Positions 1 through 64,000 of a DNA stretch of 64,000 bases are shown here, one piece after another (within the stretch, counting starts at the first letter, position 1; the number at the start of each line of letters is the position of its first letter). The translations under genes were made by a program, and so were the position numbers. The stretch comes from Lepidodermella squamata (taxonomy: Eukaryota > Animalia > Gastrotricha). The stretch spans positions 2,294,001-2,358,000 of the forward strand of contig JBLDXI010000032.1 of assembly GCA_047495785.1 (NCBI GenBank). Reading direction: 5' to 3'. The notes under the pieces were generated by a model that was given only the letters and a program-made list of their open reading frames with translations, made no database searches and was not told where the DNA came from.

Positions 1-455
1 CTGCCAGCGAAACCAGTCGTGCTTTATTGGGAAGTTTGGTCGCTTTGTGCCACATTGACGTCAGACTACCGAACGGAGCTACCCCGCCTCAGTTTCTGTT
101 AACCTTGCCGACTGGTTGGATCGGGAATGAATGGTTGGGTCTGGGTATTGTGTTGGAAATCGATGAAGCTGGTCGCAAAGTCACGCTTGCGACTCCATTA
201 GCCGAACACCCGGACATTCTAGCCCGAGTAAATTGCTTGATGCGAGGCTCTGTGACCATCACAGATTCAGCCATTGCCGAAATTGTCCCTAGTCACTTGA
301 GGCAATGCGCTCCGCCCCAAGGTGTTTCAGTGCAAGGAAGCGGACATGCAGAACGAGACGACGGACCGTTCGACGCTCAGCGTTTTGGTGGCCGGCGGGA
401 TTTTATGCGCAGAAAGCGGGGCATGCAGCAACTAGGTCAGTCACCGCAGCAGTAA
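1..455 (+). CDS. NOL9: 3' end of polynucleotide 5'-hydroxyl kinase NOL9/Grc3 (Clp1 family); starts before the window
   Basis: C-terminal segment WLGLGIVLEIDEAGRKVTLATPL...VNCLMRGSVTI resembles the NOL9/Clp1 C-terminal domain; stop at 453-455. Confidence 0.7.
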   Translation, partial: ASETSRALLGSLVALCHIDVRLPNGATPPQFLLTLPTGWIGNEWLGLGIVLEIDEAGRKVTLATPLAEHPDILARVNCLMRGSVTITDSAIAEIVPSHLRQCAPPQGVSVQGSGHAERDDGPFDAQRFGGRRDFMRRKRGMQQLGQSPQQ

Positions 456-1053
456 TCTTCGCCCTTTTTAATGATTGCGTATTTGTGCAAATAAAGTTTG
501 ATAATAAAAATGCAATTGATCCATATCATCTGGTGTGCTTATTTTTCTATTCCTCCTGTATCGATCGCTGATATTAATATGAGTATTGATTTGTCGCAGA
601 GCGCCGCCATACCCCCAAGTGGCTCACGGTTGATTAGAACACAAATATTGAGCGTGATGGCACGTGAAAAAACGCGTCGTTGTATGAATTATTTACTGCG
701 ATTAATTTTGCTCATGGCAAACGTTGAGCGCGCACGGAGGAATCGATTTTGGCAGTTGAATAATCTACGAACAGGTAAAATAGGCCGAGCAGGGGAGCGT
801 AGTTTTTTTAACATATCGCAAAATTCCCTGCTATTTAATACAGTAATGATAAGCGGTTTCTACATCAAGAGCTTTCGAATTTTAGTCGGAAAGCGTTCTT
901 ATTAGCTATGTAATTCAAGATAGTATCGAACGAAGAAAAATACCTCTGAGGATCATATGACCGTGACGCTCTAGGTCGACTTGACTTTCCTTTAAAATTC
1001 TGTAGGCAGACAGCATTTCCGCACATTTTATTATCAATAATTTTCTTTAAAAA

Positions 1054-2039
1054 ATGGCGAAAACTCTGACGTTACCCGACTGCGTGATTTGCTACCGGGA
1101 AGCTCCAGATCACCCGGTCGCAACCCCATGCGGGCACGTATTTTGGTAAGATCTAACCGATTTTTTTTGGTGTCCATAATTTTAATTTGTAATTTCAGCA
1201 AATCATGCATAACAACGGCCCTTCAAATGAAAAGACATTGTCCTATTTGCCGGAAAAAAGTAGCACCCAAGAATTTGATTCCAATTATAGCGAGTGAGAC
1301 GGTCGTAGAGGACAAGGATGACGACAGTGAAGATTCATCGGGTTCACCCAGCACGAAAACGAAATTGCAGATTACCTGCGCAAAATGCTCGAAACCGCCG
1401 AAAGGTCCCGAGTTGGCATCTTGCGGGCACGCGTTCTGGTAATTGATTAATCTAATCCTAGAGAGATTTAGATTTATTTTCGAATTTTCTAGCCGGCCGT
1501 GTGCTCACCTGTGGTTCGAGCCCGAACTGAAGTGTCCGATTCATGACCTGCGGCTGGATAGGCGGCGGCTTTCTAGTCTTTTTTGTGACGGAGCAGGATG
1601 CAGAAGCGCAGTTAGCACTCGAGCCCCCTCCTCAAGACTGCCCCCATTAAAGCAGAACCTAAGACATAGCTATGAAGAAGATTCATTCGACAGCGACGAT
1701 TCAAACTCCGATAGCAGCAGTTCGAACACCGACAACGAATCGGAAATAGCTTCGATCAGTGATAACGACCTAATTTTAGTTAATAGATTTGTATTCTCCT
1801 TGCCCCCAATCGGGCGAAGGGGATCCGACAGCCACGATGGGCACATTTTCCCACAGCTCCTTGTGCCGCCAGCTTTCGCTCTACTTCAACATATTGGTCG
1901 CCATCCAATTATCCTGATGCAGCGCGGATTTCTGCCACGCTTAGGAAGAAATAATCGGAGCGGTTCGCAGCAATCGCAAGATGAACCGGAACCTCAAAAC
2001 CAGGTACAACGGCGAACAAGGCGTTCGTTTTTTTTCTGA
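1054..2039 (+). CDS. RING-finger protein with two C3HC4-type RINGs and an acidic Ser/Asp tract (spliced); 3' end uncertain
   Basis: ATG at 1054. CVICYREAPDHPVATPCGHVF|CKSC...CPICR and CAKC...SCGHAF|CRPC...CPIH, each split by a short GT-AG intron at the same position. Traces of a possible frameshifted third repeat (PTAT / GHIF) near 1830-1850. Confidence 0.7.
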
Positions 2040-2636
2040 GCATCGTTTCCAGCTTCTGTACTGTCTTCGTCGTAAAACAGTTATGAAAGCGTTGTCTCGA
2101 CAAACAATATTATTTGTCCACAGAGGTATTCAAGATCTGAAAGAACTTTTTATTAAATTCCGGCATAAAAAGTCTTTCACTTTAGTGAAGGAATCATCAT
2201 TCTGTGCCTCTGAAGGTGGCGAGCCACCTTAAACTGTCGTGAAGCTATTTTAAACCTGGTTTATCGAAAACACTTTCTATTTTCTTTTCTATCTGCGACA
2301 TCTCACGTTTTCTATAGTAAATTGATCATGAAGTTCATTATAATTCTAGGTGTCATGACGTAAGCCCTTCCGGCTTTTAAACTAGATCGTAAAGTGTTCC
2401 TCCGGAAATGCGAGGCGGCTTCAAAATGAGAGAGAGATCAAAATATACAATTTCGAGTAAAGATGTCACCGAGTAAGTGCGATTAGTCAAACAAACATCA
2501 AGGAGGACGCGTAGTCTCTGAAGGCTGACAGTTTACCCAGCCCACGCCTTGACATACATCCATGAAAGGCGTTATAAGGTGTCTGCTGCGAAAAATTCGG
2601 GGTTGAAAAATTATATCCGATAAAGAGAAAAGAAAC

Positions 2637-4331
2637 ATGATTTCAACTTCAGCTGTTTTGGCACTAGCTCTCGCCTTTGGTCAAGTCAGTCCTCAAATAG
2701 TTCCTGCGAGGCTGAACATGCCAAACTATTACGCCAACATTCCTAATATTCCTAACATCCAAGCGTTGCAGGGTGCCATGACTGCGATAGCAAATACCTA
2801 CTCAGGGATGGCGATCAACGCGGGACAATCATCAGGGAATACCTTGGCAGGTTTCAATCCCTTCGCGGGAACCAACATTGGGCAACCATCCAATAACTTG
2901 ACTGGTTTCAATCCAATAACTTCGATCGCTAATAACAAGGGGCAGCCATCCAATAACTCGACAGGTTCCAATACTGCAAACAGCGCGTTTGGGTCAGTTC
3001 AGCCACAACCTTCGTTCCCTGCCAATTTCTCTGACGTATTAACATCGATGCTACTAAATGCTTTAAATGGCTCGGCTACGGGTCCATCCAAGGCTCCCAA
3101 TATTCCTATGGATGTGGATCGGGCGCCCAGTCTTTCCGTTGACAGTTTTCCATCCAATTCTTCCTTCGATCTGCCAACGTTTGGAGGCTCCTCTTTCCAA
3201 ATGCCGAAGAAGATTGGAATACCCAATGTTGATTGCAAAGCTCTAGCTAAATCTTTAGCCGACGCTCTAAATGGCTTGCCGGGAACAGCTTCTATTAAGA
3301 GTGTCAATTCTACATTGAACTCCACCATCTATAAAACAGTGACCCCGAGTGAAGCAATTAAAAATCCCGGTCTGATGCGAGATTTCGCTACCAGCACCAT
3401 TTCGTTCCTTGGCCGAATTTGGAATGCAACGTCAAACAGCTCTGTGAAAAAAGCTTTTACAGATTTGCTGCCATCTGTTGTCGAAATAACATGTTCTGCA
3501 TTTGATACTGCGGTTTTGAAAGCCACCACGGAGACTTATCCTTGGTCGATTCCTCAGAACAACACCACTGATGATGGCATGTTCCACATTATGCCATATC
3601 CGTATCCTGTGCAACCAGTCATGCCACCTGCTGAAATCAACTCTTCTCCGGTCGGGGCTTTGAATGCCACGAAAATGGGAGCTGCCGTGTTTGACGCCTT
3701 CAAGAAAGCCTTCACGTCGCCTAACACTGCACAAGATTCGAAGGCACAGGACACTTTCAAGAAAACAGTGATGACTGTCGTTAATCAGCAATTGAAATCG
3801 GCCAACATCACTGAAGAGGAAACTCGAACTCAGTTAGCGAGTGAGATTTTCCAGGGTTGCGTTCAGAATATCCCTAAAATACAACCTGGAGGTAGATGGC
3901 CTCCCGTCGGATGGAACGCAACCATCGCTAACATTACCTCGAAAGCAATCAACACGATTGCACGAAAAAGTGATTCGTCAGCAGCCATGGGTGCAGTTGT
4001 TCTGGAAACTCCCAAAACATTCAGCCCGGCAAAGGTTGCCATGTACACCGACCCTCGTTCATTTTATACGAACCCGAAAACGATGAAAGGTGCCCTTGCT
4101 GCTGGTAATTGCTACTGTACTTGCTTGGAACAGCTGCCAATGTTCGGATTCGCATCCAATTCATCCCCGAGTAGCATGACCTTTTTCGTTCCTCCTGAGC
4201 AGCAAAAGTGTGGTAAGTCAAACTCATTTTTTGCATGATCTCCTAAAAATAAGTCTATTCCGCTTTTAGCTGCTGGATCGCAGCTGAAGACCAGCAGTCA
4301 GTGCGAGTGTCATTGCTGTGCCAAGAATTGA
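2637..4331 (+). CDS. Secreted N/S/P/T-rich protein with C-terminal 8-Cys module (2 exons)
   Basis: Signal-peptide-like MISTSAVLALALAFG; long exon 1 ending CYCTC...QKC; intron gtaag...ttttag; exon 2 AAGSQLKTSSQCECHCCAKN*. Confidence 0.8.
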
Positions 4332-4795
4332 TACAATCAGATTAAAAAATGAACTATGCCTGATTTCGTTAAAATGTGACACCCACCGAACCCCTTCACC
4401 CTCACCTACCCTTATTGTGCCTCTTATCTTACAAAATAATGTCACTTCTGTCATCACTTTGAAATCATATGTTTCTATCCTTGCTTCTATTCTTATCTTA
4501 CACCCTGAATTCACCCGCCACTATGCTTATCCCAGCGGAACTGGGGTTTAAATGCAACAGAGTAAACATTTACTTACGCAAATGGATACTGTTACCACGA
4601 ACTTCCGCTTCGCAGCGCATTAGACGCTGACTTCAACCCTCAGCTTTTAGAATCCGACTAGAGATACCTTGAGGAATAATATATATTACATGTACAGGAT
4701 GTTTGCTCGCTACCCTGGCTGAGTTCTCATTCTATACGTTTATAAGCCGTTCTAAGAAATATTTTGGCATCGAATTCCTTTTTTGAATAAAAAAT

Positions 4796-5407
4796 ATGGC
4801 ATATTTTGTTTTGGTACTTATTCTTTGTTTGAGCGGAGTGACTGCTAATCGGCGACCCAATTCGAAGCCGAAAACGGAAGCTACAGATCCAAGGATTGTG
4901 GTACCCCATGTGCCCAACGGTTTTCTAGCTAGTTCCTCAAGTAACGCCACCGCAACAGACAGATTTGCAGCTAACGTGTTGTTTTACGACGATTATACTG
5001 TTTTCTTGGCCGAATCTCAGAAACCAGTTGCCAACAATCGATGCATCTGCCGCTGCTTCCCCAAAAGCCCGGCGTCAATGAGTGTATCAACGGACGCTTC
5101 GGCAGGACAATGTGGTTGGTATCAGACATCTTAATTTGGGTTGTTTCCAATTTTTATTTCTATCCCAGGGAAAGCGCCGAAGGATGTACAAGCGACTTGT
5201 CATTGTAAATGCTGTGGTGAATATCAAAAATCACTCATTTTGAATTCGAGTGGGACGAAATCCGGCGAGTCCCCATCGAAAACCACGAAAGCAGCAACAG
5301 CGAAGCCGAAGCCAACAAAAACCACGACGGAACCTACATCGAAGGCCACCAAGACAACAAAGTCTAAAACTACGAAAAAGACGACAAAGAAGCCGGCTGA
5401 TGAATGA
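4796..5407 (+). CDS. Small secreted protein with 8-Cys module and Thr/Lys-rich tail (2 or more exons)
   Basis: Signal peptide MAYFVLVLILCLSGVTA; CICRC...QC, intron, then GKAPKDVQATCHCKCCG; TTKAATAKPKPTKTTT tail. Confidence 0.75.
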
Positions 5408-6233
5408 TTTCCCTCCTATACAAACAGGACGGTTTTGATCAAAGACTGAATATTCGTAAAAACCCGAACGTCGTTTCACATCATCTGATGGTGTTGTCGC
5501 TGAATTAAATCGAAATTTACTTGCTTAATGTATTAAATGTTGTGTCACCGCAATAAAAAATAATAAATTTCAGATACATTTCGGATACATTTCGGACAAT
5601 GCGGTGGATAGCTTATTTCATGCTGATTCCGCTGAAATAAAAAATTGGTCCGTTAGGTTCGAATTGAGGGTTCTATTTGATTCTATTCAAATTCTATTTG
5701 AGGGTTTCCCCATGACTTGGATTTCGCACCTTTCAAAATGGCTGTCAAAAACTAACCCATGTTAAGACCATCTCATAAAGCTGTTACCTGTGACCACCTC
5801 GTATTTCATTGCTCTTTTCATCCGATAATAATGTTAAAGATGATACTTCCGCTCCCTTCGATAAATTCAGCATGTGCTCGTGCGATATCATGCGCGGCGC
5901 ACTGTCCCAATGTGCCCGAGCCTGGATATTTTGCCTTTCCCGGGCAAAATAAAGCGCTTTTCGTTCGTTCGATAGCTAGAAATCCGAACACGTTCAGTGC
6001 GTTCTCTAAGCCCACGCCCGTTAAATATTTGTTCAAGTTCCTCGCTGCGTTCTGTAACATGGGCGTGTTCAGAGTGGTGGGTTTCCGGTCCCGAAAACGC
6101 GCTCGCGCTAATGTAGGCGGTAAAAAAGGCGTAGATGTCGATGGTACATTAGCCAGGCGTGTCATCTTAGATCAGATATTAGTTCAATTTCTATTTTTAG
6201 CTCTCTTTTTATCGACGTTTCAAGTTATAATCA

Positions 6234-7282
6234 ATGACTCTGGTTTTTCACTTACTTCTTTCAGGTAATACCTATATGACATGAAATATTTCAATTTCTG
6301 GACTTGGGGATTTATTTATTTCAGTTGCATTGTTGACGGGGCCCGCCGTTGCCTATGATGTTTTTTCGATCATGAACACCCTAACTTCGGCCGGTTATTC
6401 ACTGAACCTTGGTACTATTATGAATGCAGTCAGCATCATTGGTGCATCGGGCGGCAAGTTCGATGCTGCAACTATGAAAAGCTTGGCGAACTTGGCAATC
6501 GCTAATAAAGTTGACTCTCAAACGCTGCTGAATATTGCCAAACAAATGGGTTACAGCAAAGTTACTATTCAAGACATCCAGAACTTCCTGAATTCAGCGA
6601 CAAACACCGCTAGTTCGGCAGTAGCTTCAAGTTCCAACTCTGGAAACGCCGCGAGCAATGTTGTTAGCGTAGCTTCACTCGTCCCTCAGGTTTCAAATGT
6701 CGTCAATGGCGTCGTTTCAGTCTCTGGGAGTTCTAGCTCTACATCAACTGCTTTGAACGGAAAAGGTCAATATTCGGTATCGGGTTGCACGTGTACATGC
6801 ACAAGCGAGTTTGTAAATGGACAGCCAGTTATTCCAAGTGGAAGTGTTTCGGTCGCCGCTCCCACTTGTACTGCACCAGGTGAGAAACTCGAAATAAGGA
6901 TGTGGGCTGGTTTCTAGAATCTTTTAACTGAGCTTTTTCGAGGGTTCCTATCTCTGAATTATTGCCAGACTAAGGCATGCCTAACAAAAATCGATGGTGG
7001 CTGCGAATGGAGTGACATTGAATAGCCTGTATTAGGGCTGTCTGAACCTTAGTGTCTAGTTCAATCGCTCCTGGCTTAGCTGCGAAAGTCCCGAAAATTT
7101 CCACATTTTTCTCAAAATTTGCCTTCGTTTGGCAGGATGTTATTATTTTATGCTTCTTGTATTTAGCAACTGCTACGAATATGGGCCCGGTGTGCAGCTG
7201 TCAATGCTGCGGCCAACCACAAGCCATCGCTTCTGCTTCGCCCGTTAAATGGCCATCTGTGATCCCGATGGTGAGCGGTTAA
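6234..7282 (+). CDS. Secreted Ser/Ala/Val-rich protein with 8-Cys module (3 exons)
   Basis: MTLVFHLLLS|VALLTGPAVA signal peptide across intron 1; CTCTC...PTCTAP, intron, then ATATNMGPVCSCQCCG. Confidence 0.75.
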
Positions 7283-7517
7283 ATCCTTCAGAACATTTTT
7301 CAATAGTTTCATTAAGATAAGGCGCATAAATGAGATGTTTTCTTTAATTTATTGACTGGCTTTCCCCAGCATCAGTGCTAGCTGATACATCGCTATATTA
7401 GAGGTTGAAATCGCAAAACATTTCAATAAAGGATATTACATAGGTGAACAATGTGGTGGTAGCTTTTCATTATGACCGTCCTGGAGAGCCTAAAAATACG
7501 ATCAGCTGATTGGTCGA

Positions 7518-8034
7518 TTAATGATGAATGTGCTCCATCAGGCGGTTGTACCACGCGCGCCAGTGGCTGTGCGCGTATTGTTCGAAGTGATTCGGGGTGA
7601 CCCAGACGTCGCGTTGGTGGAAGACGGGCTCGCCGTACCAAGTGCCCACAACCCAGCCAGGTTCGTCTTTCATCAGCTCGCGCTCCGCCTCGCGATTGTT
7701 GTGACAAACTTTAAGAAATCTGTAACGCAAACTCATGTAATAAATTCAATTGCTGTCGCATAAATATTTACTCTCGATCTTGTTCCGCCCAAACCAGAGG
7801 CAGAGTAGCCAAAAGCTGATCACGGGGTTCGATAAAGATCTGCGAATAACGCTTCGGCTTGTCGTGATACAAAAACATGTAGCCGCTGAATCCAGAGATG
7901 GCAGCTAGGGTGCCGAGGGCTTTGTAGCCCCAAAATCGACCCTTAGGCGCGATTCTTCTAGCCCAGTCGTAAGCAGGATAGCCACCTTTCGGTGGCATAT
8001 CTTGCAAAATCTTGGGCTTTTCTTGCGAATCCAT
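7518..8034 (-). CDS. NDUFA13: NADH dehydrogenase 1 alpha subcomplex subunit 13 (GRIM-19), 2 exons
   Basis: QDMPPKGGYP, LPLVWAEQDR, ELMKDEPGWVVGTWYGEPVF motifs. Confidence 0.93.
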
Positions 8035-8285
8035 CTTAAGTTAAACACTAAAAATTTAAAAAAAAATCAACATTAGATATATCTACAGATACAATACTTT
8101 TACTTCGCAAGTGAATCGGTATCGGTACCTATAGAAAGGAGCGTAGCAACTACGTTTTCTAACAATAACCACTCGATAATCACGAGCTTGTTGTATGATG
8201 CTAAATTAAATTTATTAGTCTGAACGACGCGTCTTTATGGGATAACCAGGTAATTTTAATCGTGTCGGGCTTATTGTGTTCTTCT

Positions 8286-9229
8286 TCACTTAGGATGGCC
8301 AGAGAGCTCGGGTGCGGGTTTAGTGCTCATGCCAGCCAACAGCTTCTTGACTTCCGCAATGGCTAGGCCTGGATTCAAATGTTTGGGACAGGCCGCCGTG
8401 CAGTTCATGATGGTGTGGCAACGGTAAACCGAAAATTTATCTTTCAGGGCGCTAAGGCGCTCCTCGGCGAACTCGTCACGTGAATCAATAATCCATCGGT
8501 ATGCCTGCAATATGGCAGACGGGCCAAGATATTTGTCGCTGAAAATTTCAAGTTGATAAATAATGAAAATCGAAAATCGAACAGTAATTACTTGTTCCAC
8601 CAGTAAGATGGACATGAAGTGGAGCAGCAAGCGCAGAGAATGCACTCATAAAGCCCCTCCAACTTAGCACGATCTTTAGTGCTTTGTAACAAGCCTTTCT
8701 CTTTGGTCAGCGCTTCTTCAGCGGGGCTGTCTCTGCGCTTAAGGTAAGGTTCGATCATACGATATTGCGCATAGAAACCGGTCATATCGGGAACAAGATC
8801 CTTGATGACGAACATGTGTGGCAAGGGATAGATCGAAACCTTGCTGGAGCCGTCGCTGATCTTGTGAATACAGGCCAAAGTATTCTTGCCGTCGATATTC
8901 ATGGCGCATGAGCCACAGACACCTTCGCGACATGATCGGCGGAACGTTAGAGTTGGGTCCATTTCATTCTTTATTTTGATGAGGGCATCCAAGACCATAG
9001 GACCGCACTCGTTCAAGTCGATTTGAAAAGTCTGAGTGTGCGGTTTGCTGCCAGGCTGCTCCGGGTTAAACCGATAAATCTTGAAGGTCTTAAGCTTCGG
9101 GGCTTTTTGCTCTTTCGGCGCGGGAGCTGCAGCAGCAGCAGCGGCGGCATTGGCTGTGGCACTTGCAGAAACTCGCCGCAGGCCTGCTGTGAAGGCAGCC
9201 TGGGGCAGCATTGCAAAGCTGCGCATCAT
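8286..9229 (-). CDS. SDHB: Succinate dehydrogenase iron-sulfur subunit, 2 exons
   Basis: Mitochondrial presequence; [32 protein letters not shown] and [13 protein letters not shown] Fe-S motifs. Confidence 0.98.
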
Positions 9230-10267
9230 CTTTAATAAATAAAATCTACATAAAGAAATAAGAATAAATCAGTGGGAGGAGACGCCACATTGTCGAGAAC
9301 ATCAATCGTGAAACCCGTGGACATCATAGAGATGATTTATAGCAGCATTGATTGATTGAATAGCAACCCCAGCCTCCCAATGTTTGAAATGTCAATATCT
9401 CACGCCCTAGAGCATCGATTATATACGCCAAATGCACTAAACTTGATCATTAGCCCAACAACTTTAATGCTACAGTATCTAATCAACTGAAGCATGAGTG
9501 TCTTGGGTGTCAGCAAAATTGAGGTCAACCTGTATAAAACCTCAAGAGTTTAGGTAAGGAGAGTCGAAGTTGCATACGAAGACATGTAGACCATGGCTGG
9601 CGAAGAGTAAAGAAACAAAGACCCTAGCTACCCCATACGAGAGTCAGGCAAGACGGAGTCCTTTGGTCATCGGAATTCCACCATCCATCAAGCATGTAAC
9701 CTCTCTTCGGACAATTGGGGCGCCGTTTTTCTTGATTTTCGAGAGAACAGGGCTTTCCGCAATTTTTTACGGAAAACTTGTTCTCACATCTTATTATATT
9801 TGCATTACTAATAAAATTTCATATTTAATTTCAATAATTTAAGCCGCATTTCTAGTTTTTACTTTCAAGCGTCTATCGTTACTGCACATGTTACTCTACG
9901 CGCGTGCAACAGGTGAGTTATCGTTTTTTCATCCCCTTCTTGTCACAGTGGTTGGGGAGGTCAACTGCTGGAGAGTGTTTGCTTGAACTTCAATTTTGTC
10001 GTGAGCGCGGCACTGCCGTCGCTCGCTTTCGCTTCTCATTTCCGCCTATCAGATGATTTGAAAACTAACGGCATGGACTGATTGTCACTGTTCCCTGTTC
10101 CCATGCGTCCAACAAGTTGAACCCATGTTCTATGAAGCAGATGAAGACTAAACTAAACCGTGTAAAACACTGCTACCGCAATGACTTGTTAGTATCTTGT
10201 AATTACTCTTGCAACAAATGGCTAGTATTTCGTCTTATTTTTATCATCTTCATTTCCTTATCCATAT

Positions 10268-10661
10268 GAAGAGAAAGCGCATTGGCAGAGAACTCTTATT
10301 CACTTTATTTAAACGTGACGTTTCGGCTCTTTCGTGAGCCATCATCAGACTAGAAAGCAAAACAAGATAAAGAACAAGGTAAAGGGAAATCACAACAAAG
10401 AAAGTCCACAACAAAAAAGTATGAAGAGCACTAAAATAGCTTCAATTTGATAGAATCTGTTTGCACATTTAGGCTCATTGCTAGTTTGATTTTCTTTATC
10501 AACAAGCTTTCGTGCAATAAGCAGTCCCATCTGTTTCTGCATTTGCGTAACACCGTGAAACACGCGTGCAGGTTGAAGCCATCAGGCAATTCATGCGAGC
10601 GCAAATGTTTCCCTATCGAGCTGGACTGTAGCCAATGTTGTTCAACGCGCTGGTGAAGGTG
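10268..10661 (-). mobile_element. 5'-truncated Penelope-like retroelement fragment (GIY-YIG C-terminus plus pLTR-like region)
   Basis: ORF 10431-10670 HLHQRVEQH...IGKHL...FTVLRKC...HESLLIKK...SLNVQ resembles the PLE GIY-YIG tail; hammerhead core and AATAAA downstream; 11-bp direct repeat cttatccatat at 10257-10267 and 10662-10672; absent from copy B. Confidence 0.8.
10314..10352 (-). ncRNA. Minimal type I hammerhead ribozyme core (PLE-type)
   Basis: Minus strand reads CUGAUGA-U-GGCUC-ACGAAA-GAGCC-GAAAC-GUC: conserved core boxes, 5-bp stem II, ACGU palindromic stem III; stem I pairing is weak. Confidence 0.75.
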
Positions 10662-10711
10662 CTTATCCATATAGTCTTAATTCTTAATTGAAAAGTCATA
10701 CCAAGATTGCC

Positions 10712-11043
10712 ATGTCTCTTTATTGATCCTCTGGGTTTGAAGAGAAAGCGTAATCGCAAAAAGAAGGCAGAGTATTTCGAACCGCAATGGAGATCTGACA
10801 TAGAGCAGCGAGAGCTCGCATTTGAAATAAAAACAGCTACAATTCGATTCAACAAGGCAGCCAGTTACGTCATTAAGTTCAGCCTTGTTGAATCGTTCAC
10901 CGATCGATATGATGGCGTCATGATCAAAATAGACAGCAGTGATTTTATTGACGGACATGTTTACAAGAGCCCAATTATCGAACCGGCTGAAATCGGAGCG
11001 AGAATGCCATTTGAGCATACCATTACCTTTTCTCTTCCTAAAG
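10712..11043 (+). pseudogene. CCDC33: Truncated, frameshifted CCDC33 first coding exon
   Basis: Near-identical to 28819-29149, but an extra base gives atg tct ctt tat tga; no downstream CCDC33 exons follow. Confidence 0.85.
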
Positions 11044-14019
11044 GTGAGAAGAAAATATGTTTTTTCAAGTGGGACAGGTTACCGGGCATCGTTGTTTAGC
11101 TTCCGCCAGCAAGTTGCTGATTAAGTAGCATTGTGATTTTATTTAATAGCAACGTTAATGTAATTTTTAGAGACACAAATTTTGAAAATATTCCTCAAAT
11201 TAAATGTTCTGTGCCAGCCGGAAGTTACCGGATAAAAAATAACGCCCATGCTTACAAAAAATGGTCCAGTTCCTTCATTTTTCATCCAATTCTCTTATCC
11301 TTGGTGTCATTAGATAGCGCTTGATGCATACTATCCACGTAGTCATGTAATTATGGTCGGTTGTTATAATTGTTTATATGTATAGGAATATTGTCAAATT
11401 TTGGCGAACTTAGTTGGTTTATTTGACAGAAAACAGTCCGGCGGAAGGGTTAATTCGTCTTAGCGATATTACTTTTGTTGATGGGTTATAGCATGGTTAA
11501 AATAACTTTTTGGGAAGATAACTAATCAAGAAATTATCGTTCCCTGTGACGTGTGACATAATTGCTCTTTTAGAGGCGTCAAATGTTCAAACGGAAACCT
11601 TCCGCGTACTTCTAATCGTAATCAGTTATGAGGTGTTTCATATCTCAATAGATAGCCCTTGAAATTCCCTTCAGTTATCATGAAATCAAACTTTTCGTAT
11701 TGTTTGTTTATTAGACGATGTCGGCTTGGGAATGATTGGATTTTGTCGAGAAACACGTTTACGGCGCTGAGTGAACTCTGCCATTTAGTTCGGCCCCCTT
11801 TGCTCTAAATGTAAGGTTTAAGTGTTTTTGCACGAAAGAAACATTTTCTTAATTAATTATTTAAATTGCAGCTTTCAGTCTGCCTGGTTCAATCTTCGGC
11901 TTAATCAAAACAAGATGCAAGACAACGTTTTAGCGACATTTTAGCCAAGGTGTTAAATTGTTATTTAATTTTGGAATTTCGCTTAATTTTGAACTTTGAT
12001 CCAGCTTAAGACGACTTGTAGCCCGTCTTTATCTAAACTGGGTTCAGCTTTGCGATTTTTCGCCGAGGATGCTCCGATGAAACATCGACGATGCACGAGA
12101 CGCCATCGACTCATTATTCGTAAGAAAGGAGCCTGTCCGAATTCGAAGTGCTAGATTGACCGTCTAAAACCCACTATTTCCGCACCGATTACGGCAAAGC
12201 CAGTCTCAGCCACCGCGTGTCCGCGTTTTTCAACACCCTGCCAATCCACTTCCACTGCTCACAACATCGGCCAGCTGATACCAGCACCTACAACGGTTGC
12301 CTTTCAACCTGCTAATGTGGCATCAAGGCCTACGCCACCGCCAATGACTACAAGCAGCTTGTTTATTGACGCTTTACTTTTAGTTGATTATTTTATGTAA
12401 ATTCATCTAGCTTTGTTGTTGACTTACAACGAAAGAGATCCGAAAAAAATCGCAATTACTGGATTAGCCTAATTTCAATCTTTTGATGAAAATTTACTGT
12501 CTTTGAACCTTCACTGAACCTATTTATGATTACTGTGAACTGCGAAAATGTGCGATTGGAGGATTCAAGTGCCGTGCCTAACCAATGTGGTGCGGAACCT
12601 ATTTGTGATTATCTTGAATTGCCGCGGCGATAATGAATCAAATTGTTTTCCAACCATATGGACGATACGATAGCTTCATTATTATTTAATAAAAAACCAA
12701 AGGTTGACTTCATATTTCTTATTTTTGGACGAAACTGTTTCTAGTTTCCTGTTGCCAGCTTGTTACCAACTTTCAAAAATAACTTTGACTTTCAGCGACT
12801 TCAACGTGAATGAAGGTAATGAAAAGAAGGCCAAAGTTGCATCCAGCAAGTTTTTATTTAGGTATTACACAAACGAAAACAAAGAAGAGAGAGATTATTC
12901 AAGTGGTTCAAATTTCATCACACAACACTAATTACAAGAAAATGCGAGCGCGTAAAGAGTTTATATCGATTTCTTCTGAGATTTTCGCTGAAAGATCTTC
13001 GCTCTTTCAGTTCTAGCCGGAGTAGCGATCACTTCGCATTGCCCTCGGGTGCAGGTGGTAGGTCGTTCCGGCGTTGAATCGGGCGACGATAGGATGATGA
13101 TAGGCGGCGAACCGAACGAGCTGCGGTTACCGACGGACTGCTCGCGGCGAACGACGGACTTGGCTTCATGATTGGTGCCCAGGTAGTGGAGGCAGTAGAC
13201 GGGGTGGAAGGCCATACGTGCAGTAGACGGGGTGGAAGGCCATACGTTCGCACTGCTCGGCGTTGTTGGCGATGACATTGAAATGAGTATAATTGTGAAT
13301 ATGAGCTGAGATGCAACAGACAGCTTCGGCTGGGCTTTAAATAGTCCAGGTGGCATTAAAATGGCGTCTAAAATTGTTGCAAATAATGTAAACTGGCGCC
13401 AAATCGATATTATCAATCATAGCGATCAACATTTTGTTTACGGAATATCGTAGTGTCATCAGATCGGAGCGCGTTTAGCGAAGCGGAACGCGCATCGGAT
13501 GGGTAGCGGATGGCCGGCGTTAGTTCAGCTTTCCAATCAGATAACGATTTAAAATCCAGGGTAGGACAGGGCAGGAAATGCAGGAAATGCTGTGTAGCAG
13601 TGAAGTTAACATTTTCGTGTGTGAGACTTTAACAATATCGGCCGATCCTGGCGAATCCTCAATGTATACTGGGAAATCTTTACGAAGGTTTAAGCGTTTC
13701 GTGTTTATTTGTTCACTCAACTTTCAAGATGATAGACTACTGTATCACAGAAATGTAAGTGAAAATCCAACAAAAATATATGAGTTTTTATCATTTGGTT
13801 CCGATTCTTCCAGTCGCATACGGCTGTTGATAGACTGCTACAGCTCAGGTCACGGTGTCGCTAAGGTCAGCTTACCTGGAATATAAATAAATTATCAGGA
13901 TGAAATAGTAACGGCGCAAATTTAGAAGATGTTATAAGTTTTCCGGTCAAGTAGCCGTAATGCTTAGGAATAACAATCTGAAATTCCACCTTGCAATTTT
14001 TCCTACCTACATTTTAGAA

Positions 14020-17000
14020 ATCCCCATCGATTTGTTCAACATTAACTACACATCTCCCTGGTGGTCTAGTGGCGTGTCGATCAGCACGATAAAATTTTAG
14101 CATCAGCGAAGCGCCTCTTGGAACGTCGAGGAATAGAAAAATTCAGCTATGGCGATAAAACTGAAGTCAGCGCGATGATTGCTAAAGAAGTCTTCGGCGA
14201 CAAGAAAAAGATGAGCCCACTTCTCGTTAAGCGCATCAAAAAATACTTCGCAAATGGCAAGATTTTAGCCGAATTTCTAGAAGCGGCAACTGCGGAGCCA
14301 TCAGGTGATAGCGACACATCTGAAGCGGAATCGCATCCTGACAGCGTCTTTCAGCCATCAAATCAGCGCTCTTCCGAGTCACCAATACAGTCAGATCATT
14401 CCGTCGTAATAACTGCCGATATCAGCAGCGAAGAATACGAGCACAAATTGAAACTTCTTATGGCCGCAGATCGGACAAAAGGCCTTCAATTCATCCAGAG
14501 ACGAACTACATGGCTCGTAACATTTACATGGAGAAGCGGGCAAAAGAAGAGGCTGTTAACTACTGCTATTTCGTAAACAAGACGAGTTACGTGCGGGTCA
14601 ACGATGAACATTCCAACTTTTTGGATGTTCATCTCTATTGTAAACGCTCGGATTGTGGTCGAACGCTACTGTTTTCCATTCGAAAGAAACCTGTTGATAA
14701 TTCGAACCAGCCTGTCAACATTCAAATTTCATTTTCCAACGAATGCTGCACGAGTAAGGAGCCGGTTAGACCTCAATGTCGCGGCGAAGAAAGGCAGAAA
14801 GTTGCGGACCGAGTGATGAATGACCCTCACATGACTGTTCCTGGTCTTATCGACAAATTTGAGGCAAAAGCCGACGTGAAAGCGGCTAAGGAAAACAGGA
14901 ACTTCACATCAACCTTAACCAAGTCAATCATCAAAAACTGTGTCGCTGAGGCCAAACGCAGGAAGGAAAACATCTGGGAGATGATTTCACGGTTTGATCC
15001 AAAAACACGCAAGAATTTCTAATTAATTAATTAATTAATTAATTTCCTACAGGACCTACAAATGAAAAGAAAACACGAACGAGAACGCTGACGAGCGATT
15101 CATTCAACACATCGGCGCCTCACCTTACTGCGTTATCCTATTTTCACCAGTTCAAGTCAAATTGTTGGCGAGGCTTTGTCATTGCGGTCGACTCATCATT
15201 TGTTTCGACTCCAGCGGCGGTACAGCTAGAGCCGAGCTAGTCTCTAGAAAGAAGGCATGCCATTATTGCAATATTTTCTTGGAAATAACTTACCAGTGTT
15301 GTTGTTGGGTTCAACTTACCTCGATGATCGTTTCTCCTGCATGTAATCGTCACATCGATGAAGTGTCGCCAAACGTAATCAATCGCGCATTACCAATGGC
15401 CCATTTGCTGTCCGAAAGCCATACGACAACAACACTAACGTTACATCTGTCGAGTGTGCGAAGCGCGATGCTGAGTTACTTGAGTGAAGACTACATAGCG
15501 CCGCTTTTCGTTATCGACTTCAGCTATGCCAACATCCACGCCATTTCCAACGCGTGGAACAACTTGACTCTCGTCCAAACTCTCGAACTTCACTAGCGTT
15601 TCCTATTAGAAGGCGTTGAACCCAAGGAATTTGCTGCAACAACTCTCATTTCCATCTGCAGTTCACATTACGGTGAGAAATAAATGTAATTATTCTATGA
15701 CATGAGAATAACAATAAATATATAATGTTATAGTGAAAGCTTTCAACCGAGCTATCCGTCAATTTTACCCAGGCAGGGAATATGACCGTCCAGTTGCAAT
15801 GTTAACCGTCGCTTTTGTTCACTTCGTCAATTCTACCGCACTCGAGGAAATTTACATGTTGGTTGACTTGGTTACCAGGGTCTTCAAAAGCAAAGTAAGC
15901 AATATCAAAATCATGCTTTTCTAACCTACTCATCTATCGATCAAGAACTTATCGCTTTAATATCATCTGCCAGAGGCTACAATTTCCATCGCAAAACTAA
16001 AAATAATCCTAAAGAGTCTTGCCTGACATGAAATTTTGTTACTTTGAAGGTTCGAGATCCAGTGGCGGAGGATTTGCTAGCCGAGATCTTTCAAACAAGA
16101 CCCGACTGCTTGGAGGAAATCGAGCCAAGCGACAATGACTGTGCGTTGGACATCGACGATCCAGGGGCCGATGTACCCGACTACGATCAAGAAAACCCAG
16201 ATCGGTCTAAAAGGCTAAATTTATCGCAAGCCCACCACTTGGCCGCGAGTGCCTCAGGCGATTTGAAGCTGCCCTTCTCGCCAATTCTGCTTCTTCTGGG
16301 ACCGAGGTTCAGGAAAACTACATCCCCAAGGCTGTAGACCACTTCATCCTTCGTTACTGCCCAGTCGCAACGATGATGACTGCCGTGCTGTTGAACCCGC
16401 GAAATTTAATGACAAGATCACGTGAACCTCTTCCTGCACGTCTAGCAGTGCCAATCAAGACTAAAAATCAGCCGGACGGTGCCACGAGGGTGACCAACGC
16501 AGCCGTTGAATCAGACTTTAACAATATTAAAAACTGCGTTTTTGATCGCAAATCAAATTTGCATCACGGCGTCATCGTCTCCACCCTGAAAGATTATACG
16601 CTAACGAAGTTCAAGGTGAATGCGAATTGCGAGGAGGTGCCAATGTTATCAGCCCCTATTCGCAAGTTGAAGCGAGCTAAGGCATCGATAAAGCCTGTAG
16701 CTAGCCAGCTGCCGATGATTTCGGAATTAGCCAGCCGGATTATTGGGCGAAGTCGAACAACAAACGACCGCCAAAGAAGCAAAGCCGTTATTATGATAGG
16801 CCAGACATCGATAGCCACAGCTACGCCCAGTTCAAAGAAATGTCTGATGTGCCAGCCATCAAAAAGCAGACGCCTCTAGGCTTAGCTTTCACCGAGCGAG
16901 TCCGTGAAAATCGAACTAATTTGAAAAGAACAATACCGAATGAGAATTCCAACATCAATCAGCCTACGAATACAGTCGACCATTTTTTGCCTGATGACCA

Positions 17001-17025
17001 TGGCGATGCACATGCGGTCGCGTAA
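14020..17025 (+). pseudogene. Decayed multi-exon NOF-FB/Mutator-like DDE transposase
   Basis: FIQHIGASPYCVILFSPVQ, ICFDSSGG (D1), HLLSESHTT, FVIDFSYANIHAI (D2), ICSSH (CxxH), TNAAVESDFNNIK (E); upstream Cys cluster LYCKRSDC; in-frame stops near 14067, 15063 and 15594; frameshifts near 14510 and 16290. Confidence 0.65.
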
Positions 17026-17216
17026 AAATTCGTTATTAATAGGCTCAGTGTGAATGCGGCTTAGAAATTGATGCGAGTGATTTTTTTGCGACCTAAAAAT
17101 CACACGACACCACACAGCAAATAACAGCAAAAAAGCAGTGGCCAGCCGTAAGGCTGGCTGATGGTGACGCGTGTTTTAGCTCGTAAGAAAAAACACCACT
17201 CGCATCAATATCTAGC

Positions 17217-18618
17217 CATAGTACTCTAGAGGAAGCTACATAGTAAACATAGTAAACATAGTAAACATAGTAATTTTGCATAATAACACTTTTAAGTTGG
17301 ATTTTTTAAAAGACGCGAGCGAAGCGAGCTATGCATTCTGGCGACCGAAAACCTTGCCCCGCCGTGATACGCGAGCAAAGCGAGCATCACGGGGCAAGGT
17401 TTTCGATCGAGCAAAGCGAGATGTGTCGAGCGTAGCGAGAAGGCAGTGTAATATCGAACTTGGATTTTTTCGAGCGGAGCGAGAAAATCCATTGAAATAC
17501 TGTGCTGCGACCGTCGAACGCCATATCGTCCGATTATTTCGGTAGAGCAAAGCTAGATTGATAATGTTTACTCCAAGGTCAACACCTTCAATCACGATAA
17601 AGGCCCTCTAGTCATCTCAATTTATATTCCAGAGTCGCAAAGAAAACGCATTTGTGCAAATCATCAAAATAATTGAAATTTGAAATCCCTACTTAGATGA
17701 GTTAAAGCGAATGATTCTCAAACATTCGCTCTTTTCTTATGCTTCAGACAAAGAAACTGGCTGAGAAACTCCGAAAAATTGAGCTCTCAGCGACGCGAAA
17801 AGCGGTTCAGAATAACCAGATTGCAAATTTTTCGCTTTTTAGTTTTAAGATGGATTTTTTATTTTCGCGAAATTACTCTTCATATGTGATTTTTCGCATT
17901 TTTTAGGGGTATTTACCCACGTAAAACGAAGAGGGTAACAGCTTCCTCCCGAGTACTATGTATAAATAAGGCCCTAGGGAAGGCTAGTTTCGAGGAAAAA
18001 CTCACATAATAAGGCGAGGCGAAGCCGAGTCTTATTATGCGATTTTTCCGAGGAACTAGCCGTACCGTGGGCCTTATTAGACATATTACTCAAGGCAAAG
18101 CGTTCACCGTTCCCGATAAAACTGCAATTTAAATGGAAAAATGTGACATAATAGGTGATTTTCTGGTGTGAAATGCGACTTTAAAAAATCCACCTTAAAA
18201 CTGTACGATGAAAACGGCATTTTTGAACGAATTTCATGCTGAAACAAGAAAAGTAATCTCGCTTCGCTCGAGAGTGCTTTTTCTCGCTTCGCTCGATGAA
18301 ATCAGTGTCCCCTCGCTTTGCTCGGGCGAAAACCTTGCCCCGTGATGCTCGCTGCGCTCGCGTTTCACGGCGGGGCAAGGTTTTCGCACCTTCGGTGCTC
18401 ACTGTAAAAATTAAAAAATCCCCCCTTAAATAAGCGGTTTCTTATTATGTTATTATGTTATTATGTGAGCTTCGCCTAGAGTAATATGTAAAATAGAGCC
18501 CACGATACGGCTAGTTTCTCGGAAAAATCACATAATAAGCCTCGGCTACGCCTCGTCTTATTATGTGAGTTTTTCCTCGAAACTGGCCTCCTCTAGGGCT
18601 CTATCTATACATATTCAC
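17217..18618. repeat. Nested inverted-repeat/hairpin element (foldback or MITE-like)
   Basis: catagtactc (17217) ... gagtactatg (17960); catattactc (18082) ... gagtaatatg (18488); ~140-bp hairpins 17951-18091 and 18479-18618 that are reverse complements of each other; ~58-bp palindromes gaaaaccttgccccg...cggggcaaggttttc at 17347-17404 and 18328-18385. Confidence 0.85.
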
Positions 18619-18888
18619 TTTGAACCTACCAATAACCAACAATATTAGATGATTACTCCAGTGTATATCAAGTATGTATCAAAAGCTTGATTAATCATCA
18701 TTTGAATTATGAAGAGAAATCATTTATGAATTGATTTCATTTTATTTCTAACATATCCAAATTTCTATCAATGATATTCTTCGACAAAGAATAAATGTTA
18801 GAAGTTTCACGGGTTTTTTCATAAAGACAATAGAAAGACGAGTGTGCATACTACAACGGATACAATGTCCAATGAGAATCAGTGCATA

Positions 18889-19929
18889 TCAAACAACCTC
18901 TTTGAGGACTTCCATAGTCTTCTTGATGCCTTCGACATAATTTACCAAATCATCTTCGAACTTAACACCACTAGCAGTAGCTATCGTCTTCAGATGAAAC
19001 GAATCAGCAGTAGCTTTGTCAATATTGAGCTCAAGATTCCAGTCCACCATCGACTGTTTCATAACATTCAGTTTAACGCCATTTGATTCCAGAACTGCAG
19101 ATCTCATCGGTCCCAGATAGTTGAATTCACCGTTGCCCTCGTAGAATTTCTCCAGAACATCTTGTTTGAAGTATCCACCAGACTGCGTTTCAATGCGAAA
19201 GTCAATTATCATCGGGTGCGCGCCAACTTGACCACAATTTGAGGCATTTGTAGCACAATCGCGAAGACACAAGATGCGAGATATTAGGTCTATCTGCAGT
19301 AAAGCAGTCATATTAGCAGTAGCACGAGTCAATTCAGACAACAACAGTAGCTTCACTTCTTTGGTCACAATGTACAACTCAGACTGTGAACCATGATGCG
19401 GGAAAACAAAATCAGCCTCCGGTCCAATGCCAATATATTGCAAAAGCTTATAGACAAAAACTTCCTTGAGGTTTGGACATCTGATGCCATTATGGGAGCC
19501 AGAAGCGGGACCATACTGATGAGTCTTTATAAAGTAGCGAGTCTCGCGAGGAGTATCGGCGTATACAACACAAGAGAAACCGGTCTGTATTCCGCTTCGC
19601 TTCGGATACCAAACAACACCTTTCCACTCTTCATCAGTAAGTCCAGCTTTGAAATGTAGAGCTTCCAAGTGTTTTGCCACTGCAGTCTTCATGATGACGG
19701 GATCGGCATCTAGATATTCTGCGATTTTCGGCAACAGTTGCATGAACTGGCTAGTGCGATCCACATTTTTCTCATGGACTTTCGATATGTGAAAGCTATT
19801 AGCCAAGTCAAGTGCAAGGCGCGCCATTGTCAAGCGAATTTCACCACGCATCTGATGAATGCTATTTCCTATGTCGACGAACTGCTGCCAGCGTGCTTCC
19901 GCTTCGTCATCCTGAGAGCTCGCTGACAT
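18889..19929 (-). CDS. Intronless atypical kinase-like protein (HipA/CtkA/LepB-N/PI3-4K-like fold), ~346 aa
   Basis: Gly-containing KRSGIQTG, YFIKTH (Lys), KEVFVYKLLQYIGIGP (Glu), LRDCATNASN (catalytic-loop-like) and IIDF (DFG-like); uninterrupted ORF. Confidence 0.65.
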   Translation of the reverse strand: MSASSQDDEAEARWQQFVDIGNSIHQMRGEIRLTMARLALDLANSFHISKVHEKNVDRTSQFMQLLPKIAEYLDADPVIMKTAVAKHLEALHFKAGLTDEEWKGVVWYPKRSGIQTGFSCVVYADTPRETRYFIKTHQYGPASGSHNGIRCPNLKEVFVYKLLQYIGIGPEADFVFPHHGSQSELYIVTKEVKLLLLSELTRATANMTALLQIDLISRILCLRDCATNASNCGQVGAHPMIIDFRIETQSGGYFKQDVLEKFYEGNGEFNYLGPMRSAVLESNGVKLNVMKQSMVDWNLELNIDKATADSFHLKTIATASGVKFEDDLVNYVEGIKKTMEVLKEVV

Positions 19930-20469
19930 CTTTGAACAACTTTTCGTAATTGAAAAGACTAAAACTAAAAACGCTGGATAAGGAGCAGAGCTGAATTCAA
20001 CTACACAATTCAACGTTCAACATGCCATGTATTTGCGAAATGCTATGCCCTAGCAAATGGCAAAAAACGTGAAACAATTGGGATAAGAGCGTAATAAAAA
20101 CGTGAATTATTCGTAGTACAATCGTAAAAACTGGTCGTACTACGAACGTGGCACGCCCTCTACTACGATTTATCCACGTTTGTAATACGAGCGTACTACA
20201 AATTGAAACAAGATGGTGCCTAACGAGCTCGTGCACGCAGTGTTGCGTAATCAGTTTTATCACGATCTTACTACGATTTTTTGTCTCAACGGCAAAATTT
20301 TTTTAAGCAATGCCCCCACGTTGGAAAATGCGAAATCGCCTGTCTTTTACTATTGACTCGCTCAAACTCGTAAAAATACACCCTAGCTACCCCATTAGGG
20401 CGTTAGGGAAGAGGGAGTCCTTTGGTCATCGAAATTCCATCAAACGTGTAACCTCTCTTCGCTCCGCAT

Positions 20470-20770
20470 CTCACACCGCATCCACAAATGTCGTAAGACC
20501 CGGCGTAAAATGGTCATCGTTGCCCTCGACGTGCAGGCGGCCTACGATAGTGTTTGGCATGCTGGACTGATCTACAAGTTATTGCAATTGCCCCTGCCCC
20601 GCAATCTCGTCGGCTGGATAGTTGATTACCTCCGTGACCGCAAGCTGCAGGCCCGTGTGGCTGGTCACCTGAGCAGGGTCGCCACCGTCAACTGCGGCGT
20701 ACCCCAAGGGTCTCCTCTCTCCCCCTTGCTATACATCCTATACACGGCCGACCTCCTCATCGCAGAACCA
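20470..20770 (+). mobile_element. Non-LTR retrotransposon reverse transcriptase fragment (Jockey/I-like)
   Basis: VALDVQAAYDSVWHAGLIYKL...GVPQGSPLSPLLYILYTADL; interrupts duplication copy B. Confidence 0.9.
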
Positions 20771-22445
20771 TATAAATAGACAAATTTTCACAGACATAAA
20801 TTGCTATAATTAGTTAGGACATGGAAACAGGGAAATGCTGAAACTAATAGCTAATAACAATCACTAAAGTGGACACTTTTCATAGCCACGCTGGAAAGAA
20901 ACAATCAGTCGACGCCGCTGGTTTACTAGTCTACTCGTAGTTGGAAATGAGAAGCGAAGGCGACGTTATACGCCCATAACAAACAAGAAGTTGCGTAAAC
21001 ACTCTCCATCAGCTGATCTCTCTGAAACCTGACAAGAAAAGAAGAGGCTCTTTCCGCAATTTTTAACGGAAAACTTGTTTTCACATTTTATTATAATTGC
21101 AGCATCAATATAATTTTATATGTAATTTTAATAATTCTAGTCGTATTTCCAATTTTTACTCTCAAGCAGGCCTAGGCATTTTAGCGCCAAAACCCGCCCA
21201 GCAAACCCACGGGCGGGCCGGGCGGTCCAAACGGGACCCGCTTTCTTCACTTGTTTTAATGCCTTCCAAAAAAACTGAATATCAAGGTTAATTGTAATAA
21301 TGAGGTAAAAGTACGACAAAATGGATATAAATAGAACAGCCGACAGTTGCCGTGAGCAGCTGTAAAGGGAAGCCGTGGGCATTACGGGTGACTGGCTGTA
21401 GATGTTTGGGAAATGAAAGTCCATGCGGTAAATGAACAAATGGCCTGTTGGATGTAGGCTCAATGTGCTGCGCCTTGCTGCGCCGCTCTAAACGGCGCCA
21501 CGTGCGGGAACGTAACGCTTCAGATCAAATGGTTGCCATGGCAACGCTTGCGATGGCCGTACATGTTGACTTAACTGTGTACGTCTCGGAATGTACGTTC
21601 TTAGGTGCATGAATCTGTTATGGAATGGAGATGTCCCAGAACCGGGAAGATACGACCAACAAATGACAGGAAGAAGCTGGGGAATAGAGACAGAGATGTT
21701 ACATGTGAACTGGTTAATGACGTCAATGCAAGGACCTTGCGGAAGCGCAACATTCCAGGCCACCGCCACCACTCCCCAACTGAATGGCGAATAATTTAAT
21801 TTCAGTATCCTGTTAATGCTGTTACATGCCGGTTATGTTGAAGAATGTCACCATCGGAGTGCCTTCACGCTAGTGGAAATAGTGCAATAATGAAAGATCG
21901 CGAGGGATGTGTTTAGTTCAAACTCAGTCAATTAAATTACTCCATTCGTAGTAAAATCGTAATACATATTATCCTCTACACAAATTCTAAAAAAGCCCGA
22001 GAAATTACCTTAAGTCTTGATAAGTGGGCTGCCATTTACACTGAAATATGTATGCCACAGGCTGTTGTCCAAGACTTATTTCATCTTCCGATCAAGCAAT
22101 AATGCCGAACAACTATCGACATTACTTACGAAATAAGTTTCTTTTCAAAACCCGTCTATTGCAAAGTAATGAAAGCAATAGCTGTATTCCTGCTTCCTGC
22201 TGGTACGGCTTATCGCATAAACTGTCAAGAACAATTTCTTTGTTGGCAAACGTCAAACCTGGAAAAAATATTGACAGTAGCCCACCAGATTAAAAACCGG
22301 CAGAAAACATTAACACAATACAGAATGATGACATCATTTTTATTACTTAACATTGTTATATGTACCTGTTTCATCTAAGATTTGGTGAGCGAAACACATA
22401 AAGAGATTAAATGAGTTTAATACAATCGTTTCATTGTTTCGGTTA

Positions 22446-22858
22446 TTAATCTACGGCTAAGGCCAAACGTCTCAGGTCTCCTTTCAGATCTTCGTAAACT
22501 GTCTCAACCAGATTGGGCACAACTTTAGCGACCATGTGTTCCACAACGGTGGCCACAATGAATGATCGAAATTCGGGCCATTTCACGTGATCGATAATGC
22601 AAGTTGCCTCGTCTACCGCCGCCTGTTCTATGCAAGATAAAGCGTCATTAACCTGGTCCTCGACCGATTCCTTTATTCTGGCACCGAACTGCATGAGAAA
22701 TTGTAAACAGATAAATACATACATGGGAGAATTAAAGGAACAACCTCAAACAGCATATTATCCCATTCCTCACGAACAATCTCCTCGCATGTTTTCGACT
22801 TCTTCAACGGCGGTTCAGTCAAAGATGTGGGTAATTTTCTTTGACGCGTGTGGTCCAT
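22446..22858 (-). CDS. Small helical cargo protein X2 inside the hAT (118 aa, 2 exons), paralog of X1
   Basis: MDHTRQRKLP...PPLKKSK...MLFE|FGARIKESVEDQVNDALSCI...WPEFR...YEDLKGDL; 56-nt intron at 22689-22744, at the same aligned position as in X1. Confidence 0.65.
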
Positions 22859-23081
22859 GAAATCATATACCAGACGCTTCAATTACCGTAATAAGAGCGG
22901 TTAAAACCTACAAATTATTATAAAATGTAACAGTGGCCTGGGTAATAAGGGAAAATATTTCTCATCCATATCCACGCTCTTAAGCGTAGGGAAAGTGTAA
23001 GGCTTTAAATTAACCTAGTGGCAACAGACGCAACTGTGTAATGACGAGTGATAGCATTGACCGCGGAAATAATTGGAAATA

Positions 23082-23429
23082 TTAATCACGAATATTGCCG
23101 TTAGCAATCCACCGAAGAATGTCCTCCTTAAGTTCAGTATAAAGCCGTAGCTTAACTTCTGTCACCACACGTTCAACTATTTCGTCCCTCACATCTTCAA
23201 TGATCTGTCTCCGAAAATCGGGCCAATTATCCGCATTGGTCATCATATCCAGGGCTTCCTCTGTGGCTTCGTGGATGCAGCTAATCGCTTCGTTCAACTC
23301 CGATTCCATTACCTCGGTGATGTGCTGTTCCGCCTACAACTCATTAAATAAATCATCGCAGTGCCCATTGGAAAATAAACTTACATCATCCATCAGTTTA
23401 TTTGCCTCGGCAGTAATGTCCTCGGTCAT
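23082..23429 (-). CDS. Small acidic helical cargo protein X1 inside the hAT (98 aa, 2 exons)
   Basis: MTEDITAEANKLMDD|AEQHITEVMESELNEAISCI...; 51-nt gtaag...tag intron at 23334-23384 joins the exons in frame. Confidence 0.65.
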
Positions 23430-23615
23430 GTCGAATAAGTACGCATAAACATAATTAGCTACAACCAAAAATTCAAGGAGGAAAAGACAAAATGGAGAGA
23501 CATTGGTGCTTATTGCTGGGATAAACTTGGCGACGCCCATAGCGGGGGTAACGTCAAATAATATTAAATAATTTCACCTCTCCATAAATAAAATAAGGGC
23601 GGCCATGGCGTTATA

Positions 23616-26600
23616 TCACAGTTTCATGGACAGCCGGAAGGCATTTTCAACCTCCATTAAGCAGCCGACGGTGCTAGGCAACAAATTGGCACGCTGGTCG
23701 GAACAGGTGAGGCCGCTACGACTAAACCGACGCTCTGCTTCTGACGACGAGGCCGGAGTTTGGAGTAGCAGAACTGCAACATAAGCAAGTGTGGGCCAAG
23801 TGTGGCGCTTCTCCCACCACCAGTTCAGCAGATCGCCGATTTTCGGAGGAGCGGTCATTGCGAGATATTGGTCACGCTCCTGCTGTAGGGTTAGCCTACG
23901 CACGGAACCATTAGGCCTAGCATACATTGCGTCCAAAAAATGCGGGGGCTCATCGGTCTCCACTTGCAACACCTCCTCCTGCTGGCGCTGGTCAATCATG
24001 GGCATTCGTGTCGCCACCCTTTCTTGTAAACGCTGCAAATACGACAATGCACGATCCATGGCGTCTTGTTCAAGGTACATGCCGTCTAGCCAGTTGTCTT
24101 TCGCCAACGGATCGAGGAGTGTAGCCACGCAGTGAAGTAGGTCGATACTAAAGCGCTCGTTAATTTCAGCCTGCCCCACCTTAAATGAAATATTAATAGC
24201 ATAGTTATTAATGAGTTAAATAGAATGTTATTTTTGGTCACCTTACGCATGTCTCGCACAACCTGGATTTCATCCAGTGGCGCTCGCGACAAATGGATTT
24301 GAAGGAATTTGTGCGTAACTAATACGCGATGGAATGTGGGAACGTCCACTTTCTCCAGCTCCAAGGTAATCCTGTTTGAAAAAAAAATTAACGATTTGGC
24401 TCCAATTAAACACAACCATATACTCTTTAAATGGCAACAGGAACGCCAGCAGTTGCTCCATATCTGCTTTTCTCAGGCTGTGATGGGCATCCAACAAGTC
24501 AGGTTGTTCCCTCGCATGAAGAATATTGACTAATCGGTCGTAATTTTCGTAAATTGACCGCAGGGAGTCATAAAGATAGGACCAGCGCGTTTCGCAAAGC
24601 GTCTTCACCTTGTATTCAAGCTGGTGGGCTACGTCTGGCTGCCTACCAATGGCTATTACCTTACGTAATCTGTAAGTAGTAGAATCATGGGCTAATAAAT
24701 GGACGAAATGATTCGCAACAGTGTTTGGGATTTCACTGATTCCATTTTGATTACAAAGATTTTGGGGTCATTTCAGTATGATTTGAATATTTCGACAAAT
24801 TAAATTAGAAATTGGTTGATTGGAATTCTTGGCAAACGATTTCTCCAGTTTTTTACCGATGTTTCCCAACAACTTGTAAGCCTAATCAGGTCTCAATTTA
24901 TGATAATATTAGCCATAATTTTAATATTGGTTGGACTGAAATATATTCCCTAATATTTAGTCCCAAAATCGGAATAAATCAAATCCCAGACACTGATTCG
25001 CATATCCATTACATACCCGTCGATGAATTCCGATACAATTGGGCCGCCCTCCTTGATCATCCATTTGATCGTTAGGTGAACACCATGAGGGCCACAGAAA
25101 ACCTGGGCAATATCAGATTCCGACCCGAGCGCAAAATTTGACCCCTTGTCCGTTACTGCAATGGTTAAACCTGACAGACGATATAAATTATTACACCTCA
25201 GGCGTTTCTGGTATTATACAACATCGCCTACCAAGAGCATTGGCCGGCAAGGCCTCCACCTTTGCCTGGATGTATTCGCTAACGGCTGCTATCGTCGCTG
25301 ATGCGGGGAAGTGGTTGAAGCTTAGCTGCATGGAGTTTAAACGCAGCTTGGGTCCCTCTACCGTTGCGAAGTGACCTGTGATGGTTATGAACTTGTCCTA
25401 TTTATTGGAAATGGCAAAAATTACAAATTCAACGCCCCATAGTTTATTGAATTACCTTGTTGTTGTCATCGGTCCACATATCTGAGGTGTAACTGGAGCC
25501 CAGGACAGCTTTTTGCTCCATGCCCCACACCACCTTGCGACACTCAGCAGCGAGGGCGGGTAATCTGCGATGTAGCGCTGTTGCCTCCGGAAGTAAATTT
25601 TTTGCAGCGATACCTGGGTATTCAGCCGCAATGCGGAGGGCGCTATCCATCATTGAGATGAAACCCAGGTCATTGACGATCGAAAACGGCTGGAAATCAT
25701 GGGCTATCATTTTCAGGAAATCATCGGTGAATTCCTGGCGAACTAGGGGCGGCAATTCGACTCCAGTTCCAGTACCTCCACAACCTCGGGGACATTTGTG
25801 CCGCCACATGGCGCTTGTCCCAGTACTAGCCTCCGCCTTGTAAAGCTCGTAGCATCGAATGCAAGCTGCATATGAACCCTTCACCTCGTTCCTCAGATTT
25901 TCAGGTACTTCGACCGATGCGAAATTCGCCCACACCTTCGACTTCTTCGCGGAAGGTTCCATCATGCTTGCACTGCCCGATATAATGGCTTGCTTCAGGA
26001 CAGCTTTTTCCTGGCTGGTCGCTTTATTTGAAGCTACTTTCAACGTGACTGCCCTTGTTTTCGGCGCAACTGGTGGTTGAGCGGCTGGTCCTGAGGCGAC
26101 TCTATTTCCAGATACAGTTGCAGTCAAAGGTCGATGAGAGACCACCTGACGGCACCCGGCAGGCCCCGCGATTACAGCAACATCCTCCACAACGTTCGCC
26201 TCGCCATCTAGGGCTGGGCGGTAACGACGGGGTTCGGTAATTGACGACTTCTGTGCCGCTCCGCTTATTCCGCCACCTGTGGAATGCAAGCCCAAAGGAA
26301 CGTTGCTAGAACGACCTGGCGCGAATGATCGTGTAGTTCTGGTAGGGGAGGAAGCGCCCAGCAAGCGAGAGGATCCACCAAGGGTGCTACTCTGATGCAT
26401 TTTTCCCGAGCTGGCAGGCTGACTTGCAGCAGCCCTGTTCTGTAAACAAGTGAGCAAAAGTTTTTAGGCCCTATTCGGAACACGTTTTTATTTTTTATTA
26501 CCACGTTCGATGAAGTTGCTGGTTGTTGCGACATGTTAGCAGCGCGCTATTTTCAAAAATAATAGATCAATTACACGGATTAGGATCATTGTTGATTCAT

Positions 26601-27230
26601 GCCTGTATAGTGTCAAATAAAGTAGAGTTATATCGGTTCTGCATCAGCGGATATTTCTCAAAAACGGTGTTGGGGGCATGACGTTTTGGCTCATTGAGGT
26701 TACAATCCTGTCCGCCTCTGGGGAATAATATTGTTCAATTATTTCAAAAAAGTTATTTTTGTAAATTACCTTAGCGACAGCCGATGGGTGCCAGAGGAAC
26801 TTCCGCTACCTGACGGGTGCTCAAGAACCACTGATATTGATTCCGTGGCATAATGTCCACCGCCGGAATAACTCCCATCGCTATGCCTTCCTCTGTTCAG
26901 GTAAGGATAATGTAACCAATATAACACTTTCCTATTTTATTTCATGTTGTTTAACCTTTGAAGTCCTGAAGTAGACGGCTCGTTTTCTCCAAAAGGATTC
27001 AGGAAATCGCATGATAAATCGGCAGATCTTGCGCCTTCATTGCCGTTACTCCGTCGGTTAACATCGGCCAACCCGCGATGCAGTACACCAGTGGGCGTTT
27101 GTGACCCTGCCCCGCCGTAGCCATTGCCGGCTAATGTCGACATGCGGCTTTCGCGCGCGGCCAGGCGCTCAGCTTCCTCCTGCGCAATCTCGTCAGGCTC
27201 AATAGGCGGGCAGTAATCATCTTCCTCCAT
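23616..27230 (-). CDS. hAT transposase with BED zinc finger (multi-exon; 5' exons tentative)
   Basis: BED finger SKVWANF...CIRC...GTSAMWRHKC; IAHDFQPFSIV; TSDMWTD (D1); VTDKGSN (D2); CGPH (CxxH); ETRWS; C-terminal LLNWWW...PASSSEAERRFS (E). Confidence 0.9.
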
Positions 27231-28818
27231 ATCAATGATAGCCTAAATTGCGAGATTGAAAATTTATGGATGACGTCTGCAATGGTTGGCAATTATATTT
27301 ATAATATGTATATTCATAACGCCTGTAACAACTTCATCATCCAGCACTATCATACTTTATTGATAAGTTTATTAGCACATGTGTCGCCACATTGCAGATG
27401 AAACCGTTTCCCCTTCCAATAAATAGACGTGGCAACACCGGTTGCATACAGGCATTGATTGGGGCTTTTCTTGAACGGGCATAGTGTAAAGAGTAAACGT
27501 GCGTCAAGCCATGTGTTTGCGTGGAGGCGACTTTACTTCACCGGAGGAAATCTGTGTTGAAAACAGAAATTATCATAACCCACACACCAAATCTGTCACT
27601 CACTGTGCTATGTTGGACGAACACATGGAACTTATTTTGTAGACATCGTTGAATCGCGTAAACCATATCACAGCGATTCGCCGCGTACATCCCCAAATAC
27701 GTTAATAACCTGTATAAAGAACGGCAAATATTAATTGAAGCATTCACTTCATTGACTTGGTCAGGAATAATAACGTCATTTAGGTATATCTTACTTGTAA
27801 GTTTCTACTGTTAACACATGAGAAGTCGAAATGACAGTTATGATTGTCATTCTAATATACCGTTAAACGACATATTTATACCCGCAGGTAAATGTCGCCG
27901 CTATTCAATGAATCATAGCCAGTTATACAGCCGTTGTTAATTAATCGGTGTTTGATACCTATGAGGAAAAGGGACTTAACGACATCAAACGATTCTGCAG
28001 TATCATTCCCACCAAACGACGTTGCACGCGCTTAGGGAGCGCTCCGCACATGTTTTTTGCATATTTCCGTGTTTTTTACGGTCCAATCACTCAATCGCCT
28101 AACCACCGATCTATTTCGATTGTGAATCATCCACTTATCTGCGCGTAGCCGAGAAGCGTAGCCAACTTTCGAATGGCCCGCCTTAGCAACGCGTCCATTT
28201 CCTTCATGTTTATTTTTAACGTTTTTTAATTCTTCAACATTTTTTATTAAAATAACATATTTTATTTGCCTATTAATGGGTCCCACGTAACCCAGCCCAC
28301 TGGGCGGTTTGCGCGGGCAATGCCTAAGTGCCTAGCTCTGCTCTCAAGCGTCTATCGTTACCGCACATGTTGCTCTATCTACTCGCATGCAACAGGTGAG
28401 TTATCCTTTTTCATCCCTTTCCTGCCACAGTGGTTTGAGAGATTAACTGATGGAGAGTGTTTGAACAAACTTCAATGTTTTATGGGCGTATAGCGGCGCT
28501 GCCGTCGCCTTCCTTTCACTTATCTCTCTTCACTTTCACTTAACAGACGACTTGCAAACTAACGGCATCGACTGATTGTCACTGTTCCCGTGCGTCCAAA
28601 AAGTTGTCCGCGTTCTTTGGAGCAGATAAAGGCTAAACTAAACTAAACTAAAGACTAAAACACCGCTACCGCAATGACTCGTTAGTATCTTGCAATCACT
28701 CTTGCAATCAATGGCAAGTATTTTGTCTCATTTTTCTCATCCATTCAGTTTCTCATCCTTGTAGCTTCATTATAGCTCATCCTTCTTATATTAATTGAAA
28801 AGTCATTCCAATATTGCC

Positions 28819-31800
28819 ATGTCTCTTGTTGATCCTCTGGGTTTGAAGAGAAAGCGTAATCGCAAAAAGAAGGCAGAGTATTTCGAACCGCAATGGAGAT
28901 CTGACATCGAGCAGCGAGAGCTTGCATTTGAAATAAAAACAGCCACAATTCGATTCAACAAGGCTGCCAGCTACGTCATTATGTTCAGCCTTGTTGAATC
29001 GTTCACCGATCGATATGATGGCGTCATGATCAAAATAGACAGCAGTGATTTTATTGACGGACATGTTTACAAGAGCCCAATTATCGAACCGGCTGAAATC
29101 GGAGCGAGAATGCCATTTGAGCATACCATTACCTTTTCTCTTCCTAAAGGTGAGAAGAAAATATGTTATTTTCGAGTTTTGTCACTTTCGAAACAATTAA
29201 AACGACTAGGGTATTGTAAAAACGATGGGCGTCACGATGTTCATGTTTGCATGGAGGCTTGGGAGGCCTCAGGGAAACGGGATGGTGATGTTAAGCTCAA
29301 TAAACTCGTTGGAAAGAGCATTTATCCAGTGTACCCGCGACCTAAGCAGCCACTCATTGATTTAAATGCTAAGCAAGGTCGGCCGATGCTGCGCGAAAAC
29401 GTTGTCTTACCATTGCTGCGAACACCTAATACTGATCAAAAAGTCATGCATTGCGGCGATTTGGCCTTTTCCGTAACGATCACGTGAGATTATAGCGTAT
29501 CATTGAAACTTGGCAACGCTGCATCTTATCTTTAAACAGGGACCGAAACCCGCATATAGACGTTCCTGATATTCGAGTTTCGAGTGCTACGGGCACTAAT
29601 GCTGGTGATATGACCGATCGCACCGGAGCGATGACAGGTGACTATGATCATTCACCCATCCCTCCAAGCCCGGTTAGCAAGCGGTTGTTTTTACGGCTCT
29701 CATTCTTAAGCAGTTATTTTCAATAGGTTCCACCGCTGGCACTCGGTGAAGGCAAAACCGGTAGGAACGCTTCTTTTGCTATTCAAGGACAAAATAGGAA
29801 ACCGTCAGTTGCTGCCAGTCAAAAGACGGTTAAATCTGCAAACCAAGCTGGCGGCAATATTCAACCATCGAATGCAAAGTCGCTGCGTCAAGCATCCGCG
29901 GTATCTTCCATAGCAGCCGCATCTCAATCTGCACCACGGAAGAAAGACGAGTTCAGCGCTCCGGATACGAAGGACCGCGATGTCTCGTTAGAAGCCAGTG
30001 ATCCGGATGAAGAGTATTTCCGCGTTGGTGATATTGTTGAAGGAAAGCCTCGGACAAAAAAACAATACAGATCTCTGCACGACGTGAAGGTATTTCAGTT
30101 GGAAATAGTAGTTGAGCGGTCGATAGATTCAAACTGATTTGACAGTTTCTGAAACCGGAAGCACTTGGCAGAGTAGTGGGAGATTCCAAAGGCCTGCTGG
30201 CCCAGTTATCTCACGTTTCCCATCCTGGCACTGATAAATTTGACGTTACTGTCCACGCTGCCTGTTCTCTGCCTGAACGATCAGCTGACAACAATTTACC
30301 GCGACCTTTTGTTGCTGCGTAAGTAAAATGATGTCTCGAAAACTAGTGGCCAATAATTCGGTGAATTTTCAGGTCAACTACAATGGGCTTTCTGCAAAAT
30401 GAAATACAGTCGTTCACACACGTCTCTAGAAACTCGGGAAGCTGCGCTACCTGGGGTGAACTTTGTGCTGTTGAATTTGACGGGGTGACGATTGCTAATG
30501 AAGGTTTGCTATTGATTATATAAAATTAAGCAGGAAATCCTAATAATGCCCGTATTTATCAGCTCTCGTTCTCGCTATCGTTGACAAAGACACTTTGGAA
30601 GTTATTGCAGTTTACTCGATCCCTGTAGTTTACTTGGAGCCATATCAACAGTACCATTTGGAGCTTAGTTTGGTTGGTTTTTGTTTGTAAACAAAATGTA
30701 CCTGAAAATTGTAATGAAGCTTTTGTAGCCACGGCGACATGGAGTAAATTGTAGGCTTTACGCCAGCATCATGAGAAAGGTGCCTCAGATTCCTCATGAA
30801 CACACGGGTCCGGCTTACGGCATTGAGGTAAGCCCAGTTCATTCTTGTTGGTCATCGTGTATGTTCCTGTCTCTTTTTCTAAGGCTCTAGTAAAAAGTTT
30901 CGATGCCCCTTTATCCGGTGATCCTGGACCTTTGCTCTGCGTGGCTCGTGTTATTCCTGATTACAGCAATTACATGTAGTTAGATTCTAGTTTTAAATTA
31001 CTATGCTAATACTGTTTTATTTTCAGTCCTAGTACGAGAGCTGGCGCGCTTTTTGGAGTAGTACCTAGAAAGATAGTCTTTCCCTTCCCGAAATCTACCT
31101 CATTCATGGATACGGGAAAATCTTGGCCTGGAAATCCGCAAATTTCGCTTCCATGCGATAAACCTGTACAGCCAACTTGGAATTTCCCGTTTATTTTTGC
31201 AACTTCGAGAGACAAAGCCACATTATTCACACCAGGAGCTGCGCTCTTGCTGGAATTTTACCAGTTTTTCATGCAAACCAGTGAAGGCGGCTGGACTTTG
31301 ACAAATCCTATCGGTCATTCGCTAATTCCGTTGGATACAAAGATGTTCGAATCGATTTCAAAAGCAGCAACTTCTCTCGGCGTTACGATTAGAGGAATTC
31401 CAGTTTTGGGTCAACATTTGAAAACCAAGCAAGGAAAAGTTCCATCGGTTTCGCTAGCTTTACGTCTGTTATCGCCGCATGCCGTTGATACGTTGGCTAC
31501 TCAAAAGCAATCGATTCTCGACTCGCTGCCTCTCATCGATATCCACCCATTCGTTCACGAAATGAAAGTAAATTGCAAAAATGTTGGCTTCAAATACACG
31601 ACCCCGTGCCCCGGCGAGAAAGATAAGCCGAATTCGGCGACAATTTTCGCGAACACAAGTCTAGACCCATCCGCTGCATCGAAAACTATGCACCTGGTTC
31701 CTAAATACAACCCGAATGCGAAGGTGGATGATGTTGTCGAGGAGTATCGACTCAAGATTTTGACTGAAAAAGTTCCGAACCGCCCTGCGTTGAATTTGCA

Positions 31801-33512
31801 AGTAAGAATTTCCCCAATTTTTTCTATTCAAATTTGTTTACAGCCCATAGAATATAGTGTGTAAATTTTTCTATTGAAAATTTTCCATTTCCATTGATGT
31901 TATTCTAGTACTCCGTTGCCTGGTAGCCATCAAAAGACCTTGTAAACCACCTGAATATATGCCAGTTTTGTTGTGTAGTTGCATATTTTTTCGTTGTAAT
32001 ATTTATGTCATACTACCGTCCTTATACCTCTAAGGTTTTCGTTTTTCTAATTAATCTAATTTTCGTTTAATTTTTGATTTATTAGCTTGGAGACGGCGAG
32101 TTGCCACCGCCAGATGCGATGCAATCAGTCCTGCCCGAATATCGTTACCTGCTAGAGGGCGGCAGAGGTGTCCGCAATATGCAGCCTCACATTTTGCGGC
32201 AGATGGGCGACGATCCCGCGTCACTGCAAATCGAAGCTCAACGGCGATTTGCCGCTGACAGAGCAGCTGCAGCTGCAGCATCGCCCCCGCCGCCCAACAG
32301 CCTGGCAGGCGTAACCGGGATCAACAACATTCTCATACCAGTTGGTGCTGATGCGATGGCCGTCGCCGAGTTGGATCAGTATCGACGCGCGGTGCGACGC
32401 ATGGGTGAAGACATTTTGGCACTTCGCCGTGAAATGGCGGGCATGTCGACGGAAAACACGCGATTGGCCAATCAGTTGGCCCATTACGACGATTTGACGC
32501 GAACCGTTGTGAGCACGCAAGTCATCGAAGGTCTTTCAAAGGCGGAACTCGCCGATCGTTACGTCGCCTCCCGCCAGCAGTTGATTCAACAAGAGGAACA
32601 GCTACAGCAATACAAAGCTAGAACACAAAAACTTCAGAACGAGCTAATTAAAGTGAGAATATTTTGTCTCTAAATGAGTTAAAAAGTGTAATTAAATTAA
32701 ATTTTTTTCAGCGAAATGATCGCGAAGTTGAGGGTGCCCACATTCGACAGGCTCATGCCGCGCAACAAGCGATAATTCAGAGATTGCAGGATAAAGCGGC
32801 TCGTTATGATAAACTGGCGGAGACTGTGAGGCATCAAGAGCTTGTTATAGAGCGAATGGAGCGCGTCTTGACAACTCGGCTGAAGGCCATTCCCGACGAC
32901 GGAAATTTCGATGGTAGAAATCCTTTTAAAATATCAGATCCCATTTTTTACTTGAATATTTTAGCCAATGCGGTTCAAAGAGATGCCTATGACAGCGTTG
33001 TCGAGGAGAATATGCAACTTCGGAAACAAATCGAAGAAATGCGAATCATAAACGAAGCCACTGGCCAAGCTCAGGGAGAAATCGACGCCGAACGCCTTCA
33101 AATGATGCAAGCTATGGATCGAATGGAGGCTCGTATCGTTGCCCTCGAGAAAGAAGTTGGCTCTTTCTTATTTATTTGAATCTGGTTTGATTCGAATTTT
33201 TTTCAGCTCGATGATCGCAGCAGGGAGTGGGGTCGCGAGCGAGCTGAACTCGTAATTAAGTTAAACGAGCAACATCGCGGGTTTTCCCCTACGAAACAGT
33301 TATCTCCTGGTCATCGAATTTCACCCGTCGGATCACCGCCTCGATTTGGAGGGGGTGGCGGTGGTTACACAACAACTACCACTACTCGTAGGTACACAGT
33401 TGCTGAGACAGCTGTTGCCCCTCCTACGGCTTTTCCTTCTCTTGGTATGGTGAACAGACCTCTAGGAATGGGCGGCACTCTTCTCGGCCGCGCAAGAGCT
33501 GGCCAAACTTGA
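28819..33512 (+). CDS. CCDC33: Coiled-coil domain-containing protein 33 (C2-like domains plus coiled coil), multi-exon
   Basis: ELDQYRRAVRRMGEDILALR, KLQNELIK|RNDRE, ETVRHQELVIERMERVL and REWGRER match the recalled CCDC33 C-terminus; QPTWNF C2-like segment. Confidence 0.8.
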
Positions 33513-33808
33513 AACTTTTTAAACTTCAGATTTTCACGTTTTATTGGAACAATAGTTTTATTTTTTGTATCTCGATTGAAACACACTTATACAATCTTAG
33601 TGACTTTGGCTTTGTTACGCCTTCGAGTTCTCATGAGTACATGAAATAATAAAGAAGATAGAAACAGAAGAGAAATCACGAAAATGAACCGCGAGTTTTA
33701 CAATGATGAGATCAATTCAATGCTAATAATAATTTAAGTACAATCGACAAAGTGAAATTTCTCACAAGCGGGTGTGTGTATGTGTGTATGTATTTTATTG
33801 AATTTAGT

Positions 33809-36800
33809 TCAATCATCTACCATTGCCACTTCTTCCTCGTCGTTTTGCCCGTTGCCGCCCATTGAAGCGTGCCCGCCGGCATGCGGCGACAAGTCAACGC
33901 CAACAGCGCGGCCGATTTGCACCAGTACAGTTGGCTCGATGTAAAGACTGAGGTTGACACTTGGCATCCGGGTTTTCAACTCTTCAATGCATGCATAGGC
34001 CTGAAAAAACAGTATTCAAAAAGAATCAACTCAATTGATCAAAAATATACCCTTTTAGCATTTCCTTGCCGAACGAAGAAGTCGACCATAAGACCGTAAA
34101 TGTCTCCCAATCTAACAGCAGAATCCAAATCGAAAGAAACGGTTTGTTGAAGTATAACAACGCATTCTTTAACTGCCTGTTCCGGCGCTTGTTCGTATTG
34201 CTGTTTGATGGCGCAAAACCGGCGAACGAGTTGCATGCGTTCGGACAGCTCGGTGAGGCGTTGTTCGATACCCTGCACCGGTTGCGGGCTTTCCGCGGCC
34301 TTCTGCAGCTGTTTCACAGCCTCGCCAAGCGCTGTATACGCCTTTTCGTAATTCTGATAGTCGTCGATTTCTACCTGGGCGCATGCGTCGTAGAAACCAG
34401 CCAGCAAATCTGGCCGCTGGCCTTTCGTGTAAAATGACATGATAGTTTTCATTATCTCGCCATTTTCGCGCCAATTGCAAGTTTGCAAGTAATTTGCCGC
34501 CTGTTAAAAAATATTCAAAATTTTAAAATTTTTCTAAAAAATCGCAACAAACCATGATGTAAGTCTCCCGTTGCCTGCAAACATTGGCGTAGAAGATGAT
34601 TTTCTCCGTATCACCCGACTTCAGCAATGCTTTCATCGCCTGAATCTTATTACCAGCTTGGGTATAGGCTTTCGTCGCCAAATGGTACTCGTTCTGGTGA
34701 ATGCAAAGCTCAGCAAGACCTTCGAGCACGCTCAATCGTTCCGGGGTGTCTTTGTCCGGGGTCAGTTTTTCCATAAGTGCCTCGGTCATAGGAACGTTGT
34801 ACTGATGGCATAGGCTCAGTGTTTCGCGCCATTGCTTGCTGGCCGCTAGCAAATCGACGGCTCGATCCCATTGCTTATTCTCGAGCATGAATTCGGCCGA
34901 ACGTTTCATGAGTTCCGGGTCTAAATTGCTAGATTTATCCATATCAGCAGTTACGTAGTGCAGCGCGGAAAATTGACGGCTTCGAAAAGCTAGCTCAGTC
35001 GCTTTAGTCACTCTACCAGCTCTGTGGTAAAGCAGAACAGCCTTGTCCGCGAAACCGTCCCGCCGTTCCAGGTAGGCAGCAGCGTCGAGGAGACACTCGG
35101 AATCGGTGGCTTGCAGCGCTGTTTGAACCAGCAAGTCATCGAAATCGTTTTCTTTACACACTCGGATAGCTGTTCCGAAAGCACCCGATTTCGTGAAGTA
35201 CGCCACGGCTTCCTTCAAATTCTGATTATTCGACTCGAGCCAGTAGGCGAAGTGGAAATTCGCGCATTTATCGTTCGATTCATCGCAGATTTGCTTCGCC
35301 TTGGTGACGTTTTTCGAGTTGCAGGCGAGGCGAACCAGCGATCGCTTATCATCCGCCTTTTCGTACCACAAAGTAGCACGGTCCAAATCTCCGAGGGTTT
35401 CTAAATATTGTGCGTACCACTTCTTCACTTGGCTGAAAATTCAGAAATATTCAGGGCATAAAATATCCGCCTTAATAAATTTCGACTAACCCTTTTTTGC
35501 TCTTAGTAGCGTAACTTTCCAATTCAACGGGATTTTCTAGCAACATTTTCGGCACATCATAATCTTCAGTTTTCGCCTTGGCGTACATCGTAGCCGCTTG
35601 TTTGACATCACCCTCCTGTTCGAGGTACTTCGCATAGTTGCGATAGGTCGTATTCACATGGACTTGGTCTTCAGTCTCCGCGATTTTGATCGCCTCAGTC
35701 CAGTTGCCCGATGCTTGGTACATTTTCGACAGCAAGTCGTGGCGATTCGCGGATTTAAGAAGGCGAACGGCGTCGTCTTGCATGCCGAGGTACATGGCCA
35801 GAATGGCGACTCTGGCATCGAGTTCATTAGGCGCGTATTTCGAGGCTAATCGAAGAGCTCGCGATGCCCTGGCGTTTCGCATATTACCTAGGCAAACGGA
35901 TGCGACATCGAGGCGGCGCGTTTTCACGCATAAACGAGCCATCGACGCCCAGACAGACTCACTGAAAAAATTATGATAAAACCATCGGCTTATTTTACTA
36001 ATATCGAACCTTTTAACAAGTTTAATAGCCTTGAAAGCTTCGTCGAGATTTCCTATGGCGAGGTTGTAAGAAAAATCAAGAACAGCAGTTCTAACGTTCT
36101 GGTCAATGTCGTCAAGGCCCTGGAAATTGCTAAGCGTGGTCTGAGCAACCATGGTACTGAAGGCTGTTGAAGTCATCTTAGGCGACTGCGACTCCTCGTC
36201 ATCCTTCTCGCCGTGAGTTCCGAACTTGGCGGCGGCTATTTTTTCCTGCTCAGCTTGCTCCTTGTCCTTGTTTACTTCCACCATCAGCGAGGTCGAGCCG
36301 CCCTCCACATCGAGCTTAAAAAATGCAACATAACATTACAACAACAGTTTAGATTACATGGCATAGCGAAAAAGAGACGCTTTTTCAAAGTGAGCAACGT
36401 AGACGGGTTTTTTGTGAAGCACAACGGAATATAAGCACGATGTCAATTCAGAGGCAAGTGCATACCAAGGGGTTGAGGGCATGTTCCTATGAAACGTGTT
36501 AATTAACAAATGATGTTAAAGGTTTGGAAATGATAATATCAATCGCAAGCAAATATCGATACGATTAAGCCGGTAGGGTTCACTTACGCGGCGAAGGTAG
36601 TAGACGTAAGGAACGTGAATTCCGAGTAATTGCGAAAACATCGAATCCATGTTAGACACGTCTTGAATGCAAAGGCTATGGTCTGGCGTGGCAAATAGTG
36701 TAACGATTTTGTTTCCACTCTGAAATCATAGACAAAAATTAAATCATTCTAAACTAGATATCCGTTCAATCATGCCTCTTTAAGCTGCATTGAAGTCAGA

Positions 36801-39315
36801 GACGGAAGTCTGGGTCCATCTGGCTGGCGATCGACCATAGGGTGAAGTTCGCAGATGATTAATCTAGGATCCCCGCTGCTGTCCCAGTAATGATGAGCGG
36901 GATACCGGCCTGATGTCTCCTGAGCTAATTGACGCGCAAGTCTGCATTGGTAAGAAAAAACATGAAATCGAGTTTGATATTGAAAAATTATGGCATTACT
37001 TTTCCAAGTCGGTCAATCCTAGATTCTGAGCTTGCTTCGGCTCGGGAGGTTTCTGGGGCTGTGCTTTGCCTCGGGGACCATTCTGTGGCTTCGGAGGTTC
37101 GGGTTTCGCCTCAGTACTCGCAGTGTCATTACACCCGGCGCCAAAATCGAACCACCTGATTTGATCAGTCTCGATATTCCACACGTAGAGATGAGAATCC
37201 ATCGAACCGTCAACGCGGCGGGTTGTGAAACTCACGCCATTACCCCGGCAGTTAATTCGAACAGACGCAAAGCCAGCGAATGATTTGACTTGCTGTGCAA
37301 CATTTTTAGGGCTACCCTGAATTTGCTTCGCATCCAAACTTCGCGATAAATTGAAAACTTTGATGACGCCGACTGAACTCGCGATGACCAAATAATCGCC
37401 GTTAATATCCATCGCAACTGGCTCTCCCTCGTGTTCGCTGAAATTCAACAGCTGTTTAACAGTTCCTTTGTGGGTTCTAGATTGGACGCGGGTATCTTCC
37501 ACGGTAAAAGCCGTTTGATCGTGAATGCAAAGAGCGGTTGAATTTGTCATGAAACTACCGACGGCTCGAGGGCTATTCGGGTCGTGCGAGTAAGAGTAGA
37601 CTACAACCTGTTTACCATTCCAAATGGCTAGAAACTCCTTTGCGATGCAAATTCCTTTGATTTGAATGTCTGTTTTCAATTCGTATTGACTAATTTGCCC
37701 AGCCTGTGTCCCGATTTCTTCACTGTCTGAAGAGTCGAAACAAGTTATCGAGATCAAACTCGGGCCCATTTGAACTGCGGCTCGACGTTGGTAGCAATGG
37801 CTGCACATTGTTTGCTCTGATAAGAGCCTGGCCTCTCCAACCAGGTTGGCAGCCAGCAAATCTCTTTTTCCGCTCCACTAAATAAAAAAAACATAGAATT
37901 TGGCACAATTTCAGGGTAACAGCTATACCGATAGCTGAGTAACAGGTCCGTTAAGAACGACAGCTCTTTGAAGTTTCCAACATAATTCCGGGCTTCGACT
38001 TGAAAAAGCTAGAGGGTCGTAGCGCCAAAGAGCAACTTGACCAGCTTCGGTTCCAGCCGCCAGAATTCCTTTCGTCGTGCAGTAAGCACAACACATAACT
38101 TTATCCGATCGATCATATCCAGCGGCAGGGTCCAAAGTTAGCAGATAATTTTCATCCAGCTCCAGATCCATCAAACTTGAAAAGGAACCCCGATCATCTT
38201 ACCAACAAATATTAATTCAATATTTACCGAATGTAATTTTCTCGCGTAATTATGACAATGATATTGCGCGTTGCCCAAGATAAATCAGATTCATCTGCTC
38301 GGCCACTGAGTTTTACCTATAGGAGCTCATTTACACAATAACTGATCTTTTCACAGCAAAACATACATTTGAAAGCTCTTCTACAGCTCCATTAGGATTA
38401 ATTGTATGTTGAATAAGGAATAGCTTGTCGGTTAAGGTTATGAGTAACCGTCGATCGGGGTGATACAACAGTTTTTTAACATCACCTTGAACAGTGATGA
38501 TTTGCTGCAGTTTGCATGATTCGTTCAAGAGGAATACAGCCCCGTTTTGGCAGCCGATGAAGAAGGACAAGGACTCTTGAGGGGCTGTTGTTATGTTATT
38601 GCCTTTTGCAGGGCCACCGTTCGTATTTCCAGCGCCAGGTTTCTTCCACTGGAACATGTCAAGCGCTTTTTCATCCCCAGTAACTGCAGCTCTGGCCAAA
38701 GCAGCCATTTCGGTATTTTGAGTCTGTGGCAGCTTCAGTAGAACTGCTTGAAGTGCTGGTTGTCGCGTTGACGCGTTACATAACGCCAGCTGATGAATTA
38801 CACCTTTCGCATCAACTTTCCAAACACATACCGCACCACTCTGCCAGATTAAAAAGATAATCAAACTTATTTTACTTCGCGTAAGAAAATGTTACATACC
38901 CTATCAATAGATAGCAATCTGGAACCTCCAGATGACCAGCACACCGCGGTAATTTCAGATTTGTGCGGTGAATTTCCAACCTCCGATAGAACTTCTTGAG
39001 GATTCCATACGCATATTTCACCTTTTTCCCATCCTACAGCCAAGAACTTTCGCAGAGGATGCCAATGTAAAGCTGTCACTGTGACAGTCTTTTGCAGAAA
39101 AGCTTTCTCAACTTCTCCCTGAAAGAAAACTGATTGTTACATCTGATAACGAAGAAATAATTTGTTACCTCTTCGTTGAAAATATTTACAAATCCACCGC
39201 TCCTCTCGCTGAAAAAAGCTACAGCCAAAACAGGTGCCACACTGTGCCATTGAATGTCCGTGACCTGCGAGACGGCATGTTCGAGATGCAATTTTGTATC
39301 AAAATAAAGTGCCAT
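33809..39315 (-). CDS. IFT140: Intraflagellar transport protein 140 (WD40 plus TPR), multi-exon
   Basis: MALYFDTK start; LDFSYNLAIGNLDEAFKAIK; VWASMARLCVKTRRLDVASVCLGNM; YHLATKAYTQAGNKIQAMKALLKSGDTEKI; CAQVEIDDYQNYEKA. Confidence 0.97.
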
Positions 39316-39501
39316 CTAATAAAAAAAGGCAAAATACGAAATCGATGTATTGTTGTTTCACGCTGAGATCAGTAAAGAGCAGTCTAACCTCGAATGAATA
39401 AACGGTAACAGCTATAGTCACATTATATTTGGAATATAATATTACTTATGTAACAATGCGTAAGAGAACAACGAAGAATCAGATTGTTTGTCTTTCATAG
39501 T

Positions 39502-40671
39502 TCAGCCTGAAATCTGAGAAGCAGCAAACCGAACTAATTCCTCGATCACAATTTTAGAAGTAAAAACACTGTATGCAGGTAACTTTTTGAACGTATCTTT
39601 GCATCTATTGATCACATCTTGAATTGCCTGAACAATATCTTGACTTTCATCCGAAGAATTTGGAATAGCAACAATGAGACCCAACAGGCTGCCTCCATCA
39701 AAAGAATTAGGATCCAAACCTCCCATATCGCCGGAAAATACACGACTAATGTCATCCGCGGTCATTTTGTGATGCAGAGTTTGCTTCAGCTTGATGCTTT
39801 TTGAGCTGCATAAGGCTGAGGCTACCGCGGAACCAAATGATACCTGGGTTATTCCGGGAACAATTATCAAGACAGCTTCTCTTGCTGAATCCAAAGTACT
39901 CCCATGAGTGACGGGAACGACGCTATCCTCAGGAGAGAAATTCACATTAAGCTGCTCGATGCCTTCAATGCCATCTAGTGAGAAAATGCTATTAAGCTTT
40001 GGATACGGTGGTGGGATGTGTGAATAATTTTTTCGCCCACTTTCAGGCGTAAAGTCATGAATAGACGTCCAGTTATTGTTAAATACGGCCAAGCCAGCAC
40101 TTCCAAAGTGCTGTTTCAAGCCATCATAATTAAACTGAAAGCAATGAAATCGAAACTCGGAACTGGCTTCTATAATCGGCACAGTTTGGCAATAAATATA
40201 AAAATTGCAGTTGCCACAGTCCCGAGTTCTAAATTGAGAAGTCGCAACAATGAATGAGCAATTGTTGCAGTTGCGGAAAAATACATTGCCACGAACCGCC
40301 GACAGAATAAATTTGCAATCCGAACAGTCGTCCACTATAATCTGGCTTGAACTGTCAAATACGTAGATCCGACTGTTTTTGCAGTCTTGAATTTCCAAGT
40401 CATTGCCGGCAACGGAACCAGGAAGCCGAACACATGTTTCGTTTTGGAGGCTTTTGATCGTCCAAGCACTACGGTCAACGTCACCAGCCGCACGGCGCTT
40501 ATCCCAAGAGTATTGCTTGCCTTGGTTTTTATTAGATGCAGTCTGGACAGCATTGAGATTGCCCGATGGAGACGAGGAAACATTGGAAATATTAGTGAAC
40601 TCCGGCACATATAACGCATCTGTGCGCTTAAATCCAAAGAAAACAAGCATCCTTTGCAGCATGTTTCCCAT
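39502..40671 (-). CDS. RP2: Protein XRP2 (ARL3 GAP; TBCC domain plus NDK-like domain), single exon
   Basis: MGN start (myristoylation-like); KQYSWDKR; RLPGSVAG, QFRTRDC, PIIEAS, NNNWTSIHDFTP. Confidence 0.92.
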   Translation of the reverse strand: MGNMLQRMLVFFGFKRTDALYVPEFTNISNVSSSPSGNLNAVQTASNKNQGKQYSWDKRRAAGDVDRSAWTIKSLQNETCVRLPGSVAGNDLEIQDCKNSRIYVFDSSSQIIVDDCSDCKFILSAVRGNVFFRNCNNCSFIVATSQFRTRDCGNCNFYIYCQTVPIIEASSEFRFHCFQFNYDGLKQHFGSAGLAVFNNNWTSIHDFTPESGRKNYSHIPPPYPKLNSIFSLDGIEGIEQLNVNFSPEDSVVPVTHGSTLDSAREAVLIIVPGITQVSFGSAVASALCSSKSIKLKQTLHHKMTADDISRVFSGDMGGLDPNSFDGGSLLGLIVAIPNSSDESQDIVQAIQDVINRCKDTFKKLPAYSVFTSKIVIEELVRFAASQISG

Positions 40672-41303
40672 TTTATAATGATGCACGAAATTCAATCTAT
40701 GAACGACAGAGGTTATAATTTACGAATTAAGCAGTTGAAATATATAAATTTGATTCCGTTAACTTTAAATCTATGGAAAATTCAAGGAAGGAAAAGCGTG
40801 ATGAGTTGGATGAGAAGCTTGCTCGTAGTACTCAAATTGATGATCCGTTCATAGAAAAGCTATACCTGTTTATGCTAATAATTTAGAGCTGAGTAATTAA
40901 TATAGTAAAGTTATTAGAGGAGGGAAAAAGCAAAAGCTCAAGCATGTAAGCTCGATTAACTTCGAAGAACGAAGGTGACTCCGCTGTCGAGATGCGAGAT
41001 GCATGCAAAAGGAAACTAACGACGCTGATATATTTATAAATATACTTTTCATATATATTATCATATATAGTTGTAATGAGCAGTATTATTTAATAATAAA
41101 TATTAAAGGTGGAAACCAAATAGGATACAAAATCGTGGCATCGATTTTTTTGCCGCGACATTTGAATTCGAATTCCGACTTCACTTGAAAAGGTGCCGAT
41201 TTGGGTCTCACACCGGTGGCTGTTAGCTGTAATCGAAACCCAGAACCCAGCTGCATGCGAGAAATTGACCGGCTGTTAACTGGTAGCTAACTGACGGTCA
41301 GCG

Positions 41304-42100
41304 TTGATGATGATTGATGATGATTACGGCTTTCCACCCAGTTCAGGGTTTCGCCGCTTCCTCACCAGAGGCACAGATTCTTTCGGTCAGTTCTCGCCAC
41401 CAGGTTCTGTTGCTGGCCAGCTCCCTCAGATGTACGAGGTCTTTGTGGCAGTTCAGACTGGGGACCCAGGGCTGTCTCTTGATGTAGTCATGATCGTTTT
41501 GGATGGCAATATTTAAGGCAAAGGTTTCGTGGAGATCTTTCGCGAGGAGTTTCGGCAATGTGATCAGGCCTCTCCCAAGAAAGGGCTGACCGAGTTTTTC
41601 GAAGTATTGGTCCATGGCGACCTGAGCGGGGGTGAACGCCGGTAGCCGTAGGATATGGCCGAATAGTCTCCACCTTCGCCTCTTTACAGTCAAGGACAGT
41701 GGTTCTTCGCTCGTTTCATGGTATAGGTCTTCGTTGGAGATGGTGTCCGGGTAGATAATGCCCAAAATCTTGCGGAGCTGATCCCTGTGATGGGCATCGA
41801 GCTTCTGCTCCATCGTAGATGTAAGCCCCCATGTTTCGCTGTTGTACAAGAGCACCGGTTTGGTTTTGGCTCTGTATATGCGGATTTTCTTGTCGACTGA
41901 TACGATGTTCGATCGCCAGATTGCATCTAGCTTGCCGAACGCTGCCCAGGAGAGGCTGATACGATGCGCCATGTCTTCGGAGTCACCTAGAAGGCTACCC
42001 AGTTTCTTGACTTTGCGCCAGCTTTCGGCCGATTCATCTGTGCTCCTGAAGACGTGCGTTTTCTCCGTCTTCGCCACGTTCACTTGAAGGTTCCAGCGTT
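41304..42100 (-). mobile_element. 5'-truncated RTE-like non-LTR retrotransposon
   Basis: NVAKTE...LGSLL...KIRIYRA...LLYNSETW...RRWRLFGHILR...LASNRTWWR; 3' (ATC)n-type tail at 41304-41326. Confidence 0.85.
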
Positions 42101-42211
42101 CAATCGCAGTTATTGAACGGTGAAACGATAAAGTTTGAGGTTTGAGTTCTTGTTCCTATGAATTTCTGTCAACTTCTCGTTCCGTTGTTATGTGAGGCCC
42201 TTAGCCGTTTC

Positions 42212-42871
42212 AGATTCCAGACGCTATGAAATGCTTCCCAAGCAATTGCTTCCAAAGCAACTGCTTCCCAAGCAGCACGCTTACAGAGCACTGCTTCTCA
42301 AGCATTGCTTCCCAAGCAACTGATTCCCAAGCAATTGATTGGGAAGCACTACTTTTCAAGCAAGCTGAATTTTTAGGAAATTCACTATTTAGCCCTGTTA
42401 CCACGGGTTGTAGGCCACACGGAGCAAGGATCCGTTGCATGATCAATCAACCGATCGATCAAGGAATTAAACGGTAACATAACAAGCTAATGAAAAATAT
42501 GTTTTATTTCACATCTGAATGGAGGGCAGCTAGGACCCAGGGCGAAAGATGAGTTTGATCGAGAAGCATCAGCTCGGAATTTAACAATCCAATTTTCGGC
42601 TTTACTTGCGATTTCCTATTACTTATTACTTTTGTGGCTCATCGGTGAAAAATCGCGAAACTCTGCTTGGGAAGCATTTGCTTGGGAAGCATTTGCTTGG
42701 GAAGCATTTGCTTGGGAAGCATTTGCTTTGGAAGCAACTGCTTCTGAAGCAGTGATTGTTACGCCATGTTTATTTACCTGCTTGGGAAGCACTTTGCTTC
42801 TAGAGCAGTGACTGGGAAGCAGTTGCTTTGGAAGCAATTGCTTGGGAAGCATTTCATAGCGTCTGGAATCT
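42212..42871. mobile_element. Non-autonomous foldback-like DNA element: ~60-bp TIRs built from 15-bp gcttcccaagca(n)3 repeats
   Basis: agattccagacgctatgaaatgcttcccaagcaattgcttccaaagc at the left and its exact reverse complement at the right; tandem tgcttgggaagcatt array at 42664-42740; no clear TSD. Confidence 0.85.
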
Positions 42872-44355
42872 TTAACGGCCGACAAAGCCCACCGCACGGG
42901 AATCAGGGCACTCGGGGTGAAGCCGGATGCTTTTCCCGTCGAGCCTTTGGTTCTCCACTGCGGCGATTGGACTTTTGGCTTATCAATTCATCAACCCATC
43001 CATCATAATACATTTGTTATTTATCTTGCTAATCTGATCTTATTTAGGTACTTAATTGTGTTGTAGAAAACCAGTTCCAAGCTCTTTCAATCTTGGATTC
43101 ATGACCGAATTACTGCTCTGCTGGGAGGATTGTCTGAAAACCATGTCGTTGTGAATTAACTAGCTCCCTTTTTGATTTCGGTCTACACCGTAACCCAGAT
43201 CATAAGCTGCAGCTGTTTTAGGTACGTCTCTTTATCCAATTTTGTTGCTGTTGCATTTGATTTCCTACATAATCTCAAACAGAGAGACGTAGATTTATCA
43301 TTGTTTGTTTGAAGCAGACGGTTGCTTTTTACAAACGATTTTTTGGTTGTTACCCCGGCGAAAAATGCATTTTAGGTTGGCTACATTGGTGTAAATTATA
43401 TGTAATTTGGACTAGTGATACGAGCAAAGCGATGAAATTCGTAGGATTTAAGCTGCGTCACTTCGTTCATATATACCCGACACGGGTATCAAATTTTCAC
43501 AGGCATCATTTCAATCATTGTAATATTACCAGCTAATAATCCATTATTTATTGCCGTAGATTTACATGCGCAGAATCGAACTAATGCTGCAGGAAGCTTT
43601 GATCTGCGAGCGTGGTTCTTCTAATTCGGCTTCTGGTTGTAGCAGATCACCTCGTTCTTCTTCTACGGAGGCAGTGGCTGGCAGTTTCACGAGTGGAGCC
43701 GATAATTCTTCGACAACTGATAACTCCTAATTACATTTCTCTGTTTTTCAAATCTAACCATTTTGTGTTCTCTGATCTCTTTTCGGGAATGACAATAAAT
43801 AAAGATTCGTCAAGTTGTTTATTGTCGCTGTTGGGAATTTTGTTGAAATAAGCTATTGTACTAGGTAAGGAGTAATAATCAGAAAATTAGAGAGCGTAGT
43901 GTTCACTACATACCAATACATATGCTCCAAAATAGGTAACTAGATTTTTTCGGGAATTTTATTTGGGAATTAATAGGAATTATAATAATCAGGAATACTT
44001 TAACATCTCGGTAATCTCAGTAACCCTAAGATGGGAAATCAAGCTTGGCAACACATGACTCATCGTTTTAGACGTGATGTGTTATTTCTGATAGCAGCCT
44101 AAGCACTTGCACCTTTACAATGAAAGTCATCGTGTGATTTTTTGAGCGTTTCAGAAAAAAAATTACGTGTATTTTGATCGGGGAAAAAATTGAACGCTCA
44201 AATGATCACACTTATGATCATGAGTGATCATATTTAAGTAAGCCGGAGTCGTCTAAATCGGAATTTCTGTAATCCGGACGGTTCGGGTATTTGTTACTAA
44301 TGCGAAATACCTAGATACGTATATAGATCTGCTTGCGTATTTATTGACGAAGTCT

Positions 44356-45177
44356 TTAGAAGAAAATAAATTTTTTGTGATTATCATCGCGCTCGAAAAA
44401 CATGAAATCAATCAAAAATAGCATGCCAATAATGTTCGCCTTCATCATAACATCGAGACCTGGCTCGAATGCTACACCAAAGTTATCGGCATCCGTAAAT
44501 ATTTCCTGAGCCAGATTTGTCCAGATTTTTGATATTTCAGCCACTTTTTGCCCAGTTTGATAGGAATATATGTTGAATATTGCTGGCACACAACAGCCAC
44601 AGGCATTTTGCCACTCAGCTGATAGCAACGGCGTAGAGCGATCGGCATTGAATATAGTAAACCTCGGCGTTGTGCAATATTGTTCAGATTTTATAAAACC
44701 GATCGGATTGCCCACAGGCGCTTCAGATATAACCTCAAAATTACAGCCGTCACAACAGCCCCAACAACCACCATAAGCGCAGCATTTGAATGGTCGCCTG
44801 AATCGCATCACTTCATTTCCAGCGTTATCAGTGATATGCATCAGCCAACCTCGTTCGTTACCGCAGAACCACCTCTACAGGAATATAGGTAGTAGGTAGC
44901 GATGACGAGCAGTTTAAAGCGCTTGTCTTACTTGAGCTCCATTGGATTCTTCGAATGCATAAAAGCATTGCTGGCCATTAGCGTTGAGAATCCGGTATTT
45001 GTTGCAGGTTTCGAACCCAGTTATCGCCTCGAGAAGCTCTACTTGCTGCTGAACGAGAACCATGTCTAGGGAGCTTAGGTACTCAAGGCCAGGCGGACAG
45101 CCAGATCCACCGTTTGGCTTTGGCATCCAGCCCGCACCCCCGGGCTGTTGCGTTACAGGATGAACCCGTTGTGACAT
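44356..45177 (-). CDS. Phospholipid scramblase (PLSCR family), 2 exons
   Basis: CPPGLEYL, VELLEAITGFETCNKY, Cys-rich RPFKCC...CC, DADNFGVAF...IDFMFFE. Confidence 0.93.
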
Positions 45178-45643
45178 CTCGCCTGACTTCTAATGGCGGC
45201 AACGTGGTTAAAAAGAGAAATTTTCTGTCTCAATGGAGAGTTCAGACTTTCGACGTTTTACGCGTTAGTCTCGACTGGCTGAAATGCAAGTTTCAAGTAG
45301 GAATATAAGTACACAAATAAGGCTTCAGGTGTGATTTCTCCATCGTCATATGCTGCCATAGTCGCATAGGAATGGTCTATTCATCGCTGGGCACCGCGGA
45401 CACCTATTCATGTTTACATACCGTTCTTTCAATAAAAACCAGGTAGGTACATCGTGAAAACTCTTGGATCAATTATTAATAAAATTTTATTTTGATAAAA
45501 TATCAAATAATCATGGCACGCAACATTTAGAGTAGTTTCAAGAAAAATATATGTACGTTACTTGGAAATGAGTATCTAAACAGAAATATCACCGACTTTT
45601 AAAGGTGCTACGAGAAGGGGAAGAAACGAATAATTGAGTATGA

Positions 45644-48600
45644 TCAATCTATCGCGATCGGTACGCCCTGATCGGTGAGTTCTTTCTTTTTCATGATAAA
45701 TTCTTGCGCCAATTGAGCTTCGCGCAACGCTTCCTGTTCAAGTTGCAACTGTTCATTTGCGAAGACTGTATGCAGAATGTGCTCAAGTTCTTCGGCGACT
45801 GGCTGAAAGTTATCTGGCAGATCAACCATGTACTCGGGTAGCTTGAATTCTGGCGATTTGGCATTTTCAACGGCAGATGGAGGTTTCGAAGTTTTCGGCG
45901 ATGAAAGTTCGCTATTGAGAATCTTCAGGTTTCGCGATGTGCCCGATACAACATCCGGCAAATTGTCCGCCACGCATATCATGCAAATTTCATCCCGAGC
46001 AGAAGCGTCGTTCAGCAAAAACGCCGAACCGCATCTCTCTCGGACGTCAAATCCAATACCGTGAGCTCGGCATAGTTGAAAGAACACAGCTCGGCTGACT
46101 GATTTCAGCCCAGAATGTCTTAACGGGTAGGCAAAGGCAGCGTATCTTTGCTTTGGTTTTGGAGGCGGTTGAACCAGTCGTCGCCTGGTCACAATTTCAG
46201 GAACAAGCGTAGCTTCAACTCGATGTCTATCTGGGTTGTAATTTCCCTCGGTTAAGAATAGGAATAACTGCATCATTGAAAGTTGAAGCGAATAGCCTAG
46301 CTTCAATCCAGTTACCCACAAATTAGTCAGTGGCTGTTATAAAATATTATTTTCATAATTTAAATAAATCAAGATTTTGAAAAATTTACCTCAGATTTGT
46401 CGAAATCGTCGCTCAACACAGATATTTCTTTCTTAGTTAAAGAGTTTGACCTCGCTCGGAAATTCTGAAGCGCGACTAGGGATGGAGGTGGCTGAGGCAG
46501 CACAACCAGGTCAACACAGACATAGCCGACAACACCTCGATCTCGGCATGTTTCAGCGATTCGACGGCATCTTTCATTCAGCATAGTCGCATCAATCGAC
46601 GTTTGGGGCATGGTCGCTCCCAGCCTGTTGTAACGCTGATTTGGGACGGTGAATTGATCACCGGATGATACTATTTGATGGCCGCCGTCTGGCTCGACTA
46701 GAATGTCGACTGTCACAGTTGTAGACCCGGCTGGAGCCGCGGCTTCAATCATACCACCTCGTTTTGATAATGCCTCCAAAAATGCTGCTCCACTTTCGTA
46801 AACCCACGGGCAACTTGGCTTAACGAGATTAGCCAGGACATTTTTCCCCTGAAATTCAGATTGCAACTTTTGAGCCGCTGCTTCTTGCGACCAGCCCAAA
46901 AACCATTCCTGAGAATAGAAAATGAAGAAAAAAAAAGCCAATTAAATTCGGAAATTATTACATCGCCGTATCTGGCCCTCTCTCGAACTAGTCTTTTGAC
47001 TGGAACGTAATCTTGAAGATCAATAACAGCAGTGCCTCGGCCATTGCGTTCGTCGTCGATTTTGAGCAACCATATTAAATATTCGGTATTTCCCGCAACA
47101 AGGCGAGACAACGCTTCAGCGACTTGTTCTACCGAATGGACGTCGGCCTGGCCTGGTGGTAGCTCGACATTGGCAGCGACCAAAAGACGATGAGCTCCAG
47201 ATTTACATCCGTAGACTCGAGCAACATCAGGCTCTGGGCCGAGTAGAGGCAAGCCCAGCTCAGCAGCGACAGCCAAATCGTCCCATGAAACCATGCCCGG
47301 GACGATGTAAGCGTCCCGACCAGCAGTTAACGCTCGAAGTCGTGACAGTGATTTCGAGCTATATTTTAGCGTAGCCGAATTTTGCAAGTAATGAGTGGGA
47401 AACCGGCCGATTGTTTCTGGTACAACAATTGCATAACGATCATCTGCTGGTCGAGCGTCGGAAGATGAGCCTGTTTTGATAGCGGTTAGTAGGGCGAGAA
47501 GTTTGGCAAGGTACTGGTTATCGTCAGGTGAAAACCTAGCCGGTGAAATGTAAATTGTATCCACCAGTGGATCTCGAATTTCGCATAACCGTGCCACCTG
47601 AGAGTGCTCCGATCGAGCGACCAATGCGCCCATCGAAGCTCGAACATGCTGCGGCAAACCTAGGGATGGTAAATGAATAACAAGTCGCCGACGGTTTTTC
47701 ATTCTAGGCCAGGCTGTGGCTAGAGCGGCAAGTCTGCTGCGGTAGGCTTCGAGATGGTCAGCCCTAGATTGTTGAAGTAAGCGGCGAACACGAGCCAGCT
47801 TTGCATTCATCAACCAATGCAAAGCGACAAGAGCTGTTCGCAGTTTAGACGCACGCCAGGCTTGATAACGTTTCCTTTCGATAATTCCTCGCCACCAAGA
47901 CTGAATGAGAGTCGCGGCAGCTACGTTACCATTTCGGCCCATGAATCTACGGCCAGGTTGATTTAACAGCTCCTCGACCTCCAGTCGATTGATTATAAGA
48001 TCAAGTAATTGTTCTTTATTAAGCGGATCCCCGGCATTGACTTGTTCGGCAAGTGGGTGTAATTTTTCTATGCTGACAAAAGCCAGAGGGATGGCGAAGT
48101 TTTGCAGCAGCAACTCGATGGCATCGAGGACGGCCCTAATCATCGGCCATTTAGTATCGCTACTTTGGCGTAATTTATCAAATTCTGGCCCAGGTCGAGT
48201 TATACCATGTTGAATAGCCAATCTAGTCTCCGCAATTTTGATGATCGGGGCAGGAGAAACCGGCGGTGGCTACAAAAACCAAAAATATGCCTATAATTTC
48301 TCAAAAGTTATATCAACAGCCTACCCCTGGTATCCCTGTGTCACGATTTGTAGTAGCTGTGGCAACTGTTTGTCGGGTATTAGGCGGAGCATTGCCAAAT
48401 GTGACTGAAGCACTTTTAGGGGGAGGCTTCACCTCGGGTACTTCGGGAGGTGGCTCTCTGATTTGAGGCTTCAGGTTAAGAGAATGGACAGGCTGCGGCG
48501 TTATTAAAATTTTCGACGTTTTAGGAATAGCTCCACGCTGGGTAGCAGCAAGCAGTCCATTATTAAATGCGACGTCTGCGCTGTGTTTCGCCGCAGCTTT

Positions 48601-49159
48601 GGCATTGTAAGGTATTTTAGCGAGAACCAATCCAGTTACCGGTTTCTTTTTTTCGGCAACGGGTTCTTCTTCACTGTCGACGAGTGGGACCAAAACAGGT
48701 AACTGCACACCCCAATGATCTTGCAATATTTGTCGAGACTGATTTGACTCTGGGTTGCTTGCAAGAGCTATTATATCAGCGTTTTTAAATAATGGCTGGT
48801 ATTGAGTCAGTTTTTTCGGGCGTCCTGTCAGTATGACGGGGCGATCAGTTGGAGTAGGAAGCATCAATGGAGCTTCTGACATGCGGTTCGGCAGGAGACC
48901 ACTGGTTGCGCTAGACGGATGTGCCATCTATTTGAAAGCATCAATAAATCAAGAAAAGTATTTCTTGCGGAAAACAAACTTGAAGGAGTTTCGAGGTATT
49001 CGTAACCGCCGTGTTAAGTTCAGATGGCTCAATGCCATAAGCTGACCTTAGCTGAGTCTGCAGCTGAACTAAATCCAAATGAACTTTTTCGATAATTTCC
49101 TGTACTTTCTGCGATTCTCCAGCGGGTGCCGCCTTATGAACAACGTTGCTGGTCAACAT
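45644..49159 (-). CDS. IQCH: IQ motif-containing protein H, multi-exon
   Basis: IQ motif AATLIQSWWRG; RRLVIHLPSLG; ARLCEIRDP; GRDAYIVPG; RAHGIGFDVRERCGSAF. Confidence 0.88.
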
Positions 49160-50143
49160 TTTCCAGCCTAGTAAAGATTAAAAACAACTCATACTCATAG
49201 GAAAGAAGAACTGATCTTTATCAGTATAAGGTATATTTAAAACGTTTGTGAGTCAGAACGCTATTTGCAATTGGCAATCAACTGTCGTAAGATATGAGAA
49301 AGGAGTGATCATATAATCAAACACGAGGAGTCAAAGGCTAAGCCTGAAGACGAATAAAAATGCACTTGCAATGCTGAGAAAACAGTTATTTGTATAATCG
49401 CACAAATCAATTTCCGATAGAAGCTTTGAGTTACAAGTAGTTCTGAAACTCAGACCGCGGTCAACAGAGTCGAAATCAAAAGCCTCCCAATTATGTGACG
49501 CTGCATCCATGGCAACAAATATAGCAAAATTTACTTTTTTAATAATTTTGACAACAAAAATAAATTGTAAATATATTACATTTTTTTACCTGTATTACGA
49601 TGATACCTTGACCGCATGTTATTAGCTGGTCGACGAAAAAATCCACGATTCGACCTTTTGAGGTCTTTAGCTAGGTACTAGATAATAATGTTTTCGTTTT
49701 TTTCCTCGTCAAAGTCGCCTTAGACTTTTGAGTGCTGCCAGAATACCCGCTATCAACTGCCTATTCAATAATATTCGACAATAGACCCTGTCCAAGTTGC
49801 GATTTCGCCAACGACATTTTGCAAGTTGGAAATTTTTAAAGTAACAAAGCCAGTTCCCTCTCAGATTGCTACTGAACAGGTAAAGTTCATCCGGATAAAA
49901 AAACTCGACATTTCACTCAGATTCACTTGTCGCTTCACATCAGCCAAAACCGGACGCCGCAAATATAAGCAAAAAGTCGGACGGAAAGTTCCACAGCTGT
50001 CTAGCAAGAAAGCTCAGGTTAACCTACTAAAGTTTTCAACTCCAGCAAAACATGGATCTTGATGGATTTCAAGACAGACATTCGACATTGAGACACCTGA
50101 CCTGCCAATTTTACGGGCGATTTCGCAGATATCGCGTGGTGGG

Positions 50144-50296
50144 CGGTGGGCGACAGAACGACCTGTCAATAAGAGAAACAAATGGCGTAGGAAACACTGG
50201 CGCTTAGTTTTTCCGGCACGCGTCTGACTTGGTGGAGATGCATAATAGTATTAGGCTATTTGTTTCAATTTTGGCAGGTCGTTCTGTCGGCCACCG
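50144..50296. mobile_element. Small MITE-like inverted repeat
   Basis: cggtgggcgacagaacgacctgtcaa...ttggcaggtcgttctgtcggccaccg (~26-40 bp imperfect TIR). Confidence 0.6.
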
Positions 50297-52523
50297 GAAA
50301 GATCCATCATGCATCATCCGGAAAGATATTTCTTATGCATATTATTTACACACTTGTTGCGTTGCAATTAAACGCGCGATAATGACAGGAGAATGGTATG
50401 CTTGATATGATGAGAATTACTCAGTAACAATACCGCTACAAGAAACGAATGATGAATTGTGATGAATTGTGACTGCTTCTAAAAACCTCGTCATTTTTAT
50501 GCGAAGCAGATAGCAGATAGATATGTACGCCATCATTATTCCTGGAAACTATGAACGCAGGCCCTGACTTCGTCGCATAGCCTCATTGTCAAATTTCTTG
50601 AGCATCTGCGAAGACCGAAAATCGTTCAGCTCATCAGACGATTTCCGCAGCTGTACCCTTGCATATCCATGAAACATGGTCTTTGTTTGGTCTCTTCTGT
50701 CCTTCATTGCTTCCTCCGCTGCGAAGTGCTGCTGGTGAGTACGGTTGACGCGTAGTTCGTCTCAAGGCTACGTCTTCCGGAACATTCGACGATTCGAGAA
50801 CCATGTTCAAACCTGCCATGTTATAGATATATAGTCAAAATTTGTTTCCAGCTCTTAGATAAATATGCGAAAACATTTTTAGGGTTTTAGTCCCGCTCGA
50901 GTGACCTCCTGTGATTGATTCCAAAGTGTATATTTTTATTTTTTCATGTTAATTCGAGCTGCTATTACTCAAAAAGACTATTAACTGCAATTCTGCTTAA
51001 CTGCTGCTATTAACGTATGGCAGCAATAAAAGTGCGCCCAAGTTGCCAACGCTCATTTACTGAAAGCCACATGTCATCAATTCTGCCTGTTCCGTAGTAC
51101 AAAATGTCGTTTAAACACCAGCCGCTCTCAAATACCGTGATTCAAGCGACGCAAATACACCTTCGGAATCGAAGAATGGAAGGCTTTTAGAGAAACAGTG
51201 TCCCGTCAGGTCCCCATGATGAGAGTTTCGAAATGAAAAGCGCGCGCAGAAGAATTTGAAAAAATAGCGCCTATATAAAAATAAATTTAAGGATTTACTC
51301 CTAAATTTTTATTTTAATACAATATGTGTAATTTCATTTTTATTTTATGTGAGGCCCGTCCTCTTAAAATTCCTTTTGGGTAGTTGTGGCGCGCGGAAGG
51401 CTGTGGCTTTTTTTCAGAACACAGAACCACTCGATTCGCGGGACACGGAAAGCCTGGTTTCCTGTAAATGAGTGACACTAATGAAAAGCTTTGATTTTCA
51501 GCTACATGTGGGTATATTTTTCTATATAAACCATAGCAAAGGCCAAAGGCCTGAGCTGAAACTCCGAAAGTTCAGCTAACCTTGTTACATGGTATATAGG
51601 ATGTTAACGGTGTGCCTTTTTCTCTATTCCCTGTTTCCTGTTTCCTGGTGCCGGGTGATTTTCTCTCATCGTTGCTGTCCTTGCCCTACCCTCTCCATTC
51701 TTTGGGTGGAGAAGACCGTGACCCATCCTGGTGATTTGAACTGCTGTTGAAGATGAAGGTATCACAGGAACATCAGTCCACCGTCCACTTTTACTTGATT
51801 TTCGTGTGCCAATTTTCCTGCTATTTTCTGTATAGGTATTCCTGCCGTTTCAATCCTCAACCATGTATTCGCGCGTCATGTATTACCACACTTATTACGA
51901 GCCTCGTCCAATTTCATTGGTAAACGTGCCATCTAAGATGGCTTTCTGCTTGCTTTCTGCTTGCTTGGCGATCGTAACCTAAACTGCGATCTAAGTACTA
52001 GTTAACTATGAACTTTTGTTTGCAGGAGATCGCTTAACCATCTGCTTACTGCTTACTACATTTTAGTTGGCTATTATCCCATCTCAGCTAACATTCATGG
52101 AATACTGATATTTTTGAGATGAGAAAAGGGAGTTCCGACTGTGCTCGCGAAATTCGCGAAGATTATCGCATGTGCAATAATCTATTTCCTGATTCGATGT
52201 GCGATGCCTCAGCAAAATATAAGATACACTAGGATACCAAAGGTTTCTTCTGTCAACTAGACGTGTTGGTTTTCACCATGATCTATGATCGAGTAATTGA
52301 CTTATATGTTCAATTTTGAAGAATACTACACATTGTTTATTGTTTCCATCTTAAAATTAGAAAGATTGTTATCTTTTGCTGATTGTTAATTGGTTTCTTT
52401 TTCACTTAACGAGGCCCGTTTCTTGTGTCATGGTTTCATTCTTCCTTTTAGTTTATAAGTAGTAACTAACTCAAACATCTCTTACAATTAGATACCGGTT
52501 ACTGGTTAATTGAACCATTTCGA

Positions 52524-52970
52524 ATGTTGATAAATGCTCCGTCTAAGCAATTTCTGCTTTCTTTATGCGGAATTCTAGTGTTAGCATTAATGCCATTGGG
52601 ACTTCGAGTAATGGCTTCAGCTTGCAACTCATTATCGACAGCTGCCGCATCGAAATTCAACGTGATCTATGTCACCTGTCCTAATAGTGAGGTATCTAAA
52701 TCAATCGCTCGCGGTCTGATTGAAAACCAACTCGCCGCTTGTGTTAATATAATTCCCAAAATAACAAGCGTTTATCGCTGGGAGAACCAAGTCACTGAAG
52801 ACGATGAATATTTATTGGTGGTTAAATCGAAGTCTGCTGTATTTGACAAACTGGCCGAATATGTGAAGAAGAACCATTCCTACAAAGTGCCTGAAATAAT
52901 TAGCTTACCCATTCAACAAGGATCTGCTGACTACCTCAACTGGATTGAGACTGAGGTTAAAGAACAGTGA
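52524..52970 (+). CDS. CUTA: CutA divalent cation tolerance homolog with hydrophobic N-terminal extension, single exon
   Basis: VIYVTCP, LAACVNIIPKITSVYRWE, HSYKVPEIISLPI...YLNWI. Confidence 0.95.
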   Translation: MLINAPSKQFLLSLCGILVLALMPLGLRVMASACNSLSTAAASKFNVIYVTCPNSEVSKSIARGLIENQLAACVNIIPKITSVYRWENQVTEDDEYLLVVKSKSAVFDKLAEYVKKNHSYKVPEIISLPIQQGSADYLNWIETEVKEQ

Positions 52971-53062
52971 ATCGATATCAAATAGAAGCTGTTCTTCAAG
53001 TTTTCATGTTTCAACTATATAGCTATTGTTGATTTTAGTGTTAGACTACTTTAATTTTTACA

Positions 53063-53833
<771 letters not shown>

Positions 53834-54275
53834 GTCACCATCGTCCGTCACTATCAACGTTACCCGGCTGTTAAAAATCAATACCAATAGTAGTTGACAC
53901 AATGTCACATTACCTATCATCGCGTTTAACCGCTCGATTCAAGTTCAAGATAGCTATTTCTTTAGTGATATCATCTCGGTCCCTGAAACCTGACTACATG
54001 TAATGTGTGGCGCATAAAATAAAAGAGATTTTTGCCATGGAACGACTTTTGTAAATAACAATTTTAATAACTCAATTTCGTGTAAATATGACAAAGACAG
54101 AATTAAGCAAGGCATGAATAATAAATTTCTTAACACACGAAGTTACATTTTAAGATGAGATCACAAATTTTTATCACATCTTTTCAAGCGTTATTATCCA
54201 GCTTGAGGCTTTAACGTTGATATAATAATTTAGGTAAATTTATCACAGCAGAAATAAACCACAGATATGTCAAAA

Positions 54276-57200
54276 TCACTTCTTAGTATTAACGCTATGA
54301 GCTACAGAAGTGCCACTTCTTGCACTCGCAGCAGGCCCAACGCTGCTGCTCCCAGCAGCACCCATCAGTTGCTTTCTCTGCTGCTCCAAGATTCCTTCAA
54401 GATGATCAGCACGGCGCACGGCAGCTTCGTATTGCGACTTCATTTGTGCCATGACCTCTTCTTTCTTAGCAATAGCTTGCTTTACCCTGAAATACAGTTA
54501 TATATTACGGAATGGTCAAGTCGTGAAATGGTGTCATACCGTTGATGAATTTCATCCAATTCAACCTCTTTCGATCGTTGAACCGTCGCTATCTCTTCGC
54601 GTAATCGATCGGCTTCGGACTTGGCCCGAGCTCTTTGTTCAGCAAGTTCTGCCTTCATGCGTCCGTTCTCTTCTTCGACGGCAACTGAGAGAGATGAGAT
54701 ACAATTAGCTCGATTTCTTAAAATTTAATTGAAACAAACCCAAGCGATCTGCCAACTCTTGTCGGACAATATCAGCGACCCGACCACGCTCATCGCGCAA
54801 TTTTTGCAAATCGGACATAAGATCATTCAACTCAGTCTCCTTTTGCCGCAAAACTGCACGAACCCTCTCAAGCTCACCCTCCGTTTCAGCCAGCCGGGCC
54901 TTCGTTTCGTTGTATTTCGTCGACGTTTGGCGTTCCGAGCGTTCGAGTTCGTTAATTTCCGAGTCATATTTCTCGCGCAAACGCTTCACTCGATTCTCAG
55001 CTGATCGCTCTACTTCCTCGCGCTGACGCCTAGTATCGGATTCAAGCTGATTTATCACCGACTCGATTTCTCGATCTCGTTCCGTGCGAACCTTTTCTTT
55101 CAGTTCGCGCTCTTTAGTCATCAGCCACGTTTCTTGTTTCTTCATATACTGTTCTTCCCACATCTGCTTCTCAATTTTGACCCTTTCTTCGAACTCACGA
55201 AGCTCTTTCTGAAACAGCAGAAAACATCTCATGAACAAGTTGTAATTTGAGCTGGTTAACTCACCGAATGCCTGTCTTCTTGGTCCTTCTTAGCTCGATC
55301 GTATTCTTGTCGCATCAGCTCTAACGCTGATTTGTGAGTTTCCTCCAACTGCCGCTGCAAAGATTCCAGTTCAGAGCGTTGGCGCTGGCTTTGATCGGCC
55401 AAACGTTCCCTTTCTGCCGCCACTTCTGCGTACAGCCTGAGAGAGTAAGCCGAAATTTAAGAAAAATTGTGGAAATTTCGGAATTATTTACCTTTTCTCT
55501 GTTTGCTGAAGCTGCATTCTTTCTTGACTAAGAGCTGATTCGTACCGCTGTTTCGCTAGCTCTCTTTCGCGCTTGCAAGCCTCTTCCTTCTCGTCAGCTA
55601 GCTGCTGGCGGAGCTCTTCGACCAGTTTCACATATTTTTGAGCAGCTCTTTCATCGGTAGCAAGCATATCAGCCTCGTGTTGAGATTTAATCTTTCTGAT
55701 TTCGTCTTTGTGCTGCGCGATTAAGCGATTTATTTCAGGCTCGAGGCCTTTTACCGTGGCTTCCTTGATCTTCTTTTCACGTTCAGCAATCCACTTTTCA
55801 CGGCGAAGCTTTTCTGCAGCTTGCTCGAATTCGCGAATTTTCTTGATTTCAACAACATGCTGTTCTTCCATGTCTTTCAGCTTGGTCGCTGACTTTCTAT
55901 CGAGCTCTCGTATTTCGTTGACCAAGGTCTCACATTTTTTCGTCAATCCTTCTTTGTCTTTGATCAATTGATCGATAAAAGCGTCATGCCGCCGAACAAC
56001 AGCTTCGTACTCTTCGATTTGAGCCTTCATTTGCTTATTAGATTGTTCTTCCAGTTCTTTGGTTTGTCTGTTAGCCAACTCTCGTTGCTGAGCTAATGCT
56101 TTTTGCAGCATTTTAATTGTGTGCTGTTTTGCTTCGAGTTCAGCTTGTTGTTGTAAGCATTTGCTGGTTATTTCGGCAGAGGCTCGTTCCAACTGTTGGA
56201 GGTCGGCAACTTTTGCAGCCGTAGTGATGTTTTTAAGAGCCATTTTGATATCTTCTTCTTGCCGGACCATAGCTTGGTCGATGTCCTCCATTCTTCGCTG
56301 AGTACATTCTACACCATCCAAATACGTCACAACACTTTCAGCTCGCTGACTTAACGGCAGTGGAAGCCATGTCGATAAGTCTTCCTTTTGCTCAGTAACT
56401 TTTACAGACTTACTCAAGCTTGCTTTCCTTTCGCGCCTATTTTCATCCGATGATGGATCTCCTCGAGGCGAAAGTTTGGTGGAGCTGTCCATGCGATTAC
56501 TCGTTACTGTTGTTTTCTCCACCTCCTCTAGCCATGCCAGCGTTTTGTTTGTTGGCAGCTTTGCTTCAGATGAATCATCGCCGCTATTCTTGTTTCCAAA
56601 AACAGGATCTTCCTGCAGCTGATGTAAAGTTGCCAAGAGGTCTTCAAGTGTAGATTTAGTCCTAGCAATAGCTATCGAGCTTGACAAGGCGTCTTCACCC
56701 AAAATAGGCAGTTCCGGGTTTGCTGTGTACGTTGGTACGTAATTACTAAAAGCTTCATCATTAGCAGCAAGTTCAGCCGTGTTTGAAGTGAGCGTCCTCG
56801 CTGATGATGATCTTGAAATACCCAATTTGCTAACAGGCTGCTTTGCTTTCGACTTCCCACTTAGCTTTCCTTCATTTTCCAGCTTAGCAAGCTCTTCTTT
56901 AGCCTTTTTCTCGATATCTTGCCGCTTTTGCTCCCGCAGTGCTTTCAATTCTTCAACAGCTTTCTGACGAAGAGCTTTTCCTTGATCAGAAAAAACAGAG
57001 GTCTTCTTGGTAGTCACCCCAAAAGGTGGTTTCTTTGAACTTTCGCGGTTCAAAACGGAGGAATATTGTCGGTGCTTCTGAAAAAAGATATGAAACCCAG
57101 GGATAAATATGAGATTCATCAACAAGAGAACTAACATCTTTGATAATTTGTTGAAGTGAGTTTTTCAAGAAAGATGATTCTGTTCGGTTGCGGCGAAACC

Positions 57201-57862
57201 AACGCTGAATTTTCTTAGCAGCCTCGGTGCGTGAAAGACTTTGATTTGATTGATTCGAATTGGACTTGCCATGTTCATTCCGATTGCCTTCCAGTTGTTG
57301 CTTGATTGAATTTTCAAGTTGAACGAATTCATTAAGACTGTCAGCATGAAGATCATCTCGTACGCGCTGATGCGATGGAATGGCGGGAGTAGGCGAGGAA
57401 GAACTTGCAGTTAAATATTTTTCAGGTTTTAAACCGTTTCCAAGTTTAGAGCTGGATGTTTCCTGTCGATTCACGGGCTTTGAGTGAGTCGGAAAACCCA
57501 ACCAATATTCGTCAATCGAATTTTCGGTAGAAGTTCCGTCGCTAAGTAGAGGTTTTGACTTGCCGCTATCCCCGTGAATAACCATGTAAGGATTTGAACA
57601 ACCGGATGATTTGGTTTCAGATGAAGATGGCGCCATACCAGAGAATGATTTCTCTGTTCGAGTAGACAAAACTGATGGAGAATTCATTCCCTGCACAATA
57701 AAGTGTTTCACAAATCCGCTAAAGCAGCAAAGTTGAACATACGCTACTGTTGTTAGACTGGGAGCCGATCCGGCTGCGTCGAATTGAGTCAACGGCCTTA
57801 GAATTGATGGAGAAAGAAGCTCCGTTGAGCGTGAGACCTTTCTCACTTTTCTTCGAGTTCAT
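54276..57862 (-). CDS. CEP131: Centrosomal protein 131 (AZI1), multi-exon
   Basis: IQ-like AAKKIQRWFRR; RHDAFIDQLIKDKEGL; EKLRREKWI...KIKEATVKGLEPEI; RDREIESVINQLE; VKQAIAKKEE. Confidence 0.92.
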
Positions 57863-59075
57863 TGTCAATCAGGAAAGACGCATTGTTTATTTCAGGCCGA
57901 AAAAATGTGACACACGAGCATTCAAACGTTCTAACGCAAAAGGAATGAAATAACTAAGAACGCTTTCAAAAAATTTGAATAATTTTTTATTCTAATTTTA
58001 ATACTAAAATAATTGTTTAAATTGATTTTAAATTATTTTCAACAGTGAAATCATTTGAAGCCGCAGGTGAAGTTGCAGTCCTTCACCGCGCGAATCTTGA
58101 TTCGCGACAGAATTCGCGAATTCGAAGTTCGAAGTAACAAGTTTTCGCGCACACATCGTTAGTGCTCGTCGTTTTCGATCCGTTTATGGAGTTCGGTCCA
58201 AACGGTGACTCAAGATTCGTTTTAATTTGGCTTTTCGATTTGTATTTTTCTGCAACAAGAGAGTCCGGCTTGAAAATTGAAAACAGGGAATCGCCGATGG
58301 AAGTTAGAAGAGATGCCACGAACAATCACATTGGCTCATAAAGAAAGCGACACAATCGACGATGTATTATTATGCGTCGAGCGAAAGGGGTTTTTCGCAT
58401 AAATGTTGCTTTGATACTACACATAGGTCACATAAGATGAGCAATAATCGTCAGCCTGTTGTTTGAAATTGTGACACTTCCCCAAATTCCAAATTCTCCG
58501 GAAGACGGAAAACCCGCCATTGATTTTTCAGCTAGTGGTTTTACAATGAGGCGTGCTCTATTAAGCTACTCCCAAACTGCATAAGACCCTAGAGAATGAA
58601 AGAATTTTAGAAGCAGAAGCCTGGAGCAAGGCCGACCCCTTAGTTGGTGGTTACTTGCTCGAAAGCCTAGAGCAAAGTCGCCTACTCGCAGCGATTCTTA
58701 ATCGAGCAGGTGTCTGAATGGACCAAATAGATCAATGCTCTATTTCATAATTAATTTTTTATCCCATAGCGCCTAACACCGAATTATCGGTAACTGGTCT
58801 CAACTTATCAACCCAAGCCCTGGTAAATCATCAGAAGGTATCAGGGTCTAACCATTGAGACGTAGTACTTCTCATAGGTCTAACATCCATCCATCCATCC
58901 AGATACTGCAATTATTTGTTACACGCTGTTGAATTCTTCAGCGCCTTAATTTGACAGAAAATCTATTCAGTGCCAACGTTCGTCTTGAGATGTTTTCAGC
59001 AATGATCATAAGTCATAAACCATATAGCTTATAATAAGTTATCACAACCACGCAAATTTTATTCTACTCGATTAT

Positions 59076-60020
59076 TACCGTCACTTGGGGTAATCTGGGT
59101 CAGTGGGGCTATTCGGACGAATGTTCATGAAAACGGGAGAATGAGCATGGCTCAAAAACTACCCGGCCGTTGGCAGTGAAATTTTGCACGGAGTTAGGTG
59201 GAAAGACGACCCATATGCTATAAAAATTTCATGGCCTGAGAGTAAGTGGTTGTAAAGATATGGCCTTACCTTTCAGGTGTAAGTTTGACTCAGTTTAAGC
59301 ACTGTTCTGCGTTGAATTACCTGGACCCGAAGAGAATTTTGCTGGACCTGCGCCCAATTTTTCCTGAATCTACAGACGCTAGGGCACCCATGAAAATTAA
59401 AAACGCCCCGATCCGACTCGTACTTTTGTCTAATTAATTGCGTCCTTTTAGCCCCACGAAAAAATGATGTTGTCGGGCTATTCGGTCTGCCATTTGAATA
59501 TGCTAATGAACTGCGTTCTTCAAAGGTTTCTTACTTATTAATGCGGACTTTAACTTCATTTCCATTTTAATTTTTGAATGAGCTGGAAAGGCTGCAGAAG
59601 ACTAATTTACTGGTGTCATACGACAGTGCCAATTAATTAATTACGACTATAATTGACAAATAATTCAACTAAAAATCAGTGTTTTAGTTTGCTCAAATTC
59701 TTGGGCATAAAAATGAAAATAAAAAAATTTTGCGGAAAAAAATTGCTCCGCGGCGTGGACTCGAACCCTGCTTTCGTACTTTGCTATGCTTTCTAGAAGC
59801 ACATCCCAAGCCACTCGACCACTGAACACAGCATATTAGTAATATTTGAATTGAATATTTATGTATCATTAATAGCCCCACACCTGTCCGAATAGCCCCA
59901 TCCGTGGGGCTATTCGGAATCCTGGTTCCATTGGAATCAGGACCTTCTGAAACGTGTAAAAATGCAAAAAAATCAGGGGGTCATTTTTTTTCGCCGTCCG
60001 GATAGCCCCAACTGACGGTA
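59076..60020. mobile_element. Tc1/mariner-pogo-like non-autonomous DNA transposon (TA-flanked) with internal ggggctattcgg repeats
   Basis: ta-ccgtcacttgggg...ccccaactgacgg-ta; internal ggggctattcgga / ccgaatagcccca motifs near 59105, 59475, 59888, 59906 and 60000. Confidence 0.8.
59745..59828 (-). other. tRNA-derived (Ser/Leu-like, long variable arm) pseudo-tRNA or SINE head inside the TA-flanked element
   Basis: Minus strand: A-box agtggtcgagtgg, stem-loop tgct-tctagaa-agca, B-box ggttcgagtcc; acceptor stem does not pair. Confidence 0.5.
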
Positions 60021-60300
60021 GCGTAAAGCAAGCACAATCTGACTTAAAAAGCCCGACATATTTCTGTTGAAGAAATGTTGAACGCTCATATTAAGTCGTG
60101 CGAAAATAAGTAGTTTTAAATAAAATAGCTTTCAAATTTCCAAAAATGAATGCATTTGGCAACATAAATCTCGATTGTAGTTCATGAAAGCGAATACTGT
60201 GTCGCAACGTGGACATAGAAAAATACATTCAAAAGTTCCAGTTGCCGATTGCTTGGCTATTTTTTCCTGAGGGTTTAATGAATAAAATAATGAACGACAT

Positions 60301-63300
60301 TTATCTCAAAGTTATGGCAAACTTTTGCGTAGCGGCTGTTGACTTGGTGGGTGCCTTCCCTTTCGCAGGAGGCTCGCTATCGTCACTATCATCATCATCA
60401 TCGTCATCGGTATCGGCTTTCTTTTTAGCTTGAGTACCACTTTTAGCGGCTGTTGAAAAATTTGGGAGATCAACATGTAATTAAACCCGATCAATTACAA
60501 TTCTTACCTGTTTTCGGAGGTGGAGTATCATCATCGTCGTCTTCAGTAGTATCATCGCTCTTAGTCTTAGCGGTGGACTTTCCTTTGGAAGCTGTGTGAA
60601 TTATATATGCACTGGATTAATAAAATCTTCTCAAGGAGTATAGCGGAGAGAAATAAATTGAAACTTAGGCGGATAGTTCGAAATCTAAAGTTTAAAAATA
60701 AATAATTTTTAACAAGCTGATGGCTTGGATGGTGCGGGTTTTTCGTCAGATTTCTTGGACCTTTCCTCAGAAAAAAATCTGTTAAGTAGGTATGTTTCAG
60801 ACATTTCACACTTTGAAAGAAGGTCAACATATTGAAAGTTCGAAGATGAAATTCTAGATAACTCAGACCATAGGAAAGAAGTCACTCGCGCAAAACTGAT
60901 CATAAGACATAAGGCATCAAGACATCGGGTCTTGCCTTTCACAGTGCTAGCTGAGGGGTTGTTATTAAGGTTAAGGCTATATGTATTATGTAATGAATCG
61001 TGGATAACCTGTTGATGGCTTGGATTCTGTTTCTGTTTCTGAATCCGCGGGTTTCTTTACAGGCTCTACTCCAATAAAAGCCGAATATGATCATATCGGA
61101 ACTAGTATTTCTTAATGGAACCTTTTTTCTTAGGCGAAGGCGTCTTTTCCTTTTTCTTCTCGGTATCTTCAGGTAAAAAATTGCCGAGAATATTATGCGA
61201 AGTTCTCCACAAATTAGTTACCCTTTTTGGGAGGTGAAGCTGTGCATAAGATTAAAACACAAACAGGGTAAACAAATTGGCGATAAGACGCGGCCAAATT
61301 ATGACTACCTTTCGTACTGGCGACAGTGCTTTCGTCGTCATCATCGTCATCATCCGAATCCTTTTTGGCTGGCTGAGTTTTTCCTGAAACATTTCCACCA
61401 TAAAGTTGAAAAAGTAATGCGAATACGATGTACGATGCCATTAGAAAATCAGGGGTGAAATTTCAAGTTTGAACTAAATCAGGAATGAGAATATTGAACC
61501 TTCGAAGCAGGGGTCAGGGCTTCAACAGTTAAATAAAAAGCACACAAGGGTTCTGCTGTTACCTTTCGCCGGAGGTTGCGCTGGGAAAATAAAGTTATAT
61601 GTAATTCTTGCTGAAGATGGTTTCAGCTTATCAACCCAATGAAGCTACCACTGAAGATTTTTCATCTTCATTAGAATTTGAATACTGCGAAAAATGTCGG
61701 TCCTTAGCCCGTGATTCATGCGTGATTCGCATGCCTTTTCCAAAAAACATTTACCTAGATTGCAACATAAAATTTTTGTATACATATTCCTGAAATACTT
61801 ACTCCTGCTCTTATAGAGCAGCTTGTTTTAATAACTTATAATGAAGATTTAGCGTATAAAATGATTTTTCGATGTGCGGCGGGGCTGGACTTTTTTGCGC
61901 TGAGTGGTTTGCGGATTCGTTAAAAGTTATATAAAGTTAGCTTCGGAAACCTTTTGCAGGCGAAGTCTTTCTATCAGGATCTGATTTCTTCGGGCTAGTT
62001 GGTGTAGCAGCTTTGCTTGCAGGTTTAACGGGTTCTTTGGCTAAAAGGTTCAATTTAATTTTGCTCAAAAATTTATTTCTAAGAAAATTGAAAGACGAGC
62101 CAGCTCAAATTAGGATTGGTAGCACGAGGTAGCACGAGCACAGTAGCACGAGGAAACTTAGGAAACACTATAAGGAAATTTTGAATTTGTTTTCAGGTTC
62201 GGGGATAAGAAGAGGCGAAACGAAGCTTGAGAAGAGCTTGAAGTTGAAGTGATTTCTACTGGCAGAATAAAGGAACGCGCGAAGTCAAGCAGTAGTAATA
62301 CCTGTTTTACCTGTGATTAAGCAATTACGTTCCAGGCTTTATTTACGCATCTAATTTCTACATTGCTACTTGCTACCTGACGTTTTCGCTGTTGTTGTCC
62401 TGGATTCAGTTTCGTCATCCGACGACTCTTCGACCTTCGGTTTTTTCGGACTTGCAGCCTTTTTAGCTGACACAAGGAGTGGTGAAATTAATTTTCAATG
62501 AAAAATTGCAGTCCAAAAATGTTATATAGCTGAAAAATAACTTTCTCGCTTCTACCCTAGAAACCTACACTGTGCGGGTGCTTGCTTCGCACTAGGTTTG
62601 GCGGCCGATTTTGAAGCTTCAGTTTCTGTTTCTGTCTCGGTTGTATCAGTCGTTACCGTTGTACCCGTAGTAGCTCTCGAAGTTGCTGCTTTACTACTCG
62701 TAGCTGCCGTAGTAGGAGCTGTTGTTGATGGTGGCGGTCTATCGAAAAATCATTTTTCAGGATAATTCGAAAATTAGTTCAGATTTTTTCAGTTTCCAAA
62801 TCAAAAATCAAAGGCCGAAAATTAGCTGGCCAACTTTTAACGTGAACATTTTATTTCAAAATGAAATCAAAGCAAGCAAAGGAAAAATCTACGTCGATAA
62901 AAATTAGGCAAATTGGCAAGGTAAAAAAGCTTGGCGAAACGGGTTCAGCATATGCAAAATATCACAATTCGCAAGGACAATAACAAAATAATTTTCTTCG
63001 CATTTTGATTTGAATAATAGACCGTTACAACAATAAAATCTCAGTCTTCACGCATGGCGTTATCACAGTTTGATTAGAATTTCGAAAAACAACATGAAAT
63101 AATGTGTACCTATCCAGACAAATTTGCGTAATGCCGATAGCTTCAAAAAATAATAACTACTCAATGTTGAACTATAATTCTCATTCAGGAGCATCTAATT
63201 GCCTTCTGTTGGACGTTTTACTAACAGTGCTTTTTTGTCGCTCTTCAACTTTTTGTTCATCCGTCTCGGGTTCCCGCGTCTCTACTGGCTTTTCTTCATC

Positions 63301-64000
63301 TTCCTTCTCCCTAAAAGATTCAGGCTCTTCTACAACCGGCTCGTGGTCAGCATGCTGGAATGGGCGGGTAAAACTACCAAAATCTTCGTTATCATTAGTT
63401 AAGGCGGCTAAAGAAGAGGTTAGGAAAACGTTCTCAGTATCGTAGGCTTCAATTCTGTCTATCGCACTGCGGTGCCAGTTGATCAGTCTCTGCTTCGACC
63501 TTTCCCACCTGAATAAGAAGCAGAACAAAATATAAGAGGCATGAAATGAAAATTTGCAACAAAAAATGATTAATGCAAATAAAATATATAAACTACGGCT
63601 TGACTGACAACATAAATACGCACCAATCAATCATCATTATCATAGCTAAATAAGCAAGCAAAAAATGAAAAAGGCGTGGCTTTAAAATCTTTTGCTATGG
63701 TAAAAACGTACTTGTTCCCTTCAGCAGCGTGGAGCCGATCAGCTGGAAGCGCTGATTTCGAATCTGCTATCGGCGGCCGGAGTTGTGAAGGCGGTATCTT
63801 ATCCTTGGAAACTTTTTCAAGAGCGCCACGCAACGTTTTGACTTCTTGCTGTAAGTTTGTGACGTCATCAACTCGCTGAAAAATGGATAAATAAAATTAG
63901 CCTAGAAACCAATAGGCTCTCGAAGTCAATACCATGACTTGCTCATCACCAATTTTGCTTTGGGTCTGAGTTCGAAGACCTTGAACCATCTCTTTGAGCC
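60301..64000 (-). CDS. 3' part of a coiled-coil plus low-complexity (K/D/E/S/T/P) protein built from many short phase-1 exons; starts beyond the window
   Basis: Exons such as 60301-60449, 60508-60591 (84 nt), 61009-61065 (57 nt), 61222-61239 (18 nt), 61309-61368 (60 nt) and 61563-61580 (18 nt) with GT-AG boundaries; coiled-coil exons near 63710-64000; the link between the two parts is inferred. Confidence 0.6.

Follow-up and report, generated by a model that had tools for sequence, protein, structure and literature searches.

The classical hAT element is a one-gene transposon and encodes a transposase only. Known accessory proteins of DNA transposons include the Myb-like protein of PIF/Harbinger and TnpA of CACTA/En-Spm. 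To our knowledge, the capture of whole protein-coding genes by DNA transposons has rarely been documented in animals. VANC is the accessory protein of VANDAL/Mutator (PMC5735166, PMC10398659). Accessory genes of this type are conserved over many copies and lineages within their own superfamily, and anti-silencing, DNA binding and nuclear import have been shown for them. In Dothideomycete fungi, a hAT element transduplicated histone H3 (PMC6710886); the cargo is a known housekeeping gene, an intronless retrocopy, present in hundreds of copies and then inactivated. Turmoil-1 of C. elegans carries fragments of known host genes within long inverted repeats; by the account of the paper on it, no other case of protein-coding genes being transduplicated was then known in animals (PMC2572040).

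The animal hAT described here is sharply delimited by its ends, its target duplication and an empty site, and contains, besides the transposase gene, three further genes with introns. It lies in a stretch of 64,000 nucleotides from Lepidodermella squamata, analysed as a whole (the window). Similar to the fungal histone H3 element in terminal inverted repeats, 8-bp target-site duplication, transposase, one or two copies of the cargo and unusual length. Differs from it in carrying two diverged, intron-containing members of an orphan family (X1 and X2) and a third orphan gene, in being single-copy and in having no identifiable donor. Differs from Turmoil-1 in that two complete, spliced genes of an orphan family occupy the unique internal part. 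Like the accessory genes of VANDAL, Harbinger and CACTA elements, X1 and X2 are small, non-catalytic and placed within the inverted repeats beside the transposase gene; the X family, too, is linked elsewhere in the genome to a transposase, of CMC/EnSpm-like kind. Unlike VANC-type genes, X1 and X2 are present in one copy, are known from sequence alone and are without a recognisable DNA-binding fold.

X1 and X2 are located inside one hAT insertion of 7174 bp (7.2 kb), window 21167–28340. The ends and the target site are as follows.

21159–21166, no strand: target-site duplication, left copy, 8 bp, CTCTCAAG
21167–21178, plus strand: left terminal inverted repeat, CAGGCCTAGGCA, complementary to the right end at 10 of 12 positions
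28329–28340, minus strand: right terminal inverted repeat, CAGAGCTAGGCA read inward
28341–28348, no strand: target-site duplication, right copy, CTCTCAAG, perfect match to the left copy
9744–10207, plus strand: empty-site paralogue of the insertion site, colinear with both flanks, uninterrupted

The ends were obtained by scanning all position pairs for 12-nt inverted repeats bordered by an 8-bp duplication, either exact or nearly so. Positions 20800–23616, which span X1 and X2, were paired with those to the right of the transposase's long 5' ORF. One match was found in the ranges covered and none in the reversed-arm control; the chance expectation, with the duplication exact, is about 0.005. 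The ends are of the CAG type. The subterminal 75 nt are alike between the left and right ends. The left flank (21040–21166) is 83% identical to 9744–9869, the right flank (28341–28700) 76% identical to 9862–10207, and at the empty site the two matches have precisely one 8-bp site, CTTTCAAG (9862–9869), in common. Because the empty-site paralogue holds a single target site and the ends are present, the 7174 bp between them constitute one hAT-type insertion. The carrier thus has an 8-bp duplication, short CAG-type inverted ends and the transposase domains of a hAT. The initial annotation had a hAT carry the pair; the ends, the duplication and the empty-site paralogue bear this out.

Two further pairs of repeats were considered as element ends and rejected. 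The inverted repeats 20901–21022 and 28437–28579 are copies of an interspersed repeat and lie outside the true ends. The 21-nt pair at 22368 and 27404 rests on a 9-nt seed that recurs by chance. The repeat at window 20787–21046 is short (about 260 bp) and interspersed: other contigs contain at least 8 further copies (76–92%), and an inverted partial copy is located at 28432–28499. The hAT target is a larger repeat unit, also present at window 9744–10207. Just left of the insertion site, window 20510–20779 (plus strand) is a fragment with reverse transcriptase motifs of a non-LTR retrotransposon, VALDVQAAYDSVWH...GVPQGSPLSPLLY, recognised by eye. Window 18889–19929 (minus strand) is a 346-codon single-exon ORF, MSASSQDDEAEARW..., with no Pfam family and no exact protein match.

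Upstream of X1 and X2, on the same strand, the element contains a transposase gene and a further gene, designated gene A.

26534–23616, minus strand: hAT transposase gene, seven exons, 758 codons, no internal stop
26534–26502, 26439–25456, 25397–25232 and 25170–25017, minus strand: transposase exons 1–4
24669–24424, 24371–24242 and 24179–23616, minus strand: transposase exons 5–7
27230–26597, minus strand: gene A, exons 27230–26956, 26892–26770 and 26717–26597, 172 codons, Ser/Gly-rich

All six transposase introns are GT-AG and frame-compatible. In Pfam, Dimer_Tnp_hAT (PF05699) is matched at 9e-11 and DBD_Tnp_Hermes (PF10683) above the cut-off. The motifs SDMWTD, VTDKGSNF, CGPHGVH, ETRWSY and SEAERRFS (D, D, E, CxxH, RW) were identified by eye in the exon translations. 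The transposase gene is apparently intact. hAT transposase genes with several exons are known, e.g. that of BuT2 (PMC3942097). Gene A is a probable three-exon orphan gene, its exons presumably joined by splicing; no Pfam family and no second copy in the genome were found for it. Gene A ends 62 nt before the transposase ATG.

The hAT element is single-copy in the 121-Mb genome, with one full copy. Window 21300–23600 has no DNA-level match anywhere else in the genome. No other copy of either hAT end was found in the genome, i.e. the several copies by which a mobile family is recognised are not seen. The sole other copy of the transposase is a broken fragment at C9:3865669–3867134 (L055:4170–5687), devoid of X genes. 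It matches window 23746–25836 at 76–83% DNA identity over about 1.5 kb, in the coding region only, with stops present; the fourth intron (347 nt) lacks its middle, and the last exon its first 96 codons. Since the short introns persist, the fragment is a DNA copy and not a retrocopy. The initial annotation had the pair maintained within a hAT family; this is not supported for a single-copy element whose only other transposase copy is a fragment lacking X genes. No second hAT copy with X genes was found, i.e. the pair does not stand beside the transposase in independent copies, as an accessory gene would. An isolated 199-bp copy (91%) of window 26504–26702 is located at C31:1352127–1352325 (L057). 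It spans the third exon of gene A and the beginning of the transposase gene, in surroundings without anything recognisable.

Gene A, the transposase gene, X1 and X2 are on one strand, separated by spacers of 62, 186 and 223 nt. An acceptor-like AG is present 12–50 nt ahead of each ATG. The four genes are a possible polycistronic unit, as judged from their arrangement. A single copy with an intact 758-codon, seven-exon transposase gene, together with these spacers and acceptor-like AGs, is also what would be seen if the hAT no longer moved and its four genes served the host as a packed, possibly polycistronic, unit. Such an immobilised, co-opted element is considered improbable, since the ends and the target duplication are perfect or near-perfect, pointing to a rather recent insertion, and since the transposase, with its catalytic motifs intact, is without marks of domestication. 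Nor was any clear poly(A) signal spacing found between the genes when the sequence was read by eye.

X1 and X2 have the following structure.

23429–23385, minus strand: X1 exon 1, 15 codons, no basic motif
23384–23334, minus strand: X1 intron, 51 nt, GTAAGT...TTGTAG, phase 0
23333–23082, minus strand: X1 exon 2, 83 codons and TAA
22858–22745, minus strand: X2 exon 1, 38 codons, with the family motif RQRKLPTSLTEPP
22744–22689, minus strand: X2 intron, 56 nt, GTTGTT...ATGCAG, phase 0
22688–22446, minus strand: X2 exon 2, 80 codons and TAA, family-invariant W, P, R and V kept

X1 is 98 codons and X2 118 codons in length, each with an ATG start and a TAA stop. The hAT transposase gene is upstream on the same strand, with its stop at 23616. 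Intron position and phase are identical in X1 and X2 and, by alignment, in the canonical family member L046. The exon-2 peptides align without gaps, with 23 of 70 residues identical (33%, E 6e-13); WP[D/E]FR and Y[T/E][E/D]LK[E/G]D are common to both. The initial annotation is accurate on these points: two 2-exon genes downstream of a hAT transposase and on its strand, with the lengths, translations and phase-0 introns it gave, that align without gaps and share both motif strings. Non-synonymous differences between X1 and X2 are fewer than the neutral expectation (p 0.008; synonymous sites are saturated). The chance of both frames staying open in random sequence is about 3e-5.

All searches and folds of X1, X2, gene A and the transposase were run on single exons. 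Pfam gave nothing above threshold for X1, X2 or the X family. X1 exon 2 and a canonical exon 2 have no match among 5.8 billion proteins searched through a word index. The family profile, run against 1.84 billion protein representatives, gave two marginal matches and no relative; one match is a repeated Sec1-like protein in which a short W-x-E-L-R-H stretch is matched three times, the other a protein of 4149 aa with eight matched stretches. No X-family relative was found in PDB by sequence, and the best score in ESM Atlas (0.77) is uninformative. That the pair belongs to a family of no known affiliation, as first annotated, is in agreement with the searches of Pfam, PDB, ESM Atlas and the 1.84 billion proteins. 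The X members of this very genome are missing from the collections, which therefore probably lack its proteins. The family is seen solely in this genome as far as its sequences go, and its absence elsewhere can be trusted only to the extent that the collections sample other taxa.

AF2 models consist of two long helices for X1 exon 2 (mean pLDDT 87) and three long helices for canonical exon 2 (pLDDT 75), with low pTM, as expected for elongated helices. Foldseek found nothing for the X-family models. An all-against-all structure aligner returned tied generic coiled coils (Z about 6). No DNA-binding fold is recognisable in the X proteins. X1 and X2 are paralogues of the same plain helical build, with no domain hit and nothing in their sequences pointing to a toxin, which is not the composition of the toxin/antidote-like pair suggested at first.

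ENY2/Sus1 proteins share with the X proteins an all-helical build, a size of about 100 residues and a conserved Trp that follows the first long helix. ENY2/Sus1 was considered as a relative and rejected. PF10163 is matched by one member at 19.8 bits against a cut-off of 27 bits (E 1e-3), and by neither X1 nor X2. hhalign against the e(y)2 protein of this genome gives 3% probability, and the family profile misses e(y)2 in the genome. The models show two or three long helices, not five short ones. The canonical e(y)2/ENY2 gene is located at C13:1146547–1146795 (L028; PF10163, 121 bits), and its product is presumably closer to the vertebrate type than to that of Drosophila. The X family may resemble Akirin in its basic N-terminus and helical C-terminus ending in RRY; no Akirin-like protein was found by the family profile in the 1.84 billion sequences or in PDB.

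Besides X1 and X2, the 121-Mb genome contains 9 clear X-family loci, or up to 15 matches including weaker ones, as found by six-frame searches in which each of the two exon-2 sequences and a nine-member profile served as queries. The loci are on C15, C32 (2.2 Mb away), C33, C19, C48, C74, C42, C11 and C17, with weaker ones in addition. In the WPxFR region, W, P and R (W-P-x-x-R) and V are invariant across the family. The best-preserved members, C15, C32a and C33, possess a 77-codon exon 1 with RQRKLPRTLTEPP, a 54-nt phase-0 intron positioned as in X1 and X2, and a 106-codon exon 2 ending in QTRRYMH. A basic N-terminal motif, K/R-R-x-R-K-L-P-x-T-L-T-E-P-P, is present in most members, including X2 (RQRKLPTSLTEPP; RQRKLPRTLTEPP in C32 and C33). 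An NLS-like PPLKKSK extension had been reported as a feature of X2 only. It is present in X2 and lacking in X1; it is not private to X2, since, on comparison across the family, RQRKLPTSLTEPP is the ancestral N-terminal motif, lost by X1.

The tree separates {X1, C42, C74} from {X2, canonical members} with support of 90/89, on about 60–100 columns and with X2 as a long branch. X1 and X2 fall into different old branches and are therefore the products of an old split and not of recent tandem duplication. The pair had been described as tandem paralogues, which is correct for adjoining paralogues and incorrect for a young tandem duplicate.

Purifying selection among closer X-family pairs is clear from the codon comparisons: dN/dS is 0.12 for C32a against C33 (p 4e-5) and 0.22 for C19 against C48 (p 8e-5). 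Four loci show clear degeneration: an internal deletion at C11, truncation at C48 and C74, and, at C17, reduction to a C-terminal fragment. X1 and X2 might, after the example of these four loci, be non-functional, decaying relics that happen to be open. This is very improbable: the frames are open over 98 and 118 codons against chance, start, stop and splice sites are canonical, the four family-invariant residues are all kept in both genes, and X1 and X2 show a deficit of non-synonymous change with respect to each other.

Other members of the family are found without hAT ends or this transposase. Within 5 kb either side of ten other X-family loci, this hAT transposase is absent. A scan of these ten loci and the C9 fragment for hAT-type ends with duplication gave no match, and fuzzy matches to the TIR 12-mers in the same sequences are at chance level. 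The expectation that homologues would always be inside a hAT, put to a six-frame and profile search, is thus contradicted. The members on C15, C32a and C19 are located 2–3 kb downstream of an ORF of 514+222 codons (C15:518423–519964, L045:24–1565), on the same strand, and C33 retains the tail of this ORF. The ORF has more than 50 genomic matches and no Pfam hit of its own. Its only outside relatives match at E 1e-11 to 1e-5, include a 'transposase domain-containing protein', and weakly match Transposase_21, DUF4218 and DUF1258, domains of the CACTA/En-Spm kind. Three matches (C60:72878, C19:308107 and C4:1966222) score alike against the query, with the same bits and 50% identity; judged by these scores, they may be copies of a CMC/EnSpm-like transposon that was active not long ago. 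Other contigs carry scattered pieces of the X block, 83–90% identical. On C42, a weak match to an ORF-tail fragment directly abuts a canonical X C-terminal fragment (E 7e-18). In our reading, the X family would travel with, or be repeatedly duplicated alongside, a CMC-like transposon. At C19:2921682, the closest relative of the C15 transposase copy has no X gene. The X genes beside CMC-like ORFs could be not cargo but neighbours that were duplicated together with a dead transposase. Selection acts on C32a and C33 although the neighbouring transposase ORFs are broken or truncated, which suits a role in the host as much as one exerted in trans for a transposon.

The same observations suit a passive origin of the pair. 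The X genes would be a fast-evolving host family, of which the hAT captured two members or mobilised host DNA between two ends, as passengers useless to the element, and the open frames would reflect earlier or ongoing host-level selection. Most X members are outside any hAT, and purifying selection acts on C32a and C33, whose neighbours are remnants of dead transposases. Retention of the family intron is what a capture of genomic DNA would produce, and hAT elements are documented to have captured genes in fungi (PMC6710886). Such passive transduplication is possible, yet unlikely on balance. A closely similar host donor gene was searched for in the genome and none was found: the closest paralogues of X1 or X2 are 33–39% identical in protein, and none matches at the DNA level. 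Passive capture would require great age or the loss of its donor, yet frames, introns and invariant residues are intact. Four canonical members stand beside another type of transposase; for a plain host family, little short of block duplication would account for this arrangement.

The reading preferred here, to which we give an even chance, is that X1 and X2 are cargo acquired as DNA from a family of small coiled-coil proteins that is confined to this lineage and linked to transposons, and that they may act as adaptors. The hAT lineage would have acquired one member of each of the two old X subtypes; acquisition at the DNA level is suggested because the family intron is kept in both. The encoded proteins are predicted to be small and all-helical, with a disordered N-terminus that carries a basic motif in most members, including X2. 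They may be expressed and work in the nucleus as small adaptors of coiled-coil type, whose binding partner would be the transposase or else a host factor. The basic motif of X2, the most evident handle on function, would serve as an NLS-like or docking element, and X1, which is without it, may pair with X2. The better-conserved members, which are just downstream of CMC/EnSpm-like transposase genes and under purifying selection, lead to the reading that the family travels with DNA transposons. A benefit of the pair to its element may be supposed on these grounds; nothing shows that X1 and X2 help the hAT.

An extended form of the adaptor reading, to which little credence is given, joins these elements into a swappable helper module. 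The X family would have been recruited independently, within a single animal lineage, by two unrelated cut-and-paste superfamilies, the hAT and the CMC/EnSpm-like elements. Two ancient subtypes, the X2 type with the basic KRxRKLPxTLTEPP motif and the X1 type without it, would act together, e.g. as a heteromer taking the transposase or the DNA ends into the nucleus, or as an anti-silencing shield, and the four-gene hAT would be polycistronic and leader-trans-spliced. If the X family is indeed a helper, it would be a new class of accessory protein common to transposon superfamilies. If the pair was merely captured, the element nonetheless illustrates clearly, for an animal, that a hAT can move whole genes.

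Further observations were made around other family members. Upstream of the canonical X members, a search for a ubiquitin-like head exon gave no convincing coding exon. In L051 (C42:3497000–3506999), a 125-codon ORF at 4391–4765 (plus strand) is directly upstream of a short-type X-like ORF. It matches the zinc-finger region of the window hAT transposase weakly (E 5e-5, 32% over 47 residues) and has no Pfam hit and no tblastn hit. As a second hAT-X association, this BED-like ORF is only a lead from a short alignment. The sequence AGGCCTAG is present in the left end of the hAT. The palindromic octamer TAGGCCTA occurs once in the 64-kb window, is in no other family locus, and is present in 4–6 copies at L046:6297–6407 and L047:4245–4314. 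These clusters are located about 1.1 kb downstream of the C32a and C33 members, near the end of homology, and resemble a subterminal repeat array.
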